Shown: piece after piece, positions 1 through 39,381 of the stretch | How the letters are laid out: each line of letters opens with the position of its first letter | How positions within the stretch are numbered: the first letter of the stretch is position 1 | Made by a program: the position numbers and the translations under genes | Sequence record: ON528719 | From: Shigella phage ESh6 | Reading direction: 5' to 3' (one strand) | DNA: 39,381 nucleotides | Notes under the pieces: model-generated | What the model saw: the letters and a program-made list of their open reading frames with translations, nothing else | Database searches by the model: none | What the model was told of the DNA's origin: nothing

Positions 1-1047
1 GCCGGAGAAGTTACTAAAGCTGCTGCTGAGGTTTCCAAGGCTGCTGCACATGTGACTACAGCTAATGGACACGCTGACCGGGCCTACACTGAGGCAAACC
101 GCTCACGCGACGAAGCCGACCGCGCGAAACGTGAGGCAGACAAGCTGGGAAATTTCAATGGATTGGCTGGTGCACTTGATAAGGTAGATGGAACCAATGT
201 GCGCTGGAAAGGAGATATTCACACTAACGGGCGCCTTTACCTTACCTCGAATGGTTTCGACTGTGGTCAGTATCAACAGTTCTTTGGTAACGTTCCTAAC
301 CGTTATTCCGTAATGGAATGGGGTGACAAAGATGGGTGGCATCTCTATTCTGAGCGACAAACTGAGGGTGGTACTCCTACGTTGAACCTTAGAGGCCACA
401 TGACAGCAAATGGTAATGTGCGTGCTGCTGGTAACTCCTACGCAAATAACCTATTTGAGATTGACCGAGAGCAAAATTGGCCCGGTCGTGGCGCATTTGC
501 TAACCAGTATGCGGACAGGGCTGCTCCATTTACCAAGACTGGTCGCTTTCAGGCACCAAACGGTTACAGTGAGTATTACCCAATCGTTAAGGCGTTCGTT
601 GAAACACAAGGTCACGGGTATGGTACTGTTGCTACCTTTGGTATGCTGACCTCTGGCGGCGGTAGGTTTGCTAACGGGTGTGTCCATGTTATTGGGGACA
701 ATGGTACTAATGGTCTCTGGCAGTTCGACCCGAACACTGGTGGTTTCCTATCGCGTGGCGACGTACATGTTGGTGATGGTGGTATCGTCTACCAGAACGG
801 TGACATCTATGGCACTGTTTGGGGAGGCCGTCCACTGTCATCATGGCTTCGTGACCAGACCGTAAACCGCATTGCTATGAGTGACGTGAACCATGCACGG
901 CTATGGAACGCTTACGGTGTCAACGATGGCGGTGGTAAGGTAATCACAGGAATCCTCAACGGTAATGCGGACGCATTGATTGATGAGTGCCAATGGCGAG
1001 TAATGCAATACGTCCGTAATGATGGGCAACGTTTCAATATTTACTGA
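1..1047 (+). CDS. 17: Tail fibre protein gp17, 3' portion (5' portion is at the window end; permuted genome)
   Basis: Frame 1 is open from nt 1 to the stop at 1047 (ORF track 52..1047 is the same frame). ...ADRAKREADKLGNFNGLAGALDKVDGTNVRWKG...GFDCGQYQQFF matches the T7 gp17 mid-region from memory; distal ~230 aa diverge. Confidence 0.85.
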   Translation, partial: AGEVTKAAAEVSKAAAHVTTANGHADRAYTEANRSRDEADRAKREADKLGNFNGLAGALDKVDGTNVRWKGDIHTNGRLYLTSNGFDCGQYQQFFGNVPNRYSVMEWGDKDGWHLYSERQTEGGTPTLNLRGHMTANGNVRAAGNSYANNLFEIDREQNWPGRGAFANQYADRAAPFTKTGRFQAPNGYSEYYPIVKAFVETQGHGYGTVATFGMLTSGGGRFANGCVHVIGDNGTNGLWQFDPNTGGFLSRGDVHVGDGGIVYQNGDIYGTVWGGRPLSSWLRDQTVNRIAMSDVNHARLWNAYGVNDGGGKVITGILNGNADALIDECQWRVMQYVRNDGQRFNIY

Positions 1048-1059
1048 TAGGAGGACGAT

Positions 1060-1587
1060 ATGGGAACTTTACGTCACTATAAGAATTTCGTAAATTACAC
1101 TCCAGAACGCACCAAAGAGAATGCGGACCTTCTAGACCACGGAGTCGGTTTCTCAAAGGACGAGAATGGAAATGACTGGTATGAGCTTCGCAAGACATTC
1201 CGCGAGGACACATGGAAACTTGTCTATGCCAAAGACGGTTCGGTAATTCAGTGTGAACAGGATGTTCAGGAGTTAGCCGTTCAGGGTTCTGCTGGTGTTG
1301 TCGAACTTGAGGAAATACCTGCTGAATACTCTCGTTATAACATGATGCAGTGGTGGTGGGACGGTGAGAAGCTCACTTGGTATCCAAGATACTTTGAGAA
1401 CCAGAAGGCCCGTCTAATCTCTATGGCATCCAAGAAGATTGAGCAATATGCTGACTTCATTGCACTTGGGGAGGAGGGATTGGAAGGTCTCCTAAACGCG
1501 TGGCGAGCCTATCGCCTTGCTGTATATAAAGTGGACCTAAGTGTTCTACCTTTTTACGATTGGCCTGAGAAGCCTGAGGACTTATAA
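1060..1587 (+). CDS. Tail fibre assembly (Tfa-like) chaperone candidate; no counterpart in canonical T7
   Basis: 175-aa ORF 12 nt after the gene 17 stop, with GGAGG RBS. C-terminus ...LLNAWRAYRLAVYKVD...DWPEKP resembles the conserved C-terminal motif of lambda/P2-type Tfa proteins (recalled). Confidence 0.5.
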   Translation: MGTLRHYKNFVNYTPERTKENADLLDHGVGFSKDENGNDWYELRKTFREDTWKLVYAKDGSVIQCEQDVQELAVQGSAGVVELEEIPAEYSRYNMMQWWWDGEKLTWYPRYFENQKARLISMASKKIEQYADFIALGEEGLEGLLNAWRAYRLAVYKVDLSVLPFYDWPEKPEDL

Positions 1588-1642
1588 CAACAACACAAGG
1601 AAAGACGTGTAGTCCACGGATGGACTCATTTGGGAGGATATA

Positions 1643-1846
1643 ATGCTGTCTTTAGATTTTAACAACGAGGTAGTGAAGGCTGCTCCGATTGTAGGGACTG
1701 GTGTAGCAGATGGTGCTGCCAGACTCTTTTGGGGACTCTCATTAAACGAGTGGTTCTATATTGCTGCTATCGCCTACACAGTGGTTCAGATTGGTGCCAA
1801 GGTAGTCGATAAGATGATTGACTGGAAGAAAGCTAATAAGGAGTGA
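1643..1846 (+). CDS. 17.5: Holin (T7 gp17.5 homolog)
   Basis: 67-aa ORF with GGAGG RBS; near-identical to T7 gp17.5 from memory (MLSLDFNNE...KVVDKMIDWKKANKE); hydrophobic core. Confidence 0.88.
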   Translation: MLSLDFNNEVVKAAPIVGTGVADGAARLFWGLSLNEWFYIAAIAYTVVQIGAKVVDKMIDWKKANKE

Positions 1847-1849
1847 CGT

Positions 1850-2119
1850 ATGGAAAAAGATAAGAGCCTTATCACGTTCTTAGAGATGTTGGACACTGCG
1901 ATGGCCCAGCGTATGCTTGCTGATTTAGCAAACGACGAGCGTCGGACCCCGCAACTCTACAACGCCATCAACAAACTGTTAGACCGCCACAAGTTCCAGA
2001 TTGGCAAGTTGCAGCCGGATGTTCACATCTTGGGTGGCCTTGCTGGTGCTCTCGAAGAGTACAAAGAGAAAGTAGGTGATAACGGTCTTACGGATGACGA
2101 TATTTACACTTTACAGTGA
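1850..2119 (+). CDS. 18: DNA maturation/packaging protein A, small terminase (gp18)
   Basis: 89-aa ORF, same length and position as T7 gp18, directly after the holin gene. Confidence 0.85.
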   Translation: MEKDKSLITFLEMLDTAMAQRMLADLANDERRTPQLYNAINKLLDRHKFQIGKLQPDVHILGGLAGALEEYKEKVGDNGLTDDDIYTLQ

Positions 2120-2120
2120 T

Positions 2121-2150
2121 ATACTCAAGGTCTCCTACGGGTGGCCTTTA
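2121..2150 (+). other. RNase III processing hairpin (R18.5-like)
   Basis: 'actcaaggtctcctacgggtggccttta' shares the 'aaggtc...gtggcctt' imperfect hairpin motif seen at other intergenic sites in this window. Confidence 0.5.
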
Positions 2151-2211
2151 TGGATGTCATTGTCTATACGAGATGCTCCTATGTGAAATCTGAAAATTAA
2201 CGGGAGGCATT

Positions 2212-2655
2212 ATGCTTGAATTTTTACGTAAGCTAGTCCCTTGGGTTCTCGCTGGGATGCTATTCGGATGGGGATGGCAACTTGGGGAAGACTCCATGGA
2301 CGCTAAGTGGAAGCAGGAGGTACAGAATGAGTACGTCAAGAGAGTTGAGGCTACGGCAAGCACTCAAAGAGCAATCAATGAAATATCGGCTAAGTATCAA
2401 GAAGACCTTGCCGCGCTGGAAGGGAGCACTGATAGGATTATTTCTGATTTGCGTAGCGACAATAAGCGGCTGCGTGTCAGAGTCAAAACTACCGGAACCT
2501 CCGATGGTCAGTGTGGATTCGAGCCTGATGGTCGAGCCGAACTTGACGACCGAGATGCTAAGCGTATTATCGCAGTGACCCAGAAGGGTGACGCATGGAT
2601 TCGTGCGTTACAGGATACTATTCGTGAACTGCAACGCAAGCAGGAAATCAAGTAA
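2212..2655 (+). CDS. 18.5: Rz-like i-spanin (gp18.5)
   Basis: 147-aa ORF with GGGAGG RBS; N-terminal hydrophobic segment then charged coiled-coil-like region; position matches T7 18.5. Confidence 0.8.
   Translation: MLEFLRKLVPWVLAGMLFGWGWQLGEDSMDAKWKQEVQNEYVKRVEATASTQRAINEISAKYQEDLAALEGSTDRIISDLRSDNKRLRVRVKTTGTSDGQCGFEPDGRAELDDRDAKRIIAVTQKGDAWIRALQDTIRELQRKQEIK
2327..2578 (+). CDS. 18.7: Rz1-like o-spanin lipoprotein (gp18.7), embedded in 18.5 in the +1 frame
   Basis: ATG at 2327 preceded by 'gcaggagg'; 83 aa with lipobox-like LICVATISGC and Pro-rich tail. The ORF track's TTG start at 2282 is the same frame. Confidence 0.7.
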   Translation: MSTSRELRLRQALKEQSMKYRLSIKKTLPRWKGALIGLFLICVATISGCVSESKLPEPPMVSVDSSLMVEPNLTTEMLSVLSQ

Positions 2656-2664
2656 GGAGGCAAC

Positions 2665-4425
2665 GTGTCTACTCAATCCAATCGTAATGCGCTCGTTGTG
2701 GCGCAACTGAAAGGTGACTTCGTGGCGTTCCTGTTCGTCTTATGGAAGGCGTTAAACCTTCCTGTACCTACTAAGTGCCAGATAGATATGGCTAAGGTAC
2801 TGGCGAACGGGGACAACAAGAAGTTCATCCTACAGGCTTTCCGTGGTATCGGTAAGTCGTTCATCACTTGTGCGTTCGTTGTGTGGTCCTTATGGCGGGA
2901 CCCTCAGTTGAAGATACTTATCGTATCAGCTTCTAAAGAACGTGCAGACGCTAACTCCATATTCATCAAGAACATCATTGACCTGCTACCGTTTCTCAGT
3001 GAGTTGAAGCCGAGACCCGGACAGCGTGACTCTGTGATTAGCTTTGATGTTGGTCCTGCTAGTCCTGACCACTCTCCTAGTGTGAAATCAGTAGGTATCA
3101 CTGGTCAGTTAACTGGTAGTCGTGCTGATATTATCATCGCGGATGACGTTGAGATTCCGTCTAACAGTGCGACTATGGGTGCCCGTGAGAAACTATGGAC
3201 TCTAGTTCAGGAGTTCGCTGCGCTTCTTAAACCTCTGCCTACATCTCGTGTTATCTACCTTGGTACTCCTCAGACTGAGATGACTCTGTATAAGGAGCTT
3301 GAGGATAACCGTGGGTATACGACTATTATCTGGCCTGCTCTGTACCCAAGGACTCGTGAGGAGAACCTCTACTACTCTCAACGTCTGGCACCAATGCTCC
3401 GTGCGGAGTACGAGGAGAATCCTGAGGCACTGGCTGGGACTCCTACAGACCCTGTTCGATTCGACCGAGACGACCTACGTGAGCGTGAGTTGGAATACGG
3501 TAAGGCTGGCTTTACGTTACAGTTCATGCTTAACCCGAACCTGAGTGATGCCGAGAAGTACCCTCTGAGGCTCCGTGACGCTATCATAGCGGCCTTAGAC
3601 TTAGAGAAGGCACCAATGCATTACCAATGGCTTCCGAACCGTCAGAACATCATTGAGGACCTTCCTAACGTTGGCCTTAAGGGTGATGACCTGTATACAT
3701 ACCACGACTGCTCCAACAACTCTGGTCAGTACCAACAGAAGATTCTGGTCATTGACCCTAGTGGTCGCGGTAAGGATGAAACAGGTTACGCTGTACTGTA
3801 CACCCTCAACGGTTACATCTACCTAATGGAAGCTGGAGGTTTCCGTGATGGTTACTCCGATAAGACCCTTGAGCTACTCGCTAAGAAGGCCAAGCAATGG
3901 GGAGTCCAGACGGTTGTCTACGAGAGTAACTTCGGTGACGGTATGTTTGGTAAGGTGTTCAGTCCTATCCTTCTTAAACACCACAACTGCGCTATGGAAG
4001 AGATTCGTGCTCGTGGTATGAAGGAGATGCGTATTTGTGATACCCTTGAGCCAGTCATGCAGACTCACCGCCTTGTCATTCGAGATGAGGTCATTCGGGC
4101 AGACTACCAGTCCGCTCGTGACGTAGACGGTAAGCATGACGTTAAGTACTCACTGTTCTACCAGATGACCCGTATCACCCGTGAGAAAGGTGCTCTGGCT
4201 CATGATGACCGATTGGATGCTCTTGCGCTAGGCGTTGAGTATCTCCGTGAGTCCATGAAATTGGATTCCGTTAAGGTAGAGGGTGAGGTACTTTCAGACT
4301 TCCTTGAGGAACACATGATGCGACCTACAGTGTCTGCTGCCCACATCATTGAGATGTCTGTAGGAGGAGTTGATGTGTACTCTGAGGACGATGAGGGATA
4401 CGGTACGTCTTTCATTGAGTGGTGA
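2665..4425 (+). CDS. 19: Terminase large subunit / DNA maturation protein B (gp19)
   Basis: 586-aa ORF, same length as T7 gp19 and near-identical from memory; GTG start at 2665 after 'aaggagg'; Walker A-like GIGKS. Confidence 0.95.
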
Positions 4426-4462
4426 TTTATGAGGCCAAGGAAGGCCACTTTAAGGAGGTAAT

Positions 4463-4906
4463 ATGATAAACAAGAAGAAGTATGTTGTTGATAAGGAGAC
4501 TGGTTGCTGGAACTTTAAGGGATGCAAGACGAAGACTGGCTATGGTCGCATTCGTGTAAATGGAGTCCATTGGATGGCCCACAGGTATTCCCTGAGTTGT
4601 CATCTAGGCAGACCGATAGCTGACGGAATGGTTGTGATGCACCTGTGTGATAACCCTTCATGTGTTAACCCTGAGCACCTTAAGGAAGGGACTCAGAAGG
4701 AAAACATAGAGGACTGCATCTCAAAAGGTCGCGCAACTAAGGCCACAGGTAAACGTGATGCGTCTAAGAGAGACCCTAGCGAGGAACGTAAGGCTATAGT
4801 GATTCGTAGATACCATAAAGGCTGGACCGCAACGTCCATAGCGAGATACCATAAGCTCTCTGTGGCTTGGGTCAAGAGGACCATTGAGGAGTACCTAAGT
4901 GATTGA
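4463..4906 (+). CDS. HNH homing endonuclease (free-standing), inserted relative to T7
   Basis: 147-aa ORF with 'aaggagg' RBS. Cys/His-rich N-terminus and HNH core MHLCDNPSCVNPEHL; paralogous to the gene 7.7 ORF at 23823..24224. Confidence 0.8.
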   Translation: MINKKKYVVDKETGCWNFKGCKTKTGYGRIRVNGVHWMAHRYSLSCHLGRPIADGMVVMHLCDNPSCVNPEHLKEGTQKENIEDCISKGRATKATGKRDASKRDPSEERKAIVIRRYHKGWTATSIARYHKLSVAWVKRTIEEYLSD

Positions 4907-4957
4907 TATTTGAAATTAGTGATACAGGTCTAAGTATATGATTACAGACCATTATTC

Positions 4958-4980
4958 TAATTCGACTCACTATAGGGAGA
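4958..4980 (+). promoter_or_regulatory. T7 RNAP promoter phiOR (right-origin promoter)
   Basis: 'taattcgactcactatagggaga' matches the 23-bp T7 consensus except T at -13; lies between gene 19 and 19.5. Confidence 0.8.
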
Positions 4981-5066
4981 AGCCTACCTAAAGATTACTA
5001 TAAGACTTAAAGTGGCTATAAGGTAGGTTGTTATTATTAATACAACCAACATAAAGGAGGAGACTC

Positions 5067-5216
5067 ATGTTCCGCTTATTGTTGAACCTACTGCGGCATA
5101 GAGTCACCTATCGCTTTCTTGTGGTACTTTGTGCTGCCCTTGGGTACGCATCGCTTAGTGGAGACCTCGGTTCACTGGAGTCTACCGTTTGCTCTTTACT
5201 CACTTGTAGTGATTAA
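5067..5216 (+). CDS. 19.5: gp19.5 homolog (small hydrophobic protein)
   Basis: 49-codon ORF (below the ORF-track cutoff) after 'aaggagg'; MFRLLLNLLRHRVTYRFLVVLCAALGYASLSGDLGSLESTVCSLLTCSD matches T7 gp19.5 from memory. Confidence 0.7.
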   Translation: MFRLLLNLLRHRVTYRFLVVLCAALGYASLSGDLGSLESTVCSLLTCSD

Positions 5217-5289
5217 GGTCTTCCTGACCGACTGACGGCTCACCGAGGGATTCAGCGGTATGATTGCATCACACCACTTCATCCCTATA

Positions 5290-5790
5290 GAGTCAAGTCC
5301 TAAGGTATACCCATAAAGAGCCTCTAATGGTCTATCCTAAGGTCTATACCTAAAGATAGGCCATCCCATCGGTGATGCCTAAAGAGTTGCTTAGAGAGGG
5401 CCTAAGGAGTCCCTAGAGGGTCCTTTAAAATATACCATAAAAATCTGAGTGACTATCTCACAGTGTAAGCGCCCAAAGTTCCCCCCATAGGGGTCCCTAA
5501 AGTCACTCCTTTGGAGTGCCGGACCTTGAGGTGGCCTTGAGGTGGGGCCTGAGGTGGACCGAAGAGGGTCCTAATGTTACCGTTGGGAGTGTCTCCTTGT
5601 CCCTATCTGTTCAACCTCCTAAAGTCACCTCCTAAAGTTCACCATCAAGACAACACCAAAAGAATAACCTTAAAGACTCACCAAGTCAATCCCTATCTTA
5701 AAGTTTTCCCAAAGACCAGACCCAAAGACCAGACCCAAAGCTGCCCCGTTGTTACCTATAAAGAGATGACCAATAATCATTGTCTTTAAT
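5290..5790 (+). repeat. Short dispersed 'cctaaag / ccaaagaccaga' repeats typical of T7-type genome-end regions
   Basis: Multiple copies of ccTAAAG-like heptamers (e.g. 'cctcctaaagtcacctcctaaagttcacc') and tandem 'cccaaagaccagacccaaagaccagacccaaag'. Confidence 0.6.
5456..5615 (+). repeat. Direct terminal repeat, single collapsed copy; predicted physical genome left end at ~5456
   Basis: 'tctcacagtgta...gttccccccatagggg' matches the first bases of the T7 left end (recalled); the 240 bp between 19.5 and this point equals T7 spacing. Right boundary approximate. Confidence 0.5.
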
Positions 5791-5809
5791 TCGACTCACT
5801 ATAGAGAGA
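5787..5809 (+). promoter_or_regulatory. T7 RNAP promoter phiOL-like (left origin)
   Basis: 'taattcgactcactatagagaga': consensus -17 to +1 except T at -13, A at +2; located upstream of the host promoters as in T7. Confidence 0.7.
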
Positions 5810-5866
5810 GAGACTACTTAAAGAGGGCCAAAGAGAGAGATTAATCAAAATAATTTTAAAAGAGTG

Positions 5867-5895
5867 TTGACTTAAAGAGTCCTAGGGGATATTAT
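5867..5895 (+). promoter_or_regulatory. Host sigma70 early promoter A1
   Basis: -35 TTGACT (5867-5872), 17-bp spacer, -10 TATTAT (5890-5895); context 'aaaagagtgttgacttaaag' matches T7 A1. Confidence 0.7.
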
Positions 5896-5994
5896 TCATC
5901 TCGTCAACGGGACAACGGCCTAAAAGCCACTCCCTGAGATACCGGGGTCAACCGGATAAGTAGACAGCCTGATAAGTCATACGAAAAACAGGCA

Positions 5995-6024
5995 TTGACA
6001 ACACGAAGTAACATGCAGTAAGAT
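5995..6024 (+). promoter_or_regulatory. Host sigma70 early promoter A2
   Basis: -35 TTGACA (5995-6000), 18-bp spacer, -10 TAAGAT (6019-6024); near-identical to T7 A2. Confidence 0.75.
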
Positions 6025-6100
6025 ACACAGCGTCAACATGGTAGCACGGTGTCTTCTAGGTGACTTAAGCGCACCACGGCACACAAAGCGAAACAAACGG

Positions 6101-6129
6101 TTGACAACATGCAGTAAACACGGTACGAT
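6101..6129 (+). promoter_or_regulatory. Host sigma70 early promoter A3
   Basis: -35 TTGACA (6101-6106), 17-bp spacer, -10 TACGAT (6124-6129); near-identical to T7 A3. Confidence 0.75.
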
Positions 6130-6247
6130 GTACCGCAAGTAGTAAGGGTGTAGGGATAGGAACCGAGAAACCTGCCCGTGACCCGCCAAGGATAAGGCAC
6201 TAGCCATGAGTCGAATTCGGTCACTCATCGCATAAAAGAATAACAGG

Positions 6248-6276
6248 TTGACAGCCTCCTTTAAAAGCTGTAAGAT
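6248..6276 (+). promoter_or_regulatory. Additional sigma70-type promoter (fourth early promoter; not in canonical T7)
   Basis: -35 TTGACA (6248-6253), 17-bp spacer, -10 TAAGAT (6271-6276); sits on ~170 bp of extra sequence between A3 and the R0.3 hairpin. Confidence 0.5.
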
Positions 6277-6299
6277 GTACCACGAAATGACGGAACAGT

Positions 6300-6345
6300 G
6301 AGTCACCACACTGAAAGGTGATGCGGTCTAACGAAACCTGACCAA
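6300..6345 (+). other. RNase III site R0.3-like hairpin
   Basis: 'gagtcaccacactgaaaggtgatgcggtctaacgaaacctgacc' (tcacc/ggtga stem), identical to the T7 R0.3 region from memory. Confidence 0.55.
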
Positions 6346-6463
6346 AGACGCTCTTTAACAATCTGGTAAACGGCTCTTGAGTGTACACACGTAGCGGATA
6401 ACTCAAGGGTATCGCAAGATGCCCTTTATGATATCCACTAACAACACTATGAGGTAACACACA

Positions 6464-6826
6464 ATGGCTATGTCTAACATGACTTATAACAACGTTTTCG
6501 ATCACGCTTACGAAATGCTGAAAGAAAACATCCGTTATGATGACATCCGTGACGCTGATGATCTGCACGATGCAGTGCATATGGCAGCTGATAATGCCGT
6601 TCCGCACTATTACAGCGACATTTTCAGCGTAATGGCAAGCGAGGGCATTGACCTTGAGTTCGAAGACTCTGGTCTGATGCCGGACACCAAGGACGTAATC
6701 CGTATCCTGCAAGCACGTATCTATGAGCAATTAACGATCGACCTTTGGGAAGACGCTGAAGATTTGCTGAACGAGTATCTTGAGGAAGTCGAAGAGTCTG
6801 AAGAGTACGAAGAGGGTGAAGAGTAA
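6464..6826 (+). CDS. 0.3: Ocr, DNA-mimic anti-restriction protein (gp0.3)
   Basis: 120-aa ORF; [30 protein letters not shown]... near-identical to T7 Ocr; highly acidic C-terminus. Confidence 0.92.
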
Positions 6827-6981
6827 TGGCTAATAACACCACGCAATACGGTCTGACCGCTCAAACTGTACTGTTTTATAGTGACATGGTGCGCTGTGGC
6901 TTTGATTGGTCGCTCGCAATGGAACACCTTAAGGAACTGTACGAAAACAACAAGGCAATAGCCTTGGAGTCTGCTGAGTGA
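6826..6981 (+). CDS. 0.4: gp0.4 homolog (reported FtsZ inhibitor in T7)
   Basis: 51-aa ORF, ATG overlapping the ocr stop (TAATG); ...QYGLTAQTVLFYSDMVRCGF.WSLAM..LKELYENNKAIALESAE matches T7 gp0.4 from memory. Confidence 0.7.
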   Translation: MANNTTQYGLTAQTVLFYSDMVRCGFDWSLAMEHLKELYENNKAIALESAE

Positions 6982-7041
6982 TAGGCTCAAGGTCGCTCAA
7001 TATGAGTGGCCTTTATGATTATCACTTTACTTACGGGAGTA

Positions 7042-7176
7042 ATGTATATGCTTACTATCGGTCTACTCACCGCTCTGGGTCTAGCTGTAGGCGCATCCTT
7101 TGGGAAGTCTTTGGGTGTAGCTGTAGGCTCTTACTTGGTCGCTTGTATGATCACGGGAGCACTGCGCAAATGCTGA
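7042..7176 (+). CDS. 0.5: gp0.5 homolog, small hydrophobic peptide
   Basis: 44-codon ORF MYMLTIGLLTALGLAVGASFGK... preceded by 'gggag'; matches the T7 gp0.5 N-terminus from memory. Confidence 0.55.
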   Translation: MYMLTIGLLTALGLAVGASFGKSLGVAVGSYLVACMITGALRKC

Positions 7177-7307
7177 AATACTACGTTATGCCTATCCACA
7201 CCAAGAACGGCGCTACAGTTTGCACACCTGATGGCTTCGCAATGAAACAACGTATCGAACGCCTTAAGCGTGAACTGCGCATCAACCGCAAGCTCAACAA
7301 TATCTAA
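7170..7307 (+). CDS. 0.6: gp0.6 homolog
   Basis: ATG at 7170 within ORF-track 6978..7307; ...KYYVMPIHTKNGATVCTPDGFAMKQRIERLKRELRINRK matches T7 gp0.6A from memory. The upstream part of the tracked ORF is probably not translated. Confidence 0.55.
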   Translation: MLKYYVMPIHTKNGATVCTPDGFAMKQRIERLKRELRINRKLNNI

Positions 7308-7335
7308 TCACATTTAACACTGGAGAACGCACAAA

Positions 7336-8415
7336 GTGAACGCTATCGACATCATGAACGCTATCAACGCAATCAAAGCACTACCAATCTGTGAACTTGA
7401 TAAGCGTCAAAGTATGCTCATTGATTTGCTGGTCGAAATGGTCAACAGCGAAACGTGTGACGGTGAGCTAACCGAGTTGCATATGCCGCTCGAATGTCAA
7501 GACTGGTGGACTACCTTAAAGTGCCTGACCGCTGACGCTGGCTTCACGATGCTCGGTAATGGTCACTTCTCCGCTGCATATAGTCACCCACTGCTGCCTA
7601 ACAGAGTGATTAAGGTGGGCTTTAAGAAAGAGGATTCAGGCGCTGCGTATATCGCATTCTGCCGCATGTATCAGGGTCGCGCTGGTATCCCTAACGTCTA
7701 CGATGTTCAGCGTCATGCTGGCTGTTACACGGTGGTTCTCGATGCTCTGAATGACTGCGAACGCTATGATAACGAGGATCATGAGAAGTATGCTTCAATG
7801 GCAAGCGGCATTATTGATTATAACTCGGATGTATATAACAAGCGTACTGGATGGGATGGGGAGTTCGTCGAGACTTGCAAGTTAATCCGCAAGTTCTTTG
7901 AGGGCATAGCTTCGTTCGACATGCACAGCGGTAACATTATGTTCGACGATAATGATGTACCATACATCACCGACCCTGTGTCATTCTCACACAAGGAAGA
8001 CGGTGGCGTGTTCAGCATGGACCCTGAGGAACTCATCAAGGAAGTCGAGGAGGTCGCACGCCAGAGAGCAATCGACCGCGCTAAGGAGCGTAAAGCACGG
8101 CATGAGGGTCGCTTGCAAGCGCGTAGAGTCAAACGCATTAACCGTAAGGCACGTAAGGCACACCGCGCTAAGCGTGAAAGACTAACAGCACTATGGCGTA
8201 TGAACGAGCGTCAAAAACAGCGCAACCACGAAGTAGCTGTAGATGTACTAGGAAGAACCAACAACGCTATGCTCTGGGTCAATATGCTCTCTGGGGGCTT
8301 TAATGCGCTTGAGGAGCGAATCGCGCTGCGCTGGCGTAATGCTGACCGGATGGCTATCGCTAATGGTATGCCGCTCAACATTGATAAGAAACTGGACGCA
8401 ATGCTAATGGGATGA
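7336..8415 (+). CDS. 0.7: Serine/threonine protein kinase, host-transcription shutoff (gp0.7)
   Basis: 359-aa ORF, same length as T7 gp0.7 with high identity from memory; GTG start at 7336. Confidence 0.9.
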
Positions 8416-8418
8416 TAG

Positions 8419-8455
8419 TCTTATCTTACAGGTCATCTGCGGGTGGCCTGAATAG
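8419..8455 (+). other. RNase III site R1-like hairpin
   Basis: 'ttatcttacaggtcatctgcgggtggcctgaata' between 0.7 and gene 1, matching the T7 R1 region (recalled). Confidence 0.5.
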
Positions 8456-8484
8456 ATACGATTTCTGACCGAAAGAGGTACAAA

Positions 8485-11136
8485 ATGAGTACGATTAACA
8501 TCGCTAAGAACGATTTCTCTGACATCGAACTGGCTGCTATCCCGTTCAACACTCTGGCTGACCACTATGGTGAGCGTCTAGCTCGCGAGCAGTTGGCCCT
8601 TGAGCATGAGTCTTACGAGATGGGAGAAGCACGTTTCCGCAAGATGTTTGAGCGTCAACTTAAGGCTGGCGAGGTTGCAGATAATGCGGCTGCTAAACCG
8701 CTGATTACTACTCTGCTGCCTAAGATGGTTGCACGCATCAACGACTGGTTTGAGGAAGTGAAAGCTAAGCGCGGCAAACGTCCAACCGCTTTCCAGTTCC
8801 TGCAAGAAATCAAGCCGGAATCTGTAGCGTATATCACCATTAAGACTACTCTTGCTTGCCTAACGAGCGTGGACAATACAACCGTTCAGGCTGTAGCGAG
8901 CGCCATAGGACGGGCTATCGAGGAAGAAGCTCGCTTCGGTCGAATCCGTGACCTAGAAGCTAAGCACTTCAAGAAAAACGTTGAGGAACAACTAAACAAG
9001 CGCGTAGGGCACGTCTATAAGAAGGCATTCATGCAGGTAGTCGAGGCTGACATGCTCTCTAAGGGTCTACTCGGTGGCGAGGCGTGGTCTTCATGGCACA
9101 AGGAAGACTCCATTCACGTAGGTGTGCGCTGCATTGAGATGCTCATCGAGTCCACCGGAATGGTTAGCTTGCACCGCCAAAATGCTGGCGTAGTGGGCCA
9201 AGACTCTGAGACTATCGAACTCGCACCGGAATACGCTGAGGCTATCGCAACACGGGCTGGGGCACTGGCTGGTATCTCTCCTATGTATCAGCCTTGCATA
9301 GTACCGCCTAAACCTTGGACTGGTGTCACTGGTGGTGGATACTGGGCTAACGGTCGCCGTCCGCTGGTACTGGTACGCACCCACAGCAAGAAGGCACTGA
9401 TGCGCTACGAAGATGTTTACATGCCTGAGGTATACAAGGCGATCAACATTGCGCAAAACACCGCTTGGAAAATCAACAAGAAAGTCCTAGCGGTCGCCAA
9501 CGTGATTACCAAGTGGAAGCACTGCCCAGTCGAGGACATCCCTTCGATTGAGCGCGAAGAACTCCCGATGAAACCGGAAGACATCGACACGAATCCAGAG
9601 GCGCTGACCGCTTGGAAACGTGCTGCTGCCGCTGTGTATCGTAAGGACAAGGCACGTAAGTCTCGCCGCATAAGCCTTGAGTTCATGCTTGAGCAAGCCA
9701 ATAAGTTTGCTAACCGTAAGGCCATCTGGTTCCCTTACAACATGGACTGGCGCGGTCGCGTGTACGCTGTGTCAATGTTCAATCCGCAAGGTAACGACAT
9801 GACCAAAGGACTACTGACGCTGGCTAAAGGTAAGCCAATCGGCAAGGAAGGATTCTACTGGCTGAAAATTCACGGAGCTAACTGCGCGGGAGTTGATAAG
9901 GTTCCATTCCCTGAGCGCATCAAGTTCATCGAGGATAACCACGATAACATCATGGCGTGCGCTAAGTCCCCACTGGAGAACACTTGGTGGGCTGAACAAG
10001 ATTCTCCGTTCTGCTTCCTCGCGTTCTGCTTTGAGTACGCTGGGGTACAGCACCACGGCCTGAGCTACAACTGCTCGCTGCCGCTGGCGTTCGATGGGTC
10101 TTGCTCTGGCATTCAGCACTTCTCCGCGATGCTCCGCGATGAGGTAGGCGGTCGGGCTGTTAACCTGCTGCCTAGTGAAACCGTTCAAGACATCTATGGG
10201 ATTGTTGCTAAGAAAGTCAACGAGATTCTGCAAGCGGATGCAATCAACGGGACCGATAACGAAGTAGTTACCGTGACCGATGAGAACACTGGAGAAATCT
10301 CTGAGAAAATCAAGCTGGGTACTAAAGCACTGGCTGGTCAATGGCTTGCCTACGGTGTGACCCGTAGCGTCACTAAACGTTCAGTCATGACGCTGGCGTA
10401 TGGTTCCAAAGAGTTCGGATTCCGTCAGCAAGTCCTTGAGGACACCATACAGCCAGCCATTGATTCCGGCAAAGGTCTGATGTTCACCCAACCTAATCAG
10501 GCCGCTGGGTATATGGCTAAGCTGATTTGGGAGTCAGTGAGCGTTACCGTAGTGGCTGCTGTAGAGGCTATGAACTGGCTTAAGTCTGCTGCGAAGCTGC
10601 TGGCTGCTGAGGTCAAAGACAAGAAGACTGGGGAGATTCTTCGTAAACGCTGTGCGGTGTATTGGGTAACTCCTGATGGCTTCCCTGTGTGGCAAGAATA
10701 CAAGAAGCCAATTCAGACTCGCTTGAACTTGATGTTCCTCGGTCAGTTCCGCCTACAGCCGACAATCAACACCAACAAGGACAGCGAGATTGATGCCCAT
10801 AAGCAGGAATCTGGTATAGCTCCTAACTTTGTACACAGCCAAGACGGTAGCCACCTACGTAAGACTGTAGTGTGGGCGCATGAGAAGTACGGAATCGAAT
10901 CTTTCGCACTGATTCATGACTCCTTCGGGACCATTCCGGCTGACGCTGCCAACCTCTTCAAAGCTGTTCGTGAAACGATGGTTGACACCTACGAGTCATG
11001 CGATGTGCTTGCAGACTTCTACAACCAGTTCGCGGACCAGTTACATGAGTCTCAACTGGATAAAATGCCAGCACTTCCGGCTAAAGGTAACTTGAATTTA
11101 CGAGACATCTTAGAGTCAGACTTCGCGTTTGCGTGA
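8485..11136 (+). CDS. 1: T7-type single-subunit DNA-dependent RNA polymerase
   Basis: 883-aa ORF, same length as T7 RNAP and near-identical throughout; specificity-loop region RLQPTINTNKDSEIDAHKQ conserved, consistent with T7-type promoters. Confidence 0.98.
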   Translation: MSTINIAKNDFSDIELAAIPFNTLADHYGERLAREQLALEHESYEMGEARFRKMFERQLKAGEVADNAAAKPLITTLLPKMVARINDWFEEVKAKRGKRPTAFQFLQEIKPESVAYITIKTTLACLTSVDNTTVQAVASAIGRAIEEEARFGRIRDLEAKHFKKNVEEQLNKRVGHVYKKAFMQVVEADMLSKGLLGGEAWSSWHKEDSIHVGVRCIEMLIESTGMVSLHRQNAGVVGQDSETIELAPEYAEAIATRAGALAGISPMYQPCIVPPKPWTGVTGGGYWANGRRPLVLVRTHSKKALMRYEDVYMPEVYKAINIAQNTAWKINKKVLAVANVITKWKHCPVEDIPSIEREELPMKPEDIDTNPEALTAWKRAAAAVYRKDKARKSRRISLEFMLEQANKFANRKAIWFPYNMDWRGRVYAVSMFNPQGNDMTKGLLTLAKGKPIGKEGFYWLKIHGANCAGVDKVPFPERIKFIEDNHDNIMACAKSPLENTWWAEQDSPFCFLAFCFEYAGVQHHGLSYNCSLPLAFDGSCSGIQHFSAMLRDEVGGRAVNLLPSETVQDIYGIVAKKVNEILQADAINGTDNEVVTVTDENTGEISEKIKLGTKALAGQWLAYGVTRSVTKRSVMTLAYGSKEFGFRQQVLEDTIQPAIDSGKGLMFTQPNQAAGYMAKLIWESVSVTVVAAVEAMNWLKSAAKLLAAEVKDKKTGEILRKRCAVYWVTPDGFPVWQEYKKPIQTRLNLMFLGQFRLQPTINTNKDSEIDAHKQESGIAPNFVHSQDGSHLRKTVVWAHEKYGIESFALIHDSFGTIPADAANLFKAVRETMVDTYESCDVLADFYNQFADQLHESQLDKMPALPAKGNLNLRDILESDFAFA

Positions 11137-11144
11137 TGGCGAAT

Positions 11145-11167
11145 TAATACGACTCACTATAGAGGGA
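11145..11167 (+). promoter_or_regulatory. T7 RNAP promoter phi1.1A
   Basis: 'taatacgactcactatagagggac': consensus -17 to +1, +2 A. Confidence 0.85.
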
Positions 11168-11200
11168 CAAACTCAAGGTCACTTTAACGAGTGGCCTTTA
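11168..11200 (+). other. RNase III site R1.1-like hairpin
   Basis: 'aaactcaaggtcactttaacgagtggccttta' imperfect hairpin motif. Confidence 0.5.
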
Positions 11201-11219
11201 TGATTGACCTTCTTCTGGT

Positions 11220-11242
11220 TAATACGACTCACTATAGGGAAG
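11220..11242 (+). promoter_or_regulatory. T7 RNAP promoter phi1.1B
   Basis: 'taatacgactcactatagggaag': consensus -17 to +4. Confidence 0.85.
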
Positions 11243-11320
11243 ACCTTAAGGTTTAACTTTAAGACCCTTAAGTGTTAATTAAAGATTTAAATTAAAGACT
11301 ACTAATAGAGGACTTTAAGT

Positions 11321-11449
11321 ATGCGTAACTTCGAAAAGATGACAAAACGTTCTAACCGTAACGCTCATGACTTCGAGGCAACCAAAGGTCGTAAGTTGAA
11401 TAAGACAAAGCGTGATCGCTCACATAAACGTAGCTGGGAGGGTCAGTAA
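11321..11449 (+). CDS. 1.1: gp1.1 homolog (small basic protein)
   Basis: 42-codon ORF MRNFEKMTKRSNRNAHDFEATKGRKLNKTKRDRSHKRSWEGQ, matching T7 gp1.1 from memory. Confidence 0.7.
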   Translation: MRNFEKMTKRSNRNAHDFEATKGRKLNKTKRDRSHKRSWEGQ

Positions 11450-11450
11450 G

Positions 11451-11708
11451 ATGGGACGTTTATACAGTGGGAACCTTAATGCTTTCAAGGCGGCTACAAA
11501 CAAGCTATTCCAGTTAGACTTTGCAGTGATACATGACAACTGGTACGATGCTTACAAACGCCTTGAGTGCATACTGCTACGCGTAGAAGACAGGTCTGGC
11601 AATCTGATAGACACCAATACATTCTGCCACCATGATGAAGACGTCTTGTACAATACATGCACTGAATGGCTGAACCGTATGTACGACCAGTTGAAGGACT
11701 GGAAGTAA
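11451..11708 (+). CDS. 1.2: gp1.2 homolog (host dGTPase inhibitor in T7)
   Basis: 85 aa from ATG 11451 (ORF track 11412..11708 extends upstream); same length as T7 gp1.2. Confidence 0.85.
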   Translation: MGRLYSGNLNAFKAATNKLFQLDFAVIHDNWYDAYKRLECILLRVEDRSGNLIDTNTFCHHDEDVLYNTCTEWLNRMYDQLKDWK

Positions 11709-11728
11709 TACGACTCACTAAAGGGACA
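11706..11728 (+). promoter_or_regulatory. T7 RNAP promoter phi1.3 (A at -2)
   Basis: 'taatacgactcactaaagggaca'; overlaps the gene 1.2 stop codon. Confidence 0.8.
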
Positions 11729-11762
11729 ATGCTTAAGGTCGCTCCAACTGAGTGGCCTTAGT
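11728..11762 (+). other. RNase III site R1.3-like hairpin
   Basis: 'atgcttaaggtcgctccaactgagtggcctta'. Confidence 0.5.
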
Positions 11763-11788
11763 CGTTTAACCGATAGGAGATACTAATC

Positions 11789-12811
11789 ATGATGAACATT
11801 AAGACCAACCCATTTAAAGCAGTGTCTTTCGTAGAGTCTGCCATTAAGAAAGCTCTGGACAACGCTGGGTATCTTATCGCTGACATTAAATACGATGGTG
11901 TACGTGGTAACATCTGCGTAGACAATACTGCTAACAGTTGCTGGCTCTCTCGTGTATCTAAAACGATTCCGGCACTGGAGCACCTAAACGGATTCGATGC
12001 ACGCTGGAAGCGCCTTCTGAATGATGACCGTTGCTTCTACAAAGATGGCTTTATGCTCGATGGAGAACTCATGGTCAAGGGAGTAGACTTCAACACTGGG
12101 TCTGGCCTACTGCGCACCAAATGGACAGACACTAAGAACCAAGAGTTCCACGAAGAGTTATTCGTTGAGCCAGTCCGTAAGAAAGACAAGGTTCCCTTTA
12201 AGTTACACACTGGGCATCTGTGCATCAAACTGTATGCTATCCTCCCGCTTCACGTTGTAGAGTCTGGAGAAGACTGCGACATAATGACGCTGCTTATGCA
12301 GGAACACGTTAAGAACATGCTGCCTCTGCTACAGGAATACTTCCCTGAAATCGAATGGCAAGCGGCTGAATCTTACGAGGTCTACGACATGGTAGAACTA
12401 CAGCAACTGTATGAGAAGAAGCGTGAAGAAGGTCATGAGGGTCTCATTGTAAAAGACCCCATGGGAATCTACAAGAGAGGCAAGAAGTCCGGCTGGTTCA
12501 AAATGAAGCCAGAGAACGAGGCTGACGGCATTATCCAAGGTCTGGTATGGGGTACAGAGGGTCTGGCTAACGAAGGCAAAGTGATTGGCTTTGAGGTGCT
12601 TCTTGAGAGTGGTCGTGTAGTAAACGCCACAAACATCTCTCGCGCCTTAATGGACGAGTTCACCAATACCGTAAACATTGAAGGCCGTGACTTCTACAAT
12701 GGACACGCTTGCCAGATTAGCTACATGGAGGAAACACCTGACGGCTCCCTGCGTCACCCATCATTCGTAATGTTCCGTGGCACCGAGGACAACCCTCAAG
12801 AGAAAATGTAA
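11789..12811 (+). CDS. 1.3: ATP-dependent DNA ligase (gp1.3)
   Basis: 340-aa ORF; N-terminus MMNIKTNPFKAVSFVESAIKKALDNAGYLIADIKYDGVRGN contains adenylation motif I (K-Y-DG-R); near-identical to T7 ligase except a shorter segment near residue ~300. Confidence 0.92.
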   Translation: MMNIKTNPFKAVSFVESAIKKALDNAGYLIADIKYDGVRGNICVDNTANSCWLSRVSKTIPALEHLNGFDARWKRLLNDDRCFYKDGFMLDGELMVKGVDFNTGSGLLRTKWTDTKNQEFHEELFVEPVRKKDKVPFKLHTGHLCIKLYAILPLHVVESGEDCDIMTLLMQEHVKNMLPLLQEYFPEIEWQAAESYEVYDMVELQQLYEKKREEGHEGLIVKDPMGIYKRGKKSGWFKMKPENEADGIIQGLVWGTEGLANEGKVIGFEVLLESGRVVNATNISRALMDEFTNTVNIEGRDFYNGHACQISYMEETPDGSLRHPSFVMFRGTEDNPQEKM

Positions 12812-12818
12812 CCACACT

Positions 12819-12849
12819 GGCTCACCGAAAGGTGGGCCTTTCTGCGTTT
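12819..12849 (+). terminator. Early rho-independent terminator TE (host RNAP)
   Basis: Hairpin 'ggctcacc gaaa ggtgggcc' followed by 'tttctgcgttt' just after the ligase gene, as in T7. Confidence 0.7.
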
Positions 12850-12871
12850 AATACGACTCACTATAGGAGAT
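12849..12871 (+). promoter_or_regulatory. T7 RNAP promoter phi1.5
   Basis: 'taatacgactcactataggagat': consensus -17 to +2. Confidence 0.85.
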
Positions 12872-12878
12872 ACACCTT

Positions 12879-12971
12879 ATGATGTATTTAATGCCATTAC
12901 TCATTATTATCATTGGATGTCTTGCGCTTCATTTTAAGGATGACGACGACATGCCAGATGGTCACGCTTAA
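12879..12971 (+). CDS. 1.5: gp1.5 homolog (small hydrophobic/acidic peptide)
   Basis: 30-codon [33 protein letters not shown], similar to T7 gp1.5 from memory; sits between phi1.5 and phi1.6. Confidence 0.6.
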
Positions 12972-12991
12972 TACGACTCACTATAGGAGAC
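12969..12991 (+). promoter_or_regulatory. T7 RNAP promoter phi1.6
   Basis: 'taatacgactcactataggagac'; overlaps the 1.5 stop codon. Confidence 0.85.
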
Positions 12992-12996
12992 ACTAT

Positions 12997-13257
12997 ATGT
13001 TCCGACTTCATTTCAACAAAAGCATTAAGAATTTCACAGTTCGCCGTGCTGACCGTTCAATCGTATGTGCGAGCGAACGCCGAGCTAAGTTACCTCTTAT
13101 TGGTAATACAGTTCCTCTGGCACCGAGCGTCCACATCATTATCACTCGTGGTGACTTCGAGAAAGCAATAGACAAGAAACGTCCGGTTCTTAGCGTGGCA
13201 GTGACCCGCTTCCCGTTCGTCCGTCTGTTACTCAAACGAATCAAGGAGGTGTTCTGA
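12997..13257 (+). CDS. 1.6: gp1.6 homolog
   Basis: 86 aa from ATG 12997 (ORF track 12913..13257 starts upstream of the promoter); length and position match T7 gp1.6. Confidence 0.75.
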
Positions 13258-13467
13258 TGAGCAAAGACATGGTAAACCAACCTGCGCATTATACTTCTGG
13301 CGGTATTGAATGCCTTGACGCTATCAGGGCTTCGATGACAGAGGAGGCATTTAAAGGATTCCTTAAAGGTAATGTACTTAAATACATGTGGCGTTACGAG
13401 AAGAAGTTTAACCCTACTGAGGACTTGAAGAAGGCTCAGTGGTACTTGAGTAGATTGGAGGAAGCTA

Positions 13468-13493
<26 letters not shown>
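13257..13493 (+). CDS. 1.7: gp1.7-related protein, short form (C-terminal region only of the T7 nucleotide kinase)
   Basis: 78-aa ORF; ...QPAHYTSGGIECLDAIRASMTEEAFKGFLKGNVLKYMWRYEKK resembles only the C-terminal part of 196-aa T7 gp1.7 (recalled). Confidence 0.65.
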
Positions 13494-13789
<296 letters not shown>

Positions 13790-13792
<3 letters not shown>

Positions 13793-13812
13793 TACGACTC
13801 ACTATTAGGGAA
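13790..13812 (+). promoter_or_regulatory. T7 RNAP promoter phi2.5 (A-initiating)
   Basis: 'taatacgactcactattagggaaga', identical to the T7 phi2.5 promoter that starts with A; overlaps the gene 2 stop. Confidence 0.85.
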
Positions 13813-13857
13813 GACTCCCTATGAGAAACTAAACGAAACCTAAAGGAGATTAATATT

Positions 13858-14556
13858 ATGGCTAAGAAGATTTTCACCTCTGCGCTTGGTACTGCTGAAC
13901 CTTACGCTTACATCTCAAAGCCTGACTACGGTAACGAAGAGCGTGGCTTTGGGAACCCTCGTGGTATCTTTAAAGTTGACCTGACAATTCCCAACAAAGA
14001 CCCGCGTTGTCAACGTATGGTCGATGAAATCGTGAAGTGTCACGAAGAGGCTTATGCTGCTGCCGTTGAGGAATATGAGGCTAACCCGCCATCCGTAGCT
14101 CGTGGTAAGAAACCGCTGAAACCGTATGAAGGTGATATGCCGTTCTTCGATAATGGAGACGGTACGACTACCTTTAAGTTCAAATGCTACGCGTCCTTCC
14201 AAGACAAGAAGACCAAAGAGACCAAGCACATCAATCTGGTTGTGGTTGACTCCAAAGGTAAGAAGATGGAAGACGTTCCGATTATCGGCGGTGGCTCTAA
14301 GCTGAAAGTCAAGTATTCTCTTGTTCCGTACAAGTGGAACACTGCTGTAGGTGCGAGCGTTAAGCTGCAACTGGAATCCGTTATGTTGGTCGAACTGGCT
14401 ACCTTTGGTGGCGGTGAAGACGATTGGGCTGACGAAGTTGAAGAGAATGGCTATGTTGCCTCTGGTTCTGCCAAAGCGAGCAAACCACGCGACGAAGAAA
14501 GCTGGGACGAAGACGACGAAGGCTCTTACGAAGAAGACTCAGATGGAGACTTCTAA
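13858..14556 (+). CDS. 2.5: Single-stranded DNA-binding protein (gp2.5)
   Basis: 232-aa ORF, same length as T7 gp2.5; acidic C-terminal tail ending ...EEDSDGDF. Confidence 0.95.
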   Translation: MAKKIFTSALGTAEPYAYISKPDYGNEERGFGNPRGIFKVDLTIPNKDPRCQRMVDEIVKCHEEAYAAAVEEYEANPPSVARGKKPLKPYEGDMPFFDNGDGTTTFKFKCYASFQDKKTKETKHINLVVVDSKGKKMEDVPIIGGGSKLKVKYSLVPYKWNTAVGASVKLQLESVMLVELATFGGGEDDWADEVEENGYVASGSAKASKPRDEESWDEDDEGSYEEDSDGDF

Positions 14557-15012
14557 GTGGCTGGCGCATACGCTGCGCGTGGTATCAGAAAGGTCGGGAC
14601 ATTCCGTTCCGGCCTAGAAGATAAGGTCTCTAAGCAGCTAGAGGGTAAGGGCATTAAGTTCGACTATGAACTGTGGAAAATCCCTTACGTTGTCCCTGCG
14701 AGTAACCATGTCTACACTCCAGACTTCCTGCTGCCTAACGGAATCTTTATTGAAACCAAAGGTTTATGGGAGAGTGACGACCGAAAGAAACACTTACTGA
14801 TTCGCGAACAGTTTCCAGAACTGGACATCCGTCTGGTATTTTCTAGCTCACGTACCAAGCTGTATAAAGGGTCTCCGACCAGTTACGGCGAATGGTGTGA
14901 GAAGCACGGTATTCTGTTTGCTGACAAATTAGTTCCTATAGAATGGCTCAAAGAACCTAAAAAGGAGGTGCCATTTGACAAGCTGAAACAATCGAAGGGA
15001 GGAAAGAAATAA
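14557..15012 (+). CDS. 3: Endonuclease I, Holliday-junction resolvase (gp3)
   Basis: 151-aa ORF with GTG start; ...GIRKVG.FRSGLEDKVSKQLE.KGIKF...PDFLLPNGIF.ETKGLWESDDRKKHLLIREQ matches T7 gp3. Confidence 0.9.
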   Translation: MAGAYAARGIRKVGTFRSGLEDKVSKQLEGKGIKFDYELWKIPYVVPASNHVYTPDFLLPNGIFIETKGLWESDDRKKHLLIREQFPELDIRLVFSSSRTKLYKGSPTSYGEWCEKHGILFADKLVPIEWLKEPKKEVPFDKLKQSKGGKK

Positions 15013-15467
15013 TGGCTCGTGTACAGTTTAAACAACGTGAATCTACTGACGCAATCTTTGTTCACTGCTCGGCTACCAAGCCAAGTCAGAATGTGGGTGT
15101 CCGTGAGATTCGCCAGTGGCATAAAGAGCAAGGTTGGCTTGATGTGGGGTATCACTTTATCATCAAGCGTGATGGTACTGTAGAGGAAGGCCGAGATGAG
15201 ATGGCTGTAGGTTCTCACGCTAAGGGCCACAACCACAACTCTATTGGTGTCTGCCTTGTTGGTGGAATTGACGATAAAGGTAAGTTCGACGCTAACTTTA
15301 CGCCAGCCCAAATGCAATCCCTTCGCTCACTGCTTGTCACACTGCTGGCTAAGTATGAAGGCGCTGTACTTCGCGCGCATCATGAGGTCGCGCCGAAGGC
15401 ATGTCCTAGTTTCAACCTGAAACGCTGGTGGGAGGAGAATGAACTGGTTACGTCTGACCATGAGTAA
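15012..15467 (+). CDS. 3.5: Lysozyme, N-acetylmuramoyl-L-alanine amidase; also RNAP inhibitor (gp3.5)
   Basis: 151-aa ORF near-identical to T7 lysozyme (MARVQFKQRESTDAIFVHCSATKPSQNVGVREIRQWH...). Confidence 0.95.
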   Translation: MARVQFKQRESTDAIFVHCSATKPSQNVGVREIRQWHKEQGWLDVGYHFIIKRDGTVEEGRDEMAVGSHAKGHNHNSIGVCLVGGIDDKGKFDANFTPAQMQSLRSLLVTLLAKYEGAVLRAHHEVAPKACPSFNLKRWWEENELVTSDHE

Positions 15468-15873
15468 TTTACGCATAGACCCGTCAAGTCCTTCCGGTAT
15501 CTCCAAAGGTGATAAACCTATTGGGTGGATTCACAAAGGAAGATATTGGAGGATGCGGATAAACGGTAAAGCAGTGATGTGCCATGTGGTGATAATGGAA
15601 CTAAAAACAGGAGAACCGATTCCAGAAGGACTGGAAGTTGACCACATAAACAGGAACGGGTTGGACAATTCAATTGGGAACCTTCGCCTAGTTGACCGCC
15701 AAACCAATGTCTGTAATACCGGATGTCGTAAGGACTCAAAGACAGGGGTTAAGGGTGTTAGCTATCGAGAAGGTAGACTCAAGCCTTATTCCGCACACAA
15801 ACAGCGTAATGGTATTCGAAAGTGTAAATCTTTCGAGACTATTGAGGAAGCTGTAAAGTGGCTCGATAATTAA
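15460..15873 (+). CDS. 3.8: HNH endonuclease with AP2-like DNA-binding domain, at the gene 3.8 position
   Basis: ORF track 15439..15873; likely start ATG 15460. HNH motif EVDHINRNGLDNSIGNLRLVDRQTN and AP2-like GVKGVSYREGRLKPYSAHKQRNG. Not orthologous to recalled T7 gp3.8. Confidence 0.72.
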   Translation: MSNLRIDPSSPSGISKGDKPIGWIHKGRYWRMRINGKAVMCHVVIMELKTGEPIPEGLEVDHINRNGLDNSIGNLRLVDRQTNVCNTGCRKDSKTGVKGVSYREGRLKPYSAHKQRNGIRKCKSFETIEEAVKWLDN

Positions 15874-15893
15874 TTGAACTCACTATAGGGAGA
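15871..15893 (+). promoter_or_regulatory. T7 RNAP promoter phi3.8 (divergent upstream half)
   Basis: 'taattgaactcactatagggaga'; same upstream deviations as T7 phi3.8. Followed by hairpin 'gggagaccataacggtttccc'. Confidence 0.75.
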
Positions 15894-15925
15894 CCATAAC
15901 GGTTTCCCTTTGTTCGCATCATTGA

Positions 15926-17681
<1,756 letters not shown>

Positions 17682-17686
17682 ACATC

Positions 17687-17899
17687 ATGTTCAAACTGAT
17701 TAAGAAATTAGGCCAACTGCTGGTTCGTATGTACAACGTGGAAGCAAAACGCCCGAACGATGAGGCTCGTAAAGAGGCCACACAGTCACGCGCTCTGGCG
17801 ATTCGCTCCAACGAACTGGCTGACAGTGCATCCACTAAAGTTACCGAAGCTGCCCGTGTAGCAAACCAAGCTCAACAGCTTTCCAAATTCTTTGAGTAA
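17687..17899 (+). CDS. 4.3: gp4.3 homolog
   Basis: 70-aa ORF, same length and position as T7 gp4.3. Confidence 0.8.
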   Translation: MFKLIKKLGQLLVRMYNVEAKRPNDEARKEATQSRALAIRSNELADSASTKVTEAARVANQAQQLSKFFE

Positions 17900-17918
17900 T
17901 CAAACAGGAGAAACCATC

Positions 17919-18188
17919 ATGTCTAACGTAGCTGAAACTATCCGTCTATCCGATACCGCTGACCAGTGGAACCGTCGAGTCCACATCAACGTTCGCAACG
18001 GTAAGGCGACTATGGTTTACCGCTGGAAGGACTCTAAGTCCTCTAAGAATCACACTCAGCGTATGACGTTGACAGATGAGCAAGCACTGCGTCTGGTCAA
18101 TGCACTTACCGTAGCTGCCGTGACAGCAATACATAAAGCTGGTCGCGTTAATGAAGCGATGGCTATCCTCGATAAGATGGAAAGCTAA
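17919..18188 (+). CDS. 4.5: gp4.5 homolog (reported Lon-protease inhibitor in T7)
   Basis: 89 aa from ATG 17919 after 'caggag' (ORF track starts at TTG 17892); MSNVAETIRLSDTADQWNRRVHINVRNGKATMVYRWKD... near-identical to T7 gp4.5. Confidence 0.8.
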   Translation: MSNVAETIRLSDTADQWNRRVHINVRNGKATMVYRWKDSKSSKNHTQRMTLTDEQALRLVNALTVAAVTAIHKAGRVNEAMAILDKMES

Positions 18189-18194
18189 GAGTGG

Positions 18195-18228
18195 TATACT
18201 CAAGGTCGCCCAAGTGGTGGCCTTCATG
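18195..18228 (+). other. RNase III site R4.7-like hairpin
   Basis: 'atactcaaggtcgcccaagtggtggccttca'. Confidence 0.5.
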
Positions 18229-18232
18229 AATA

Positions 18233-18255
18233 CTATTCGACTCACTATAGGAGAT
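18233..18255 (+). promoter_or_regulatory. T7 RNAP promoter phi4.7
   Basis: 'ctattcgactcactataggagat'. Confidence 0.75.
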
Positions 18256-18261
18256 ATTACC

Positions 18262-18669
18262 ATGCGTGACCCTAAAGTTATCCGAGCAGAAATCGCTAAA
18301 CTGGAAGCTGAACTTGAGGACGTTAAGTACCATGAGGCCAAGACTCGCTCCGCTGTTCACATCTTGAAGAACTTAGGGTGGACTTGGACACGACAGACTG
18401 GCTGGAAGAAGCCGGAAGTTTACAAGTTGAGCCACAAGGTGTTCGATAAGGACACTATGACCCACATCAAGGCTGGTGACTGGGTTAAGATTGACATGGG
18501 AGTAGCTGGAGGATACGGCTATGTACGCTCAGTGAGTGACAGATATGCGCAAGTGTCGTATATCACCAGTGTTACTCCGAGAGGTGCAATCGTTGCTGAT
18601 AAGATTCACACGATGCACACAGGTTTCTTGACAGTTGTCTCGTATGAAGAGATTGTTAAGTCGCGATAA
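18262..18669 (+). CDS. 4.7: gp4.7 homolog
   Basis: 135 aa from ATG 18262 downstream of phi4.7 (ORF track 18151..18669 extends upstream); same length as T7 gp4.7. Confidence 0.8.
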   Translation: MRDPKVIRAEIAKLEAELEDVKYHEAKTRSAVHILKNLGWTWTRQTGWKKPEVYKLSHKVFDKDTMTHIKAGDWVKIDMGVAGGYGYVRSVSDRYAQVSYITSVTPRGAIVADKIHTMHTGFLTVVSYEEIVKSR

Positions 18670-18687
18670 TCAATAGGAGAAATCAAT

Positions 18688-20802
18688 ATGATCGTTTCTG
18701 ACATCGAAGCTAACGCCCTCTTAGAGAGCGTCACTAAGTTCCACTGCGGGGTTATCTACGACTACTCCACCGCTGAGTACGTAAGCTACCGTCCGAGTGA
18801 CTTCGGTGCGTATCTGGATGCGCTGGAAGCCGAGGTTGCACGAGGCGGTCTTATTGTGTTCCACAACGGTCACAAGTATGACGTTCCCGCATTGACCAAA
18901 CTGGCAAAGCTACAATTGAACCGAGAGTTCCACCTTCCCCGTGAGAACTGTATCGACACCCTTGTGCTGTCACGCTTGATTCACTCTAACCTAAAGGACA
19001 CCGATATGGGTCTTCTGCGTTCCGGTAAACTGCCGGGGAAACGCTTTGGGTCTCACGCTTTGGAGGCGTGGGGTTATCGCTTAGGCGAGATGAAGGGTGA
19101 ATACAAGGATGACTTTAAGCATATGCTTGAAGAGCAAGGTGAAGAATACGTTGACGGAATGGAGTGGTGGAACTTCAACGAAGAGATGATGGCCTATAAC
19201 GTTCAGGACGTTGTGGTCACTAAGGCTCTCCTTGAGAAGCTACTCTCTGACAAACATTACTTCCCTCCTGAGATTGACTTTACGGACGTAGGCTACACTA
19301 CGTTCTGGTCAGAATCCCTTGAGGCCGTTGATGTTGAACATCGCGCTGCATGGCTACTCGCTAAGCAGGAACGAAATGGGTTCCCATTTGACACCAAGGC
19401 AATCGAAGAGTTGTACGTAGAGTTAGCTGCTCGTCGCTCAGAGTTGCTGCGTAAGCTGACCGAAACGTTCGGCTCGTGGTATCAGCCTAAAGGTGGAACA
19501 GAAATGTTCTGCCATCCACGAACAGGTAAGCCGCTGCCTAAATACCCTCGCATTAAGATACCTAAAGTTGGTGGCATCTTTAAGAAGCCTAAGAACAAGG
19601 CACAGCGAGAAGGTCGTGAGCCTTGCGAACTGGATACCCGCGAGTACGTTGCTGGCGCTCCTTACACCCCAGTTGAGCACGTAGTGTTTAACCCATCGTC
19701 TCGTGACCACATCCAGAAGAAACTCCAAGAGGCTGGATGGGTCCCAACCAAGTACACCGATAAGGGTGCTCCTGTGGTGGACGATGAGGTACTCGAAGGA
19801 GTACGCGTAGATGACCCTGAGAAGCAAGCTGCAATCGACCTCATTAAAGAGTACCTGATGATTCAGAAGAGAATCGGACAGTCTGCTGAGGGAGACAAGG
19901 CATGGCTCCGATACGTGGCTGAGGATGGTAAGATTCACGGTTCTGTAAACCCTAACGGGGCAGTTACTGGTCGCGCCACTCACGCTTTCCCTAACCTCGC
20001 ACAGATACCAGGTGTCCGTTCTCCTTATGGTGATAAGTGCCGCGCTGCTTTTGGCGCTGAACATCACCTAGATGGTGTTACTGGTAAGCCTTGGGTTCAG
20101 GCAGGTATCGACGCATCCGGCCTTGAGTTGCGCTGTTTGGCCCACTTCATGGCTCGCTTTGACAACGGTGAGTATGCTCACGAGATTCTCAATGGCGACA
20201 TCCACACTAAGAACCAGATTGCTGCTGAGTTGCCTACCCGTGATAACGCTAAGACGTTTATCTATGGGTTCCTCTACGGTGCTGGTGATGAGAAGATTGG
20301 ACAGATTGTTGGTGCTGGTAAAGAGCGCGGCAAGGAACTCAAGAAGAAATTCCTTGAGAACACCCCAGCGATTGCAGCACTCCGTGAGTCTATCCAACAG
20401 ACACTTGTTGAGTCCTCGCAGTGGGTAGCTGGCGAACAGCGAGTCAAGTGGAAACGCCGCTGGATTAAAGGTCTGGATGGTCGTAAGGTACACGTTCGTA
20501 GTCCTCACGCTGCATTGAATACCCTTCTGCAATCTGCTGGTGCTCTCATCTGCAAACTGTGGATTATCAAGACAGAAGAGATGCTAGTAGAGAAAGGCTT
20601 GAAGCATGGCTGGGATGGAGACTTTGCGTACATGGCGTGGGTACATGATGAAATCCAAGTAGGTTGCCGTACCGAAGAGATTGCTCAGGTGGTCATTGAG
20701 ACCGCACAAGAAGCAATGCGCTGGGTTGGAGACCACTGGAACTTCCGGTGTCTTCTGGATACCGAAGGTAAGATGGGTCCTAACTGGGCCGTATGTCACT
20801 GA
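18688..20802 (+). CDS. 5: DNA polymerase (family A) with 3'-5' exonuclease (gp5)
   Basis: 704-aa ORF, same length as T7 gp5; exo motif [11 protein letters not shown] and polymerase motifs present. Confidence 0.97.
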
Positions 20803-20821
20803 TTCTATAGGAGAAATTATT

Positions 20822-21121
20822 ATGGCTATGACCAAGAAATTTAAAGTGTCCTTCGACGTTACCGCTAAGATGACATCTGACGTTCAGGCAATCTTAGAGA
20901 AAGACATGCTGCACCTGTGTAAGCAGGTTGGCTCTGGTGCTATTGTTCCTAACGGTAAACAGAAGGAAATGATTGTCCAGTTCCTGACGCATGGTATGGA
21001 AGGGTTGATGACGTTCATTGTGCGAACGTCTTTCCGTGAGGCTATCAAAGAGATGCACGAAGAGTATTCCGATAAGGACTCCTTCAAACTATCTCCTGCA
21101 ACTGTACGGGAGGTGTTCTGA
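20822..21121 (+). CDS. 5.5: gp5.5 homolog (H-NS-binding protein in T7)
   Basis: 99 aa from ATG 20822 after 'taggag' (ORF track 20681..21121 overlaps the gene 5 end); length matches T7 gp5.5. Confidence 0.8.
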   Translation: MAMTKKFKVSFDVTAKMTSDVQAILEKDMLHLCKQVGSGAIVPNGKQKEMIVQFLTHGMEGLMTFIVRTSFREAIKEMHEEYSDKDSFKLSPATVREVF

Positions 21122-21330
21122 TGTCTGACTACCTGAAAGTGCTGCAAGCAATCAAAAGTTGCCCTAAGACTTTCCAGTCCAACTATGTGCGTAACAATGC
21201 GAGCCTCGTAGCTGAGGCCGCTTCCCGTGGTCACATCTCGTGCCTGACCACAAGTGGACGAAACGGTGGTGCTTGGGAAATCACCGCTTCTGGTACTCGC
21301 TTTCTGAAACGAATGGGAGGGTGTGTCTGA
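21121..21330 (+). CDS. 5.7: gp5.7 homolog
   Basis: 69-aa ORF, same length as T7 gp5.7; ATG overlaps the 5.5 stop. Confidence 0.8.
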   Translation: MSDYLKVLQAIKSCPKTFQSNYVRNNASLVAEAASRGHISCLTTSGRNGGAWEITASGTRFLKRMGGCV

Positions 21331-21488
21331 TGGTACGTGACACCGTAACAATTCCTCGTGATGCGTGGAACGATATGCAGGGCTACATCGACTCTCTGGA
21401 ACGTGAGAACGATAGCCTTAAGAATCAACTGATGGAAGCTGACGAATACGTAGCTGAGCTAGAGGAGAAACTTAATGGCACTTCTTGA
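21330..21488 (+). CDS. 5.9: gp5.9 homolog (RecBCD inhibitor in T7)
   Basis: 52 aa from ATG 21330 (MVRDTVTIPRDAWNDMQGYIDSLERENDSLKNQLMEADEYVAELEEKLNGTS), within ORF track 21240..21488. Confidence 0.75.
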   Translation: MVRDTVTIPRDAWNDMQGYIDSLERENDSLKNQLMEADEYVAELEEKLNGTS

Positions 21489-22377
21489 CCTTAAACAATT
21501 CTACGAGTTACGCGAAGGTTGTGACGACAAGGGTATCCTCGTGATGGACGGAGACTGGCTGGTCTTCCAAGCGATGAGTGCTGCTGAGTTTGATGCCTCA
21601 TGGGAGGAAGAGATTTGGCACCGCTGCTGTGACCACGCTAAGGCCCGTCAGATTCTGGAGGATTCCATCAAGTCCTATGAGACCCGTAAGAAGGCTTGGG
21701 TAGGTGCTCCGATTGTCCTTGCGTTCACAGATAGTGTCAACTGGCGCAAAGAACTGGTGGACCCTAACTATAAAGCTAACCGTAAGGCGACGAAGAAACC
21801 TGTAGGTTACTTTGAGTTCCTTGATGCTCTATTTGAGCGCGAAGAGTTCTATTGCATCCGTGAGCCTATGCTTGAGGGTGATGACGTTATGGGAGTTATT
21901 GCTTCCAACCCGTCTGCATTCGGTGCGCGTAAGGCTGTAATCATCTCGTGCGATAAGGACTTTAAGACAATCCCTAACTGTGACTTCCTGTGGTGTACCA
22001 CTGGTAACATCCTGACTCAGACCGAAGAGTCCGCTGACTGGTGGCACCTCTTCCAGACCATCAAGGGTGATATTACCGATGGATACTCAGGGATTGCCGG
22101 ATGGGGCGATACCGCCGAGGACTTCTTGAATAACCCGTTCATAACCGAGCCTAAAACGTCTGTGCTTAAGTCTGGAAAGAACAAAGGCCAAGAGGTCACC
22201 AAGTGGGTTAAACGTGCCCCTGAGCCTCATGAGACGCTTTGGGACTGCATTAAGTCCATCGGTGCTAAGGCTGGTATGACCGAAGAGGACGTTATCAAGC
22301 AGGGCCAGATGGCTCGCATCTTGCGGTTCGATGAGTACAACTTTATTGACAAGGAGATTTACCTGTGGAGACCGTAG
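21475..22377 (+). CDS. 6: 5'-3' exonuclease (gp6)
   Basis: 300-aa ORF near-identical to T7 gp6. Confidence 0.95.
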   Translation: MALLDLKQFYELREGCDDKGILVMDGDWLVFQAMSAAEFDASWEEEIWHRCCDHAKARQILEDSIKSYETRKKAWVGAPIVLAFTDSVNWRKELVDPNYKANRKATKKPVGYFEFLDALFEREEFYCIREPMLEGDDVMGVIASNPSAFGARKAVIISCDKDFKTIPNCDFLWCTTGNILTQTEESADWWHLFQTIKGDITDGYSGIAGWGDTAEDFLNNPFITEPKTSVLKSGKNKGQEVTKWVKRAPEPHETLWDCIKSIGAKAGMTEEDVIKQGQMARILRFDEYNFIDKEIYLWRP

Positions 22378-22478
22378 CGTATATCGGCATTGGTCTTTGT
22401 GTCCTAGGAATGTGCCTCATTGCGTGGGGCCGTTGGGACTTAGCCCGAATAATCAAGGCGTTACAAGACTCTAAGTGA
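22365..22478 (+). CDS. 6.3: gp6.3 homolog (small membrane peptide)
   Basis: 37-codon ORF from GTG 22365 overlapping the gene 6 end; (M)ETVAYIGIGLCVLGMCLIAWG... similar to T7 gp6.3 from memory. Confidence 0.5.
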   Translation: METVAYIGIGLCVLGMCLIAWGRWDLARIIKALQDSK

Positions 22479-22480
22479 TA

Positions 22481-22540
22481 AACTCAAGGTCCCTAAATTA
22501 ATACGACTCACTATAGGGAGATAGGGGCCTTTATGATTAT
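22481..22540 (+). other. RNase III site R6.5-like hairpin enclosing phi6.5
   Basis: 'aactcaaggtccctaaat...gggagataggggccttta': complementary arms flank the promoter. Confidence 0.45.
22499..22521 (+). promoter_or_regulatory. T7 RNAP class III promoter phi6.5
   Basis: 'taatacgactcactatagggaga': perfect 23-bp consensus. Confidence 0.9.
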
Positions 22541-22575
22541 TACTTTAAGATTTAACTCTAAGAGGAATCTTTATT

Positions 22576-22830
22576 ATGTTAACACCTATTAACCAATTAC
22601 TTAAGAACCCTAACGATATTCCAGATGTACCTCGTGCAACCGCTGAGTATCTACAGGTTCGATTCAACTACGCGTATCTCGAAGCGTCTGGTCATATAGG
22701 ACTTATGCGTGCTAATGGCTGTAGTGAAGCTCACATCTTGGGTTTCATTCAGGGCCTACAGTATGCCTCTAACGTCATTGACGAGATTGAGCTACGCAAG
22801 GAACAACTAAGAGATGATGGGGAGGATTGA
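22576..22830 (+). CDS. 6.5: gp6.5 homolog
   Basis: 84-aa ORF, same length as T7 gp6.5. Confidence 0.8.
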
Positions 22831-22834
22831 CCTT

Positions 22835-23101
22835 ATGTGTTTCTCACCGAAAGTTAAAGTTCCGAAGATGGATACCAATCAGATTCGAGCCGTTGAGCCA
22901 GCGCCTCTGACCAAAGAAGTGTCAAGCGTGGAGTTCGGTGGGTCTTCTGATGAGACGGAAACCGAAGGCACCGAAGTGTCTGGACGCAAAGGCCTCAAGG
23001 TCGAACGTGATGATTCCGTAGCGAAGTCTAAAGCTGGTGGTACTGGTTCAGCTCGTATGAAATCTTCAATCCGTAAGTCCGCATTTGGAGGCAAGAAGTG
23101 A
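22835..23101 (+). CDS. 6.7: gp6.7 homolog (small virion protein)
   Basis: 88 aa from ATG 22835 (MCFSPKVKVPKMDTNQIRAVEPAPL...), within ORF track 22814..23101. Confidence 0.75.
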   Translation: MCFSPKVKVPKMDTNQIRAVEPAPLTKEVSSVEFGGSSDETETEGTEVSGRKGLKVERDDSVAKSKAGGTGSARMKSSIRKSAFGGKK

Positions 23102-23502
23102 TGTCTGAGTTCACATGTGTGGAGGCTAAGAGTCGCTTCCGCGCAATCCGGTGGACTGTGGAACACCTTGGGTTGCCTAAGGGATTCGAAGGACACTTTG
23201 TGGAATACAGCCTCTACGTAGACGAAGTAATGGACATGTCTGGTTGTCGTGAAGAGTACATTCTGGACTCTACAGGAAAACATGTAGCGTACTTCGCGTG
23301 GTGCGTAAGCTGTGACATTCACCACAAAGGAGACATTCTGGATGTAACGTCCGTTGTCATTAATCCTGAGGCAGACTCTAATGGCTTACAGCGATTCCTA
23401 GCGAAACGCTTTAAGTACCTTGCAGAACTTCACGATTGTGATTGGGTGTCTCGTTGTAAGCATGAAGGCGAGACAATGCGTGTATACTTTAAGGAGGTAT
23501 AA
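23101..23502 (+). CDS. 7: gp7 homolog (virion/host-range protein)
   Basis: ORF track 23098..23502; ATG at 23101 overlaps the 6.7 stop; 133 aa like T7 gp7. Confidence 0.8.
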   Translation: MSEFTCVEAKSRFRAIRWTVEHLGLPKGFEGHFVEYSLYVDEVMDMSGCREEYILDSTGKHVAYFAWCVSCDIHHKGDILDVTSVVINPEADSNGLQRFLAKRFKYLAELHDCDWVSRCKHEGETMRVYFKEV

Positions 23503-23505
23503 GTT

Positions 23506-23826
23506 ATGGGTAAGAAAGTCAAGAAGGTAGTTAAGAAAGTCACTAAGCCCGTTGAGAAAGCCGTAAAGAAAGTTACCAAGGAAGTGGCTCGTCCTATTAA
23601 ACAGGTTGCTGGTGCGTTGGCAGGTGGCGCTGGTGAAACACAGGTAGTTGAAGTTCCACAACCAACAGCCGCTGCAACTCCTGCTGCACAGATTGTTGAC
23701 GTACCTGAGAAAGAGGTTTCCACTGAGGACGAAGCACAGACCGAAAGCGGACGCAAGAAAGCTCGTTCTGGTGGTAAGAAGTCCTTGAGTGTAGCCCGTA
23801 GCTCCGGTGGGGGTATAAATATATGA
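23506..23826 (+). CDS. 7.3: gp7.3 homolog (tail/adsorption protein)
   Basis: 106-aa Lys/Ala-rich ORF with RBS 'aaggagg'; position matches T7 gp7.3. Confidence 0.8.
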   Translation: MGKKVKKVVKKVTKPVEKAVKKVTKEVARPIKQVAGALAGGAGETQVVEVPQPTAAATPAAQIVDVPEKEVSTEDEAQTESGRKKARSGGKKSLSVARSSGGGINI

Positions 23827-24224
23827 CAGATTGTATCCTTCATACTGGTTGCACGACTAAAGGAGGGTACGGTCTCGTTGGTTATAAAGGTAAGACACAG
23901 CTGGCTCACAGGGTATCATACATCAAATCAAAGGGTGAGATACCGACTGGTATGGTTATAATGCATACCTGTGACAACCCTCTATGCATCAACCCTGAAC
24001 ATCTTGTAGCTGGTACTCAGCGTGATAACCGTATGGACTGTGTAACTAAAGGTAGAGATAACGCATCCAGAGGTGAAGAGCATTACGGTGCCAAGCTCAC
24101 TGAGGCCATTGTACGTGAGATTCGTGCATCAAATTTAACAAACACTGAGTTGTCAGAAATGTATGGCATCCATAGGAGAACCATTAGTGACGCTCGATGT
24201 GGTAAGACATGGAGGCATATTTAA
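23823..24224 (+). CDS. 7.7: HNH homing endonuclease (gp7.7 homolog)
   Basis: 133-aa ORF; HNH core MHTCDNPLCINPEHL and MTDCILHTGCTTKGGYG N-terminus; resembles T7 gp7.7 from memory. Confidence 0.82.
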   Translation: MTDCILHTGCTTKGGYGLVGYKGKTQLAHRVSYIKSKGEIPTGMVIMHTCDNPLCINPEHLVAGTQRDNRMDCVTKGRDNASRGEEHYGAKLTEAIVREIRASNLTNTELSEMYGIHRRTISDARCGKTWRHI

Positions 24225-25834
24225 TGGCTGAGAAACGAACAGGACTTGCGGAGGATGGCGCAAAGTCGGTCTATGAGCGATTGAAGAACGAACGCGCCCC
24301 TTATGAGACACGTGCTCAGAATTGCGCTCAATATACCATCCCATCATTGTTCCCTAAGGACTCCGATAACTCATCTACAGACTACACAACTCCGTGGCAA
24401 GCTGTGGGTGCTCGCGGTCTCAATAACTTGGCCTCTAAGCTCATGCTGGCTCTCTTCCCGATGCAAACGTGGATGAAACTGACCATCTCTGAGTATGAGG
24501 CCAAACAGTTACTAGATGACCCAGATGGACTCGCTAAGGTCGATGAGGGTCTCTCGATGGTAGAGCGTATCATCATGAACTACATTGAGTCTAACAGTTA
24601 CCGAGTGACTCTCTTTGAGGCTCTCAAGCAGTTAGTCGTAGCTGGTAACGTCCTGCTGTACCTACCGGAACCGGAAGGGTCAAACTACAATCCCATGAAG
24701 CTGTACCGATTGTCTTCTTATGTGGTCCAACGAGACGCATTCGGCAACGTTCTGCAAATGGTGACTCGTGACCAAATAGCTTTCGGTGCTCTACCTGAGG
24801 ACATCCGTAAGGCTGTAGAAGGTCAAGGTGGTGAGAAGAAACCTGATGAGACCATTGATGTGTACACTCACATCTACTTGGACGAAGAGTCAGACGAATA
24901 CCTCCGCTATGAAGAGGTTGAAGGTATGGAGATACAAGGCTCCGATGGGTCTTACCCTAAAGATGCTTGCCCATACATCCCTATTCGTATGGTTCGTCTG
25001 GATGGTGAATCCTACGGTCGTTCGTACATTGAGGAATACTTAGGTGACTTACGGTCCCTTGAGAATCTCCAAGAGGCTATCGTCAAGATGTCCATGATTA
25101 GCTCTAAGGTTATCGGCTTAGTGAATCCTGCTGGTATCACCCAGCCACGCCGACTGACCAAAGCTCAGACTGGTGACTTCGTTACGGGTCGTCCAGAAGA
25201 CATCTCGTTCCTCCAACTGGAGAAGCAAGCAGACTTTACTGTAGCCAAGGCTGTCAGTGACGCTATTGAGGCTCGCCTTTCGTTTGCCTTTATGTTGAAC
25301 TCTGCGGTTCAGCGCACAGGTGAACGTGTGACCGCCGAAGAGATTCGATATGTAGCTTCTGAACTTGAAGATACTTTAGGTGGTGTCTACTCCATCCTTT
25401 CTCAAGAATTACAATTGCCTCTGGTACGAGTGCTCTTGAAGCAACTACAAGCCACGCAACAGATTCCAGAGTTACCTAAGGAAGCCGTAGAGCCAACCAT
25501 TAGTACAGGTCTGGAAGCAATTGGTCGAGGACAAGACCTTGATAAGCTGGAGCGTTGTGTCGCTGCGTGGGCTGCTCTTGCTCCTATGCGTGATGACCCT
25601 GACATCAACCTTGCTATGATTAAGCTGCGCATTGCTAACGCCATCGGTATTGACACTTCTGGTATCCTTCTTACCGAAGAACAGAAGCAACAGAAGATGG
25701 CTCAACAGTCTATGCAAATGGGTATGGATAGCGGTGCTGCTGCGCTTGGTCAAGGTATGGCTGCACAGGCTACGGCTTCACCTGAGGCTATGGCTGCTGC
25801 TGCTGATTCCGTAGGTTTACAGCCGGGCATTTAA
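24224..25834 (+). CDS. 8: Portal (head-to-tail connector) protein gp8
   Basis: 536 aa from ATG 24224 (MAEKRTGLAEDGAKSVYERLKN...), overlapping the 7.7 stop; near-identical to T7 gp8. ORF track starts 15 nt upstream. Confidence 0.95.
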   Translation: MAEKRTGLAEDGAKSVYERLKNERAPYETRAQNCAQYTIPSLFPKDSDNSSTDYTTPWQAVGARGLNNLASKLMLALFPMQTWMKLTISEYEAKQLLDDPDGLAKVDEGLSMVERIIMNYIESNSYRVTLFEALKQLVVAGNVLLYLPEPEGSNYNPMKLYRLSSYVVQRDAFGNVLQMVTRDQIAFGALPEDIRKAVEGQGGEKKPDETIDVYTHIYLDEESDEYLRYEEVEGMEIQGSDGSYPKDACPYIPIRMVRLDGESYGRSYIEEYLGDLRSLENLQEAIVKMSMISSKVIGLVNPAGITQPRRLTKAQTGDFVTGRPEDISFLQLEKQADFTVAKAVSDAIEARLSFAFMLNSAVQRTGERVTAEEIRYVASELEDTLGGVYSILSQELQLPLVRVLLKQLQATQQIPELPKEAVEPTISTGLEAIGRGQDLDKLERCVAAWAALAPMRDDPDINLAMIKLRIANAIGIDTSGILLTEEQKQQKMAQQSMQMGMDSGAAALGQGMAAQATASPEAMAAAADSVGLQPGI

Positions 25835-25854
25835 TACGACTCACTATAGGGAGA
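25832..25854 (+). promoter_or_regulatory. T7 RNAP class III promoter phi9
   Basis: 'taatacgactcactatagggaga': perfect consensus; overlaps the gene 8 stop. Confidence 0.9.
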
Positions 25855-25933
25855 CCTCATCTTTGAAATGAGCGATGACAAGAGGTTGGAGTCCTCGGTC
25901 TTCCTGTAGTTCAACTTTAAGGAGACAATAATA

Positions 25934-26857
25934 ATGGCTGAATCTAATGCAGACGTATATGCGTATTTTGGCGTGAACTCCGCTGTGATGTCTGGTGGTT
26001 CCGTTGAGGAACATGAGCAAAATATGCTGGCTCTTGATGTTGCTGCCCGTGATGGCGATGATGCAATCGAGTTAGCGTCCGACGAAGTGGAAACAGAACG
26101 CGACCTGTATGATAACTCTGACCCATTCGGTCAAGAGGATGATGCGGGGCGCATTCAGGTCCGTATTGGTGATGGCTCTGAGCCGACCGATGTGGACGCT
26201 GGAGAAGAAGGCTTTGAGGGCACAGAAGGTCCCGAAGAGTTTACCCCGCTGGGCGAGACTCCAGAAGAACTGGTAGCTGCCTCTGAGCAACTTGGCGAGC
26301 ACGAAGAGGGCTTCCAAGAGATGATTAACATTGCTGCCGAGCGTGGCATGAGTGTTGAGACCATTGAGGCTATCCAGCGTGAGTACGAGGAGAACGAAGA
26401 GTTGTCCGCTGAGTCCTACGCTAAGCTGGCTGAAATTGGCTACACTAAGGCTTTCATTGACTCGTACATTCGTGGTCAAGAAGCTCTGGTGGAGCAGTAC
26501 GTAAACAGTGTCATTGAGTACGCTGGTGGTCGTGAACGTTTTGACGCACTGTATAATCACCTTGAGACGCACAACCCTGAGGCTGCACAGTCGCTGGACA
26601 ATGCGTTGACCAATCGTGACTTAGCGACCGTTAAGGCTATCATCAACTTGGCTGGCGAGTCTCGCGCTAAGGCGTTTGGTCGTAAGCCAACTCGCAGTGT
26701 GACTAATCGTGCTATTCCGGCTAAACCTCAGGCTACCAAGCGTGAAGGCTTTGCGGACCGTAGCGAGATGATTAAAGCTATGAGCGACCCTCGGTATCGC
26801 ACAGATGCCAATTATCGTCGTCAAGTCGAACAGAAAGTAATCGACTCGAACTTCTGA
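25934..26857 (+). CDS. 9: Capsid assembly/scaffolding protein gp9
   Basis: 307-aa acidic ORF, same length as T7 gp9. Confidence 0.93.
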   Translation: MAESNADVYAYFGVNSAVMSGGSVEEHEQNMLALDVAARDGDDAIELASDEVETERDLYDNSDPFGQEDDAGRIQVRIGDGSEPTDVDAGEEGFEGTEGPEEFTPLGETPEELVAASEQLGEHEEGFQEMINIAAERGMSVETIEAIQREYEENEELSAESYAKLAEIGYTKAFIDSYIRGQEALVEQYVNSVIEYAGGRERFDALYNHLETHNPEAAQSLDNALTNRDLATVKAIINLAGESRAKAFGRKPTRSVTNRAIPAKPQATKREGFADRSEMIKAMSDPRYRTDANYRRQVEQKVIDSNF

Positions 26858-26870
26858 TAGACTCTGAAAT

Positions 26871-26893
26871 TAATACTACTCACTATAGGGAGA
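26871..26893 (+). promoter_or_regulatory. T7 RNAP promoter phi10 (variant, T at -11)
   Basis: 'taatacTactcactatagggaga' followed by 'ccacaacggtttccctctagaaat' leader and strong RBS 'aaggaga'; one mismatch at -11. Confidence 0.8.
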
Positions 26894-26951
26894 CCACAAC
26901 GGTTTCCCTCTAGAAATCATTATTGTTTAACTTTAAGAAGGAGACATACAT

Positions 26952-27983
26952 ATGACTACTATGACTGGTGGACAGCAACTGGGTACTAACCAGGGTAAAG
27001 GTGCAAGTGCTTCTGATAAACTGGCGTTGTTCTTGAAGGTATTTGGTGGTGAAGTTCTGACTGCATTCGCTCGCACCTCTGTGACCACTTCTCGCCACAT
27101 GGTCCGTTCCATCTCCAGCGGTAAATCCGCTCAGTTCCCTGTACTGGGTCGCACTCAGGCAGCTTACTTGTCTCCGGGTGAGAACCTCGATGATATTCGT
27201 AAAGACATCAAACACACCGAGAAGACCATCACCATTGATGGCCTCCTGACGGCAGACGTTCTGATTTACGACATTGAGGACGCGATGAACCACTATGACG
27301 TTCGCTCTGAGTATACCTCTCAGTTGGGTGAATCTCTGGCTATGGCTGCTGATGGTGCGGTTCTGGCTGAGATTGCTGGCCTGTGTAACTTGGCGAGCGC
27401 CTCTAATGAGAACATCGATGGCTTAGGTACTGCTACCGTAATTGAGACCACTCAGGACAAGGCAGCACTTACCGACCAAGTTGCGCTTGGTAAGGAGATT
27501 ATTGCGGCTCTGACTAAGGCTCGTGCGGCTCTGACTAAGAACTATGTTCCGGCTGCTGACCGTGTGTTCTACTGCGACCCAGATAGCTACTCTGCGATTC
27601 TGGCAGCACTTATGCCGAACGCAGCAAACTACGCTGCTCTGATTGACCCTGAGAAGGGTTCTATCCGCAACGTTATGGGCTTTGAGGTTGTAGAAGTTCC
27701 CCACCTCACCGCTGGTGGCGCTGGCACCTCTCGTGCGGATGCTACCGGTCAGAAGCACGCCTTCCCTGCCACTAAGAGTGGTAACGACAAGGTTGCTAAG
27801 GACAACGTTATCGGCCTGTTCATGCACCGCTCTGCTGTAGGTACTGTTAAACTGCGCGACTTGGCTCTGGAGCGCGCTCGCCGTGCTAACTTCCAAGCAG
27901 ACCAGATTATTGCTAAGTATGCAATGGGCCACGGTGGTCTGCGCCCAGAAGCTGCTGGTGCAGTGGTTTTCAAGGGGAAGTAA
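26952..27983 (+). CDS. 10A: Major capsid protein 10A
   Basis: 343-aa ORF; MTTMTGGQQLGTNQGKG... close to T7 gp10A. Confidence 0.97.
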   Translation: MTTMTGGQQLGTNQGKGASASDKLALFLKVFGGEVLTAFARTSVTTSRHMVRSISSGKSAQFPVLGRTQAAYLSPGENLDDIRKDIKHTEKTITIDGLLTADVLIYDIEDAMNHYDVRSEYTSQLGESLAMAADGAVLAEIAGLCNLASASNENIDGLGTATVIETTQDKAALTDQVALGKEIIAALTKARAALTKNYVPAADRVFYCDPDSYSAILAALMPNAANYAALIDPEKGSIRNVMGFEVVEVPHLTAGGAGTSRADATGQKHAFPATKSGNDKVAKDNVIGLFMHRSAVGTVKLRDLALERARRANFQADQIIAKYAMGHGGLRPEAAGAVVFKGK

Positions 27984-28141
27984 TGCTGGGAGTGGCCTCA
28001 ACGGTCGCTGCTAGTCCCGAAGAGGAGAGTGTTACTTCAACAGAAGAAACCTTAACGCCAGCACAGAAGGCCGCACGCACCCGCGCTGCTAACAAAGCCC
28101 GAAAGGAAGCTGAGTTGGCTGCTGCCACCGCTGAGCAATAA
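26952..28141 (+). CDS. 10B: Minor capsid protein 10B, produced by programmed -1 frameshift near 27965-27971
   Basis: Slippery 'g gtt ttc' before the 10A stop; the -1 frame stays open to TAA at 28139-28141 and encodes ...MLGVASTVAASPEEESVTSTEETLTPAQKAARTRAANKARKEAELAAATAEQ. Confidence 0.75.
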
Positions 28142-28147
28142 CTAGCA

Positions 28148-28189
28148 TAACCCCTTGGGGCCTCTAAACGGGTCTTGAGGGGTTTTTTG
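28148..28189 (+). terminator. T7 RNAP terminator Tphi
   Basis: 'ataaccccttggggcctctaaacgggtcttgaggggttttttg': GC-rich hairpin plus U-run, identical to canonical Tphi. Confidence 0.92.
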
Positions 28190-28209
28190 CTGAAAGGAGG
28201 AGGAACTAT

Positions 28210-28800
28210 ATGCGCTCTTACGATATGAACGTTGAGACTGCCGCTGAGTTATCCGCTGTGAACGACATTCTGGCATCTATCGGAGAACCTCCGGTATCGA
28301 CGCTGGAAGGTGATGCTAACGCAGACGTGGCGAACGCTCGACGTATTCTCAATAAGATTAACCGACAGATTCAGTCTCGTGGCTGGACGTTCAACATTGA
28401 GGAAGGTGTAACGCTCTTACCTGATGTTTACTCCAACCTGATTGTATACAGCGATGACTATTTATCATTAATGGCTACTTCTGGTCAATCAATCTACGTG
28501 AACCGAGGTGGCTATGTGTATGACCGAACGAGCCAGACAGACCGCTTTGACTCTGGGATTACCGTTAACATTATTCGTCTTCGGGACTACGATGAGATGC
28601 CTGAGTGCTTCCGCTACTGGATTGTCACTAAGGCTTCCCGTCAGTTCAACAACCGATTCTTTGGGGCACCAGAGGTAGAGGGTGTACTTCAAGAAGAGGA
28701 AGATGAAGCTCGACGTCTCTGTATGGAGTACGAAGTGGACTATGGTGGGTACAATATGCTTGATGGTGACGCGTTCACTTCTGGTCTACTGACTCGCTAA
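28210..28800 (+). CDS. 11: Tail tubular protein A (gatekeeper, gp11)
   Basis: 196-aa ORF with RBS 'aaaggaggagg'; same length as T7 gp11. Confidence 0.93.
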
Positions 28801-28820
28801 TAATCAATAAGGAGGCTCTA

Positions 28821-31208
28821 ATGGCACTCATTAGCCAATCAATCAAGAACTTGAAGGGTGGTATCAGTCAACAGCCTGACATCCTTCGTTATCCAGACCA
28901 AGGGTCACGCCAAGTTAACGGTTGGTCTTCGGAGACCGAGGGCCTCCAAAAGCGTCCACCTCTGGTCTTCCTCAAGACACTGGGAGGAAGTGGTGACTTA
29001 GGGCCAGCGCCTTACGTCCATCTGATTAACCGTGATGAAAACGAACAGTATTACGCTGTGTTCACTGGTACAGGAATCCGTGTGTTTGACCTTGCTGGTA
29101 ACGAAAAGCAGGTACGTTACCCAACTGATGGTGCTGCATATATACAGACAGCAAACCCTCGGAATGACCTGAGGATGGTCACAGTGGCTGACTACACCTT
29201 CATCGTCAACAGGAATGTCCGTGTCACGCGAAATACCAACGCAGTGAACCTCGCAGGATTTAACCCCAAGAAGGACGCATTAATCAACGTTCGTGGTGGT
29301 CAGTATGGTCGCACCCTACAGATTATGATTAACGGTGGTTTACAAGCCTCCTATCATATTCCTGATGGTTCACAGCCAGCACACGTTAATAACACGGACG
29401 CTCAGTGGTTAGCAGAAGAGTTGGCTCGCCAGTGTAGAGCAAAGGCTCCGGGATGGGCATTCAATGTTGGGCAGGGTTTTATCCACATCATAGCACCTGA
29501 TGGTCAACAGATTGATTCCCTGATGACGAAGGATGGCTATGCTGACCAGTTGATTAACCCAGTTACTCACTACGCTCAGTCATTCTCTAAGTTGCCACCT
29601 AACGCTCCTGAAGGGTACATGGTGAAAATCGTAGGGGATTCTTCCAAGTCTGCTGACCAGTACTACGTTCGCTATGACGCTACGCGTAAAGTCTGGGTTG
29701 AAACATTAGGCTGGAATGTTAACAATCAGCTTCTGTATGAAACGATGCCTCATGCACTGGTACGCGCTTCTGACGGTAACTTTGAGTTCAGGTGGATTGA
29801 GTGGAGTCCTAAAACCTGTGGTGATGACGACACAAACCCGTGGCCTTCCTTCATGGACTCAACAATAAACGATGTGTTCTTCTTCCGTAACCGTTTGGGT
29901 TTCCTTAGTGGTGAAAATATCATCCTGAGTAGAACCGCTAAGTACTTCAACTTCTACCCAGCGTCAATCGCAAACTTGAGCGACGATGACCCTATCGACG
30001 TAGCCGTGAGTACCAACCGAATCTCAATCCTTAAGTACGCCGTTCCGTTCTCTGAGGAGTTACTCATCTGGTCCGATGAAGCACAATTTGTCCTGACTGC
30101 TTCCGGTACTCTCACGTCGAAGTCAGTTGAGTTGAACCTAACGACTCAGTTTGACGTACAGGACCGAGCGAGACCTTATGGGATTGGTCGCAATGTCTAC
30201 TTTGCTAGTCCGAGGTCCAGCTTCACGTCCATCCACAGATATTACGCTGTGCAGGACGTAAGTTCCGTTAAGAACGCTGAGGACATTACAGCACACGTTC
30301 CTAACTATATCCCTAATGGTGTGTTCAGTATCTGCGGTAGTGGTACGGAAAACTTCTGTTCTGTACTATCTCATGGGGACCCAAGTAAAATCTTCATCTA
30401 CAAATTCCTGTACCTGAACGAAGAGTTGAGACAACAGTCGTGGTCTCATTGGGACTTTGGGGAAAACGTACAGGTTCTGGCTTGTCAGAGTATCAACTCA
30501 ACTATGTATGTGATTCTTCGCAATGAGTTCAATACGTTCCTAGCTAAAATAGCTTTTACTAAGAACGCCATTGACTTACGAGGTGAACCCTATCGTGCCT
30601 TTATGGATATGAAGGTTCGCTACACGATTCCTAGAGGAACATACAACGATGACTCATTCACTACCTCTATTCATCTTCCAACCATTTATGGCGCTAACTT
30701 CAGGAGAGGCAAAATCACTGTACTAGAACCTGATGGTAAGATAACAGTGTTTGAGCAGCCTGTGGCTGGGTGGCATAGTGACCCTTGGCTGAGACTCAGC
30801 GGTAACTTAGAGGGACGCACGGTATACATCGGGTTCAACATTAACTTCGTCTATGAGTTCTCTAAGTTTCTCATCAAGCAGACTGCCGACGATGGGTCCA
30901 CCTCCACGGAAGACATTGGTCGCTTACAGTTACGCCGAGCGTGGGTTAACTACGAGGAATCTGGTACGTTCGATATTTATGTTGAGAACCAATCGTCCAA
31001 CTGGAAGTATACAATGGCTGGTGCTCGCTTAGGCTCTAACACTCTGAGGGCTGGGAGATTGAACTTAGGGACAGGACAATACCGTTTCCCTGTGGTGGGT
31101 AACGCCAAGTTCAATACCGTTACCATCTTGTCCGATGAGACTACCCCGCTGAACATCATTGGTTGTGGCTGGGAAGGTAACTACTTACGGAGAAGTTCCG
31201 GTATTTAA
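28821..31208 (+). CDS. 12: Tail tubular protein B (nozzle, gp12)
   Basis: 795-aa ORF with RBS 'aaggagg'; size and position match T7 gp12. Confidence 0.93.
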   Translation: MALISQSIKNLKGGISQQPDILRYPDQGSRQVNGWSSETEGLQKRPPLVFLKTLGGSGDLGPAPYVHLINRDENEQYYAVFTGTGIRVFDLAGNEKQVRYPTDGAAYIQTANPRNDLRMVTVADYTFIVNRNVRVTRNTNAVNLAGFNPKKDALINVRGGQYGRTLQIMINGGLQASYHIPDGSQPAHVNNTDAQWLAEELARQCRAKAPGWAFNVGQGFIHIIAPDGQQIDSLMTKDGYADQLINPVTHYAQSFSKLPPNAPEGYMVKIVGDSSKSADQYYVRYDATRKVWVETLGWNVNNQLLYETMPHALVRASDGNFEFRWIEWSPKTCGDDDTNPWPSFMDSTINDVFFFRNRLGFLSGENIILSRTAKYFNFYPASIANLSDDDPIDVAVSTNRISILKYAVPFSEELLIWSDEAQFVLTASGTLTSKSVELNLTTQFDVQDRARPYGIGRNVYFASPRSSFTSIHRYYAVQDVSSVKNAEDITAHVPNYIPNGVFSICGSGTENFCSVLSHGDPSKIFIYKFLYLNEELRQQSWSHWDFGENVQVLACQSINSTMYVILRNEFNTFLAKIAFTKNAIDLRGEPYRAFMDMKVRYTIPRGTYNDDSFTTSIHLPTIYGANFRRGKITVLEPDGKITVFEQPVAGWHSDPWLRLSGNLEGRTVYIGFNINFVYEFSKFLIKQTADDGSTSTEDIGRLQLRRAWVNYEESGTFDIYVENQSSNWKYTMAGARLGSNTLRAGRLNLGTGQYRFPVVGNAKFNTVTILSDETTPLNIIGCGWEGNYLRRSSGI

Positions 31209-31238
31209 TTAAATGTTCTCCCTGTGGTGGCTCGAAAT

Positions 31239-31261
31239 TAATACGACTCACTATAGGGAGA
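31239..31261 (+). promoter_or_regulatory. T7 RNAP class III promoter phi13
   Basis: 'taatacgactcactatagggaga': perfect consensus; flanked by partly complementary 'ttctccctgtggtgg'/'ctacgggagggtt' (R13-like). Confidence 0.9.
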
Positions 31262-31288
31262 ACAATACGACTACGGGAGGGTTTTCTT

Positions 31289-31705
31289 ATGATGATTATA
31301 AGACCTACTAAAAGTACAGACTTTGAGGTATTCACTCCGGCTCACCATGACATTCTTGAAGCTAAGGCTGCTGGTATTGAGCCGAGTTTCCCTGATGCTT
31401 CCGAGTGTGTCACGCTGAGCCTCTATGGGTTCCCTCTAGCCATCGGTGGTAACTGCGGGGGCCAGTGCTGGTTCGTTACGAGCGACCAAGTGTGGCGACT
31501 TAGCGGAAAGGCTAAGCGAGAGTTCCGCAAGTTAATCATGGAGTATCGCGATAAGATGCTTGAGAAGTATGGTACTCTTTGGAATTACGTATGGGTAGGC
31601 AATACGTCCCACATTCGTTTCCTCAAGACTATCGGTGCGGTATTCCATGAAGAGTACACACAAGATGGTCAATTTCAGTTATTTACAATCACGAAAGGAG
31701 GATAA
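31289..31705 (+). CDS. 13: Internal virion protein A (gp13)
   Basis: 138-aa ORF, same length as T7 gp13. Confidence 0.9.
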   Translation: MMIIRPTKSTDFEVFTPAHHDILEAKAAGIEPSFPDASECVTLSLYGFPLAIGGNCGGQCWFVTSDQVWRLSGKAKREFRKLIMEYRDKMLEKYGTLWNYVWVGNTSHIRFLKTIGAVFHEEYTQDGQFQLFTITKGG

Positions 31706-31709
31706 CCAT

Positions 31710-32300
31710 ATGTGTTGGGCAGCCGCAATTCCTATCGCTATAGCTGGCGCTCAGGCTATCAGTGGTCAGAACACTCAGGCCAAAATGATTGCCGCTCAGA
31801 CCGCTGCTGGTCGTCGTCAAGCTATCGAACTCATGAAGCAGACGAACATTCAGAATGCTGACCTATCGTTACAAGCTCGGAGTAAACTTGAGGAAGCGTC
31901 CTCTGAGTTGACCTCACAGAACATGCAGAAGGTACAAGCTCTGGGGTCTATCCGAGCGGCTATCGGGGAGAGTATGCTTGAGGGTTCCTCAATGGACCGC
32001 ATTAAGCGAGTCACAGAAGGACAGTTCATTCGGGAAGCCAATATGGTAACTGAGAACTATCGCCGTGACTACCAAGCAATCTTCGCACAGCAACTTGGTG
32101 GTACTCAAAGTGCTGCAAGCCAGATTAGAGAAATCTATAAGGGCGAACAGAAGCAGAAGAGTAAGCTACAGATGGTTCTGGACCCACTGGCTATCATGGG
32201 ATCTTCCGCTGCGAGTGCTTACGCATCCGGTGCGTTCGACTCTAAGTCAGCCACTAAGGCACCTATTGTTGCCGCTAAAGGAACCAAGACGGGGAGGTAA
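31710..32300 (+). CDS. 14: Internal virion (core) protein B, gp14
   Basis: 196 aa from ATG 31710 after 'aaaggagg' (MCWAAAIPIAIAGAQAISGQ...); ORF track 31635..32300 is the same frame extended upstream. Confidence 0.9.
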   Translation: MCWAAAIPIAIAGAQAISGQNTQAKMIAAQTAAGRRQAIELMKQTNIQNADLSLQARSKLEEASSELTSQNMQKVQALGSIRAAIGESMLEGSSMDRIKRVTEGQFIREANMVTENYRRDYQAIFAQQLGGTQSAASQIREIYKGEQKQKSKLQMVLDPLAIMGSSAASAYASGAFDSKSATKAPIVAAKGTKTGR

Positions 32301-32306
32301 TAAGCT

Positions 32307-34550
32307 ATGAGTAAAATTGAATCTGCCCTTCAAGCGGCACAACCGGGACTCTCTCGGTTACGTAGTGGCGCTGGTGGTATGGGCTATCGTGCAGCAACCA
32401 CTCAAGCTGGACAACCAAGGTCAAGCCTATTGGACACCATTGGTCGGTTCGCTCAGGCTGGTGCCGATATATATACAGCTAAGGAGCAACGAGCAAGAGA
32501 CCTAGCTGATGAACGCTCTAACGAGATTATCCGTAAGCTGACACCTGAGCAACGCCGAGAAGCTCTCAACAATGGGACCCTTCTGTATCAGGATGACCCA
32601 TACGCTATGGAAGCACTGCGAGTCAAGACTGGTCGTAACGCTGCGTACCTTGTTGACGACGACGTTATGCAGAAGATTAAAGAGGGTGTCTTCCGCACTC
32701 GTGAAGAGATGGAACAGTATCGCCATAGTCGTCTTCAAGAGGGCGCTAAGGCATACGCTGAGCAGTTCGGCATTGACCCTGATGACGTTGATTATCAGCG
32801 TGGGTTCAATGGAGACATCACTGAGCGTAACATCTCCCTGTACGGTGCACATGATAACTTCTTGAGTCAACAAGCTCAGAAGGGTGCTATCATGAACAGC
32901 CGAGTGGAACTCAACAGTGTCCTTCAAGACCCTGACATGCTTCGCCGCCCAGACTCTGCGGACTTCTTTGAGAAGTACATCGACAACGGTCTGGTTACCG
33001 GGGCAATCCCATCTGATGCTCAAGCAACACAGCTTATAAGTCAAGCGTTCAGTGACGCTTCTAGCCGTGCTGGTGGGGCTGACTTCCTGATGCGAGTAGG
33101 TGATAAGAAGGTAACTCTTAACGGAGCCACTACTACTTACCGAGAGTTGATGGGTGAAGAACAGTGGAATGCTCTCATGGTAACAGCACAACGTTCTCAG
33201 TTTGAGAATGACGCTAAGCTGAACGAGCAGTACCGCTTGAAGATTAACTCTGCGCTGAACCAAGAGGACCCTCGTACTGCGTGGGAGATGCTTCAAGGTA
33301 TCAAGGCTGAACTCGATAAGGTTCAACCTGATGAGCAGATGACACCACAACGTGAGTGGCTAATCTCGGCACAGGAACAAGTTCAGAACCAGATGAACGC
33401 ATGGACAAAAGCTCAAGCCAAGGCTCTGGACGACTCCATGAAGTCAATGAACAAACTTGAAGTAATCGACAAGCAATTCCAGAAGCGAATCAATGGTGAG
33501 TGGGTCTCAACGGACTTTAAGGATATGCCTACCAACGAGAACACTGGTGAGTTCAAGTATAGCGATATGGTTAACTACGCCAATAAGAAACTCGCTGAGA
33601 TTGACCGTATGGATATTCCAGATGGTGCTAAGGACGCTATGAAGTTGAAGTACCTTCAAGCTGACTCTAAGGACGGTGCATTCCGTACAGCAATCGGAAC
33701 AATGGTGACTGACGCTAGTCAAGAGTGGTCTGCCGCTGTAATTAACGGTAAGTTACCAGAGCGAACCCCAGCTATGGATGCTCTACGTAGAATCCGTAAT
33801 GCCGACCCTCAGTTGATTGCTGCACTATATCCAGACCAAGCGGAGTTGTTCCTGACGATGGACATGATGGACAAGCAAGGTATTGACCATCAGGTTATTC
33901 TTGACGCTGACCGACTAACTGCTAAACGTTCCAAAGAGCAACGCTTCGAGGACGATAAAGCATTCGAGTCTGCACTGAATAGCTCTACGGCTCCTGAGAT
34001 TGCCCGTATGCCAGCGTCACTTCGTGAATCTGCGCGTAAGATTTATGACTCCGTTAAGTACCGCTCAGGTAACGAGAGTATGGCGATGGAGCAAATGACC
34101 AAGTTCCTTAAGGAATCTACCTACACGTTCACTGGTGATGATGTTGATGGCGATACTGTTGGTGTAATTCCGAAGAATCTGATGCAAGTCAACTCTGACC
34201 CGAAATCATGGGAACAAGGTCGTGATATTCTGGAGGAAGCACGTAAGGGAATCATTGCAAACAACCCTTGGATAACCAATAAGCAACTGACCATGTATTC
34301 TCAAGGTGACTCCATTTACCTTATGGACACCACTGGTCAAGTCCGAGTCCGATATGACAAAGAGTTACTCTCGAAGGTCTGGAGTGATAACCAGAAGAAA
34401 CTCGAAGAGAAAGCTCGTGAGAAGGCTCTGACTGATGTTAACAAGCGAGCACCTATAGTTGCCGCTACGAAGGCCCGTGAAGCTGCTGCTAAACGAGTCC
34501 GAGATAAACGTAAACAGACTCCTAAGTTCATCTACGGACGTAAGGAGTAA
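32307..34550 (+). CDS. 15: Internal virion (core) protein C, gp15
   Basis: 747-aa ORF, same length as T7 gp15. Confidence 0.93.
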   Translation: MSKIESALQAAQPGLSRLRSGAGGMGYRAATTQAGQPRSSLLDTIGRFAQAGADIYTAKEQRARDLADERSNEIIRKLTPEQRREALNNGTLLYQDDPYAMEALRVKTGRNAAYLVDDDVMQKIKEGVFRTREEMEQYRHSRLQEGAKAYAEQFGIDPDDVDYQRGFNGDITERNISLYGAHDNFLSQQAQKGAIMNSRVELNSVLQDPDMLRRPDSADFFEKYIDNGLVTGAIPSDAQATQLISQAFSDASSRAGGADFLMRVGDKKVTLNGATTTYRELMGEEQWNALMVTAQRSQFENDAKLNEQYRLKINSALNQEDPRTAWEMLQGIKAELDKVQPDEQMTPQREWLISAQEQVQNQMNAWTKAQAKALDDSMKSMNKLEVIDKQFQKRINGEWVSTDFKDMPTNENTGEFKYSDMVNYANKKLAEIDRMDIPDGAKDAMKLKYLQADSKDGAFRTAIGTMVTDASQEWSAAVINGKLPERTPAMDALRRIRNADPQLIAALYPDQAELFLTMDMMDKQGIDHQVILDADRLTAKRSKEQRFEDDKAFESALNSSTAPEIARMPASLRESARKIYDSVKYRSGNESMAMEQMTKFLKESTYTFTGDDVDGDTVGVIPKNLMQVNSDPKSWEQGRDILEEARKGIIANNPWITNKQLTMYSQGDSIYLMDTTGQVRVRYDKELLSKVWSDNQKKLEEKAREKALTDVNKRAPIVAATKAREAAAKRVRDKRKQTPKFIYGRKE

Positions 34551-34576
34551 CTAAAGGCTACATAAGGAGGCCCTAA

Positions 34577-37500
34577 ATGGATAAGTACGATAAGAACGTA
34601 CCAAGTGATTATGATGGTCTGTTCCAAAAGGCGGCTGATGCCAACGGGGTCTCTTACGACCTTTTACGTAAAGTCGCTTGGACAGAATCACGATTTGTGC
34701 CTACAGCAAAATCTAAGACTGGACCATTAGGCGTGATGCAGTTCACCAAGGCAACCGCTAAGGCCCTTGGTCTGCGAGTTACCGATGGTCCAGATGATGA
34801 CCGACTGAACCCTGAGTTGGCTATCAATGCTGCTGCCAAGCACCTTGCTGAACTGGTGAGTAAATTTGATGGGGACGAACTTAAAGCTGCCCTTGCGTAC
34901 AACCAAGGCGAGGGACGCTTGGGTAATCCACAACTTGAGGCGTACTCCAAGGGAGACTTTGCGTCCATCTCTGAGGAAGGACGTAATTACCTGCGTAACC
35001 TTCTGGATGTCGCTAAGTCACCGATGGCTGGACAATTGGAAACCTTTGGAGGTATCACCCCAAAGGGTAAAGGCATTCCGGCTGAGGTAGGATTGGCTGG
35101 AATCGGTCATAGTCAGAAAGTAACACAGGAACTTCCTGAGTCCACAAGTTTTGACGTTAAGGGTATCGAACAGGAGGCTCCGGCGAAACCATTCGCCAAG
35201 GACTTTTGGGAGACCCACGGAGAAACGCTTGACGAATACAACAGTCGTTCAACCTTCTTCGGATTCAAAAATGCTGCCGAAGCTGAACTCTCCAACTCAG
35301 TAGCTGGGATGGCCTTCCGTGCTGGTCGTCTCGATAATGGTTTTGATGTGTTTAAAGACACCATTACGCCGACTCGCTGGAACTCTCACATCTGGACTCC
35401 AGAAGAGTTAGAGAAGATTCGAACCGATGTTAAGAACCCTGCGTACATCAACGTGGTAACTGGCGGTTCCCCTGAGAATCTTGACGACCTCATTAAGCTG
35501 GCTAACGAGAACTTTGAGAATGACTCACTTGCTGCCGAAGCTGGACTTGGTGCCAAACTGAGTGCTGGTATTATCGGTGCTGGTGTGGACCCACTCAGCT
35601 ATGCTCCTATGGTCGGTGTTACTGGTAAGGGCTTTAAGTTAATCAATAAGGCCCTTGTAGTTGGTGCCGAAAGTGCTGCGCTGAACGTTGCATCCGAAGG
35701 TCTCCGCACCTCCGTAGCTGGTGGTGACTCTGACTATGCTGGTGCGGCTTTAGGTGGCTTTGTGTTTGGTGCTGGTATGTCAGCAATCAGTGACGCTATT
35801 GCTGCTGGACTGAAACGTAGTAAACCAGAAGCTGAGTTCGACAATGAGTTCATTGGTCCTATGATGCGAATGGAAGCCCGTGAGACGGCACGCAACGCCA
35901 ACTCTACGGACCTCTCTCGAATGAATACTGAGAACATGAAGTTTGCAGGTGAACATAATGGTGTTCCTTATGAGGACTTACCGACCGAGAAAGGTGCCGT
36001 GGTGTTACACGATGGCTCCGTTCTAAGTGCAAGTAACCCAATCAACCCTAAGACTCTCAAAGAGTTCTCAGAGGTTGACCCTGAGAAGGCTGCGCGAGGA
36101 ATCAAACTGGCTGGGTTCACCGAGATTGGTTTGAAGACCTTAGGGTCTGACGATGCTGACATCCGTAGAGTGGCTATCGACCTCGTTCGCTCTCCTACTG
36201 GTATGCAGTCTGGTGCCTCCGGTAAGTTCGGTGCAACAGCTTCTGATATCCATGAGAGACTTCATGGTACCGACCAGCGTACTTATAATGACTTGTATAA
36301 AGCAATGTCTGACGCTATGAAAGACCCTGAGTTCTCTACTGGTGGGGCTAAGATGTCTCGTGAAGAGACTCGTTACACTATCTATCGCAGAGCAGTATTA
36401 GCTATCGAACGCCCAGAACTACAGAAGGTGCTCACTCCGTCTGAGAGAATCGTTATGGACATCATTAAGCGTCACTTTGACACCAAGCGTGAACTTATGG
36501 AGAACCCAGCAATCTTCGGTAATACGAAGGCTGTTAGTATCTTCCCTGAGAGTCGTCACAAAGGGACTTACGTTCCTCACGTATACGACCGACACGCTAA
36601 GGCGCTGATGATTCAACGCTATGGTGCCGAAGGCTTACAGGAAGGGATTGCTCGTTCGTGGATGAACAGCTACGTCTCCAGACCCGAGGTCAAGGCGAGA
36701 GTCGATGATATGCTTAAGGAAGTACATGGGGTGAAGGAAGTAACGCCAGAGATGGTAGAGAAGTACGCTATGGATAAGGCTTACGGTATCTCCCACTCAG
36801 ACCAGTTCACCAACAGTTCCATAATCGAAGAGAACATTGAGGGCTTAGTAGGTATTGAGAACAACTCATTCCTTGAGGCACGTAACTTGTTTGATTCGGA
36901 CCTATCAATCACTATGCCAGACGGACAGCAATTCTCAGTGAACGACCTAAGGGACTTCGATATGTTCCGCATCATGCCAGCGTATGACCGCCGTATCAAT
37001 GGTGACATCGCCATCATGGGGTCTACTGGTAAAACCACTAAGGAACTTAAGGATGAGATTCTGGCTCTCAAAGCTAAAGCTGAGGGCGACGGTAAGAAGA
37101 CTGGCGAGGTTCATGCTCTTATGGATACCGTTAAGATTCTTACTGGTCGTGCTCGACGTAATAACGACACTGTGTGGGAAACATCGATGCGAGCCATCAA
37201 TGACCTAGGGTTCTTCGCTAAGAACGCCTACATGGGTGCTCAGAACATTACTGAGATTGCTGGGATGTTTGCCACAGGTAACGTGCGTGCTCTCGGTCAC
37301 GGTATCCCAATTCTGCGTGATACACTATACAAGTCTAAACCAGTTTCCGCTAAGGAACTCAAGGAACTCCATGCGTCTCTGTTCGGGAAGGAGGTGGACC
37401 AGTTGATTCGACCTAAACGTGCTGACATTGTGCAGCGCCTAAGGGAAGCAACTGATACCGGACCTGCTGTGGCGAACATCGTAGGGACCTTGAAGTATTC

Positions 37501-38533
37501 CACACAGGAACTGGCTGCTCGCTCTCCATGGACTAAGATGCTGAACGGGACAACTAACTACCTTCTGGATGCTGCGCGTCAAGGGATGCTTGGAGATGTT
37601 ATTAGTGCCACCCTAACAGGTAAGACTACCCGCTGGGAGAAAGAAGGATTCCTTCGTGGTGCCTCAGTAACTCCTGAGCAGATGGCTGGCATCAAGTCTC
37701 TCATCAAGGAACATATGGTACGTGGTGAGGACGGGAAGTTTACCGTCAAGGACAAGCAAGCGTTCTCTATGGACCCTCGCGCTATGGACTTATGGCGACT
37801 TGCTGACAAGGTAGCTGATGAGGCAATGTTGCGTCCGCATAAGGTGTCCTTACAGGATTCCCATGCGTTCGGAGCATTGGGTAAGATGGTTATGCAGTTT
37901 AAGTCTTTCACTATCAAGTCCCTTAACTCTAAGTTCGTTAGAACCTTCTACGATGGTTATAAGAACAACCGAGCGATTGACGCTGCGCTGAGCATCATCA
38001 CCTCTATGGGTCTCGCTGGTGGTTTCTACGCTATGTCTGTACACGTCAAAGCGTATGGGATGCCTAAGGAGAAACGTAAGGAGTACTTGGAGCGCGCACT
38101 GGACCCAACCATGATTGCCCACGCTGCGTTATCTCGTAGTTCTCACTTGGGTGCTCCTTTTGCTATTGCTGACCTAGTTGGCGGTGTTTTAGGGTTCGAG
38201 TCCTCCAAGATGGTTCGCTCCACGATTCTACCTAAGGACACAGTGAAGGAGCGCGACCCTAATAAGCCTTATACCTCGTGGGAGGTAATGGGTAATATGG
38301 GTTCCAACATTCTTGAACAGATGCCATCGGCTGGATTTGTGGCTAACGTTGGGGCTTCCCTGCTTAATACTGCTGGCGTTGTGAATGCTCCAAACAAAGC
38401 TACTGAGCAGGACTTCATGACTGGTCTCATGAACTCCACAAAAGAGTTAGTACCGAACGATCCATTGACGCAACAGCTTGTGTTGAAGATTTATGAGGCG
38501 AATGGTGTTAACTTGAGGGAGCGTCGGAAATAA
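34577..38533 (+). CDS. 16: Internal virion (core) protein D with N-terminal lytic transglycosylase domain, gp16
   Basis: 1318-aa ORF, same length as T7 gp16; N-terminal SLT-like motif ...VAWTESRFVPTAKSKTGPLGVMQFTKATAKALG.... Confidence 0.95.
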   Translation: MDKYDKNVPSDYDGLFQKAADANGVSYDLLRKVAWTESRFVPTAKSKTGPLGVMQFTKATAKALGLRVTDGPDDDRLNPELAINAAAKHLAELVSKFDGDELKAALAYNQGEGRLGNPQLEAYSKGDFASISEEGRNYLRNLLDVAKSPMAGQLETFGGITPKGKGIPAEVGLAGIGHSQKVTQELPESTSFDVKGIEQEAPAKPFAKDFWETHGETLDEYNSRSTFFGFKNAAEAELSNSVAGMAFRAGRLDNGFDVFKDTITPTRWNSHIWTPEELEKIRTDVKNPAYINVVTGGSPENLDDLIKLANENFENDSLAAEAGLGAKLSAGIIGAGVDPLSYAPMVGVTGKGFKLINKALVVGAESAALNVASEGLRTSVAGGDSDYAGAALGGFVFGAGMSAISDAIAAGLKRSKPEAEFDNEFIGPMMRMEARETARNANSTDLSRMNTENMKFAGEHNGVPYEDLPTEKGAVVLHDGSVLSASNPINPKTLKEFSEVDPEKAARGIKLAGFTEIGLKTLGSDDADIRRVAIDLVRSPTGMQSGASGKFGATASDIHERLHGTDQRTYNDLYKAMSDAMKDPEFSTGGAKMSREETRYTIYRRAVLAIERPELQKVLTPSERIVMDIIKRHFDTKRELMENPAIFGNTKAVSIFPESRHKGTYVPHVYDRHAKALMIQRYGAEGLQEGIARSWMNSYVSRPEVKARVDDMLKEVHGVKEVTPEMVEKYAMDKAYGISHSDQFTNSSIIEENIEGLVGIENNSFLEARNLFDSDLSITMPDGQQFSVNDLRDFDMFRIMPAYDRRINGDIAIMGSTGKTTKELKDEILALKAKAEGDGKKTGEVHALMDTVKILTGRARRNNDTVWETSMRAINDLGFFAKNAYMGAQNITEIAGMFATGNVRALGHGIPILRDTLYKSKPVSAKELKELHASLFGKEVDQLIRPKRADIVQRLREATDTGPAVANIVGTLKYSTQELAARSPWTKMLNGTTNYLLDAARQGMLGDVISATLTGKTTRWEKEGFLRGASVTPEQMAGIKSLIKEHMVRGEDGKFTVKDKQAFSMDPRAMDLWRLADKVADEAMLRPHKVSLQDSHAFGALGKMVMQFKSFTIKSLNSKFVRTFYDGYKNNRAIDAALSIITSMGLAGGFYAMSVHVKAYGMPKEKRKEYLERALDPTMIAHAALSRSSHLGAPFAIADLVGGVLGFESSKMVRSTILPKDTVKERDPNKPYTSWEVMGNMGSNILEQMPSAGFVANVGASLLNTAGVVNAPNKATEQDFMTGLMNSTKELVPNDPLTQQLVLKIYEANGVNLRERRK

Positions 38534-38553
38534 TACGACTCACTATAGGGAGA
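38531..38553 (+). promoter_or_regulatory. T7 RNAP class III promoter phi17
   Basis: 'taatacgactcactatagggaga': perfect consensus; overlaps the gene 16 stop. Confidence 0.9.
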
Positions 38554-38604
38554 GGTGAAAGAATCTTCTCCCTGTAGTCTCTTAGATTTACTTAAGGAGG
38601 TCAA

Positions 38605-39381
38605 ATGGCTAACGTAATTAAAACCGTTTTGACTTACCAGTTAGATGGCTCCAATCGTGATTTTAATATCCCGTTTGAGTATCTAGCCCGTAAGTTCGTA
38701 GTGGTAACTCTTATTGGGGTAGACCGTAAGGTCCTTACTATCAATACAGACTACCGTTTTGCTACGCGTACTACCATCTCACTGACTAAGGCTTGGGGTC
38801 CGGCAGATGGCTACACTACCATCGAGTTACGTCGAGTAACCTCCACGACAGACCGATTGGTTGACTTTACGGACGGCTCAATCCTCCGTGCGCATGACCT
38901 TAACGTTGCTCAGATTCAAACGATGCACGTAGCGGAAGAGGCCCGTGACCTAACTGCCGATACTATCGGTGTTAATAACGATGGTCATTTGGATGCTCGT
39001 GGTCGTAAGATTGTTAACTTGGCGTATGCCACAAGTGACTATGATGCCGTTCCTTTAAAGCAGGTTAAAGAGCGTGAATACTCTGCATGGAATGCTGTAA
39101 CAAAATCTAACGAACACGCTGACAGGTCCAATAATGAAGCAAACCGTTCTCGTGATGAGGCCAACCGTGCTCAACGTGAAGCTGACCGTTCGACCCAACA
39201 GGCAGGTGTCTCTACGGCACAGGCAGTTGAGTCCAAAACGCAAGCTGACCGTTCCAACTCTGAGGCCAACCGTGCTAAAGGTTATGCTGATAGTATGACC
39301 ACAAGTGTCGCTGAGGCCAAGAAGCAAGCTGACCGTTCCAACTCTGAGGCAAATCGTTCCCGTGATGAGGCCAACCGTGCT
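38605..39381 (+). CDS. 17: Tail fibre protein gp17, 5' portion (continues past the window end into 1..1047)
   Basis: ATG 38605 after 'aaggagg'; MANVIKTVLTYQLDGSNRDFNIPFEYLARKFVVVTLIGVDRKVLTIN... near-identical to the T7 gp17 N-terminal domain, then heptad-rich repeats. No stop before the window end. Confidence 0.92.
   Translation, partial: MANVIKTVLTYQLDGSNRDFNIPFEYLARKFVVVTLIGVDRKVLTINTDYRFATRTTISLTKAWGPADGYTTIELRRVTSTTDRLVDFTDGSILRAHDLNVAQIQTMHVAEEARDLTADTIGVNNDGHLDARGRKIVNLAYATSDYDAVPLKQVKEREYSAWNAVTKSNEHADRSNNEANRSRDEANRAQREADRSTQQAGVSTAQAVESKTQADRSNSEANRAKGYADSMTTSVAEAKKQADRSNSEANRSRDEANRA

Follow-up and report, generated by a model that had tools for sequence, protein, structure and literature searches.

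Tail fiber gene of Shigella phage ESh6: a very probable recombinant mosaic with a Mu-type tip module and an accompanying tfa gene

We found that the tail fiber of the T7-like Shigella phage ESh6 (sequence record ON528719) is very probably a recombinant mosaic, in which a T7-type N terminus is joined to a rod of the kind found in Cedecea phage Yanou and Escherichia coli phage EmilieLinder (Bas103) and, from residue 373 on, to a module of the Mu S/P2 gpH kind that brings its own tail fiber assembly gene, tfa. Tail fiber tips decide which bacteria a phage attacks, and the swap of a tip together with its own chaperone gene is a real and already documented route of host change in T7-like phages.

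The window, i.e., the whole stretch of 39,381 nucleotides that we analyzed, is a circularly permuted complete T7-like genome with a Teseptimavirus backbone, approximately 92 to 93% identical to its nearest relatives, HZ2R8 and CICC 80001. Gene 17, which encodes the fiber protein gp17, lies on the plus strand and wraps around the window ends, with 259 codons at 38605 to 39381 and the remaining codons continuing in frame from 1 to 1047 (stop codon, 1045 to 1047). Because gp17 was colinear across this junction with the fibers of Yanou and Bas103 in the alignment, the position of the window ends inside gene 17 results from the point at which the assembly was opened; the gene itself is not interrupted. 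The protein has 607 amino acids here, compared with 553 in T7. The gene is found where T7-like phages have it: it follows gene 16 and a phi17 promoter and precedes the holin gene 17.5 and gene 18, with tfa as an extra gene between 17 and 17.5. The features in the region, numbered by window position, are as follows.

38531 to 38553, plus strand: phi17-type class III phage promoter, identical to the T7 consensus TAATACGACTCACTATAGGGAGA (0 mismatches); T7 phi17 has the same relative position
38605 to 39024, plus strand: gene 17 codons 1 to 140, T7-type N-terminal tail attachment domain (Pfam PF03906, Phage_T7_tail; E = 5.3e-67, 224.8 bits against a cutoff of 25.2)
39025 to 39381, plus strand: gene 17 codons 141 to 259, first stretch of the coiled-coil rod, which is like that of Yanou and Bas103 rather than that of T7, with heptad-phased repeats ADRSNSEANRSRDEANRA
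1 to 120, plus strand: gene 17 codons 260 to 299, end of the Yanou/Bas103-type rod; the open reading frame continues across the window ends
121 to 339, plus strand: gene 17 codons 300 to 372, T7/T3-like segment ending in ...SVMEWGDKDGW, the final block in common with T7, forming the left homology arm of the putatively exchanged module
340 to 765, plus strand: gene 17 codons 373 to 514, distal shaft and most of a large β-rich domain, of the ESh2/Kvp1/SPLA4 type
766 to 858, plus strand: gene 17 codons 515 to 545, last strands of the β-rich domain and conserved linker GDIYGTVWGGRPLSSWLRDQ with a short helix
859 to 1047, plus strand: gene 17 codons 546 to 607 and stop codon, small C-terminal β tip domain of the Mu S type
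1049 to 1054, plus strand: Shine-Dalgarno sequence AGGAGG for tfa, 5 nucleotides upstream of the ATG, kept in Yanou, Leclercia phage 10164-302, LL2, and Bas103
1060 to 1587, plus strand: tfa, tail fiber assembly (chaperone) gene, 175 amino acids, full-length homologue of Mu gpU
1594 to 1627, plus strand: conserved intergenic block CACAAGGAAAGACGTGTAGTCCACGGATGGACTC, from which the sequence is T7-like again; the same 34 nucleotides follow the T7 gene 17 stop codon (right homology arm)
1643 to 1846, plus strand: gene 17.5, T7-type holin (Pfam PF10746; E = 3.7e-34), the first backbone gene after the module

We aligned gp17 with the fibers of T7, T3, and eight other T7-like phages and counted identities for each segment. 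Residues 1 to 140 were 98% identical to T7 and T3 and 99% identical to Bas103, just as the initial annotation of this DNA had supposed for the N-terminal domain from 38605 onward. Its view that the central region also tracks T7 held for residues 300 to 372 (82% identity to T7 and T3 and 30% to Yanou and Bas103), which end in the ...SVMEWGDKDGW stretch, but not for the rod at residues 141 to 299, which was 24% identical to T7, 84 to 85% identical to Yanou and Bas103, and 54 amino acids longer than in T7 or T3. Residues 373 to 514 showed 12% identity to T7, whereas they were 94% identical to ESh2, 86% to Kvp1, and 82% to SPLA4; identity of the same segment was 53 to 54% to LL2 and Leclercia phage 10164-302 and 11 to 12% to Yanou and Bas103. 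Identity to T7 then rose to 48% in the linker (residues 515 to 545, WGGxxLxxWLR) and was 13% in residues 546 to 607. The profile is therefore not uniform along the protein, and that for T3 was the same as that for T7.

The annotation had placed the divergent region at 350 to 1047, close to the break that we found at nucleotide 340, with 1047 being the end of the stop codon, and it had rightly described the distal end as retaining only scattered similarity to T7. After Trp-372, the sole T7-similar island was HVGDGGIVYQNGDIYGTVWGGRPLSSWLRD, matching HVGQAVVATDGNIQGTKWGGKWLDAYLRD in T7 (BLASTP E = 1e-5; hhalign probability of 93% over 40 columns); the same retained island can also be written as GTVWGGRPLSSWLRD versus GTKWGGKWLDAYLRD, and the T7 motif given in the annotation for comparison proved to be correct. 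Residues 371 to 553 of T7 gp17, which we take to be the pyramid and tip domains (PDB 4A0T), were not recognizably homologous to the ESh6 end as a whole: identity was 12 to 13% outside the linker, the profile comparison aligned 40 columns, and at the sequence level the linker was the only part common to the two. The most distinctive parts of the ESh6 fiber were two tip loops, residues 545 to 559 and 575 to 589, which were at most 67 to 73% identical to anything in the phage collection.

What had been read as a diverged T7-type tip also turned out to be only one portion of a larger block, since tfa, overlooked at first, lies directly downstream as a separate gene of the Mu U/P2 G/lambda Tfa family. 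The stop codon of gene 17 and the start of tfa are 12 nucleotides apart, and tfa has a strong ribosome-binding site of its own, AGGAGG. Its product matched Pfam PF02413 (Caudo_TAP) with 41.1 bits against a cutoff of 22.1, and residues 5 to 173 aligned to residues 2 to 175 of the Mu assembly protein U (PDB 5yvq_B; E = 2.3e-11). T7 and T3 are without tfa, and their holin gene 17.5 directly follows gene 17. Immediately past tfa the sequence is again similar to T7, and we therefore delimit the exchanged unit to nucleotides 340 to approximately 1590, comprising the distal fiber and tfa. A search for T7-consensus promoters allowing up to 3 mismatches gave nothing in the interval separating gene 17 from tfa, and from phi17 to position 4958 it gave no further match; a terminator-like site was not found in the interval either. 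As far as these motifs can tell, phi17 is the promoter for both genes, which would be cotranscribed from it. Further downstream, the core of the intergenic block (1605 to 1623) includes columns invariant in all 11 aligned sequences. We considered a hairpin within this block (1611 to 1625) as an RNA element and rejected it, because its fold energy was no better than those of shuffled sequences (z = -1.2) and there was no terminator-like site; the block is therefore treated only as a conserved homology arm.

Among seven Teseptimavirus and Teetrevirus phages, with E. coli, Shigella, Cedecea, and Leclercia as isolation hosts, Tfa identity was 95 to 98%; for Kvp1 and SPLA4, both of the genus Berlinvirus, it was 83%, and for the Tfa proteins of Mu, P1, P2, and other myoviruses it was at most 35%. 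Among the Tfa carriers, this conservation contrasts with residues 373 to 514 of the fiber, for which identity ranged from 11% to 94%. Furthermore, the last 18 amino acids of gp17, QWRVMQYVRNDGQRFNIY, were nearly invariant in all Tfa-carrying T7-like fibers. A conserved Tfa and an invariant fiber end beside a variable distal domain fit a constant chaperone-docking pair combined with a variable receptor-binding part. The pattern also fits what is known for Mu, in which the chaperone binds the C-terminal region of the fiber and remains on the fiber tip (North et al. 2019, as cited in PMC7289586).

The T7-type N-terminal domain is the one that plugs the fiber into the tail, and the module, composed of the β-rich domain, the short conserved linker helix, and the small C-terminal β tip, was very probably acquired together with tfa, which was inserted between gene 17 and the holin gene. 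Tfa would bind the nearly invariant C-terminal end of gp17 and start trimerization there, making the fiber dependent on its chaperone, and might stay bound by analogy with Mu. Host recognition would be the task of the variable β-rich domain and the tip loops, and the surface structure that they bind would probably be a sugar structure of the LPS type. An altered receptor specificity is plausible; the isolation hosts of the relatives are Shigella, Kluyvera, Salmonella, Leclercia, Cedecea, and E. coli. A bolder and rather doubtful reading is that the last 18 residues and the 95 to 98% conserved Tfa form a portable "folding cassette" that lets three genera shuffle the β-rich domain and loops, that the unique loops are specific for a receptor that no known T7-like phage uses as yet, and that Tfa stays as a structural part of the tip.

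Tfa might instead be a real adhesin, i.e., a tip-bound receptor-binding protein that sets the host range like gp38 of T2 or S16, as the retention of Mu Tfa on the fiber tip and the adhesin function of some fiber accessory proteins would allow (both according to PMC7289586). However, its near identity across phages of E. coli, Shigella, Cedecea, and Leclercia, among which the distal domain varies so widely, is the opposite of what is expected of a specificity determinant and argues against such a role, and Tfa can be aligned with the Mu chaperone U over its entire length. We regard an adhesin role as improbable.

The origin of the distal module was approached by comparing the distal region exhaustively with 1.84 billion cluster representatives in HMMER (E ≤ 0.001), which yielded 156 relatives among these representatives, many of them matching only the part corresponding to residues 373 to 514. 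The relatives form two submodules, one at query residues ~45 to 180, usually internal in long fibers, and the other at ~125 to 236, usually C-terminal. When 10 relatives were checked with Pfam, half carried a P2 gpH-type N terminus (PF12571) and two carried a T7 N terminus. In the phage collection, matches outside T7-like phages were to Yersinia myoviruses, a "P2 gpH-like protein" of Fels-2 (tblastn E = 5e-9), and the P1-like phage SJ46, with approximately 27 to 38% identity, and the best relatives outside T7-like phages did not exceed 50% identity. A shallower, word-indexed protein search with the distal region gave two matches, a Salmonella fragment and one metagenomic protein. A scan of species-representative bacterial genomes gave only a 31%-identical Paenibacillus match, and of two scans of IMG/VR, one gave nothing and the other only Kvp1 itself; neither source pointed to a donor prophage. 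Since no close donor was found outside T7-like phages, the transfer from a myovirus-type fiber may be old, or its donor may be unsampled.

The last ~55 amino acids of gp17 matched the Mu tail fiber S/S' (PDB 8JU3; E = 1e-4, phmmer against solved structures), and we regard the C-terminal domain as homologous to that of Mu S. A confident AlphaFold model of residues 372 to 607 (67 sequences, single chain) had a mean pLDDT of 84.7, with values above 90 from model residue ~45 (residue ~417 of gp17), and was predicted to consist of a β-rich domain with strands up to residue 530, a helix at residues 538 to 545 at the WLRDQT motif, and a small C-terminal β domain. Among solved structures, the best matches to the model were Mu S first and the C-terminal region of T7 gp17 second, with modest scores that are due partly to the modeling of one chain of a trimer. 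The model suggests that T7-type and Mu-type fiber ends share a general layout. Given the second rank of the T7 C-terminal region among these structures, very remote homology between the two kinds of tip is possible, and one fold may have been "replaced" by a related one.

Two other types of fiber were considered and rejected. A fiber with a C-terminal intramolecular chaperone (Peptidase S74, the kind found in K1F and Bas102) does not apply, because Pfam found only PF03906 in the 607-residue gp17 and no S74 or other intramolecular chaperone domain. An invertible host range segment, such as G of Mu or C of P1, was dismissed for want of an inverted duplicate: the genome has no second copy of the tip or of tfa on either strand, and the only inverted repeat found in positions 1 to 2300 was a 14-nucleotide pair (86%) inside tfa.

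The initial annotation had left a choice between divergence of the tip and its exchange, of which the exchange is supported and the divergence is not. The breakpoints are sharp and in frame, an extra gene is present, the relatives outside T7-like phages are mainly of the P2 gpH and Mu S types, and the same cassette is found in three genera of Studiervirinae, within Autographiviridae. If the original T7-type receptor-binding domain had been altered in place by diversifying selection, without exchange, it would be difficult to see why identity to T7 drops from 82% to 12% within a few codons, why the block includes a whole gene missing from T7 and T3, why the sequence relatives are P2/Mu-type fibers and not T7-type tips, or why the same cassette is carried on Teseptimavirus, Teetrevirus, and Berlinvirus backbones. 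The tip domain also has 62 amino acids here, versus approximately 89 in T7. These findings support module exchange rather than divergence in place or drift, and we consider divergence in place very unlikely. As for how an exchanged module would move, it is flanked by the ...SVMEWGDKDGW coding stretch on the left and the 34-nucleotide intergenic block on the right, and it may therefore be mobile by homologous recombination, which would take place between coinfecting T7-like phages. The T7 fiber is not known to need a separate phage chaperone, in contrast to what we propose for ESh6.

A DNA sliding window and fine-scale protein identity revealed at least four junctions, and the closest relatives changed along the region as follows.

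1 to 100: Yanou and Bas103 closest (86 to 87%); T7 and T3, 24 to 35%
101 to 300: T7, T3, and Leclercia phage 10164-302 closest (66 to 85%; T7 and T3, 79 to 85%)
301 to 800: Shigella phage ESh2 closest (80 to 91%), followed by Kvp1 and SPLA4
800 to 976: nothing exceeding 76% nucleotide identity
~976 through tfa: Yanou, Bas103, and Leclercia phage 10164-302 closest, mostly 90 to 97% (90 to 100% to Yanou and Bas103 over 1001 to 1600)

The best overall DNA match for the fiber region was ESh2 (87.6%), and in 100-nucleotide windows the fiber-tfa block was 74 to 97% identical to its nearest relatives. Judged by these identities, the ESh6 fiber is a new mosaic whose rod is of the Bas103 type, whose distal domain is of the ESh2/Kvp1 type, and whose tip loops are in part unique, with pieces from at least three donor lineages. 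It also illustrates that a single gene can accumulate three or more recombination events. The map could in principle also come from misassembly, with the fiber gene being a chimera of reads from co-occurring T7-like phages on a contig cut inside gene 17, and the window's beginning and ending within this gene, the different closest relatives of its pieces, and the stretch at 800 to 976 are what such a chimera might look like, but this is very unlikely, because the open reading frame is intact over all junctions and over the window ends (where it is colinear with Yanou and Bas103), every segment is diverged from its nearest relative, unlike in a chimera of known genomes, the backbone is likewise just ~92 to 93% identical to its relatives, the junctions sit in conserved stretches where natural recombination is expected, and it is normal for circularized assemblies of terminally redundant genomes to begin within a gene.

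The mosaic has counterparts among known phages. Tfa-carrying T7-like fibers are those of Kluyvera phage Kvp1 (genes 17 and 17.2), ESh2, Salmonella phage SPLA4, E. coli phages LL2, PGX1, and EmilieLinder (Bas103), Leclercia phage 10164-302, Yanou, and Serratia phage Seera. ESh6 has in common with them the order gene 17, tfa, holin, the T7-type N terminus, the last 18 amino acids, and a Tfa with 83 to 98% identity, although no single known phage matches the whole ESh6 fiber, given that residues 300 to 372 are T7/T3/Leclercia-like and residues 373 to 514 are ESh2/Kvp1-like. The fiber-plus-Tfa cassette is annotated in Kvp1, LL2, Leclercia phage 10164-302, Yanou, SPLA4, and Bas103, with Kvp1 gene 17.2 designated a "putative tail fiber assembly protein," and the Kvp1 paper of 2008 flags genes 17 to 17.2 as a dissimilar region (PMC2579914). 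The BASEL paper of 2025 describes a "Mu-like Tfa" downstream of the fiber of Teseptimavirus Bas103, with a predicted hexamer (3:3 fiber-Tfa) as in Mu, and reports that Bas103 depends on the O16 O-antigen (PMC11990801); the distal domain of Bas103 differs from that of ESh6. Modular exchange of the gp17 C terminus behind a conserved N terminus is textbook knowledge for T7-like phages (PMC2579914, PMC7693777). Because both this exchange and Tfa-carrying T7-like phages were already documented, what our analysis contributes is one more example and a more detailed map rather than any new principle.

The likeness to Mu S and U (PDB 5YVQ and 8JU3) extends over the C-terminal ~55 amino acids of the fiber and the full length of Tfa, which has 175 residues in both phages and is encoded directly downstream. 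Sequence identity to Mu is low (approximately 29% for Tfa), attachment in ESh6 is via a T7 podovirus N-terminal domain and not a myovirus baseplate, and ESh6 is without an invertible G segment, an alternative S'/U' pair, or an invertase. P2 gpH-type myovirus fibers provide most of the distant relatives of residues ~417 to 550, as internal domains of proteins with PF12571 and Phage_fiber_2 repeats, and P2 gpG is a Tfa homologue; besides the low identity (at most 50%), these fibers differ from that of ESh6 in the N-terminal attachment domain and in the virion type.

For the engineering of T7-type phages, our analysis implies that this class of tip would not be transplantable alone, as tfa, probably with the matching last ~18 residues, would have to move along. 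The ...MEWGDKDGW flank and the 34-nucleotide intergenic block mark natural cut-and-paste points for such a transfer. The cassette is uncommon: in the phage collection, 14 records had a Tfa with at least 80% identity, whereas the 5' region of gene 17 had matches in 274 records. In addition, the DNA encoding the rod contains a 57-nucleotide repeat family of five copies with spacings of 21 and 84 nucleotides.

Analysis of gene organization identified the window as a complete T7-like genome in circular permutation, opened inside the tail-fibre gene, gene 17 (38605-39381 joined to 1-1047). The terminal repeats that form the actual ends of the genome must be located elsewhere, probably shortly past the terminase gene, which ends at 4425. 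The backbone (positions 2200-27000) shared an identity of only ~92-93% (coverage, 94-95%) with HZ2R8 and CICC 80001, the nearest relatives in the phage collection, and ESh6 may therefore represent a new species within Teseptimavirus. Besides, the T7 RNA polymerase promoter consensus was matched 11 times in the window, always on the plus strand, and four of these matches were perfect.

4958, 5787, 11145, 11220, 11706, 15871, 22499, 25832, 26871, 31239, and 38531, plus strand: matches to the T7 promoter consensus

Judging from these matches, it is very likely that ESh6 uses an RNA polymerase of T7 specificity.

The DNA encoding the coiled-coil rod of the fibre protein (residues 141-299) was found to contain repeats.

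39115-39381, continuing into 1-120: 57-nt repeat family in the gene 17 rod, five copies

The copies are heptad-phased, with spacings of 21 and 84 nt, and the rod has a super-repeat of 105 nt (35 aa) encoding ADRSNSEANRSRDEANRA. The T7 rod is 54 aa shorter than that of ESh6, and this difference suggests that fibre length can be altered by unequal crossing-over.

A short block upstream of the holin gene was shared with T7, in which it is identical.

1594-1627: 34-nt intergenic block, CACAAGGAAAGACGTGTAGTCCACGGATGGACTC

Some columns in the core of this block were invariant across all 11 aligned sequences, regardless of whether gene 17 or the tail-fibre assembly gene (tfa) preceded it. The folding energy of a small hairpin within the block (GTCCA-CGGA-TGGAC) was not significant. 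In Shigella phage ESh2 (ON528716, an UNVERIFIED record; 3329-3934), the tfa stop codon is lost through a one-base insertion (GACTTATTAAC versus GACTTATAAC), and the open reading frame thereby extends into the intergenic block and reaches 201 aa, which reflects either a sequencing error or a genuine C-terminal extension.

Among cluster representatives searched with the distal fibre of ESh6, we also observed a distant relative of 643 aa, a single predicted protein that combines the beta-domain of the fibre at residues 230-371 with a Caudo_TAP domain at residues 512-635. Either fibre and chaperone are naturally fused in this protein, or a stop codon between them was missed.

Follow-up and report, generated by a model that had tools for sequence, protein, structure and literature searches.

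A putative Mu U-type tail fiber assembly gene beside a mosaic gene 17 in the T7-like Shigella phage ESh6

We find that the open reading frame between tail fiber gene 17 and holin gene 17.5 of Shigella phage ESh6 very probably encodes a Mu U-type tail fiber assembly protein (Tfa), which would serve as a dedicated chaperone of the gene 17 product (gp17). Its chaperone activity, its stoichiometry and its retention on the virion are what we infer by analogy with phage Mu. The frame is now assigned as tfa. The stretch of DNA analyzed here (the window, 39,381 bp) is an entire T7-like genome, circularly permuted with the cut inside gene 17. Over 25 kb it shares 92-95% identity with Teseptimavirus phages, Shigella phage ESh2, Escherichia phage EmilieLinder Bas103 and IME390 among them. 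Read in frame across the window join, the two pieces of gene 17 encode 607 aa. The join is valid because blastn alignments to EmilieLinder and Yanou stay collinear through the window ends.

The tfa frame of 175 aa opens with an ATG at position 1060, 12 nt past the gene 17 stop (TGA, 1045-1047) and on the same strand, and its ribosome-binding site is also kept in ESh2, Yanou and Kvp1. A gap of 55 nt separates tfa from the holin gene, past which the order is small terminase subunit, spanin and large terminase subunit. The T7 genome has no open reading frame between gene 17 (34624-36285) and the holin gene 17.5 (36344-36547) next to it. A first-pass annotation of this DNA, whose feature at 1048-1642 takes in the ribosome-binding site, the tfa frame and the downstream spacer, had described a 175-aa frame equipped with a ribosome-binding site between gene 17 and the holin gene, and had stated that T7 passes directly from 17 to 17.5. 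Both points agree with the sequence and with the T7 annotation, and the C-terminal peptide that it quoted matches the end of the translation (...LEGLLNAWRAYRLAVYKVDLSVLPFYDWPEKPEDL) exactly. The spacer between tfa and the holin gene can be ruled out as the site of a terminator or regulatory hairpin, since it folds no better than its shuffles (z -1.23) and is simply the T7 17/17.5 spacer. Further downstream, just past the large terminase gene, the window carries an HNH homing endonuclease gene that is found at the same place in Yanou, while the EmilieLinder, T7, PGX1 and Leclercia phage annotations have none there.

Table. Features of the gene 17-tfa region and its surroundings, in window coordinates
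Feature	Position	Strand	Basis or remark
T7-type late promoter, phi17 position	38531..38553	+	exact match to TAATACGACTCACTATAGGGAGA; nearest promoter upstream of gene 17 and tfa
Gene 17 5' part, codons 1-259	38605..39381	+	T7-like tail-attachment domain (aa 1-150), then EmilieLinder/Yanou-type coiled-coil shaft
Gene 17 3' part, codons 260-607 and stop	1..1047	+	T7-like to ~aa 389; non-T7 distal part, aa 390-607
Gene 17 last ~67 codons, C-terminal domain	843..1044	+	kept in every tfa-bearing T7-like fiber; homologous to the Mu S' end; proposed Tfa docking/folding target
Shine-Dalgarno AGGAGG of tfa	1049..1054	+	read off the sequence; 5-nt spacer before the ATG
tfa (gene 17.2 in Kvp1 nomenclature), Mu U-type tail fiber assembly protein	1060..1587	+	profile, PDB, AF2, dN/dS
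tfa-holin spacer, common with the T7 17/17.5 spacer (CACAAGGAAAGACGTGTAGTCCACGGATGGACTC...)	1594..1642	+	holds the holin ribosome-binding site; right-hand edge of the replaced block
Gene 17.5, T7-family type II holin	1643..1846	+	PF10746, E 3.7e-34; PHROG 920
HNH homing endonuclease, 147 aa	4463..4906	+	PF13392 HNH_3, E 9.3e-9, and HTH_23

The promoter nearest to the two fiber genes lies at the same relative place as phi17 in the T7 annotation. It is one of 11 T7-promoter matches on the plus strand of the window (at 4958, 5787, 11145, 11220, 11706, 15871, 22499, 25832, 26871, 31239 and 38531), which carry 0-3 mismatches to the T7 consensus where chance would be expected to give none. We therefore conclude that the phage uses T7-specificity promoters, not T3-type ones. 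Because the promoter scan of the window finds no T7 promoter on the way from 38553 through the window join to 4958, gene 17, tfa, 17.5, 18, 18.5 and 19 would all lie on one transcript. The promoter positions thus suggest that tfa is co-transcribed with gene 17 from phi17.

The resemblance to Tfa chaperones, which the first-pass annotation had drawn from a C-terminal pattern and had proposed to check by a profile search against the tail fiber assembly family, is borne out on both counts. The protein scores 41.1 bits against Pfam PF02413 (Caudo_TAP), where the gathering score is 22.1; the alignment (E 2.4e-10) pairs aa 44-173 with profile positions 3-131 of 131. A full-length match to PHROG 136, 'tail fiber assembly protein', has E 2.4e-39 (aa 5-173). 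Among all PDB sequences the sole match is the Mu tail fiber assembly protein U (5YVQ_B; E 2.3e-11, aa 5-173), and the alignment of the two C-termini (ESWERYSVLVSRVD...EWPQKPE in Tfa, NAWRAYRLAVYKVD...DWPEKPE in Mu U) reproduces that pattern. When 1.84 billion representative proteins are scanned exhaustively with HMMER, 262 Tfa relatives emerge at E<=1e-3, nearly all of 165-190 aa, and Y151, W168, P169 and P172 are invariant or nearly so among 81 homologues.

An AF2 model built on an alignment of 81 sequences of relatives has a mean pLDDT of 96.2. The model consists of an N-terminal alpha/beta domain (~aa 1-108) and a C-terminal domain of two helices (109-135 and 142-156), after which comes the tail motif W..YR...VD....WPxxP. 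A Foldseek search of the PDB with this model matches 5YVQ_B (E 1.7e-7, rmsd 2.7 A over 106 columns), with a TM score of 0.81 when normalised to the target (Mu Tfa, 103 resolved residues); the search finds no second structural match at E<=0.001. As the solved Mu structure covers the N-terminal domain only, the role that we give to the C-terminal helices is one that we infer.

Against eight orthologues, the dN/dS of tfa is 0.03-0.07, which indicates strong purifying selection. This ratio, together with the matches to curated family models above threshold, argues that tfa is a real gene and not a chance frame. A reading in which the frame is open by chance, or in which the similarity to Tfa is spurious, is likewise refuted by the PF02413 score above its curated threshold, by the full-length PHROG and PDB matches, by the confident model with its single specific structural match, and by the 262 relatives.

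The fiber that precedes tfa is a mosaic. Its first 181 residues match T7 gp17 (7BOZ). Residues 151-300 form a long coiled coil that is 86-87% identical to those of Yanou and EmilieLinder and 27-34% identical to those of other T7-like phages. From ~aa 297 to 389 the protein is T7-like again, with the 7BOZ alignment reaching T7 residue ~361 and DNA similarity to T7 at window positions 113-326. T7 gp17 aligns to gp17 of this phage at aa 218-405 and to nothing further apart from a short motif. Residues 390-515 are without a T7 counterpart; they (aa 391-515) are 94% identical in ESh2 and 84% in Kvp1. Residues 516-607, by comparison, are conserved (62-80%) in all T7-like fibers that precede tfa. Upstream of this conserved end, at least four types of mid-part occur that are unrelated to one another or highly divergent: that of the window, ESh2, Kvp1 and SPLA4, that of the Leclercia phages, LL2, Seera and ESh10, that of Yanou and EmilieLinder, and that of PGX1. 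We also note that the shaft (39057..39381 and 1..112, aa ~151-297) is ~54 aa longer than that of T7 and contains repeated heptad-rich ADRSNSEANR-like motifs; TRF finds no DNA tandem repeats in the gene 17 shaft. As a three-way mosaic, gp17 joins an EmilieLinder/Yanou-type shaft to an ESh2/Kvp1-type distal part, a combination that is absent from the other retrieved records.

The conserved fiber end is of Mu type. A profile of the last 106 aa of gp17 matches the Mu S' fiber 8JU3_A (8JU3 is Mu gp52) at residues 426-484 of 488 with E 5.3e-9, and the C-terminus as a single sequence matches it with E 1e-4. The alignment of fiber ends has 33 invariant columns. Outside the T7-like phages, the distal part has relatives at 33-35% identity in Mu-like Yersinia phages and at 32-33% in P2-like Fels-2 and in Salmonella phage SJ46. 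The AF2 monomer of aa 390-607, from an alignment of only 3 rows, has a pLDDT of 32.4. These matches substantiate the first-pass claim of a divergent fiber tip, in that the distal part is non-T7 and its end matches the Mu profile. The fiber-end profile also matches T7 gp17 at GNIxGxxWGGxxLxxYLRD, immediately ahead of the T7 tip domain (E 7e-5). The corresponding motif in this phage, GDIYGTVWGGRPLSSWLRD (window ~766..822, gp17 aa 514-549), aligns with T7 GNIQGTKWGGKWLDAYLRD (T7 gp17 aa 429-480). It is plausible, judging from these alignments, that the motif is an ancient recombination joint common to chaperone-independent and chaperone-dependent fiber ends.

DNA comparisons place the boundaries of the exchanged segment. 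Similarity to T7 ends at window position 326 and returns at 1594, and the region ~327-1593, which comprises the distal fiber and tfa, is thus a replacement relative to T7. T7 gene 17 is replaced in its 3' part, starting at ~codon 327, the end point of DNA similarity. Nested within the replacement is an inner block that is conserved in the tfa-bearing phages and runs from ~840-859 (the last ~65 codons of gene 17) through tfa, where the start is defined by DNA similarity to EmilieLinder, Yanou and PGX1. Block and genome have the same GC content (0.485), with a flat GC profile, the block is common to three genera of the Studiervirinae, and the best Tfa relatives that are not T7-like are at most 38% identical among the 1.84 billion representative proteins. 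A recent foreign origin of the cassette is ruled out by the genome-like GC, the flat profile and the lack of a donor above 38% identity. For the same reasons, and because the block occurs in three genera, import from a Mu/P2-type system must be old. The first-pass annotation had called the region a host-range module imported from another phage lineage; it is indeed one non-T7 block, with the qualification that the import is not recent.

To see how widely the arrangement occurs, we turned to a collection of 50,697 phage records. There, tfa is present in 14 T7-like records at no less than 83% identity (range 83-98%), with a length of 174-175 aa and always between gene 17 and holin 17.5, and the fiber end is found in the identical set of 14. 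The carriers are PGX1, ESh2, Yanou, EmilieLinder, Leclercia 10164-302 (two records), 10164RH, LL2 (two records), ESh10, Seera, Kvp1 (two records) and SPLA4, which cover Teseptimavirus, Teetrevirus and Berlinvirus; for comparison, 719 records match window positions 1-2200. The first-pass annotation had raised the prospect of a common gene of this phage subgroup with another assigned function, but tfa is confined to a minority subgroup, and the function annotated there is tail fiber assembly. Beyond the carriers, the next-best Tfa in the collection is 34% identical, and an IMG/VR scan for close Tfa relatives returned Kvp1 alone. Word-index homologue searches gave few clusters, 3 for Tfa against 2 for the fiber end, which did not suffice for deep alignments, and the exhaustive search of representative proteins was used instead. 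In that library the sole intermediate Tfa, 49% identical, lies on a metagenomic T7-like contig (L011), on which a T7-like fiber of a fifth, more distant type ends in ...QWRVMQYVRPNGSAYNIY directly upstream of tfa.

Several records among these matches call for correction or caution. PGX1 and ESh10 label the tfa orthologue 'tail fiber protein', and Seera labels it 'hypothetical protein'; these labels can be corrected to tail fiber assembly protein. In ESh2 (ON528716, ~2829..3440), the tfa frame is without a stop at the orthologous position and continues ~30 codons into the spacer (...PEDLLTTTHKERRVV...); because this record is marked UNVERIFIED and is almost unannotated, the missing stop is probably a sequencing error. 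A partial Salmonella enterica protein, ACVMMT_23685, on a contig of 628 bp, is a fragment of 162 aa that is 75% identical to the distal part of gp17, and is probably phage DNA in a bacterial assembly.

The distribution bears on whether tfa is needed at all. T7 and T3 assemble gp17 without a gene between 17 and 17.5, and most T7-like records are without tfa (the 14 carriers compared to the 719 records above), as would be expected if tfa were a dispensable passenger that was brought in with the fiber end and is no longer needed. This reading is very improbable in view of the strong purifying selection on tfa, its strict co-occurrence with the Mu-like fiber end, and the preservation of its ribosome-binding site and position across three genera. 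We therefore return to a functional chaperone as the preferred reading. In phages isolated on hosts of five genera (Escherichia, Shigella, Cedecea, Leclercia and Serratia), whose fiber mid-parts are very different, Tfa is 91-98% identical, far more conserved than the last 92 aa of the fiber (62-80%). Such a contrast in sequence conservation fits one chaperone for many tips, and is not positive evidence of contact between the two proteins. The pairwise co-divergence of Tfa and fiber end is significant only through the single distant pair from L011 (r 0.27 and p 0.07 without it), and the pairs are non-independent.

Phage Mu offers the closest model for how such a chaperone could work. According to passages of PMC9608196 that draw on North et al. 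2019, Mu Tfa is modular, with an N-terminal domain that binds the distal fiber tip and a conserved C-terminal domain, absent from the solved structure, for which a helical bundle that drives trimerisation has been proposed. By analogy, we propose that the T7-type pyramid and tip domains of gp17 were replaced by a distal part with a Mu S'-type end (the last ~60 residues), where a T7-type tip would fold without a dedicated chaperone gene beside gene 17. Tfa would be made from the late transcript of gp17, from its own strong ribosome-binding site. Three Tfa would then act together as in Mu, with the three gp17 chains bound at their distal end by the N-terminal alpha/beta domains, and with the conserved C-terminal helices of Tfa associated with each other. 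This would bring the three gp17 C-termini into register, such that folding of the trimer starts at the tip, and Tfa may remain on the mature fiber afterwards. A related prediction exists for EmilieLinder Gp60, which is 96.6% identical to the Tfa described here: it has been described as a Mu-like Tfa, and AlphaFold-Multimer predicts a hexameric complex with its own fiber (PMC11990801 S7 Fig). EmilieLinder requires E. coli K-12 in which expression of the O16 O-antigen has been restored. Our search of the literature found no functional experiment on any T7-like Tfa and no literature on Yanou or the Leclercia phages.

A distinct role, which is compatible with that of a chaperone, would be for Tfa to stay on the distal end of the mature fiber, help to bind the host surface and thus be a host-range determinant itself. 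In the passages of PMC9608196 that cite North 2019, Tfa is retained at the distal fiber of the mature Mu virion and contributes to host recognition, and the fold of the N-terminal domain of our Tfa matches that of Mu Tfa. However, near-invariance (91-98%) across five host genera and very different mid-parts is not what a specificity determinant would be expected to show, virions of the myocyanophage Pam3 lack its chaperone of this kind, and we found no virion proteomics in the literature that names gp17.2. We consider such a direct part of Tfa in host binding less likely than not.

At the level of the whole segment, we propose that the distal fiber and tfa would make up one host-range cassette, which would have come into the T7-like lineage at an early time from a fiber system of Mu/P2/P1 type and would now travel between T7-like phages by recombination in conserved flanks. 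The present distribution of the cassette is best explained by exchange among T7-like phages. More tentatively, and with rather more doubt than confidence, we suggest that Tfa and the last ~62 codons of gene 17 could be a universal 3' adaptor for swapping unrelated receptor-binding mid-parts. In this scheme Tfa would read only the Mu S'-like end of ~60 residues, the tfa DNA would be the right-hand homology arm, and the shaft end ADKLGN.N.LAGA would be the left-hand arm.

Comparison with known systems shows which elements of this locus are shared. Gene 17.2 of Kluyvera phage Kvp1 (FJ194439, 2008), an orthologue at the same position, is annotated 'putative phage tail fiber assembly protein', and in the 2008 Kvp1 paper (PMC2579914) genes 17-17.2 are noted only as a region where Kvp1 and phage Berlin differ. 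EmilieLinder Bas103 Gp60 (PQ850602, PLoS Biol 2025) is likewise an orthologue at the same position, with the same gp17 C-terminal domain upstream. It is the fiber mid-part that differs among the T7-like orthologues (Kvp1, EmilieLinder, Yanou, PGX1, ESh2, ESh10, LL2, Leclercia, Seera and SPLA4). Mu U/U' (TfaMu, 5YVQ_B), whose partners are the fibers S/S' (5YVQ, 8JU3), shares with our Tfa the Pfam family, the length of 175 aa, the N-terminal fold and the motif W..Y.....VD....WP.KPE, and its gene, like tfa, is directly downstream of the fiber gene. However, the two proteins are only ~27-29% identical, and Mu is a contractile-tail phage whereas the phage described here is a podovirus with six short kinked fibers. 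Unlike Mu, it has neither an invertible segment nor an alternative S'/U' pair, and the rest of its fiber is T7 gp17.

More distantly, P2 gpG, P1 U and lambda Tfa belong to the same PF02413 family and have the same role, each as a separate chaperone gene downstream of the fiber gene, but they are 25-31% identical to the Tfa here and work with different fibers. Mu-, P2- and P1-family phages are among the lineages with distant Tfa relatives. The T7 gp17 tip (4A0T) solves the same problem, that of trimerising the distal end of a fiber, and has the GNIxGxxWGGxxLxxYLRD motif in common; T7 is without a separate chaperone gene between 17 and 17.5, whereas this phage has a separate protein. Other T7-like fibers and spikes carry intramolecular chaperone domains for this task; in MeretOppenheim Bas102, by contrast with the separate Tfa here, the chaperone is such a domain at the C-terminus. 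Given that orthologues have been in GenBank since 2008 (Kvp1) and described in print in 2025 (EmilieLinder), the tfa arrangement is already known. Our analysis adds no new biology; the map of cassette boundaries and the finding of one conserved Tfa with several unrelated mid-parts are mildly useful extras.

The analysis settles the annotation of the locus: the gene encodes a tail fiber assembly protein (gene 17.2), and the fiber combines a T7 N-terminus and shaft with a Mu-like, putatively chaperone-dependent end. Throughout the orthologue group, one Tfa may serve all tip types by way of the conserved end of ~60 residues. If the universal-adaptor proposal were true, podoviruses would have in this locus a natural plug-and-play cassette for host range, and Tfa might stay on the virion. 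Re-targeting T7-like phages through gp17 tips of this type would require that tfa and no fewer than the last ~60 codons of gene 17 be moved as a unit, as folding of the fiber would otherwise be unlikely.

Follow-up and report, generated by a model that had tools for sequence, protein, structure and literature searches.

The open reading frame (ORF) at positions 4463–4906 of the genome of Shigella phage ESh6 is, as judged from homology and position, an orthologue of gene 19.4, an already annotated family (PHROG 6254). It probably represents an old, maintained, free-standing HNH endonuclease of the homing type, with homing itself inferred. The unit that varies between ESh6 and its relatives is the whole intergenic segment between genes 19 and 19.5, including the phiOR-type promoter and its leader, and not the ORF alone. 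The window is the whole stretch of DNA that was analysed, 39,381 bp in length, and it is a circularly permuted T7-like phage genome (Teseptimavirus). Coordinates are positions in this window, and the features described lie on the + strand unless stated otherwise. A 24-kb ESh6 query showed 91–94% identity to many deposited phages, the closest being ESh2, Bas103, and Bas104 (approximately 93%).

The intergenic region between genes 19 and 19.5

The gene order around the ORF is gene 17 (3′ part), 17.5, 18, 18.5, 19, the ORF, a phiOR-type promoter, gene 19.5, the terminal-repeat region, and the early genes. Gene 19 (2665–4425) encodes the large terminase subunit, in which we identified the T7 terminase RNaseH-like domain (PF22530, E=5.6e-40) and Terminase_6N. 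The ORF starts with an ATG after a gap of 37 nt and codes for 147 residues followed by a stop codon. The initial annotation had described an extra HNH gene with its own ribosome-binding site between gene 19 and phiOR. This gene is real and well beyond chance, and the T7 annotation has no gene at that place. The ribosome-binding site, TAAGGAGGT, occupies 4451–4459 and ends 3 nt before the ATG. The motif GGAGGTA[AG]TATG is conserved in all ten carrier alleles examined.

Just past the gene 19 stop codon, the sequence can form a hairpin, GGCC-AAGGAA-GGCC (GGCCAAGGAAGGCC; 4433–4446). Downstream of the ORF lies the phiOR-type T7 RNA polymerase promoter (TAATTCGACTCACTATAGGGAGA; 4958–4980), which is consensus-like except for an A to T change at −13 and has a predicted transcription start at 4975. 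The identical −13 variant is present in all ESh6-type carriers. The leader from phiOR to gene 19.5 (4981–5066) contains the motif CCTACCTAAAG and an AT-rich hairpin, and the downstream neighbour, gene 19.5 (5067–5216), encodes a DUF5465 protein. The promoter at the phiOL position (5787–5809) carries the same A to T variant at −13 (TAATTCGACTCACTATAG...), and the class III promoters of ESh6 have the consensus TAATACGACTC. We also noted two perfect short tandem duplications, ACCTCCTAAAGT (12 nt) and CCCAAAGACCAGA (13 nt), at 5614–5638 and 5708–5733, both with a 13-nt period. Both lie downstream of gene 19.5 and ahead of the early genes, where the terminal repeat and the concatemer junction are expected.

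Within 4200–5400, predicted sigma-70 promoters did not exceed background counts, and a search for intrinsic terminators found none. An Rfam search of 4000–5800 returned nothing relevant, and no intron was seen around the HNH ORF. The predicted folding of the RNA in the 5′ region of the ORF was not significantly more stable than that of shuffled sequence (z=−0.67), and the same was true of the phiOR leader (z=−1.10). Thus, there is no sign that the ribosome-binding site of the HNH gene is sequestered. Since neither a terminator nor a promoter of its own was found between gene 19 and the ORF, the HNH mRNA is likely made late in infection by read-through from gene 19, with translation from its own ribosome-binding site. 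Inside the ORF, the − strand carries a 13-mer resembling a T7 promoter (CGAATCACTATAG; 4794–4806) that matches the promoter core at 12 of 13 positions. It is probably a chance match, because three of eight carriers (L007, L013, and L016) vary in it at synonymous sites.

We aligned the locus of ESh6 with those of 13a, T7, 64795_ec1, and Bas102, and extracted the intergenic regions from 19 genomes. The distance from gene 19 to gene 19.5 is 641 bp in ESh6 and 258 bp in T7. Across the 19 genomes, these lengths fall into two discrete forms, 641–674 bp in carriers of the HNH gene and 255–260 bp in non-carriers; one of the comparisons gave 641–649 bp for carriers. At the left end, both forms have the gene 19 stop codon followed by TTTATG; at the right end, both have ACCAACATAAAGGAGGAGACTCATG, which holds the ribosome-binding site and start of gene 19.5. 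Between these boundaries, at approximately 4432–5044, the carrier and non-carrier forms are unalignable by BLAST. In addition to the HNH gene, the variable segment defined by alignment against the T7-type allele contains the hairpin upstream of it and, downstream, a phiOR of its own and a short leader. Consistent with this, the 163 bp that follow the ORF (phiOR and leader) were found at full length only in HNH-bearing records (n=31). The ORF does not fill a gap that is otherwise T7-like, since the intergenic region as a whole is a different allele. Given that the two alleles differ throughout the region, this cannot count as a clean insertion, and the comparison yields neither an exact empty site nor a candidate target. 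The flanks are well preserved: in the flank alignment, the last 65 nt or so of gene 19 and the first 45 nt or so of gene 19.5 are near-invariant among relatives.

Global alignment of both intergenic alleles with cheap gaps gave unreliable paths, and homology within the hairpin and the leader was read by eye. On such a reading, the hairpin at 4433–4446 may be homologous to T7 GACCACGGATGGTC and to GGCCACGGAAGGCC in L020, a more distant HNH-less relative. The leader at 4981–5066 may likewise be a shortened and diverged relative of the T7-type leader; its motif and AT-rich hairpin are also found in L020. Tentatively, the carrier allele can be viewed as a diverged counterpart of the T7-type region in which the ORF has come to lie between hairpin and phiOR. 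Two other arrangements were seen in related genomes. In Yersinia phage Yep-phi (L034), the 13-nt unit AGTGACTACTCTT is repeated in tandem roughly a dozen times in the leader that runs from phiOR to gene 19.5 (approximately 3600–3745 of that record); the unit occurs once at the corresponding position in L033 and is absent from ESh6. In Salmonella phage Vi06 (L019; IMG/VR 651703085), gene 19 is split between ADIIIADD and VEIPSNS by approximately 830 bp (1618–2448 of that record). The interruption holds an ORF of 200 residues (1820–2422) and resembles an intron or another intervening element. Gene 19 of ESh6, unlike that of Vi06, is uninterrupted.

Distribution and age of the HNH segment

The ESh6 protein matches phrog_6254, labelled ‘HNH endonuclease’, over residues 3–146 of 147 (E=3.8e-60). 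Phage 13a (NC_011045) has its ORF at this locus under the name gene 19.4, with the product ‘HNH endonuclease’; phiOR and gene 19.5 come next. The ESh6 and 13a (YP_002003987.1) proteins are 69.9% identical over 99% of their length. The same-locus protein of Yersinia phage vB_Yep_9 is 99.3% identical to that of ESh6, and identities of 93–99% were found to same-locus genes in approximately 17 other phages. RefSeq entries for HZ2R8, CICC 80001, IME390, N30, and 3A_8767 annotate the same-locus gene as ‘HNH endonuclease’. The copy in JeanTinguely (BASEL Bas64) is annotated as ‘putative homing endonuclease’, and in Yanou, too, the same-locus gene has an annotation of this kind. Clusters of near-identical proteins contain 71–72 member sequences from metagenome-derived assemblies. 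In Berlinvirus-type Yersinia phages, in which gp19 is only about 80% identical to that of ESh6, HNH proteins with 52–74% identity are encoded at the same locus in the order gene 19, HNH, phiOR, gene 19.5. The presence of such homologues at the gene 19/19.5 locus of another genus shows a long association of this lineage with the locus.

The gene is nevertheless confined to a minority of T7-like genomes. Positions 3900–5300 of ESh6 were searched against 50,697 phage records, of which 285 matched. Of these, 29 match at least 80% of the query in one place and so include the ORF. The ESh6-type gene is present at a nucleotide identity of at least 90% in 23 records, and our overall estimate is about 25–30 carriers in 285. 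Comparison of this junction across T7-like genomes thus shows that the gene is not conserved in most relatives. Among the matches listed, those that lack the ORF cover only the stretches from genes 19 and 19.5, with 56% coverage in two pieces. The closest whole-genome relatives, ESh2, Bas103, and Bas104 (approximately 93% identity), are missing from the 60 records listed, which cover all matches to the gene at 90% or more.

The variants in 13a and Vi06 are only 66–70% identical in protein sequence to that of ESh6, because their C-terminal halves have strongly diverged and their nuclease halves are conserved. Against both of these phages, dN is 0.65–0.68 in the C-terminal half and 0.05–0.07 in the N-terminal half. 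Domain-level mosaicism of this kind is described for phage homing endonuclease genes (PMC10448857).

We compared eight ESh6-type carriers (including ESh6) with eight close non-carriers from IMG/VR. Fst is approximately 0 in both flanks (gene 19 on one side, gene 19.5 and downstream sequence on the other) right up to the junctions. In these 8 versus 8 genomes, the flanks contain no SNP that is diagnostic of HNH presence. No co-conversion gradient was detected in 2.4 kb upstream or 0.7 kb downstream in the same genomes, which have high background recombination; recent homing events have thus left no visible trace in this sample. A query-anchored scan of the whole genome, covering 9,709 polymorphic sites, gave zero fixed differences between carriers and non-carriers. 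Twenty sites showed a frequency difference of at least 0.7, where label permutation predicted 21.8. With no linked sites in the flanks or elsewhere in the genome, the segment itself is all that tracks the ORF. Separately, gene 5 (DNA polymerase) contains ten SNPs within approximately 80 bp (19998–20079) at which the frequencies in carriers and non-carriers differ by 0.7 or more. A cluster of such size arose in 6% of label permutations; the signal is marginal and may represent one shared haplotype block.

Carriers do not form a clade, and presence or absence of the gene does not follow phylogeny. In a neighbour-joining tree of gene 19 from all 19 genomes, carriers are interspersed with non-carriers, requiring 5 parsimony steps compared with 6.6 for permuted labels (p=0.17). 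The HNH ORF has a dN/dS of 0.10 (28 pairs) with dS of up to 0.5, and all copies examined are intact. Mean divergence among carriers is 5.5% for the segment and 6.4% for gene 19, and the two sets of distances correlate (r=0.6). The segment is therefore about as diverged as its neighbour, and the proposal that the gene was newly acquired does not stand. The pattern is that of an old polymorphism under purifying selection, recombined onto many backgrounds, rather than that of a recent invasion. The similar divergence and the correlation agree with long residence and ordinary recombination just as well as with active homing.

The HNH protein and its relation to gene 7.7

The HNH core of the 147-residue protein is MHLCDNPSCVNPEHL. 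Pfam HNH_3 (PF13392) matches residues 39–81 with E=9.3e-9 and 35.2 bits, above the curated cut-off of 24.8. The zf-His_Me_endon profile gives E=1.3e-5 and 25.9 bits, slightly under its cut-off of 27, and HTH_23 matches residues 104–145 (E=2.1e-6). PADLOC labels the protein ‘HEase’. Together with the PHROG assignment and a profile match to I-PpoI, the HNH_3 result supports the placement in a homing-endonuclease-type HNH family that the initial annotation had made from the sequence. The protein can be divided into an N-terminal β-rich region with the His-Me (HNH) nuclease domain, encoded by 4463–4753 and supported by HNH_3, the AlphaFold2 model, and the I-PpoI alignment, and a C-terminal three-helix HTH domain, encoded by 4772–4897, that is presumed to bind DNA (helices 105–118, 123–130, and 134–146). 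This modular build of nuclease plus HTH, as predicted, is typical of phage HNH homing endonucleases.

Fifteen residues are invariant in 36 homologues that are 35–95% identical to the ESh6 protein: C15, G26, Y27, A39, H40, R41, H60, C62, N64, C67, N69, P70, H72, L73, and N81. A PDB search with the single sequence gave zero matches, and I-PpoI and I-HmuI were reached by profile search only, with marginal E-values of 0.01–0.04. In the homologue profile, H60, C62, C67, H72, and N81 stand opposite H98, C100, C105, H110, and N119 of I-PpoI (stretch MHLCDNPSCVNPEHLKEGTQKEN). In I-PpoI, His98 is the general base, Asn119 is a metal ligand, and the first zinc site includes Cys100, Cys105, and His110. 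From these known roles and the alignment, we infer that H60 (encoded at 4640–4642) would act as the general base and N81 as a metal ligand. C62, C67, and H72 would form a structural zinc site, probably with C15 as the fourth ligand. The active site is apparently intact, and the protein is predicted to be catalytically competent.

AlphaFold2 gave a confident two-domain model (mean pLDDT 89.9), with a β-rich N-terminal part that includes a ββα finger and three C-terminal helices. The linker at approximately residues 91–110 was modelled with lower confidence (mean pLDDT of 64 and 78 for its two ten-residue blocks). The top PDB match in Foldseek was I-HmuI (1u3e), with a probability of 1.00 but an E-value of 3.8e-3 and a TM-score of 0.43 over 92 aligned columns; I-PpoI was next. 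TM-scores to I-HmuI and I-PpoI are modest, between 0.28 and 0.43.

ESh6 carries three HNH_3 genes: the gene 3.8-like gene, gene 7.7, and gene 19.4. The first (15439–15873; 144 residues), flanked by gene 3.5 (lysozyme) and gene 4 (primase/helicase), takes the place that gene 3.8 has in T7, and its product is only a marginal match to gp19.4. Gene 7.7 (23823–24224; HNH_3, PHROG 59) had been called a paralogue of the ORF, and its duplication or homing within the genome had been suggested as the origin of gene 19.4. Kinship holds at the level of the family. Both are HNH_3 genes in one genome, and gp19.4 and gp7.7 are identical at 41 of 85 positions (48%, E=2e-25), which speaks for such an event. 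The match is restricted to the N-terminal nuclease half. At the DNA level, similarity is confined to a 57-nt stretch around the catalytic motif, where identity is 74%. The C-terminal domains are unrelated, HTH_23 in gp19.4 and weak Xre-type HTH matches in gp7.7, and the best PHROGs differ (6254 and 59). Same-locus orthologues that are 93–99% identical occur in the 17 or so phages mentioned above, and the 52–74% homologues sit at this locus in another genus; all of these are closer to gp19.4 than gp7.7 is. The short DNA similarity and the closer same-locus homologues elsewhere in practice refute a recent copy of gene 7.7, and we consider recent duplication or homing of gene 7.7 into a new locus inside the ESh6 genome extremely improbable.

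Explanations for gene 19.4 and comparison with known systems

The patchy and phylogeny-independent presence of the gene (29/285 records; tree p=0.17; flank Fst near 0) is the distribution expected of a homing gene. Homing endonuclease genes often adjoin terminase and other essential genes (PMC10448857). If gene 19.4 is indeed of this type, as we think probable, then in a mixed infection gp19.4 would nick or cut the HNH-less gene 19–19.5 intergenic allele of a related phage. Repair by recombination with the HNH-bearing genome would then copy in the whole segment (approximately 4432–5044), including phiOR and the leader. Homology arms could be provided by the near-invariant sequences where gene 19 ends and gene 19.5 begins. 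The carrier's own allele would be immune, as it would lack the uninterrupted target. The element would thus persist as an old presence/absence polymorphism in a recombining T7-like gene pool, with the function of the protein kept by selection. Cleavage, target, and gene conversion are the parts of this scheme that we propose rather than observe.

A dN/dS of 0.1 would be equally expected for a domesticated protein of benefit to the phage. Such an accessory protein might blunt a break-sensing host defence or harm competing phages, and its patchiness would then come from recombination and loss. The strong purifying selection, the old age of the segment, and the flanks without a co-conversion signal agree with such a role. 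A 2025 preprint also reports that T7 gp3.8, even when catalytically dead, attenuates GAPS4 defence, and that in the presence of GAPS4 a T7 without three homing endonucleases loses in competition (bioRxiv 10.1101/2025.09.07.674715). However, most close relatives do without the gene, and a protein that only bound DNA would not need the strict conservation seen in the catalytic and zinc residues. We regard domestication as the less probable origin of the pattern, at perhaps one chance in a few, but as a serious rival that is compatible with homing. Helping the adjacent terminase to cut concatemers, as HK97 gp74 does, is a very unlikely function for the protein. The gene does directly follow that for the large terminase and is close to the genome end, and examples of HNH proteins associated with terminases have been described (Kala et al. 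2014, cited in both PMC8861465 and PMC10448857). According to Kala et al. 2014, as quoted in PMC8861465, the HNH-dependent kind of large terminase is that of the Terminase_1 family. In ESh6, gp19 is of the T7 type and not a Terminase_1 protein: it matches Terminase_6N and has an RNaseH-like nuclease domain of its own (PF22530). T7 and most relatives package their DNA without the gene. The Pfam matches of gp19.4 are HNH_3/zf-His_Me_endon and HTH, and PF01844, which we take to be the family of HK97 gp74-type HNH proteins, was not reported down to E=0.1.

A further reading, rather doubtful in our view, gives the whole segment a function. PhiOR is a secondary replication origin, located in a region involved in concatemer processing. 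The HNH segment and the T7-type region might be ancient alternative alleles maintained in the T7-like gene pool, with gp19.4 cutting specifically the T7-type allele at or near phiOR. Besides being a selfish element, the gene would then serve to attack related phages in the same cell, and the private phiOR and leader would travel with it as an immunity determinant.

For annotation, we suggest that the ORF be labelled gene 19.4, HNH endonuclease/putative homing endonuclease, and not as a duplicate of gene 7.7. The intergenic region from gene 19 to gene 19.5, including phiOR, exists in two non-recombining forms and should be treated as a single presence/absence segment in alignments and phylogenies. 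Literature searches found no experimental characterization of gene 19.4-family proteins. Since the family is widespread, well conserved (dN/dS of approximately 0.1), and apparently uncharacterized, it is a reasonable candidate for studying homing and competition in the easily handled T7-like phages. Gene 19.4 is an ordinary accessory gene of the selfish type that had already been annotated, and current understanding is unchallenged by it.

The closest known counterparts are gene 19.4 of 13a and its orthologues in HZ2R8, CICC 80001, IME390, N30, JeanTinguely, Yanou, vB_Yep_9, and Vi06, which share with ESh6 the locus, orientation, ribosome-binding site, nuclease domain, and type of leader; 13a and Vi06 differ in the strongly diverged C-terminal half. 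T7 gp7.7 and gp3.8 belong to the same HNH_3 family and have the same small build of nuclease plus HTH, whereas their types are found at other loci, with other best PHROGs and other C-terminal domains. HK97 gp74-type proteins resemble gp19.4 in being encoded beside the terminase near the genome end. They go with a different terminase family and belong to a different HNH subfamily, whereas gp19.4 has an added HTH and is optional among relatives. I-HmuI (1U3E) and I-PpoI (1A73/1CZ0) share the His-Me finger, and the H-x-C-x4-C-x4-H motif of gp19.4 and the putative metal-binding Asn after it align with I-PpoI. The pairing of an HNH domain with a C-terminal helix-turn-helix is likewise found in I-HmuI. 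Both of these enzymes are encoded inside group I introns, whereas the gene for gp19.4 is free-standing and intergenic. At 147 residues, gp19.4 is smaller than I-PpoI and I-HmuI (162–174 residues), and the second zinc site of I-PpoI has no aligned equivalent in it.

Follow-up and report, generated by a model that had tools for sequence, protein, structure and literature searches.

The processing of T7 DNA at the concatemer junction, with its class II pause site and its cutting by terminase, is textbook biology, and the junction described here is an ordinary case of it. In PMC9860248 and PMC3276506, the whole concatemer junction is reported to be required, with PacB and PacC recognised by gp18/gp19 and with a pause of the RNA polymerase at the right edge of the junction. 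The packaging signal is made up of PacB, the part recognised by gp18, and PacC, where gp19 cuts (PMC9860248, citing Chung and Hinkle 1990, Tsuchida 1996, Fujisawa and Morita 1997), and maturation and packaging are started at the junction through an interaction with gp18/gp19 (PMC3276506, citing Zhang and Studier 2004). Only for T7 is it known that the RNA polymerase pauses at the CJ site and that the junction suffices for the packaging of a plasmid (PMC3276506, PMC13236587). The class II signal itself, ATCTGTT, is strictly sequence-specific, with termination or pausing 6–8 nt downstream (10.1101/2021.01.11.426313), and needs A, C or T immediately before it (10.64898/2026.02.12.705533). The second copy of the terminal repeat (TR) is synthesised during maturation, and short-read assemblers usually collapse the direct terminal repeats of T7-like genomes into a single copy (PMC10438801).

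A T7-like genome closed to a circle

The window, by which the whole stretch of DNA analysed is meant (39,381 bp), is a complete T7-like (Teseptimavirus) genome with about 92% identity to its nearest relatives in GenBank; over a stretch of 24.6 kb it shows 91–93% identity to ESh2, PHB20, IME390, EG1, HZ2R8 and Yanou, the nearest GenBank phages, and the order of its genes, including those for the small and large subunits of the terminase and gene 19.5, is that of T7. When the last 1,500 and the first 1,200 bases of the window are joined, an unbroken alignment to Cedecea phage Yanou (33774–35446) is obtained, and the join is seamless, falling within a 611-codon open frame (the tail-fibre gene) that is colinear with Yanou; the window is therefore the whole genome closed to a circle and opened inside gene 17. 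The genes and promoters around the junction are the following.

1850–2119, + strand: homologue of gene 18, the terminase small subunit, 89 aa (PHROG 1351, E 9e-41), colinear with Yanou ORF50
2665–4425, + strand: homologue of gene 19, the terminase large subunit, 586 aa (PHROG 38, E 1e-134)
4463–4906, no strand given: HNH endonuclease gene, 147 aa (PHROG 6254), between gene 19 and phiOR
4958–4980, + strand: phiOR-type promoter (TAATTCGACTCACTATAGGGAGA), pointing rightwards, into gene 19.5 and then the TR, at the position of phiOR in T7 and Yersinia phage Y
5067–5216, + strand: final gene of the genome, 49 aa (PHROG 2193, E 1e-24), a homologue of gene 19.5, which is annotated at this position in T7, phage Y and HZP2 too
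5661–5689, - strand: counterpart of A0, a leftward sigma-70-type promoter (TTGACT-17-TATTCT), with A0 annotated equivalently in T7 and phage Y
5787–5809, + strand: phiOL-type promoter (TAATTCGACTCACTATAGAGAGA), placed as phiOL is in T7 and in phage Y

Matches to the T7-type promoter number 11 in the window and none in shuffled sequences, and two of them, phiOR before gene 19.5 and phiOL, flank the junction. Both share the variant TAATTCGACTCAC, with T and not A as the fifth base, and the five promoters of perfect consensus elsewhere in the genome read TAATACGACTCAC. Near the junction there are also four strong rightward promoters of the sigma-70 type. The fourth of these early promoters (TTGACA-17-TAAGAT, 6248–6276) lies in a segment of 160 bp (6135–6294, after A3) that T7 and Yanou do not have, an insertion that is ordinary among the relatives since it is common to at least 30 records (at least 80% query cover, 97–99% identity). 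The cognate gp18/gp19 terminase is found in one genome with a single-subunit RNA polymerase (an 883-aa open frame at 8485–11136, colinear with the RNA polymerase gene of Yanou) and a lysozyme (the stretch 15011–15469, colinear with the endolysin gene of Yanou).

Some features of the surrounding genes stand apart from the junction itself. The HNH gene between gene 19 and phiOR probably encodes a homing endonuclease beside the terminase; Yanou and YpYeO9 have it too, N30 carries an unnamed gene at this location, and the annotation of T7 shows none there. The distal part of the tail-fibre gene (174–975) has no nucleotide match to Yanou, although its flanks do match, which suggests a swapped receptor-binding module; after the tail-fibre gene follows a tail-fibre assembly gene (1060–1587, 175 aa, PHROG 136), and Yanou has one too. 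An open frame at 5574–5789 (71 aa), which overlaps the edge of the TR and the adjoining arrays, was considered as a gene and rejected, having no PHROG match and lying in DNA with a variable copy number of repeats. A scan of 4800–6600 against Rfam revealed no known RNA family, the single match (MIR815, E 0.16) being at chance level and far below the gathering threshold.

Predicted boundaries of the terminal repeat

The region 5217–5800 aligns nucleotide by nucleotide to the right end followed by the left end of those relatives whose records carry both TRs, and a comparison of the window with itself by blast shows the TR once; the region thus holds one collapsed copy of the TR together with both predicted cut sites. 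The parts of the junction are given below, with the proportion of invariant columns in an alignment of ten junctions (the window, T7, EG1, phiA1122, Yanou, NC-A, YpYeO9, N30, AH67C600_Q5 and HZP2).

5217–5415, + strand: non-coding right-end block with CCTAAAG/CCTAAGG heptamers, the counterpart of the right-hand array of T7; 85% invariant
5416–5455, + strand: near-invariant 40 bp to the left of the TR; 97% invariant, that is, 39 of 40 columns, the last 30 bases being identical in six relatives
5456–5604, no strand given: the terminal repeat in one collapsed copy, with a predicted length of 149 bp (±1, at its right edge) and GTCCCT as its last bases; 72% invariant over its first 45 bases, 22% in the middle and 62% over its last 20 bases
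5605–5611, + strand: ATCTGTT, class II pause/termination signal of the T7-type RNA polymerase (CJ site); 100% invariant
5612–5760, + strand: left-end heptamer arrays, the counterpart of the left-hand array of T7, with a copy number that differs between relatives; 32% invariant

The best explanation of these data, and one that we hold to be very probable, is that 5217–5800 represents, within an assembly closed to a circle, the concatemer junction of a T7-like phage, with ends that can be predicted by homology, and that the assembler merged both copies of the TR and linearised the circle within gene 17. An earlier note on this DNA had taken the region for the genome end, with one collapsed copy of the repeat and the predicted packaging junction, and both the two-ended records of the relatives and the single copy in the window support that reading. 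Every sequence feature of a T7-type junction that could be looked for was found here, and the order is the one of T7: phiOR, gene 19.5, heptamer array, repeat, CJ pause, heptamer array, A0, phiOL and A1–A3. The record of phage Y carries the same layout as annotation (phiOR, gene 19.5, TR, CJ terminator, A0 and phiOL), with the CJ terminator at the place of ATCTGTT in the window.

At the left edge (5456–5467, + strand) lies the only occurrence in the window of the 12-mer TCTCACAGTGTA, with which the T7 record (NC_001604) begins. Taken alone this 12-mer is weak evidence, since a match with at most one mismatch was found in 29 of 100 shuffles; nevertheless, the match of the left end is settled by the 30 bases upstream of 5456 (TAAAATATACCATAAAAATCTGAGTGACTA), which agree without exception with the bases that precede the right-hand TR in each of the six two-ended relatives (T7, EG1, phiA1122, Yanou, NC-A and YpYeO9). 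The claim of the earlier note that the sequence starting at 5456 matches the first bases of T7 virion DNA is thereby confirmed. The TR starts with TCTCACAG in each of the six two-ended relatives, its opening bases are the first bases of their records and of that of N30, and at least 14 GenBank records of relatives start exactly at the base matching 5456; in the window, TCTCACAG comes after the conserved block that ends in AAAATCTGAGTGACTA. The left cut is accordingly placed, as a prediction, between 5455 and 5456. Two more distant phages from IMG/VR (L023 and L028, of 40,142 and 38,368 bp) show the exact 24-base boundary, AAAATCTGAGTGACTA followed by TCTCACAG, and TR interiors that are entirely different, which indicates that the context of the left cut site is conserved beyond the close relatives of T7 examined.

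At the right edge, the lengths of the TRs in the relatives were taken as the exact overlap of the first and last bases in the records that carry both ends (n = 6), and are as follows.

T7: 160 bp, from the record ends
Yanou: 159 bp, from the record ends and the annotation
NC-A: 158 bp, from the record ends
EG1: 149 bp, from the record ends
phiA1122: 148 bp, from the record ends and the annotation
YpYeO9: 148 bp, from the record ends

In five of the six (T7, phiA1122, Yanou, NC-A and YpYeO9) the TR ends in GTCCC(C)T directly before ATCTGTT, and the record of N30 likewise has GTCCCT at its right end. The window reads GTCCCT immediately followed by ATCTGTT at 5604/5605, so that the signal is preceded by T, and this copy of ATCTGTT is the only one on the + (transcribed) strand of the whole window. 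By homology with the ends of the relatives, the TR is thus predicted to span 5456–5604, that is, 149 bp (±1), with the right cut between 5604 and 5605, and the virion DNA, given the single copy in the window, is predicted to be of about 39,381 + 149 = 39,530 bp. It had been stated in the earlier note that the length of the repeat cannot be read from one copy; this is strictly true, but the comparison with two-ended relatives supplies the length. Exact-protein searches with the products of gene 19 and gene 19.5, aimed at other assemblies that may be broken at the physical ends, gave no match, and the HNH protein led to a single contig of 2.6 kb that was uninformative.

A genome-end junction with TR boundaries other than those predicted, either with the right end at 5605 as in EG1 or with a longer or shorter repeat in view of the non-T7 interior, appears quite improbable. 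The record of EG1, in which 149 bases are common to the two ends and the last of them read CCCTA, one base past the T7-type boundary, speaks for it, being the sole record of the EG1 type with both ends, as do the TR lengths of 138 to 174 found among the relatives. Nevertheless, it is indels inside the TR, with the boundaries unshifted, that account for the differences in length in every relative, GTCCC(C)T is the end in the record of N30 and in five of the six with two exact copies, and the boundary motifs are invariant, all of which favors the predicted 149 bp.

Just after the TR, Escherichia phage CICC 80001 reads CCCCTACCTGTT, compared with CCCTATCTGTT in all the others, and so has ACCTGTT for ATCTGTT. 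This T-to-C change would break the class II signal, and reflects either a sequencing error in the record or a phage that has no need of it, in which case the pause signal may be dispensable.

The conservation of the junction is highest next to the left edge of the TR. The 239 bp of non-coding DNA to the left of it (5217–5455) show 95–97.5% identity to T7, Yanou and EG1 (95% in the case of T7), compared with 92–94% for the last 1,500 nt of gene 19 (2926–4425) against the same three phages, and a conservation above that of the adjacent terminase gene points to strong selection on a cis-acting element. From this conservation, the near-invariant 5416–5455 is a candidate for the recognition and cleavage context of the terminase, similar to PacB/PacC, which may perhaps extend to the wider block 5217–5455. 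The same data bear on the possibility that the phage packages by the headful, without fixed ends, and that the T7-like junction is a relic, the circular assembly then reflecting a true circular permutation. The assembly does close into a circle, as for headful phages; nevertheless, the blocks of the junction are conserved above the neighbouring genes, the terminase is a gp18/gp19 pair of the T7 type, all the characterised relatives have exact short terminal repeats, and short-read assemblers routinely collapse such repeats (PMC10438801), so that headful packaging is extremely unlikely here.

If the concatemer junction of this phage works as in T7 and T3, replication would yield head-to-tail concatemers in which adjacent genomes share one TR, and the transcript from phiOR (4958) would cross gene 19.5 and the TR and meet ATCTGTT only in the concatemer, where the complex of polymerase and lysozyme would pause a few bases downstream of the signal. 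Judging from this layout, in which the transcript can reach ATCTGTT only through a junction of right and left ends, the signal would report the concatemeric state of the DNA. The gene 18 product (small terminase) may then recognise the conserved block to the left of the TR, the gene 19 product (large terminase) would cut sequence-specifically at 5455/5456 and 5604/5605, and the TR would be copied by DNA synthesis, leaving it at both ends of each virion DNA.

Heptamer arrays on both sides of the repeat

Heptamers of the CCTAAAG type form strand-specific arrays on both sides of the TR. Exact CCTAAAG occurs 14 times in the window, compared with 4.3 ± 1.9 expected, and six of the 14 lie within 4987–5637; with up to one mismatch, 5217–5800 contains 19 copies on the + strand, compared with 2.1 ± 1.3 in dinucleotide shuffles, and two on the - strand, and the density of the type in this region is 12 times that in the rest of the genome. 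The cctaaag-type repeats to which the earlier note had drawn attention are therefore real, and its cccaaagaccaga tandem was located at 5708–5740, with a period of 13, 2.5 copies and a match of 100%. Further tandems of period 13 lie at 5609–5643, also in the left-end arrays, and, as detected by Tandem Repeats Finder, at 5324–5353 in the right-end block. After the CJ site, units of TCCTCCTAAAGT are fewer in the window than in T7.

The statement, from the same source, that these arrays and tandems are implicated in concatemer processing in T7 could not be documented from the literature available, which documents a requirement for the junction as a whole, PacB/PacC and the polymerase pause; the copy numbers of the arrays vary freely among relatives. 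The period of about 13 bp and the strand bias of the arrays would fit phased protein binding or bending of the DNA, and the variable copy number argues against a strict requirement. In the alternative case, the flanking arrays and the tandems of the TR would be unrelated to packaging, either as slippage-prone filler or with a function in genome entry or early transcription, and only the invariant blocks at the edges of the TR would be packaging signals; this is a serious possibility, though one towards which we do not lean. In T7 the leftmost ~850 bp, which are non-coding, form the leader: they are the first DNA to enter the cell and contain the promoters A0–A3. The arrays to the right of the TR are poorly conserved and vary in copy number even among close relatives, WX1 is without a whole unit of the tandem inside the TR, and promoters of the sigma-70 type lie within and beside the arrays, which would all agree with this alternative. 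Nevertheless, the heptamers are strongly strand-specific and enriched, they recur every 13 bp or so to the left and to the right of the TR, and those to its left lie in a block conserved above coding DNA. Taken together, strand bias, enrichment, period and right-end conservation point to some selected role of the heptamers, at least on the right-end side.

Interior of the repeat and its palindromes

In contrast to its edges, the interior of the TR exists in two mutually unalignable types, and the window has the rarer one, shared with EG1, AH67C600_Q5, HZP2 and WX1/WX2. Its elements are the following.

5481–5493, no strand given: small palindrome cccc-ata-gggg, present in all Teseptimavirus TRs examined, a predicted hairpin in the DNA fold
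5504–5518, no strand given: palindrome cactcc-ttt-ggagtg, found in the EG1-type interior only (window, EG1, HZP2, AH67C600_Q5 and WX1)
5520–5567, + strand: four degenerate units of 11–13 nt (of the ..CCTTGAGG type), including a triple tandem and an extra degenerate unit at 5520–5531

The triple tandem ggtggccttgagg/tggggcctgagg/tggaccgaagagg, which the earlier note had placed at 5541–5580, is present letter for letter, but at 5530–5567, the start given having been 11 bases too high; Tandem Repeats Finder reports a repeat at 5524–5557 with a period of 11–12 and three copies. In WX1 one 12-nt unit of this tandem is absent, so that its copy number varies, and the TRs of the EG1 type range from 138 to 150 bp through gain and loss of units of 11–12 nt.

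Compared with T7, the window agrees in the first 12 bases of the TR, in the 30-base flank and in GTCCCT before ATCTGTT at the right boundary, and differs in the length of the TR (149 versus 160 bp), in the units of the CCTTGAGG type and in the interior (approximately 5500–5585), which cannot be aligned with that of T7, where the CCCAGCCAATCACCTAAAGTCAACCTTCGGTTGA segment stands in place of the one with the palindrome cactcctttggagtg. The TRs closest to that of the window are those of AH67C600_Q5, HZP2 and EG1, with 93, 92 and 90% identity, respectively. EG1 (MG488277), AH67C600_Q5, HZP2 and the Yersinia phages WX1/WX2 share with the window the interior type, the palindrome and the boundary motifs, at a TR identity of 88–93%, and differ from it in TR length through the tandem indels, in the end of EG1 one base later and in a genome-wide identity of about 92%. 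Yersinia phage phiA1122 (148 bp) and Cedecea phage Yanou (159 bp), both with annotated TRs, have the same start and end motifs as the window but an interior of the T7 type.

In the stretch of the alignment that corresponds to 5504–5518, the TRs of the T7 type carry a palindrome unrelated to that of the window, GTCAACC-TTC-GGTTGAC (T7 65–81). Across its eight distinct variants, 96% of cells pair, compensatory double changes are seen at two of the pairs, and the loop reads either TTC or the complementary GAA. Its covariation scores 0.189, compared with 0.107 in shuffles, six of 500 of which reach the observed value; given the small sample of related sequences, this covariation should be regarded as no more than a lead. 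At the place of cccc-ata-gggg, the more distant L028 has another palindrome, CACCCA TAT TGGGTG. A scan of IMG/VR for the EG1-type palindrome returned EG1 and HZP2 only, and none was found in JGI metagenomes, so that these scans added nothing on the position of the ends. A large DNA structure in 5416–5640 was rejected, the single-strand DNA fold being no more stable than shuffles (z 0.59), which leaves the small palindromes only.

It is conceivable from these patterns, although in our judgment unlikely, that the interior of the TR is freely replaceable except for a short hairpin-capable palindrome at the corresponding place.

In summary, since both boundaries of the TR lie in invariant motifs, the length of the repeat in a T7-like phage can be predicted from one collapsed copy; in practice, the genome can be re-oriented to start at 5456 and a second copy of 5456–5604 appended, which would give the virion DNA of about 39,530 bp. 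Of mild interest is the combination of invariant TR edges with a swappable interior that still keeps a palindrome. If a palindrome were indeed required, this would suggest that a hairpin or cruciform intermediate of the DNA, or else a site for a dimeric protein, takes part in the duplication of the repeat or in its processing by terminase, a step of T7 maturation that is still poorly understood.

Follow-up and report, generated by a model that had tools for sequence, protein, structure and literature searches.

A sharply bounded, non-coding leader cassette with a fourth host-type promoter in Shigella phage ESh6 and T7-like phages of four genera

The early leader of phage ESh6

The window analysed here, i.e., the whole stretch of 39,381 nucleotides of record ON528719 (Shigella phage ESh6), is a T7-like genome in circularly permuted form, in which position 5456 corresponds to nucleotide 1 of T7. 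Its leader (5780-6480) is 97.4% identical to those of the Teseptimavirus phages IME390 and PHB20. Four sites of the sigma70 type lie in it on the plus strand, within 410 bp, between a phage-RNAP promoter and gene 0.3 (ocr). The features of this region to which the text refers are the following:

5787-5809, plus strand: phiOL, phage-RNAP promoter upstream of the host promoter array, with TAATTCGACTCACTATAGAGAGA at 5787; aligns with T7 phiOL
5867-5895, plus strand: A1, host (sigma70) early promoter, TTGACT, 17 bp, TATTAT; aligns with T7 A1
5995-6024, plus strand: A2, host early promoter, TTGACA, 18 bp, TAAGAT; aligns with T7 A2
6101-6129, plus strand: A3, host early promoter, TTGACA, 17 bp, TACGAT; aligns with T7 A3
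6127-6134, plus strand: left copy of the direct repeat GATGTACC (-10 and discriminator of A3), putative left recombination joint
6137-6283, plus strand: cassette with no counterpart in T7 or T3, composed of X plus A4, one 147-bp promoter-to-promoter period
6146-6247, plus strand: X, about 100 nt of non-coding sequence
6206-6228, plus strand: palindrome ATGAGT CGAATTCGGTC ACTCAT (ATGAGT-N11-ACTCAT), including GAATTC at 6213-6218
6248-6276, plus strand: A4, fourth host-type promoter, TTGACA, 17 bp, TAAGAT
6274-6281, plus strand: right copy of GATGTACC, just before the predicted A4 start, putative right recombination joint
6350-6361, plus strand: boxA-like GCTCTTTAACAA in the common leader, outside the cassette
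6464-6826, plus strand: gene 0.3 (ocr), first gene past all four promoters, a 120-aa ORF whose matching records are named Ocr or ocr-like anti-restriction protein

The boxA-like element is a perfect one of its kind, located 66 nt downstream of A4, and does not vary among the window, T7, BA14 and phiSG-JL2. It is preceded by a TCACC...GGTGA hairpin at 6302-6323, and the pair resembles an antitermination leader of the rrn or lambda type. In several GenBank records (IME390, PHB20 and CICC 80001) ocr is mislabelled as “protein kinase” or “receptor binding protein kinase”, an error that is propagating among them. About 550 bp before the point where the match to the left end of T7 begins, there is a 147-aa ORF (4463-4906) with the look of an HNH-type homing endonuclease (CDNPSCVNPEHL motif).

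A fourth host-type promoter

In the alignment with T7, the first three sites correspond to A1, A2 and A3, so that an earlier note on this DNA was right in its assignment of A3. The same note had pointed to a further host promoter (TTGACA, 17 bp, TAAGAT) at 6248-6276, and this site is present as the fourth of the four on the plus strand. Taking the start of T7 A3 (750) as a reference, transcription from A3 is predicted to begin near 6137, while the predicted start of A4 is near 6284. A4 points rightward, 147 bp downstream of A3 and 188 bp upstream of the ATG of ocr, and it matches the sigma70 consensus in 10 of 12 positions with the optimal 17-bp spacer. A lone site of this quality is not rare, since eight sites with at least 10 of 12 matches exist on both strands of the 39 kb, as compared with 5.7 expected; it is their accumulation, four within 410 bp of a single strand and directly upstream of the early genes, that lies far beyond chance.

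Like A1, A2 and A3 of T7 and their T3 counterparts, A4 is placed between phiOL and gene 0.3 in the same orientation, and it shares with the T7 promoters the TTGACA -35 box and a spacer of 17-18 bp, its two hexamers being identical to those of A2. Unlike them, it is an additional fourth copy that stands behind about 100 nt of unique sequence. Its composition combines the -35 box and the spacing of A3 with the -10 box of A2, and the region from -10 to +20 is homologous to A3 of T7 and T3. Positions 6246-6300 match A3 as annotated in phiSG-JL2 and in T3-like phages (82-85%), and what follows A4 in the window is, in T7, the continuation of A3. Judged by its sequence, A4 is paralogous to both A2 and A3.

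Among the 32 distinct cassette variants described below, the -35 box TTGACA is invariant, as are the positions T1, A2 and T6 of the -10 box, whose internal base varies (TAAGAT, TAAGCT or TAATAT). The Berlinvirus and Kayfunavirus copies carry TAAGCT, which matches the consensus in three of six positions, so A4 might be weak in these phages. In the Teseptimavirus copies, by contrast, A4 is very probably active as an early promoter, given its perfect -35 box, optimal spacer, A2-type -10 box, A-rich upstream tract (AAAAGAATAACAGG) and A3-type discriminator. The promoter offers little novelty in itself, because it has already been annotated within a cassette common to about 30 phages: in the record of phage BA14 (EU734171), “host RNAP promoter” is annotated four times, and the last of these sites (834-870) is the homolog of A4. 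Literature searches turned up no paper dealing with the cassette or describing a fourth promoter of the A type.

Boundaries of the cassette with respect to T7 and T3

When the window is aligned with T7, a single clean gap appears in the A3-to-ocr leader, and the alignment with phiSG-JL2 shows a gap for the same cassette. From the A3 start to the ATG of ocr there are 327 nt in the window (6137 to 6464) versus 175 nt in T7 (750 to 925). The extra DNA that the earlier note had placed at 6130-6300, with a size of about 170 bp, is therefore real, although it measures about 150 bp and is best located at 6137-6283. The distance of some 20 bp between A3 and the R0.3 hairpin that the note had given for T7 proved wrong, since the T7/T3 leader is longer than 100 nt at this point (in T3, the -10 box of A3 ends at 711 and the R0.3 stem-loop spans 822-875). 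Even so, X is absent from T7, T3 and phiSG-JL2 alike, which refutes the possibility, raised in advance, that canonical T7 contains the same region.

Across the joint, T7 reads TACGATGTACCAC|ATGAAACGACAGTGAGTCACC, while the window reads TACGATGTACCGC-[X]-TAAGATGTACCAC-GAA-ATGACGGAACAGTGAGTCACC. In other words, the A3 promoter of T7 and of the T3 group equals the upstream half of A3 of the window plus the sequence that follows A4, fused at GATGTACCAC. As far as the sequences tell, one deletion between the repeats would be enough to turn the four-promoter arrangement into that of T7, and an acquisition would be enough for the opposite change. The promoter array shows another small indel: the A2-to-A3 spacing is 106 bp in the window (6025-6100) and 125 bp in T7 (620-713), because an 18-nt segment, AATCGCTAGGTAACACTA, is missing from the window.

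Distribution among T7-like phages

A BLAST search with 6130-6300 as the query against 50,697 phage records matched 64 of them, 44 with a coverage of at least 80%; after merging RefSeq and GenBank duplicates, these represent about 30 distinct phages. Carriers are 89-99% identical over the query, and the remaining 20 records match only 6246-6300, that is, the A3 of T3-like phages. A metagenome scan added five T7-like contigs (one further match was discarded as chance). The carriers belong to Teseptimavirus (IME390, CICC 80001, pO111 and others), Berlinvirus (BA14, 285P, P694, P483 and others), Kayfunavirus (SH3, ST31, yong1 and others) and Przondovirus (K35PH164C3), so the cassette is not peculiar to ESh6, but a sharply bounded unit common, with 91-100% identity, to about 30 phages of four genera. 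It must also be dispensable, since T7, T3 and about 90% of the related leaders do without it.

The sharpness of the boundaries is best appreciated in the identity to the window of consecutive segments of the Berlinvirus, Kayfunavirus and Przondovirus copies:

6091-6136, A3-type promoter upstream: 52-65%
6146-6247, X: 91-100%
6248-6283, A4: 86-97%
6284-6340, post-A4 leader: 46-61% in Berlinvirus and Kayfunavirus and 98% in Przondovirus K35PH164C3, with 30% in the Teseptimavirus pO111

Identity between genera thus jumps just downstream of the left copy of the repeat, and the right joint is 6283/6284 in every lineage, with at least five unrelated leaders beginning right after it, one of them of the T7 type (in PHB19, A4 is followed by a T7-type leader). 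In BA14, the cassette occupies the same place as in the window, after the third promoter, and X is 99% and A4 86% identical, in contrast with a -10 box TAAGCT, unrelated flanks and a SAM hydrolase gene that replaces ocr downstream; the annotation of this phage covers the promoter and is silent on X. A different outcome is seen in the Teseptimavirus PDP351P2, whose leader (787-945) contains two strong host promoters only, the second being a hybrid of the upstream part of A2 and the core of A4, which implies that the A2 body, A3 and X were deleted by recombination between promoter copies.

The arrangements of PHB19 and PDP351P2 argue that the promoter array recombines between its copies and, together with the joints at GATGTACC repeats, the sharp boundaries and the varied downstream leaders, they indicate that recombination between paralogous promoter copies inserts, deletes or swaps the cassette. 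The earlier note had offered an added promoter and leader recombination as alternatives; on the sequence evidence, the promoter architecture and the repeat joints speak for both, and the two appear compatible. Variation of this kind has precedents in the mosaic early regions of T7-like phages, where modules are swapped and the number of host promoters differs between close relatives, as in the T7-like Yersinia fPS phages, with three to six predicted host promoters (PMC5923468). What sets the window apart from this general mosaicism is that the swapped unit is a precisely bounded non-coding piece jointed in promoter repeats.

There is another explanation, which we regard as possible though rather doubtful: the cassette could be a neutral hitchhiker, a by-product of unequal or inter-phage recombination in which A4 is a redundant copy and X a functionless spacer, their identity reflecting recent spread. 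No homolog of the cassette below 89% identity was found in the 50,697 phage records, so it must have spread recently by comparison with the separation of the genera, as neutrality would have it, and the absence of the cassette from most T7-group phages points the same way. Moreover, other early pieces have been swapped as well. In the Berlinvirus P694, a SAM hydrolase gene precedes an ocr region with 94% identity to 6444-7029 of the window, in contrast with an RNAP gene of 64-70% identity, from which it follows that early anti-restriction genes are exchanged between genera. Neutrality is harder to reconcile, however, with boundaries that are identical in four genera beside at least five different downstream leaders, and with the pattern of substitutions within the cassette, which is described below.

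Segment X as a candidate structured RNA

In every carrier, about 10 nt, free of indels, separate the predicted start of the preceding promoter from X, and since the flanks differ between carriers, any function of X must be self-contained. A scan of 5400-7100 with the covariance models of Rfam 15 (E up to 10) gave no match in 6137-6283; its two weak matches, at chance level, fall at 5607-5684 and at 6283-6343, the latter starting at the last base of the cassette. X was likewise unmatched by blastn in 5,426 E. coli genomes and 72,556 plasmids, no exact 20-mer from it occurs in the GTDB species genomes, and the genome of the window holds no second copy. So far as these searches show, X is apparently an undescribed segment, conserved and seemingly structured.

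Several simple origins and roles were considered and discarded. Local alignments of X to the A1-A2, A2-A3, post-A4 and pre-A1 segments stay within shuffle expectation, so it does not look like a diverged duplicate of a neighbouring leader. A coding cassette was rejected as well, its ORFs being spurious minus-strand ones running through the promoters plus one plus-strand ORF of nine codons. No terminator-like site was found on the plus strand of 5000-8000, and the palindrome does not qualify as an intrinsic terminator, as there is no GC-rich hairpin followed by a T-run (CGCATAAAAG comes after the palindrome).

Five helices are predicted on the plus strand both by the minimum-energy fold of the single sequence and by RNAalifold:

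6146-6148/6182-6184, plus strand: predicted helix H1
6153-6160/6171-6177, plus strand: predicted helix H2
6185-6187/6196-6198, plus strand: predicted helix H3
6203-6214/6221-6231, plus strand: predicted helix H4, with the palindrome at its core
6243-6278, plus strand: predicted helix H5, a hairpin over the -35-to-10 interval of A4, which would be present in read-through RNA from A1-A3 or phiOL

The folding energy of 6136-6290 is ordinary in comparison with shuffled sequences (z = -0.62) and by itself lends the structure no support, which is one more point in favour of a neutral hitchhiker. The palindrome that the earlier note had described around an EcoRI-like site is present, with GAATTC at 6213, although a 6-bp inverted repeat by itself is near chance; with such a stem and such an energy, it is the substitution pattern, and not thermodynamics, that supports it.

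This pattern was examined in the 32 distinct cassette variants over 33 predicted pairs. Whereas 19 of 72 unpaired positions vary, only 9 of 66 paired ones do, and 7 of these keep pairing; pair-breaking changes amount to two, both singletons (Fisher P ~1e-4). Pair 6146:6184 (H1) is G-C or U-A; 6206:6228 (H4) is A-U, G-U or G-C (A-T, G-T and G-C in 18, 8 and 6 variants, respectively, at the DNA level); and 6255:6267 (H5, in the A4 spacer) is C-G, switched in the Berlinvirus copies to T-A, i.e., U-A in RNA. Apart from the wobble at 6244:6277 (C-G or U-G), there are three compensated pairs, in three helices. When the observed patterns were re-dealt onto random positions with the clade structure kept, three or more compensated pairs arose with P = 0.001 (20,000 trials), and controls with slid partners gave zero or one. 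A hold-out set of nine phages fetched later has changes in loops, bulges and linkers only, and none of them breaks a stem. The covariation rests on few events, because the variants differ very little and each compensation may go back to one event in one clade, so that the evidence is no more than suggestive; substitutions that shun the predicted stems, or compensate within them, fit poorly with a functionless spacer. The invariant G-U pairs in H2 and H5 make the structure specific to the plus strand, which is the sense strand of transcripts from A1-A3 and phiOL. The folding model and the substitution pattern together suggest that X is a plus-strand structured leader RNA.

The palindrome invites another interpretation, that of a double-stranded DNA site, either bound by a dimeric protein of the host or the phage (e.g., a regulator of A4) or able to extrude as a cruciform. 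The ATGAGT/ACTCAT inverted repeat, with the inner palindrome CGAATTCG, lies just upstream of A4 and is invariant in nearly all copies, as would be expected of such a site. Yet the two palindromes are not concentric (their centres are near 6217 and 6215.5), the G-T combination at 6206:6228 in eight variants and the invariant G-U pairs of H2 and H5 pair only as plus-strand RNA, and compensation is also found in helices distant from the palindrome, all of which makes a DNA site unlikely. More improbable still is that X encodes a micro-peptide, MSRIRSLIA, from the ATG at 6207. This ATG is replaced in other genera by GTG, both being usable starts, and there is a weak AAGG 9 nt upstream. Nevertheless, the frame has nine codons only, its Shine-Dalgarno sequence is unconvincing, X is full of stops in all frames and the change T6228C, in spite of being non-synonymous, exactly compensates A6206G in the hairpin.

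The GAATTC at 6213-6218 is the only one in the 39,381-base window, where about 10 would be expected, and it is kept in 31 of the 32 variants (CHX131 has GAATTT). Palindromes of 6 bp are avoided throughout the window, 19 of the 64 being absent and 8 occurring once, versus about 8-11 occurrences expected for each. That the sole EcoRI site has been retained in a genome purged of most 6-bp palindromes is also at odds with a neutral hitchhiker. On the minus strand, the left arm of the palindrome (6207-6217) equals 11 nt, AATTCGACTCA, of the RNAP promoters of the phage, from about -16 to -6 (compare 5788-5798 and 4959-4969); the initiation half is missing and, with a BLAST E of ~1, the similarity may be due to chance.

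A proposed recombining cassette with a probable leader RNA

Taken together, we find it fairly probable that the region is a recombining non-coding cassette of about 147 bp that brings in an added promoter, A4, and, in X, a probably folded leader RNA. From A4, the E. coli RNA polymerase would start rightward at about 6284 and contribute further transcripts of ocr and the remaining early genes. X would be transcribed from A1-A3 and would fold in the infected cell into several hairpins, including the palindrome, which would be under selection as plus-strand RNA. The whole would be gained, lost or exchanged among T7-group phages by way of the near-identical -10 boxes and discriminators (GATGTACCAC) of neighbouring promoters.

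Judging from the model, X most likely functions as RNA. Cleavage by RNase III at R0.3 detaches the leader of T7 from the mRNAs. Since the leader would be cut off in this way, X should be unable to stabilise the messages and should instead act co-transcriptionally on the polymerase or in trans; accordingly, the favoured guess is a self-contained leader element that would work on the transcribing polymerase in cis or else, following its release by RNase III at R0.3, in trans. There are known leader RNAs that modify the elongating RNA polymerase in cis, namely the put RNAs of HK022 and the boxB-boxA leaders of the rrn operons and of lambda. X would resemble them by position, with predicted stem-loops straight after an early promoter (about +10 of A3), an untranslated leader that is read through for kilobases and a boxA at 6350. 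The comparison is a hypothetical one, by analogy only, and X matched no Rfam family. An elongation or antitermination context is plausible as a hypothesis, because the boxA-like GCTCTTTAACAA is kept in all leaders compared. In its most specific form, X (6146-6247, perhaps together with H5 through 6278) would be an undescribed, self-contained structured RNA, the first made on infection, moving between genera with its own downstream promoter and acting either in a put-like processivity system with boxA or, after RNase III has freed it, as a decoy directed at a defence or another host factor; we put this forward as a tentative possibility.

Early transcription by the host polymerase also pulls the genome of T7 into the cell. 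About 850 bp of T7 enters before transcription takes over, and the predicted start of A4 corresponds to about nucleotide 829 in genome coordinates. If the T7 figure holds for ESh6, the start would lie just inside the segment that enters first; a role of A4 in this initial entry would not be general, because the site of BA14 is slightly beyond 850.

The fourth promoter may raise the early expression of anti-restriction functions and speed up the transcription-driven entry of the genome. A4 itself is an ordinary promoter, and what it illustrates is how recombination between promoter copies alters the number of early host promoters that T7-group phages carry. X, for its part, is near-invariant across four genera, although their flanking leaders (and, in the one genus where it was measured, the RNAP gene) retain only about 55-70% identity. 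If X is indeed a functional leader RNA, the first transcript of a very well-studied group of phages would contain a new element that is easy to test.

Follow-up and report, generated by a model that had tools for sequence, protein, structure and literature searches.

A stand-alone DUF3310 allele occupies the gene 1.7 slot of Shigella phage ESh6

The DNA analysed here, referred to as the window, is the whole stretch of 39,381 nucleotides from Shigella phage ESh6 (record ON528719). It is a T7-like phage genome containing ten promoter cores of the type TAATACGACTCACTA, and its best whole-genome matches were Teseptimavirus phages with identities of at most about 93%. Inspection of the region around gene 1.7 revealed the following features.

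12849..12871 (+): T7-type promoter at the phi1.5 position, TAATACGACTCACTATAGGAGAT, upstream of the 1.5-1.6-1.7-1.8-2 block; the equivalent is annotated in T7 and 13a
12969..12991 (+): T7-type promoter at the phi1.6 position, TAATACGACTCACTATAGGAGAC, directly 5' of genes 1.6 and 1.7; phi1.6 is annotated in T7 and 13a
12997..13257 (+): gene 1.6, 86 aa, T7-type upstream neighbour, identical to T7 gp1.6 at 83/86 residues
13243..13250 (+): Shine-Dalgarno sequence AAGGAGGT for gene 1.7, read in the sequence
13257..13493 (+): gene 1.7, short allele encoding a 78-aa stand-alone DUF3310 protein (ORF, Pfam PF11753, PHROG)
13260..13472 (+): segment common to phages of the phiA1122/Bas102 type, 89-91% nucleotide identity (blastn)
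13260..13580 (+): replaced cassette of 321 bp, defined by the gap between blastn HSPs; T7 has 711 bp there (the rest of 1.7 and most of 1.8)
13468..13596 (+): gene 1.8, 42 aa, 13a/PHB19-type allele (ORF; alignment with 13a, PHB19 and T7 gp1.8; phrog_1312, E=1e-20)
13598..13792 (+): gene 2, host RNA polymerase inhibitor, 64 aa, T7-type downstream flank (61/64 identical to T7 gp2; Pfam RNA_pol_inhib, E=4e-28)

An earlier note on this DNA had placed a 78-aa ORF directly after gene 1.6, and its coordinates, ATG start and sequence were all reproduced in our ORF listing, with the TGA stop lying inside the end coordinate. The TGA of gene 1.6 (13255-13257) and the ATG of gene 1.7 (13257-13259) have one base in common (TTCTGATGAGC), and the junction reads …GTG TTC TGA/ATG AGC… from gene 1.6 into the short gene 1.7. 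The T7 junction is identical in layout, with the 1.6 stop and the 1.7 start both at 8166. The Shine-Dalgarno sequence lies within the 3' end of gene 1.6. At the opposite end, the start of gene 1.8 overlaps the end of gene 1.7 by 26 nt, and gene 2 comes after gene 1.8. No sigma-70-like promoter was found in 12700-13900, and terminators there were not above chance expectation. The short gene 1.7 is expressed from T7-type promoters; the phage RNA polymerase would transcribe it from phi1.5 and phi1.6, and its translation would be coupled to that of gene 1.6. An antisense ORF of 165 aa spanning genes 1.6 and 1.7 (13008-13505, minus strand) was rejected as spurious, having no PHROG match and lying opposite conserved plus-strand genes.

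The reading frame cannot be extended upstream. An in-frame stop is located at 13191, 22 codons up and inside gene 1.6, and there is no start codon in frame between this stop and 13257. A displaced N-terminal part of gene 1.7 elsewhere in the window was ruled out by tblastn, which revealed no counterpart of T7 gp1.7 residues 1-120 in the whole window (E>=0.94). The short ORF is unlikely to be a sequencing artefact, since it recurs in independently sequenced phages and in a cluster of 99%-identical proteins (23 sequences on 15 contigs). An extension missed through a sequencing error, which the earlier note had named as grounds for giving up its reading, is thus improbable.

The gp1.6 protein (12997-13257) matches Pfam PF06726, named 'Bladder cancer-related protein BC10', with E=2.8e-23 over profile positions 1-64 of 65; the name is odd for a T7 gp1.6-like protein and may reflect the make-up or the naming of that Pfam family. 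Further upstream, gene 1.4 is missing at 12675-12850, the T7 locus segment 1195-1361 being without a counterpart, and the DNA ligase is of 340 aa compared with 359 in T7 because of a gap near the 3' end of its gene. Phages 13a and phiA1122 have the same layout as ESh6 in this respect. Directly after the lysozyme/amidase gene (15012-15467), an ORF of 144 aa with an HNH motif (15439-15873, plus strand; …EVDHINRNGLDN…) is probably a homing endonuclease gene at the gene 3.8 position.

We compared the locus with that of T7. As the earlier note had stated, T7 gp1.7 is a protein of 196 aa (NP_041967) and is not itself short; the product encoded here is 118 aa smaller. BLASTP aligned it only with residues 122-183 of T7 gp1.7, with 27/62 residues identical (44%, E=2e-11), which agrees with the note's statement that only a C-terminal-like portion is encoded. 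This value of 44% in the shared domain is to be set against 97% (83/86) for gp1.6 and 95% (61/64) for gp2 on either side. At the DNA level, blastn homology to T7 (91%) broke off at 13259, where the 1.7 start codon ends, and restarted at 13581, 16 nt short of the end of gene 1.8, whereas no DNA similarity to T7 was detectable from 13260 to 13580. The GC fraction of this segment is 0.436, compared with a window mean of 0.485, and a value this low or lower occurs in only 6.5% of stretches of the same size. From 13482 on, the window is 93% identical in DNA to phage 13a, whose own gp1.7 is of the T7 type with 179 aa. No nucleotide similarity was found by blastn between the short gene 1.7 and gene 1.7 of either T7 or 13a.

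A deletion derivative would retain about 90% nucleotide identity in the part that was kept, and the truncation scenario is therefore not matched. The divergence of the domain between highly similar flanking proteins, together with the lack of T7 DNA similarity, demonstrates cassette replacement rather than deletion. We conclude that the short gene 1.7 is a divergent stand-alone allele, which was swapped in and was not derived by truncating a T7-type gene. The exchange would have taken place between T7-like phages, with its left joint at the 1.7 start codon and its right joint at about 13473-13481, where the 13a-type gene 1.8 begins. At least three alleles (196, 179 and 76-87 aa) are found in the gene 1.7 slot of closely related phages, which are about 90% identical elsewhere.

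Yersinia phage phiA1122 (NP_848270, 76 aa), Escherichia phage Bas102 (XPK42544, 87 aa), PHB19 (QHI00770, 77 aa) and Yersinia phage vB_Yep_9 (78 aa) all carry this short allele. The alignment with short 1.7 homologues of T7-like phages that the earlier note had proposed gave 93-99% protein and 89-93% nucleotide identity to the ESh6 allele across these four phages, the protein being 97% identical to that of PHB19 and about 93-95% identical to that of phiA1122. In the phiA1122-type systems, as here, the gene lies between genes 1.6 and 1.8 and encodes a stand-alone DUF3310 protein. Their final six or so residues differ from ours, because the right-hand recombination joint falls in the 3' end of gene 1.7. 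In phiA1122 an HNH endonuclease gene is inserted between 1.7 and a T7-type 1.8, whereas ESh6 has no HNH gene there and a 13a-type 1.8; PHB19 and vB_Yep_9 carry the same combination as ESh6, a short 1.7 with a 13a-type 1.8 and no HNH gene. The RefSeq product name of NP_848270 is 'nucleotide kinase', with the note 'similar to listeria phage 2389 protein'. The vB_Yep_9 record (PV596790) leaves the DNA from gene 1.6 to gene 2 blank, which is an annotation gap: an intact 78-aa DUF3310 ORF nearly identical to ours is present at 1055-1291 (locus coordinates), along with a 1.8 ORF. The short gene 1.7 has thus been in public records since phiA1122, and ESh6 holds one more copy in a slightly different mosaic.

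Comparison of five short alleles gave a dN/dS of 0.03-0.05 at a dS of 0.5-0.7, with 15-19 synonymous as against 4-5 non-synonymous differences from the ESh6 gene. Purifying selection on the short gene 1.7 is therefore strong, and this, along with the cluster of 23 sequences, rules out a decaying remnant as well as an assembly artefact.

Genes for HNH homing endonucleases adjoin or lie near DUF3310 genes in phiA1122 (1666-2136) and in the Klebsiella phages 37P2 (2118-2498) and BUCT790 (1905-2372), all in locus coordinates. Homology between the window and phiA1122 stops at window position 13472. This corresponds to phiA1122 locus position 1670, about 4 nt past the start of the HNH ORF (1666), and is consistent with a homing-associated exchange.

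Whether the short product is a complete domain was determined by profile searches. The 78-aa protein matched Pfam DUF3310 (PF11753) with E=6e-25 and 87.5 bits, against a gathering cut-off of 24, and its residues 6-64 covered profile positions 1-59 of 60. It also matched PHROG families that carry a nucleotide kinase annotation (best E=4e-32). In T7 gp1.7, the Pfam search located DUF3310 at residues 122-184 as the sole domain, and residues 1-121 matched nothing. A Pfam Mito_carr match of the short protein (E=0.02) was below the cut-off and was dismissed, and the NCBIfam search gave no match for either protein.

Residue conservation of DUF3310 was computed over 56 and over 270 relatives. Twenty positions were at least 95% conserved among the 270 relatives (V6, P9, H11, Y12, E18, C19, A22, G34, L36, K37, G38, K42, Y43, R46, K50, D56, K59, A60, Y63 and L67). 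The short protein keeps all 20 in the alignment, and T7 gp1.7 has 14 of them, including nearly every polar one (H, Y, E, K, Y, R, K, D, K, Y). K37 is 96% conserved in the subfamily of the short-protein type, but is not conserved in T7 gp1.7. The family-invariant set of PxHY, E18, G34, G38, K42-Y43, R46, K50, D56, K59 and Y63 is complete in the short protein. The 78-aa protein is the whole DUF3310 domain and no fragment, and gene 1.7 of ESh6 is an intact, real and functional gene. The earlier note had left the choice between a lost nucleotide kinase activity and a minimal functional domain; the latter is the better supported of the two.

The AlphaFold model of the short protein (pLDDT 81.6) is a helical hairpin with helices at residues 20-25, 29-48 and 53-77. 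The N-terminal 19 residues, which hold the invariant PxHY motif, are disordered in the model. Foldseek against BFVD retrieved DUF3310, SaV-like and nucleotide-kinase-annotated phage proteins (probability 1.0, TM about 0.65-0.8). The model had no informative structural match to a solved nucleotide-binding or kinase fold, and a PDB sequence search with the short protein gave only a chance match (E=0.72); the case for catalysis therefore gains no independent backing from structure. P-loop NMP kinases such as host Tmk and Gmk and the T4 gp1 dNMP kinase carry out the reaction, dNMP to dNDP, that has been proposed for the gp1.7 family. Unlike these, the short protein has neither the alpha/beta P-loop fold, being predicted as an all-helical hairpin, nor the Walker A motif GxxxxGK[ST], which is absent from the 78-aa sequence, and it matched no kinase family of Pfam or NCBIfam. 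As modelled, the monomer hairpin plausibly requires partners, and an active site would have to arise between subunits.

DUF3310 is widespread. Homologues were detected by tblastn in 1,731 records of phages whose hosts include Klebsiella, Mycobacterium, Enterococcus, Staphylococcus and Listeria, and an exhaustive HMMER scan yielded 22,599 clusters (50% identity) at E<=1e-3. The best 120 database proteins had a median length of 86 aa, 41 of them being 70-79 aa long. Among the best 150 of the 22,599 cluster representatives, 35 (about a quarter) are essentially stand-alone and 115 have a C-terminal DUF3310 behind N-terminal extensions of very variable length. The extension contains at least four cysteines in 35 of 160 N-terminally extended relatives, as in T7, in CxxC…CxxC-like arrangements that echo the T7 N-terminus with unrelated sequences. 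These architectures are most simply read as a functional core, DUF3310, with interchangeable N-terminal accessories, of which the Cys-rich N-terminal region of T7 gp1.7, about 120 aa long, would be a lineage-specific example. In unrelated phages, the homologues reside in replication or early modules beside helicase, primase, exonuclease and HNH genes, a neighbourhood that fits a role in DNA metabolism.

The best-scoring cluster representative (P0121, 179 aa) has three matched DUF3310 stretches in one chain, which suggests that a protein otherwise presumed to oligomerise also exists in tandem-domain versions. A DUF3310 protein of 121 aa, about 71% identical to ours (P0040), is encoded at 6001-6366 on two contigs, L007 and L008, that resemble conjugative elements (ParA-like, HTH_36, SSB, VirB8, CagX, TrbI, topoisomerase). 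DUF3310 proteins thus occur outside phages as well, and the family may belong among the genes that are required early after DNA entry.

What the short protein does was considered in the light of T7. Passages of several papers describe T7 gp1.7 as a nucleotide kinase with dTMP and dGMP as substrates and dTDP and dGDP as products (PMC11897194, PMC12846349, PMC10700055), and T7 gene 1.7 is non-essential under laboratory conditions (PMC9712115). It shares with the short gene the genomic slot, the promoters, the likely translational coupling, and a DUF3310 domain in which 14/20 near-invariant residues agree. It differs in its N-terminal region of about 120 aa, which is absent from the short protein as from the window, and the shared domain is 44% identical with no similarity in DNA. 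The activity has been measured for T7 gp1.7 alone, and no kinase assay is known for a stand-alone DUF3310 protein. Wild-type T7 is sensitive to dideoxythymidine, and T7 delta-1.7 resists it. In the work of Tran et al. (Mol Microbiol 2010; JBC 2012), a second, natural form of T7 gp1.7 without about 41 N-terminal residues was reportedly equally active, and the C-terminal half was reportedly sufficient for dideoxythymidine sensitivity. The enzyme is also said to be approximately a 12-mer and to need no metal ion.

If these reports hold, most of the catalytic unit lies in the DUF3310 half. Given the same slot and the same conserved polar residues, the short protein is then most likely the same enzyme in a minimal form. 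By analogy with T7 gp1.7, we infer that it would assemble as a homo-oligomer; it would then phosphorylate dTMP and dGMP to the diphosphates, and these would top up the precursors for phage DNA synthesis. Among the points against a kinase, an equivalent of T7 residues 42-121, which are reportedly part of both active T7 forms, is absent from the short protein, and K37 is conserved in the short subfamily but not in T7. On balance, we give dTMP/dGMP kinase activity a chance of one half or slightly better. The explanation as a whole, an intact phiA1122-type allele that arrived by cassette exchange, consists of a single DUF3310 domain and acts as an oligomeric dTMP/dGMP kinase, is in our judgement the probable one.

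The strongest competing possibility accepts that the gene is intact and selected, but holds that a bare DUF3310 is no kinase by itself. The domain would rather be a module for oligomerisation or for binding proteins or nucleotides, acting on a host target as a takeover protein or a toxic early protein in the manner of SaV, and catalysis in T7 would need residues 42-121 as well. The SaV protein (ORF26 of the lactococcal phages sk1 and p2; sk1 locus 541-927, minus strand) is a DUF3310 member with 35.4 bits and, like the short protein, a small early phage protein; passages in PMC8306868 and PMC11373665 describe it as toxic and as binding AbiV. Among the most cytotoxic proteins tested were the DUF3310 proteins of the mycobacteriophages Waterfoul (gp47), Hammy (gp54) and Adephagia (gp51), whose genes occupy an early-lytic genome location (PMC9339283, PMC10700055, PMC11373665). 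T7 gp1.7 itself was reported as an activator of EfAvs5 (PMC11897194). The hairpin model without a recognisable nucleotide-binding fold points in the same direction, as does the 71%-identical homologue, which stands beside SSB and type IV secretion genes and not among genes of nucleotide metabolism.

These likenesses have their limits. The SaV protein shares 13/41 identities (32%, E=0.006) with the short protein within the domain and no similarity outside it; it has DUF3310 at the N-terminus followed by a 60-aa C-terminal extension, and no nucleotide kinase activity is reported for it. Membership of the short protein in a SaV subgroup was rejected on account of this distant match. The mycobacteriophage proteins, at 208-313 aa, are much longer than ours, have unrelated extensions, and are known by their toxicity phenotype only. 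Toxicity upon over-expression would also be expected of an unregulated nucleotide kinase, and the polar residues common to T7 gp1.7 and the short form resemble an active or binding site, not a mere packing core. The dideoxythymidine sensitivity reportedly conferred by the C-terminal half of T7 gp1.7 (Tran et al. 2010) likewise speaks for catalysis. We regard a non-catalytic module as rather unlikely. SaV with AbiV and T7 gp1.7 with EfAvs5 are two cases in which a DUF3310 protein has been reported as the trigger of an abortive-infection defence (PMC11897194 for the latter), and we found no literature treating them jointly.

These defences raise a further possibility, that the allele swap serves mainly for immune evasion, the short form keeping the core function while escaping sensors of T7-type gp1.7 such as Avs5. 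Co-expression of T7 gp1.7 triggers filamentation and NADase activity of EfAvs5 (PMC11897194), SaV determines sensitivity to AbiV (PMC8306868), at least three alleles segregate at the locus among phages that are otherwise about 90% identical, and N-terminal extensions are highly variable across the family. However, the EfAvs5 paper terms gp1.7 only a potential activator (PMC11897194). T7-like phages routinely swap early genes in mosaic fashion, for which no special selection is required, and the HNH homing endonuclease genes adjoining DUF3310 genes offer a neutral drive mechanism. Evasion as the main cause is accordingly improbable. Least credible of all is the remnant of the earlier note, taken here as a T7-type gene with its 5' two-thirds deleted and its function probably lost: a product 118 aa shorter that matches only the C-terminus of T7 gp1.7 would agree with it, but at the nucleotide level the gene does not resemble gene 1.7 of T7 or 13a, the domain is 44% identical between flanking proteins at 95-97%, the DUF3310 profile is covered in full, dN/dS is 0.03-0.05 across five phages, the frame is open with its start codon and Shine-Dalgarno sequence at the canonical position, and the nearest relatives, which come from many other phages, are 71-90 aa long and likewise stand-alone. 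A pseudogene is thereby refuted, and the 'remnant' should be renamed an alternative stand-alone allele.

Returning to the minimal kinase, a bolder form of the idea is that a bare DUF3310 of about 60 residues, as a homo-oligomer of hairpins, would be a self-sufficient, metal-independent kinase of an unsolved fold class, and that the long, short and divergent alleles at the 1.7 locus would be kept circulating because abortive-infection sensors (Avs5 for T7 gp1.7, AbiV for SaV) recognise certain versions of the protein and not others. We hold this to be unlikely.

For ESh6 itself the finding carries little weight, as near-identical copies are known and are routinely annotated as 'nucleotide kinase' or 'DUF3310'; it is real but ordinary. 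The label 'nucleotide kinase' on thousands of stand-alone DUF3310 proteins appears to be a transfer by analogy from T7 gp1.7. The gene 1.7 slot constitutes a natural experiment, in which phages about 90% identical carry a protein of 196, 179 or 76-87 aa in one place. These alleles bear on whether catalysis by an unusual, structurally unsolved kinase resides in the bare DUF3310 domain, and on which part, the N-terminal region or the domain, is sensed by defences of the Avs5 type.

Follow-up and report, generated by a model that had tools for sequence, protein, structure and literature searches.

We identified, in the genome of Shigella phage ESh6, a 144-aa open reading frame (ORF 15439-15873, hereafter the HNH gene; the inserted DNA is referred to as the cassette) that is probably a free-standing, I-HmuI-like HNH_3 homing endonuclease gene with a C-terminal module of the AP2 type, from a lineage that resides where gene 3.5 ends in T7-group phages (Studiervirinae). 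The gene is present or absent at a fixed site in genomes that are otherwise collinear, it belongs to a lineage that appears to be bound to this site, and the adjoining end of gene 3.5 is mosaic. The support for mobility of the cassette is wholly comparative.

The window, that is, the whole stretch of DNA that was analysed (sequence record ON528719; 39,381 nt), is a Teseptimavirus genome, apparently complete and circularly permuted. The nearest records are Teseptimavirus phages with ~92-95% identity, none of them identical (megablast), and a tblastn search with all 56 annotated T7 proteins recovered nearly all T7 genes, in the T7 order, with backbone proteins 82-100% identical to those of T7. 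In the permuted order, genes 17.5 to 19.5 occupy 1643-5213, the left end and the early genes follow from ~6464, gene 16 ends at 38530, and gene 17 is divided, within its repetitive coiled-coil part, between both window ends (38605-39381 and 1-1047). A terminal overlap between the window ends, sought as proof of circular permutation, was not found. Because the window ends inside gene 17, no other locus is missing; the window thus represents an essentially complete T7-group genome in which gene absence can be tested genome-wide. The features discussed here are compiled in Table 1.

Table 1. Features of the ESh6 window (coordinates are positions in the window)
Feature	Coordinates	Strand	Basis
HNH_3 + HTH_23 gene downstream of gene 19 (large terminase)	4463..4906	+	Pfam; corresponds to 13a gp19.4
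Ligase-to-1.5 interval: TE hairpin, then phi1.5-type promoter; 1.4 absent	12812..12878	+	alignment
Gene 2.5 stop TAA directly followed by gene 3 GTG; 2.8 absent	14554..14559	+	alignment
Last 76 nt of gene 3.5 (amidase/lysozyme), mosaic tract associated with the HNH gene	15392..15467	+	identity drop, informative sites
Free-standing, predicted HNH_3 + AP2-like endonuclease gene, 144 aa	15439..15873	+	
402-bp block missing in IME390, vB_SmaP-UFV01 and vB_YpYeO9	15463..15864	+	alignments
phi3.8-type T7-RNA-polymerase promoter TAATTGAACTCACTATAGGGAGA	15871..15893	+	perfect core; aligns with T7 phi3.8
Gene 4 (primase-helicase), downstream neighbour	15941..17674	+	
19-bp gap between genes 5 and 5.5; 5.3 absent	20803..20821	+	alignment
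HNH_3 + HTH gene at the 7.7 locus	23823..24224	+	47% identity to T7 gp7.7, 44% to 13a gp7.7

The product is a predicted HNH_3 nuclease with an AP2-type end

The HNH gene product matches the Pfam family HNH_3 (PF13392) over residues 47-90 with an E-value of 1.2e-14 and a score of 54.1 bits, against a family cut-off of 24.8 bits, and PHROG 99 (phrog_99, ‘HNH endonuclease’) over residues 17-143 with an E-value of 6e-40. Residues D68, H69, N77, N81 and N90 are invariant when the protein is aligned with 28 homologues from the databases (29 sequences in total), such that the catalytic and metal-binding D-H...N...N signature is intact, and the predicted fold resembles that of a solved HNH_3/I-HmuI-like member. 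By profile, catalytic residues and modelled fold alike, the product is a predicted nuclease of the I-HmuI type within HNH_3. I-HmuI itself (PDB 1U3E; Bacillus phage SPO1; His-Me finger ‘Group 2’, HNH_3/zf-His_Me_endon), an HNH homing endonuclease of the same class, is intron-encoded and consists of 174 aa with a helical and HTH end, whereas the ESh6 gene is free-standing and its 144-aa product has an AP2-like end.

A search with the whole protein yielded no Pfam match to AP2 (PF00847), and the C-terminus alone scored 15.6 bits (E 0.02), below the cut-off of 33.3, so that the AP2 assignment rests on the homologues and the predicted structure. In the corresponding C-terminal region, 15 of the 29 aligned homologues match AP2 at E ≤ 0.01, and the AlphaFold model of the ESh6 protein (pLDDT 89.8) contains three strands and a helix at residues 107-143. 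Homology through these intermediates, together with a three-stranded sheet packed on one helix that is shorter than in typical AP2 domains, points to a small AP2-type C-terminal module. An HNH plus AP2 architecture is described for homing endonucleases (PMC5714182 and PMC10448857, citing Magnani et al. 2004); these enzymes have an N-terminal HNH and a C-terminal AP2 domain, as in the ESh6 protein, and homologues of the latter carry PF00847 as they do. Given this precedent and the AP2 matches of the homologues, the sequence-only reading, which had described an HNH core plus an AP2-like domain at the 3.8 locus, was right as to the domains; the T7 3.8 position did not hold, the gene being located upstream of the promoter. 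For comparison, Teseptimavirus Ebrios gp18, a protein of the 3.8 locus, exceeds the Pfam thresholds for both HNH_3 (37.9 bits) and AP2 (36.2 bits), whereas the module of the ESh6 protein is truncated after a short helix and stays below that for AP2. The Ebrios gene occupies the 3.5-to-4 interval and, like T7 3.8, overlaps the beginning of gene 4.

The cassette interrupts the junction between gene 3.5 and the promoter

The gene order in the window is 3.5, HNH, promoter, 4, in contrast to 3.5, promoter phi3.8, 3.8, 4A in T7 and 13a. The HNH gene shares its first 29 nt with the end of gene 3.5, relative to which it is read in the +1 frame. Its TAA stop codon coincides with the initial 3 nt of the 23-nt phage promoter downstream. 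This promoter is among the 12 sites with perfect promoter cores that were found in the window, compared to 0.06 expected by chance, and drives gene 4 with no intervening 3.8 gene; gene 4 begins with the ‘no 3.8’ allele (MELEQDS...), as it does in the relatives with an empty site. A scan for sigma-70 promoters and intrinsic terminators around the HNH gene gave nothing above chance. As it precedes the phi3.8-type promoter, the HNH gene must depend on read-through transcription, together with genes 2.5 to 3.5.

In IME390, vB_SmaP-UFV01 and vB_YpYeO9, which lack the 402-bp block, the site is bare, with the gene 3.5 stop followed by the promoter and then gene 4, and the flanks are intact. The block is flanked by the two copies of an imperfect 7-nt repeat (left, AGTAATT; right, GATAATT), so that its borders can slide by up to 7 nt. 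Within the phage collection, the uninterrupted 3.5/promoter junction was found in 229 records and the promoter leading straight into gene 4 in 42; the cassette itself was matched by a single record in the megablast search, that of Yersinia phage vB_Yep_9 (95.4%), where the gene is labelled ‘hypothetical protein’. The vB_Yep_9 copy differs by the loss, at ~10807 of that genome, of 32 bp just after the HNH gene (corresponding to 15879-15910 of the window) that hold the promoter core; as recorded, vB_Yep_9 would have no phage promoter before gene 4.

The HNH gene is a distant paralogue of T7 gene 3.8

The HNH gene product had been said not to resemble T7 gp3.8, and strong pairwise identity to that protein would have spoken against this. 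When compared, the two proteins are 37% identical over 70 of the 144 residues, in the HNH core only, so identity is indeed low, yet the similarity (E ~1e-11 to 1e-12) is clear and a total lack of likeness was an overstatement. T7 gp3.8 lacks the N-terminal 35 residues, and 13a gp3.8 is somewhat closer, with 35% identity over the full length; the isolated C-termini of both gave no Pfam match to AP2. The T7 and 13a genes belong to the same family and occupy the same interval; however, they are located downstream of phi3.8, with T7 3.8 beginning 45 nt past the phi3.8 transcription start, and overlap the start of gene 4A, whereas the HNH gene is upstream and overlaps the end of gene 3.5. The HNH gene product and T7 gp3.8 are distant paralogues of one family.

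That the HNH gene is the orthologue of T7 gene 3.8, diverged in place, would account for the shared 3.5-to-4 interval, the shared HNH_3 family and the similarity at E ~1e-12, but is very improbable, given the position on the opposite side of phi3.8, an insertion point that precedes the one of T7 3.8 by ~45 nt, the restriction of the 37% identity to 70 residues with the N-terminal 35 residues wanting in T7 gp3.8, and the ‘no 3.8’ allele that follows the promoter here as in 42 records. We rejected orthology on the side of the promoter and on the core identity of 37%, where ~90% or more would be expected of the backbone, and T7 gene numbering should not be carried over to the HNH gene. In T3, a small ORF, gp3.7, occupies the same spot; it was considered as a remnant of the HNH gene and rejected, no similarity being found. 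At least three distinct HNH genes are thus found in the 3.5-to-4 interval, inserted at either of two points ~45 nt apart.

A lineage bound to the 3′ end of gene 3.5

The closest relative of the HNH gene product, encoded by vB_Yep_9 (XUE03827), shows 94% aa identity, and its gene occupies the same site and overlaps the end of gene 3.5. The Kayfunavirus phages MirsaeidiM_Esher2, pO2 and PH1061 carry copies with 63-65% aa identity, each of which overlaps the end of the lysozyme gene (tblastn) and is followed by a 3.7-like ORF, and homologues with 66% and 96% identity were found in six metagenome contigs with the order Amidase_2, HNH, primase-helicase. Homologues at 57-66% identity are all at the same site, overlapping the Amidase_2 gene. 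Altogether, the lineage is located at the end of gene 3.5 in 11 of 11 contexts (the window, vB_Yep_9, the three Kayfunavirus genomes and the six contigs), spanning at least two genera, whereas distant paralogues (36-41%) occupy other junctions, beside the ligase gene or after gene 19.

The same junctions in the independent isolate vB_Yep_9 and in four metagenome contigs, at 96% protein identity, also bear on the provenance of the sequence: an assembly chimera of two co-occurring phages might be suspected from the permuted-looking assembly, which ends in the repetitive gene 17, and from a homopolymer frameshift in gene 4, but such an origin of the arrangement can hardly be credited in view of this recurrence.

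Across both short and long divergences, dN/dS of the HNH gene is 0.14-0.17, well below 1, which indicates purifying selection as estimated from these sequence comparisons. Homing endonuclease genes commonly degenerate after fixation, and the HNH gene might accordingly be suspected to be a decaying relic with a nuclease that is no longer active. The PH1061 copy has a 29-residue internal deletion, so that some copies are decaying, and the AP2 module of the ESh6 protein is short and below threshold; nevertheless, with an intact frame, invariant catalytic residues, a confident model and the low dN/dS, we consider a relic in ESh6 quite unlikely.

Purifying selection is also what would be expected if the gene were kept for a benefit other than homing, such as blunting a break-sensing defence or excluding competing phages, and were effectively domesticated. 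In this regard, a recent preprint (10.1101/2025.09.07.674715) reports an anti-defence effect of T7 gp3.8, with the catalytically dead mutant T7_3.8 H34A hindering GAPS4-mediated protection, and a competitive advantage conferred by homing endonucleases. By analogy, a second, anti-defence role of the HNH gene is possible. The protein tested, however, was T7 gp3.8, which is 37% identical in the core, and so rare a cassette (one record, compared to 229 in which the junction is uninterrupted) looks more like a selfish element than like a gene of broad use. Retention for such a benefit is an unlikely account of the gene, although it and homing are compatible and need not exclude each other.

The end of gene 3.5 is mosaic in carriers

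The last 76 nt of gene 3.5 depart from the remainder of the gene in every carrier lineage compared. Between the window and its own-genus relatives with an empty site, identity is 93% in the rest of gene 3.5 and 75% in this tract, and between HNH-bearing and HNH-less Kayfunavirus (the latter represented by one genome) the corresponding values are 83% and 66%. The comparison of the window with the Kayfunavirus carriers shows the opposite trend, with 66% in the rest of the gene and 75% in the tract. The window has the state of the HNH-bearing Kayfunavirus phages at 8 of the 17 informative sites in the tract as opposed to 2 of 79 elsewhere in gene 3.5 (Fisher p 7e-6), although within 15439-15467 the likeness could partly reflect constraint from the overlapping HNH frame rather than co-conversion. 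One of the changes in the tract creates the ATG at 15439, and the C-terminus of the lysozyme is altered from RG to HE.

Synonymous divergence between the window and vB_Yep_9 amounts to 0.139 in the cassette, a value that reflects as few as 12 synonymous differences, versus 0.387 in gene 3.5 and 0.283 in gene 4; the lower dS fits a cassette younger than the split of the backbones. The mosaic flank and the lower dS of the cassette fit co-conversion, with the provisos that the sample is small and the tract partly frame-constrained. Co-conversion of flanking markers by homing endonucleases has been described (PMC10448857).

Under the homing reading, the enzyme would, during mixed infection, nick or cut the empty allele near the 3.5/promoter junction, and repair from the HNH-bearing genome would copy in the cassette along with a short stretch of flanking DNA. 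The altered flank might then shield the carrier from self-cleavage. We put forward tentatively, as something short of probable, the more specific proposition that the gene represents an undescribed HNH-AP2 lineage, specific for the 3′ end of gene 3.5, that crosses genera of the T7 group (Teseptimavirus, Kayfunavirus and others) with ~76 nt of recoded gene 3.5 that would provide both a start codon and self-immunity, and that perhaps helps against break-sensing host defences like T7 gp3.8.

Loci of this kind are familiar from the free-standing Seg and Mob homing endonucleases of T-even phages, which co-convert flanking markers as they spread and the genes of which are likewise intergenic, near essential genes, variably present and accompanied by a mosaic flank. 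Seg proteins are GIY-YIG enzymes, and for Seg and Mob both activity and marker exclusion were shown experimentally, whereas the ESh6 gene is known from sequence comparison. That nuclease genes are found at recombination boundaries is a described theme (PMC10448857), and T7-like phages are regularly reported to differ in their homing endonuclease content (PMC4925675). The cassette adds to the cases in which nuclease genes mark the borders of exchange between phages; as a difference within the group it is ordinary and well known, and it does not change the understanding of T7-like phages. The finding chiefly aids annotation, in that the ‘hypothetical protein’ of vB_Yep_9 can be named as a putative HNH-AP2 homing endonuclease. 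In addition, the 3.5-to-4 interval is a hotspot that has received HNH genes independently at least three times, at two points, and could serve as a convenient natural system for homing tests.

Genes 1.4, 2.8 and 5.3 are absent, as is usual outside T7

The three gene absences noted in the sequence-only reading were reproduced by alignment, down to the 19-bp gap left without 5.3. The ligase gene stop codon is at 12809-12811 and gene 1.5 starts at 12879, the interval between them consisting of the TE hairpin and the phi1.5-type promoter, between which T7 has gene 1.4. The gene 2.5 stop codon (14554-14556) directly precedes the GTG of gene 3 at 14557, where T7 holds the 420-bp gene 2.8, and gene 5 ends at 20802, with gene 5.5 starting at 20822 and 5.3 located between the two in T7. 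The reading could still have failed if these genes were present elsewhere in the complete genome. However, tblastn searches of the whole window found no match to gp1.4 or gp5.3, and the cross-matches of gp2.8 were confined to a pair of paralogous HNH ORFs (39% and 38% identity).

In the TE hairpin (12819-12838), the stem is kept and the loop is GAAA (12827-12830) in place of TTCG in T7, one stable tetraloop for another.

In phage 13a, the annotation of which follows T7 gene naming, the TE/phi1.5, 2.5/3 and 5/5.5 regions are arranged as in the window (gene 2.5 of 13a ends at 8441 and gene 3 starts at 8442), and T3 also lacks 1.4 and 2.8 and shares the TE/phi1.5 layout. By megablast, T7 gene 2.8 was found in 114 records and gene 5.3 in 59, all of T7 or its derivatives, and gene 1.4 in 46 records, those of T7 and three Shigella phages; one Serratia phage also annotates gp1.4. 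These layouts and the T7-restricted records mark T7 as the outlier; members of the genus other than T7 usually do without 1.4, 2.8 and 5.3, and ESh6 is not special in this respect. Furthermore, T7 gp5.3 belongs to PD-(D/E)XK_5 by Pfam and is not an HNH protein, whereas the T3 ‘gp5.3’ is an HNH protein unrelated to it, and gene 1.4 is not a nuclease gene, its product appearing, from reading the gene, to be small and hydrophobic. Thus, the homing endonuclease repertoire does differ from that of T7, as had been claimed, but its framing as a departure from T7, with 1.4 and 5.3 counted in, has to be revised.

Other HNH genes and further observations

Two further HNH genes were found in the window. 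The one at the 7.7 locus is divergent from its T7 counterpart, in contrast to its neighbours, genes 7 and 8, which share 97-98% identity with those of T7; this suggests allele replacement here too. The other, downstream of gene 19, is 70% identical to 13a gp19.4 and 99% to a vB_Yep_9 ORF, and T7 has no counterpart. The vB_Yep_9 genome contains an extra HNH gene between genes 1.2 and 1.3 and a T3-type 5.3, with no annotated 7.7, a repertoire that differs again and fits the proposed turnover. The suggestion that selfish nuclease genes and small ORFs are gained and lost on a conserved backbone is borne out by four clean presence/absence loci, the flanks of which are intact, the site-bound lineage and the mosaic flank.

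Several other differences from T7 were observed in the window. The gene 17 fibre is only ~60% identical to T7 gp17 and is the most divergent large structural gene. The DNA ligase gene (11789-12811) encodes 340 aa compared to 359 in T7, owing to an internal deletion relative to T7, and has the same length in 13a. Gene 1.7, encoding a nucleotide kinase of 196 aa in T7, has shrunk to a 78-aa ORF (13257-13493) in which the DUF3310 part alone is kept, and the interval from gene 1.6 to gene 2 measures ~340 bp as opposed to ~730 bp in T7. Finally, a G-run in gene 4 (17585-17587) consists of three G residues, compared to four in T7, vB_Yep_9 and IME390. The shorter run could be a true variant or an error in sequencing the homopolymer. 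With the frame shifted, the primase-helicase loses its acidic C-terminal tail, the contact with T7 DNA polymerase, to a different sequence, and the ORF lengthens to 577 aa; a T7-like tail (gp4A residues 550-566) can still be read at 17587-17637, in a different frame.

Follow-up and report, generated by a model that had tools for sequence, protein, structure and literature searches.

Does a single base in the promoter in front of the major capsid gene impair the transcription of that gene in a T7-like phage, and is the base real? The locus lies in Shigella phage ESh6 (record ON528719), and all coordinates below are positions on the plus strand of the whole 39,381-nt stretch analyzed (the window). 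This stretch is the whole genome of a T7-like Teseptimavirus, in circularly permuted form. The closest records are Shigella phage ESh2, Escherichia phages Bas103 and Bas104, and Cedecea phage Yanou. Their identity to ESh6 is only ~93% over 25 kb, therefore ESh6 represents a distinct lineage.

The phi10 site and the capsid gene region

The phi10 promoter occupies positions 26871–26893 (+) and reads TAATACTACTCACTATAGGGAGA, spanning -17 to +6. Numbering from the initial G of GGGAGA (26888) as +1 places 26877 at -11. The non-template strand has T at this position, where the consensus base is G. This single mismatch leaves phi10 with a 22/23 match, short of the perfect 23/23 class III consensus. 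The sequence-only reading had reported the replacement of G by T, and the base at 26877 bears it out.

Gene 9 stops at 26857 and the ATG of gene 10A is at 26952; the element lies within the 94 nt that separate them. Gene 9 (25934–26857, +) encodes the scaffolding protein of 307 residues, according to the annotations of the relatives. Gene 10A (26952–27983, +), which is served by phi10, encodes the major capsid protein of 343 residues, and an identical protein is present in a Logan assembly. The gene 9 stop codon ends 13 nt before the promoter. A coding effect of the change at 26877 was rejected, as the site is intergenic.

Alignment with eight close relatives yielded 95% identity over 131 nt in the phi10 region. 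The flanks were identical to those of the relatives, except for -11 and one leader position common to ESh2 and ESh3. The slot and its flanks match phi10 in all eight relatives and in T7 (annotated at 22904). On the basis of position, flanks, and sequence, we assign the element as the orthologue of the T7-group (Teseptimavirus) phi10 late promoter. Its position-weight score was 34.2, and the 17 promoters of T7 itself span 26.0–39.2. Acquisition of the site by recombination with a phage of different promoter specificity was rejected, since the flanks are those of close relatives and only one base differs.

The putative phi10 transcript leader (26888–26951, +), with the start site adopted from T7, extends from +1 to the start of gene 10 and contains the Shine–Dalgarno motif AAGGAG at 26938–26943. 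The alignment with the eight close relatives revealed no private change of ESh6 in this leader. A separate variation was observed in the Logan contig SRR28559705_2637, the phi10 leader of which has one additional C directly following GGGAGA (GGGAGACCCACAACGG vs. GGGAGACCACAACGG in all others).

Downstream of the capsid gene, the Tphi terminator (hairpin and T-run; 28149–28190, +) is the first plus-strand terminator after phi9 and phi10. No plus-strand terminator was found between phi9 and Tphi. The region around the gene 10A stop (27940–28139) retains a T7-like slippery context, GGTTTTCAAGGGGAAGTAATG. The reading frame downstream of the stop, to about 28139, fits a frameshifted minor capsid protein 10B; this putative 10B frame is annotated as a separate 52-residue 'head protein' in the relatives.

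The promoter set and the genome around it

The 17 annotated promoters of T7 (record V01146) were used to build a position-weight matrix. Scanning ESh6 with this matrix returned exactly 17 sites, in T7 order. A consensus search allowing up to three mismatches gave 11 sites, as compared to 0 expected in shuffled sequences. The scan placed the starts of phiOR and phiOL at 4958 and 5787, followed by 1.1A (11145), 1.1B (11220), 1.3 (11706), 1.5 (12849), 1.6 (12969), 2.5 (13790), 3.8 (15871, with A at -11), 4c (17030), 4.3 (17659), and 4.7 (18233). The first class III promoter is phi6.5 (22499–22521, +). It is followed by phi9 (25832–25854, +), which lies 1,039 bp upstream of phi10, and then by phi10 itself, phi13 (start 31239), and phi17 (start 38531). 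The consensus search and the position-weight scan both agreed with the earlier claim that phi6.5, phi9, phi13, and phi17 are perfect, each matching at 23/23 positions. The 20 class III gene promoters of T7, ESh2, Bas103, and Yanou were all 23/23.

A replacement promoter near gene 10 was ruled out, as the position-weight scan gave the 17 syntenic sites only and no extra one. The only sigma-70-like match in 25700–28300 is located within gene 9, at chance expectation, and was rejected as a substitute promoter. Escape from GANTC (HinfI-type) restriction or methylation (GACTC to TACTC), weighed on sequence grounds only, was also rejected as meaningless, because the 16 other promoters keep GACTC.

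Some middle promoters deviate at another position. ESh6 has T at -2 of phi1.5, phi1.6, and phi3.8 (12864, 12984, and 15886, respectively), as in the class III consensus, where T7, ESh2, Bas103, and Yanou have A. The T is private to ESh6 at phi1.5 and phi1.6. The three substitutions make these class II promoters, and thus the middle promoters of ESh6, slightly more class III-like. In ESh2 (ON528716.1, a record flagged UNVERIFIED), phi1.6 at 8373–8395 reads TAATACGACTAACTAAAGGAGAC, with A at -7. This position is reported to be intolerant of any change, so phi1.6 of ESh2 provides a second case of a private change in a promoter base that is critical.

Several other features of the window were recorded. 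The permuted ends (38531–39381 and 1–1587) appear to split tail-fibre gene 17, the ORF of which resumes at 52–1047. A lambda gpK-like tail-fibre assembly protein (Pfam Caudo_TAP) is encoded at 1060–1587, an arrangement shared with Bas103 and Yanou but not with T7. Two HNH endonuclease ORFs matching Pfam HNH_3 were found on the plus strand, one after the large terminase gene (4463–4906) and one between the lysozyme gene (15012–15467) and phi3.8 (15439–15873). These are probably mobile homing endonucleases, varying between relatives. The ORF in the gene 1.6 position (12913–13254, +) matched PF06726 through residues 29–95 (E = 5e-23). The name of this family, 'Bladder cancer-related protein BC10', is unexpected for a homologue of T7 gp1.6.

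The polymerase and the published effect of T at -11

Gene 1 (8485–11136, +) encodes a T7-type single-subunit RNA polymerase of 883 residues, 865 of which are identical to those of T7 RNAP (98%). The specificity loop (739–770, including N748, R756, and Q758) is identical to that of T7, in line with the sequence-only reading, which had called it unchanged. The same holds for the AT-rich recognition loop (93–101), the helix 206–225, and the intercalating hairpin (230–245). The 18 differences from T7 RNAP include H726Y, near the base of the specificity loop. All of them are common to relatives that have G at -11, and no residue proved private to ESh6 when the enzyme was compared with that of T7 and with the four polymerases of the phage collection that resemble it most. 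A compensating polymerase change was therefore rejected.

The earlier reading had also stated, from established biochemistry, that -11 is read by the specificity loop. This view is supported by the discussion section of Komura 2018 (PMC5937735), where N748 is described as making a base-specific contact with non-template -11. The contact of N748 with this base has also been described by molecular dynamics (PMC8874028).

The effect of substitutions at -11 on T7 RNAP has been addressed by several approaches. Kartje 2020 (PMC7948468), with a separate reaction for every mutant template, reported that a purine is needed at -11 and that A has 'no effect'. In Ohuchi 2019 (PMC6395800), positions -12 to -7 were randomized and 43 clones were selected. 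Counting the -11 base in these 43 clones, we obtained 21 G, 21 A, 1 C, and 0 T. Komura 2018 (PMC5937735) applied pooled, barcoded in vitro transcription. According to the sections of that paper used here, G at -11 was kept in 93% of the 244 promoters having >1% activity, as compared to ~70% in the library, and the non-G bases seen among these active promoters were all A. The size of the effect can be gauged from paired double mutants in the same sections. The score of 73.3 for -1T fell to 0.107 for -1T/-11T, a drop of ~690-fold; -15G scored ~6.4 and -15G/-11A scored 1.83, a drop of ~3.5-fold. The model of McLellan and Salis (2026, bioRxiv) labels T at -11 as 'deactivating' and names the motif TACT, which is the exact 4-mer at -11 to -8 of ESh6 phi10.

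The four studies agree in direction and rank: G is similar to A, and both greatly exceed T and C. Mutants with T at -11 are reportedly also found in another T7 promoter mutagenesis study, that of Imburgio from 2000. The requirement at -11 is thus for a purine rather than for G specifically, and A is tolerated. All these activity data were obtained for T7 RNAP in vitro, in several cases in pooled or competitive formats with limiting enzyme, and such formats probably exaggerate the binding defect caused by T. In ESh6 phi10, the base at the position requiring a purine is T. We therefore consider the element a probable defective phi10 orthologue rather than an active class III promoter, and ESh6 phi10 is probably severely weakened, being weak or nearly silent. 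Since a purine is required and T is strongly unfavorable, the predicted defect is larger than the earlier wording, that capsid transcription 'may be weaker', had implied.

Bases found at -11 in nature

To place the variant among its orthologues, we compared phi10 sites from several collections. All eight nearest phage records have G at phi10 -11 in the alignment. Megablast requires an exact 28-mer, and a 45-mer centered on the site has 22 bases on each side, so the central base must match for a hit to be returned. In phage records, this query gave 0 hits for the T version and 166 for the G version. The exact variant 23-mer had no match in IMG/VR, and the eight IMG/VR contigs with the phi10 context all carry G. 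A metagenome scan for a non-G base (H pattern) at -11 in the phi10 context found none. Exact-protein look-ups of gp10A and gp11 led to nine metagenome or Logan assemblies; seven of these span phi10, each having G. The corresponding look-ups of gp9 and gp8 returned nothing on record. The closest relative over genes 8–12 is the Logan contig SRR28559705_2637 mentioned above, which is 98.7–99% identical to ESh6 and has G at -11. The variant promoter sequence was not found printed in the literature searched. Accordingly, phi10 -11T is private to ESh6 among all orthologues compared.

The same position was inspected throughout the promoter sets of five genomes (ESh6, T7, ESh2, Bas103, and Yanou; 85 promoters). 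The base was G outside phi3.8, phiOL, and ESh6 phi10. It was A at phi3.8 in 5/5 genomes and at phiOL in T7 and Yanou. Three IMG/VR sites were otherwise consensus with a non-G base at -11, and all of them were phiOL with A. Apart from ESh6 phi10, the natural T7-group promoters examined have G or A at -11, never a pyrimidine. The lack of pyrimidines at these sites points to strong selection against them, and it makes an artefact somewhat likelier here than at an average site.

Substitution or sequencing artefact

The base-call error that the sequence-only reading had offered as one of two options is the first alternative to be weighed. According to this explanation, the true base is G, and T is a consensus error, a minority variant, or an oxidative-damage call. 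The T is a singleton with 0 matches in phages, IMG/VR, and metagenomes, every orthologue has G, and the change hits a position where the examined natural promoters of the group show no pyrimidine. Moreover, G-to-T is the classic library artefact of 8-oxoG. These points are balanced by features of the site and of the genome. Position 26877 is outside any homopolymer or repeat, and the large genes of ESh6 are full-length ORFs.

The overall pattern of private differences also speaks against an error. Among 28,999 positions where four relatives do not vary, ESh6 has 754 private substitutions (2.6%). Their distribution over codon positions (81 first, 41 second, and 428 third) is evolution-like, with private rates of 7.45% at third and 0.51% at second positions, and 433 of the coding changes are synonymous as compared to 117 non-synonymous ones. 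This third-position and synonymous bias indicates that the 754 differences are real divergence, far outweighing error. Of these private changes, which look real, 54 are G-to-T. Additionally, a real mutation could survive, as the loss of phi10 is tolerated experimentally in T7 (PMC6068830). Taken together, we regard an artefact as unlikely, though deserving to be kept in mind.

The promoter cores stand out against this background. Only 1 private change was found at 110 comparable sites in the cores (-12 to -5), and this is phi10 -11T. At the third-codon-position rate, ~8 would be expected (P of 1 or fewer = 0.002). Consequently, the cores are strongly constrained, and phi10 -11T is the single exception. 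The other four private promoter changes, phiOL -13, phi1.5 -2, phi1.5 +5, and phi1.6 -2, all affect tolerant positions, and the two at -2 go toward the class III consensus. With a private rate of 2.6%, one private promoter hit is not statistically extraordinary. As a lone core exception, phi10 -11T is comparable to the 117 non-synonymous changes of the lineage.

Predicted consequences for capsid expression

The T itself, its restriction to ESh6, the unchanged polymerase, and the intact phi9, phi6.5, and Tphi were observed directly. We consider it likely that phi10 -11T is a real private mutation that reduces promoter function and is buffered by the surrounding transcription units. In this mechanism, a G-to-T substitution private to the ESh6 lineage or stock would have placed a pyrimidine at phi10 -11. 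The unchanged polymerase, the N748 residue of which needs a purine, would bind phi10 poorly, and initiation at phi10 would reach only a small part of the rate of a consensus promoter. The main source of capsid mRNA would in that case be read-through from the intact phi9 (~1 kb upstream) and phi6.5, up to Tphi. The mRNA levels for the capsid protein, gp11, and gp12 would be lower, yet sufficient. The mutation would be mildly deleterious or nearly neutral, and it could persist by drift or through bottlenecks during isolation or plaque purification. This explanation and the artefact, the two leading ones here, coincide with the alternatives of a weaker promoter and a base-call error raised from the sequence earlier.

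The buffering step is modeled on promoter knock-outs in T7. Replacement of phi10 by an arbitrary sequence gave a viable phage, and the fitness loss, determined for T7 in a laboratory host and not for ESh6, was not significant (P = 0.0749; Paff et al. 2018, PMC6068830). Single knock-outs of phi9 and phi10 led to a similar drop in gene 10A mRNA, and only the double knock-out reduced it by 84–86% (PMC6068830). T7 tolerates the loss of phi10 because gene 10 is also covered by transcripts that start at phi9 and phi6.5 and run to Tphi. In ESh6, phi9 and phi6.5 are perfect and no terminator precedes Tphi, so read-through should still carry gene 10, and phi9 is expected to be the main substitute source of its mRNA. 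The effect of T at -11 and the tolerance to phi10 loss come from the literature, and we infer that both apply to ESh6. On this basis, gene 10 mRNA would be roughly halved, the mRNA of genes 11 and 12 would be somewhat reduced, and a small fitness cost would be expected. A cost of this size would allow the mutation to persist.

Two further explanations accept the T as real and assign it a different consequence. The first is that phi10 works normally in vivo due to supercoiling, to high polymerase levels late in infection, or to subtle effects of the 18 polymerase substitutions. The published measurements were all made in vitro with T7 RNAP, several of them in limiting-enzyme competition, and the ESh6 enzyme does differ from that of T7 at 18 residues, such as H726Y. 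However, relatives in which -11 is G have all of these differences too, and the known contact elements are all identical to those of T7. Four independent assays, one of them with single-template reactions, agree on the purine requirement, and the exclusive use of G or A in natural promoters implies selection in vivo. Normal function is therefore improbable in our estimation.

The second is adaptive down-tuning, where lower or later initiation at phi10 would be beneficial in the host of ESh6, e.g., by coupling capsid and scaffold synthesis on the phi9 transcript or by lightening the capsid load. The phage survives a change in the promoter serving its most highly expressed gene, and the A-to-T changes at -2 of phi1.5, phi1.6, and phi3.8 indicate that the promoter set is not frozen; nevertheless, we find tuning very improbable, as none of the relatives has the T, the 98.7–99% identical contig included, the T7 promoter knock-outs only lowered fitness (PMC6068830), no private change accompanies it in the leader, ribosome-binding site, or polymerase, and a single event cannot show selection. 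A similarly slight chance is given to the broader proposition that -11T is either a selected variant that silences phi10, ties capsid expression to the phi9 and phi6.5 transcripts, and thereby shifts the capsid-to-scaffold ratio or the timing of expression, or an example of a pyrimidine at -11 that functions in vivo against all the in vitro data.

Published work already covers the function of -11, the consequence of a T at this position, and the dispensability of phi10; only the natural occurrence of the -11T allele is new, and it opens no new question. If the T is real, a natural phage, ESh6, has a mutation described in print as 'deactivating' in the promoter that serves its most highly expressed gene. 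For those who use ESh6 promoters or annotate promoters by consensus match, it follows that activity of this phi10 should not be assumed.

Comparison with known systems

The closest counterpart is phi10 of T7 (V01146, 22904), known as the pET vector promoter. It occupies the same slot between genes 9 and 10 and shares 22/23 positions with ESh6 phi10. Both phages share the initially transcribed sequence, GGGAGACCACAACGGTTTCCCTCTAG, and the recognition elements of the cognate polymerases are identical. The difference is at -11, the base contacted by N748, which is G in T7 and T in ESh6.

Synthetic T7 promoter mutants with T at -11 contain the same core change (TACT at -11 to -8), and their activity was measured or inferred to be strongly reduced. 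These are laboratory templates assayed in vitro, whereas the ESh6 variant sits in an assembled phage genome. The natural phiOL and phi3.8 promoters with A at -11 likewise depart from G within the same promoter family. Their A is a purine, is conserved across phages, and retains activity; in contrast, the T of ESh6 phi10 is a pyrimidine and private.

T3-type promoters do have a pyrimidine, C, at -11, and they are served by a related enzyme of the single-subunit RNAP family, the specificity switch involving residue 748. In T3, however, the polymerase co-varies (N748D) and all promoters are changed, whereas ESh6 keeps N748 and only 1 of its 17 promoters is changed.

The engineered T7 phi10 knock-outs (PMC6068830) resemble the proposed situation in ESh6 in terms of consequences: phi10 function is lost, phi9 is intact, gene 10 is transcribed by read-through, and the phage is viable. 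The knock-outs replaced 18–23 bp, whereas the ESh6 change, of a single base, could be reverted by one further mutation and may leave some activity. If real, the ESh6 allele would be a wild counterpart to these engineered phages, in which overlapping read-through makes each late promoter individually dispensable, so that mildly harmful promoter mutations can persist.

Follow-up and report, generated by a model that had tools for sequence, protein, structure and literature searches.

The closest described counterpart of the fiber analyzed here is gp17 of phage T7 (NP_042005; N-terminal domain in PDB 7boz and 7ey9), which is laid out as an anchor, a heptad-periodic shaft, the motif ADKL(G/E)N, a hinge and a tip, and whose gene follows gene 16 behind the phi17 promoter. 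The proximal half of the T7 fiber is a triple-helical coiled coil according to AFM, SAXS and modeling (bioRxiv 10.1101/2025.10.22.683886), and a triple coiled coil is also attributed to Steven et al. (1988, J Mol Biol 200:351) as that work is cited in PMC11990801. A Mu-like Tfa complex is predicted for phage EmilieLinder (PMC11990801). Further points of comparison are the gp17 proteins with a long shaft, found in the Berlinvirus phages 285P, S523 and CarlSpitteler and in the Teseptimavirus phages EG1, IME390, SYGE1 and EmilieLinder, and the fibers of Shigella phage ESh2 and Kluyvera phage Kvp1. Modular mosaicism of T7-group fibers is already familiar. Here we examine gene 17 of Shigella phage ESh6, which is split between the two ends of a 39,381-bp stretch of DNA (hereafter, the window).

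Genome Layout and Identity of Gene 17

At least 11 near-consensus T7 RNA polymerase promoters, five of them exact, are found in the window, and the 12 kb from the RNA polymerase gene to the DNA polymerase gene are 92–93% identical to Teseptimavirus phages, among them HZ2R8, EG1 and vB_Yep_9. The gene order is that of T7 with a different starting point: the end of gene 17 comes first, followed by the lysis and packaging genes, the genome-end region, and then the early genes and onward to the start of gene 17. Taken together, the promoters, the identity to Teseptimavirus and the rotated T7 gene order argue that the window holds a complete T7-like genome, represented in circular form with an arbitrary starting point. 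The ESh6 window would thus be a genome with a Teseptimavirus backbone, drawn as a circle and opened inside the tail fiber gene, and joining its end to its start restores a single intact gp17 of 607 aa. We consider it very probable that this explanation holds as a whole, i.e., that the genome is complete and in circular form, that its origin falls inside the gp17 shaft, that the repeats found there are old and conserved, and that the direct join is correct.

The assignment of the interrupted gene to gene 17, made in a first-pass annotation of the window, was confirmed by searches against protein domains and solved structures. Residues 1–155 match the Pfam family Phage_T7_tail (PF03906, E=5.3e-67, 224.8 bits against a cut-off of 25.2), and the best match among solved structures is T7 gp17 itself (PDB 7boz, E=1.4e-138). 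A T7-type gene 17 (Autographiviridae, Studiervirinae) is further recognized by its neighbors: gene 16 (internal virion protein D) and a promoter for the phage polymerase precede it, and the holin and terminase genes follow. In the window, a 1,318-aa ORF (34577–38533) lies upstream of the gene, the promoter at 38531–38553 precedes it, and relatives have the same order. The start codon is the ATG at 38605, not 38606. The final codon of the window (gct, ending at 39381) and its first codon (gcc, at base 1) are in phase when the sequence is circularized, as the first-pass annotation had stated, and the joined reading frame continues without interruption for 607 aa to a stop codon that ends at 1047 (Table 1). 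On the minus strand, a 90-aa ORF (39055–39327) was weighed as a possible overlapping gene, but it lies entirely within the gp17 frame, which has strong support, and the sequence there is biased and repetitive.

These results are of use mainly in quality control, where they indicate that the genome is complete and that gene 17 is one gene of 607 aa across the origin. Without a cross-origin annotation, gene 17 would be called either as two truncated fragments or as an artefactual 331-aa ORF with a GTG start (52–1047). What the first-pass annotation noticed is an unremarkable, conserved feature of a known protein together with an artefact of the assembly origin.

Table 1. Features of ESh6 gene 17 and of related sites in the window, with the closest matches of the gp17 modules (window positions in nucleotides unless given as gp17 residues).
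Feature	Position	Strand	Remarks
T7 RNA polymerase consensus promoter (phi17 position)	38531..38553	+	Exact match to TAATACGACTCACTATAGGGAGA; placed as T7 phi17
Gene 17, 5' part, codons 1–259	38605..39381	+	ATG at 38605; 777 nt with 259 full codons; cut off by the window end
Gene 17, 3' part, codons 260–607 and stop	1..1047	+	Shaft end, hinge and receptor-binding tip; in-phase continuation
Heptad-periodic shaft before the junction, aa 164–259	39094..39381	+	Unbroken heptads [EQH][AV][DN][RK][AS]xx; helix prediction
Heptad-periodic shaft after the junction, aa 260–317	1..174	+	Ends at conserved ADKLGN; register kept; gapless to nine relatives
21-nt exact repeat, copy 1 (RDEANRA)	39151..39171	+	CGTGATGAGGCCAACCGTGCT
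21-nt exact repeat, copy 2	39361..39381	+	CGTGATGAGGCCAACCGTGCT; ends with the window
27-nt exact repeat, copy 1 ((T)QADRSNSEA)	39240..39266	+	Includes the 26-nt CAAGCTGACCGTTCCAACTCTGAGGC at 39241–39266
27-nt exact repeat, copy 2 ((K)QADRSNSEA)	39324..39350	+	Includes the 26-nt CAAGCTGACCGTTCCAACTCTGAGGC at 39325–39350
Peptide-level unit HADRAYTEANRSRDEADRA, aa 283–301	70..126	+	Same motif family, no nucleotide repeat; 75% nt identity to other units
Tail fiber assembly (chaperone) gene, 175 aa	1060..1587	+	Caudo_TAP PF02413, E=2.4e-10, 41.1 bits against a cut-off of 22.1; directly downstream of gene 17
Single homologue of the T7-type terminal repeat (putative collapsed concatemer junction)	5456..5604	+	T7 alignment; inferred site of the virion DNA ends
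gp17 anchor	aa 1–149		Best match T7 type (EmilieLinder, IME390, T7), 95–97% identity
gp17 shaft	aa 150–310		Best match long class (285P, S523, CarlSpitteler), 90.7%, 0 gaps
gp17 hinge	aa 311–375		T7 / Kvp1, 80% / 77%
gp17 tip	aa 376–607		ESh2 / Kvp1, 88.8% / 80.6%, 0 gaps

The Heptad Shaft and Its Intragenic Repeats

When residues 164–317 of gp17 are arranged in sevens, they form about 21 uninterrupted heptads of the pattern [E/Q/H]-[A/V]-[D/N]-[R/K]-[A/S]-x-x that cross the junction. Ala or Val occupies position 2 in 20/22 heptads and Ala or Ser occupies position 5 in 19/22, and the junction falls inside the heptad at residues 255–261 (EANRA-AG, the hyphen marking the junction here and below) with the register undisturbed. 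AlphaFold2, run on residues 145–259 alone, predicted a single continuous helix over gp17 residues 151–258 (mean pLDDT 92.9). The first-pass annotation had described the segment as a coiled coil of heptads and had located the contig origin within it. The periodicity and the predicted helix bear out a heptad-periodic helical shaft, and the origin does lie inside it. The repeat-rich segment is accordingly read as the proximal shaft of the fiber, in which the two core positions are taken up by small residues (Ala/Val and Ala/Ser) and the remaining ones by charged or polar residues. As in T7, the shaft is probably a rod formed by a trimeric alpha-helical coiled coil, which would link the N-terminal, tail-binding domain to the hinge and tip. 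The Ala and Ser residues at the core are unusually small and polar compared with a canonical coiled coil, which counts against the coiled-coil reading.

Two pairs of exact repeats had been reported from this segment. The 21-nt pair was recovered at the same positions (39151–39171 and 39361–39381) with a maximal length of 21 nt. The second pair, given as 26 nt long (39241–39266 and 39325–39350), is likewise an exact match, but the length needed correction, as its maximal extent is 27 nt with starts at 39240 and 39324. An all-against-all scan of the circularized genome turned up no longer exact direct repeats except the promoters, and for both repeats there were 0 matches in any of 100 dinucleotide-preserving shuffles. 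The repeat offsets (21, 84, and 210 nt) are all multiples of 21 nt and hence whole heptads, and the extended repeats make up a family of five 57-nt copies spaced by 21, 84, 21, and 84 nt. No nucleotide repeat spanning the junction was found, the 21-mer aside.

At the peptide level, the reiterated heptads of the first description were found as HADRSNNEANRSRDEANRA, QADRSNSEANRA and QADRSNSEANRSRDEANRA. The start of the window encodes the same motif family, as had also been proposed, in the form of HADRAYTEANRSRDEADRAKREAD (gp17 residues 283–306, nt 70–141); the motif originally singled out there (…EANRSRDEADRAKREAD) corresponds to residues 290–306.

Continuity of Gene 17 Across the Window Ends

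The first-pass annotation cautioned that the repeat count of gene 17 might be collapsed or mis-joined at the window ends. We compared the join with other phages by means of a 678-nt query in which the window end was joined to the window start (junction between query positions 318 and 319), and 88 phage records matched. The best matches are single BLAST pieces that extend from query position 1 to about 470–510, across the junction; for S523, the nucleotide alignment across the junction covers 483 nt with 0 gaps. The gp17 proteins of S523, PhiV-1, 285P, CarlSpitteler, and YpP_T3 are gapless against the joined protein over approximately residues 100–320 (5/5), and 4/5 contain the exact sequence RDEANRA-AGEVTKAAAEV. 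With EG1, IME390, SYGE1, and EmilieLinder added, nine independent phages are gap-free through the shaft. All nine read ...RA-A(G/D)EVTKAAAEV at the junction, and in a base-level alignment …CGTGCT-GC(C/T)GGAGAAGT… is contiguous in 9/9 of them. These relatives represent two genera, come from different laboratories, and were recorded with different start points.

If the repeat had been collapsed or mis-joined, the true gene would have more or fewer heptad blocks, for example because a loop of 210 nt is in fact traversed twice. The contig does end precisely on a repeated 21-mer, a kind of site that graph assemblers cannot resolve unambiguously. However, all nine independent phages have the same length and order through the region and show no indel at or near the junction. 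The anchors DAVP and ADKLGN lie 158 aa apart in the window, as they do in each of the seven long-class relatives in which both were found by pattern, whereas gain or loss of the 210-nt block between the 21-mers would change this distance to 228 or 88 aa, lengths that occur in none of the relatives. Moreover, each of the four sequences that flank the two 21-mer copies occurs a single time in the window, so that, with the internal path fixed, no join other than the direct one closes a single circle. A collapse is not supported by these comparisons, from which nothing appears to be missing or duplicated at the join, and we regard a different true block count as exceedingly improbable.

Exact searches for the same sequence elsewhere were negative. 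Neither the joined 607-aa protein nor either half of it had an exact match in a collection of 15 billion proteins. In exact scans, a 54-mer and a 29-mer over the junction were absent from viral contigs, the 29-mer was absent from metagenome contigs, and a unique 36-mer from the tip was absent from viral contigs, so the ESh6 contig itself is not part of the viral collection. A second assembly of this same phage was thus not found in the protein collection or among the viral and metagenome contigs.

Age of the Repeats

The contig origin had also been described as sitting in a repeat expansion. The sequence comparisons speak against this description: TRF (minimum score 30) detected no tandem array in the joined gene, and counterpart units are closer across phages than the units within a genome. 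The 57-nt units of the window are 0.91–0.96 identical to their counterparts in S523, PhiV-1, and CarlSpitteler, and one of the two 285P units reaches 0.91. Overall, counterparts are 0.91–0.96 identical between phages in 4/5 of the relatives tested, compared with 0.72–0.84 between units of one genome. The units are therefore older than the divergence of these phages. S523, PhiV-1, 285P, and CarlSpitteler each contain an exact repeat of 22–34 nt with the 84-nt offset seen in the window, and CarlSpitteler carries the identical 21-nt repeat pair (21/21). Among close relatives, no copy-number variation was found (the 158-aa length is the same in seven, and nine are gapless).

Codon choice within the units was compared with expectations from the codon usage of the genome. 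The units U1 and U3 share 12/17 codons where 7.0 would be expected for the same peptide, and V1 and V2 share 9/11 where 4.5 would be expected. The unit at the window start (nt 70–126) shares 5/14 codons with other units against an expectation of 5.5, which is chance level. Codon identity above expectation argues that units descend from a common ancestor through internal duplication rather than by convergence on a peptide motif; occasional conversion between units possibly occurred as well.

We propose that the 21- and 27-nt repeats are leftovers of old internal duplications of heptad blocks, the register of which would be held by structural constraint, and that they are common, with the same count and length, to a whole class of Teseptimavirus and Berlinvirus fibers. 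Alternatively, the array could have expanded recently or be actively homogenized by gene conversion or slippage, in which case shaft length would vary in the population. The codon identity of the U1/U3 and V1/V2 pairs would fit such an origin, as would one paralogous pair in 285P that is closer (0.94) than its counterpart in the window (0.89), and across lineages there are two shaft-length classes that lie exactly 6 heptads apart. Nevertheless, the between-phage identity exceeds the within-genome identity in 4/5 relatives, TRF detects no tandem repeat, and the units are scattered at distances of 84 and 210 nt and separated by unique sequence. In addition, length is identical in every long-class phage in which both anchors were found, and the length classes are only two and very different in sequence (28–43% identity), and so do not form a graded series. 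We consider a recent or ongoing expansion very unlikely and retain old, conserved duplications as the preferred reading.

Virion Ends and the Position of the Contig Break

In the first-pass annotation, the true genome ends were expected at a terminal repeat near 5456 and not at the window break, and homology to the T7 ends supports this placement. Inspection of the sequence and an alignment with T7 revealed one homologue of the T7 terminal repeat. Positions 5230–5455 align to the unique sequence of T7 just inside its right terminal repeat, 5456 aligns to T7 base 1, and from there the window matches T7 bases 1–12 exactly (TCTCACAGTGTA…) and then follows the pattern of the repeat. The homologous block ends with …TGTCCCT at 5604, past which the left-end unique sequence of T7 begins, with a phiOL-like promoter at 5787 and then an A1-like promoter. 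T7 unique sequences are thus found on both flanks of the block, as in T7, but the block is approximately 149 bp long compared with 160 bp in T7, and its interior has diverged. The 23-mer of the left end of T7 itself has no match in the window, even when three mismatches are tolerated.

The window contains one copy of the terminal repeat because the assembly was circularized. Judging from the T7 alignment, the virion DNA would be approximately 39.5 kb long with ends at 5456 and 5604, the probable limits of a terminal repeat of approximately 149 bp. A better form of the record would be rotated to start at ~5456 and have the terminal repeat restored, so as to represent the virion DNA of ~39.5 kb.

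The last base of the window is also the last base of the maximal 21-nt repeat. One base further on, the copies no longer agree, as copy 1 is followed by c and copy 2 by g, the first base of the window. Right edges of repeated 21-mers occupy 12 of the 39,381 positions (a fraction of 3e-4), and a window end at one of them points to an assembler that broke the circular path there. From this positional coincidence we infer that the break most probably lies at the assembler's 21-mer branching node of the circular path or arose in a step that trimmed a circular overlap. In a de Bruijn-style assembler with 21-mer nodes, a circular path would start and end at a branching node, and the terminal overlap of 21 nt would then be trimmed.

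It could also be that the break has nothing to do with the repeat and reflects coincidence or a deliberate rotation by the depositor. Arbitrary rotation is common in circular assemblies, and modern assemblers usually end with k much greater than 21, at which a 21-nt repeat gives no branch. Yet a break exactly at the last base of the maximal 21-nt repeat would be a coincidence with one of very few positions, and anyone rotating the record on purpose would usually choose a gene boundary or the terminal repeat as its start rather than codon 260 of gene 17. We consider an unrelated break unlikely and favor one made by the assembler at the repeat.

Modular Composition of the Fiber

The gp17 of ESh6 is a new mosaic of known modules, in which a T7-type anchor, a long shaft, and a tip of the ESh2/Kvp1 type are combined, with a chaperone gene downstream (Table 1). 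Only the particular combination of modules is new, given the mosaicism already familiar in T7-group fibers. The best full-length match in the phage collection, that of ESh2, is only 71.5% identical, followed by Kvp1 at 64.9%.

Compared with T7 gp17, the ESh6 protein is encoded at the same gene position and has the same layout, including a hinge that is 80% identical; its N-terminal tail-binding domain is 95.3% identical (aa 1–149), and the T7 shaft is heptad-periodic as well. On the other hand, the ESh6 shaft is 42 aa (6 heptads) longer and belongs to the EANRSRD-type class, whereas that of T7 is of the NEA-x-x-FR type, and no significant match to the T7 shaft was obtained. The tip (aa 376–607) is not T7-like, with 46% identity over only 35 aa, and its identity to T7 or T3 is negligible.

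The shaft is instead shared with the long-shaft gp17 proteins of Berlinvirus (285P, S523, CarlSpitteler) and Teseptimavirus (EG1, IME390, SYGE1, EmilieLinder), which are 84–91% identical over residues 150–310 with 0 gaps and have in common with ESh6 the junction context, the heptad count, and the 22–34-nt exact repeats at an 84-nt offset. These relatives diverge from ESh6 directly after ADKLGN and so have other hinges and tips, and the N-terminal domains of the Berlinvirus proteins are only 73–75% identical to that of ESh6. The ESh2 fiber, in contrast, has the same tip on a short, T7-type shaft with 116 aa between the anchors, and the Kvp1 fiber has a third, unrelated shaft sequence (29% identical, 33 gaps). 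No close relative of the tip was found at the nucleotide level.

The short class of shafts (T7, T3, and ESh2) and the long class are exactly 42 aa, or 6 heptads, apart. Units U3 and U4 of ESh6 are also separated by 42 aa, and a deletion between them was considered as a source of the difference from T7, but the divergence of the two classes is too great for an alignment to place the indel.

Overall, the ESh6 fiber is another case of module shuffling in T7-group tail fibers, which bears on host-range prediction. We also entertain, as a rather doubtful idea, that the in-register nucleotide repeats and the conserved borders (DAVP...ADKLGN) might serve as recombination points, at which shaft modules would be swapped and length would change in quanta of whole heptads. 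The 6-heptad difference between the classes and the presence of the same tip on the short shaft of ESh2 fit such an exchange of shaft modules. If this were true, shaft length, and with it the reach of the fiber, would be a selectable and exchangeable trait separate from receptor specificity.

The chaperone gene that follows gene 17 in ESh6 is a further difference from T7, the record of which annotates no such gene between gene 17 and the holin gene. A separate tfa gene directly behind the fiber gene is a trait of chaperone-dependent fiber tips of the Mu/P2/lambda type. Kvp1 resembles ESh6 in this respect, as a tail fiber assembly gene (gene 17.2) lies downstream of its gene 17, and an arrangement of fiber gene and downstream assembly gene is annotated in SPLA4 and EmilieLinder as well as in Kvp1. 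Within gp17 itself, residues 260–607 had no Pfam match; residues 547–599 of the tip gave a weak match in the PDB to the Mu tail fiber protein S (8ju3, E=1e-4).

Mosaic structure of the tail fiber

Segment-wise identity comparison indicates that the 607-aa tail fiber gp17, whose gene is split by the contig origin (38605-39381 joined to 1-1047), is a mosaic of four segments. The anchor (aa 1-149) is T7-type (95-97% identity), the shaft (aa 150-310) belongs to a long class and shares 90.7% identity with those of phages 285P, S523 and CarlSpitteler, the hinge (aa 311-375) is T7/Kvp1-type (77-80%) and the tip (aa 376-607) is ESh2/Kvp1-type (81-89%). At the nucleotide level, the S523 match ends at approximately nt 153 of the window, and a match to 13a and T3 spans approximately 151-326.

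Comparison of gp17 aa 147-310 with T7, T3 and ESh2 showed that shaft length in T7-group fibers falls into discrete classes. The distance between the conserved DAVP and ADKLGN anchors that bound this heptad-periodic helical segment is 158 aa in eight phages, whereas it is 116 aa in T7, T3 and ESh2, shorter by exactly six heptads. Kvp1 and SPLA4 carry a shaft of a third type.

Immediately 3' of gene 17 lies a gene of the tail-fiber assembly chaperone family (Table). A tail-fiber assembly gene likewise follows gene 17 in Kvp1 (gene 17.2), SPLA4 and EmilieLinder; none is among the annotations of the T7 record at this position.

Gene calls at the origin and the genome-end region

Two ORFs near the origin were called in a mechanical ORF list (Table). 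The GTG-start ORF is simply gene 17's 3' portion in truncated form, and the minus-strand ORF within the shaft repeats is probably spurious. An automatic annotation run on the record in its present form would miscall gene 17. With the terminal-repeat homologue placed by alignment, the conventional start of the record would be 5456.

We also observed, in the non-coding left-end region, a tandem repeat of the 13-nt unit CCCAAAGACCAGA (5708-5740), whose units generate two identical 20-nt stretches, one at 5708 and the other at 5721. By alignment, it matches the AAAGACCAGACC repeats of the T7 left end.

Table. Features located in the window.
Feature	Position	Strand	Evidence
GTG-start ORF, 331 aa	52-1047	+	Mechanical ORF list
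Tail-fiber assembly chaperone-family ORF, 175 aa	1060-1587	+	Pfam Caudo_TAP, E=2.4e-10
ORF, 147 aa	4463-4906	+	Domains HNH_3, HTH_23, homing-endonuclease zinc-loop
T7-type terminal-repeat homologue, one collapsed copy	5456-5604		Alignment with T7
ORF within shaft repeats, 90 aa	39055-39327	-	Mechanical ORF list

A probable homing endonuclease and a capsid-position repeat

The 147-aa ORF is flanked on one side by the terminase large subunit gene (2665-4425) and on the other by a phiOR-like promoter (position 4958). Its counterpart in HZP2, HZ2R8 and CICC 80001 is annotated as an HNH endonuclease, and the ORF probably represents a homing endonuclease insertion.

Elsewhere, the 16-nt sequence TGCGGCTCTGACTAAG is present as two exact direct copies in 27503-27539 (the first at 27503, the second at 27524, an offset of 21 nt), within a 343-aa ORF (26952-27983) that occupies the major capsid gene position.
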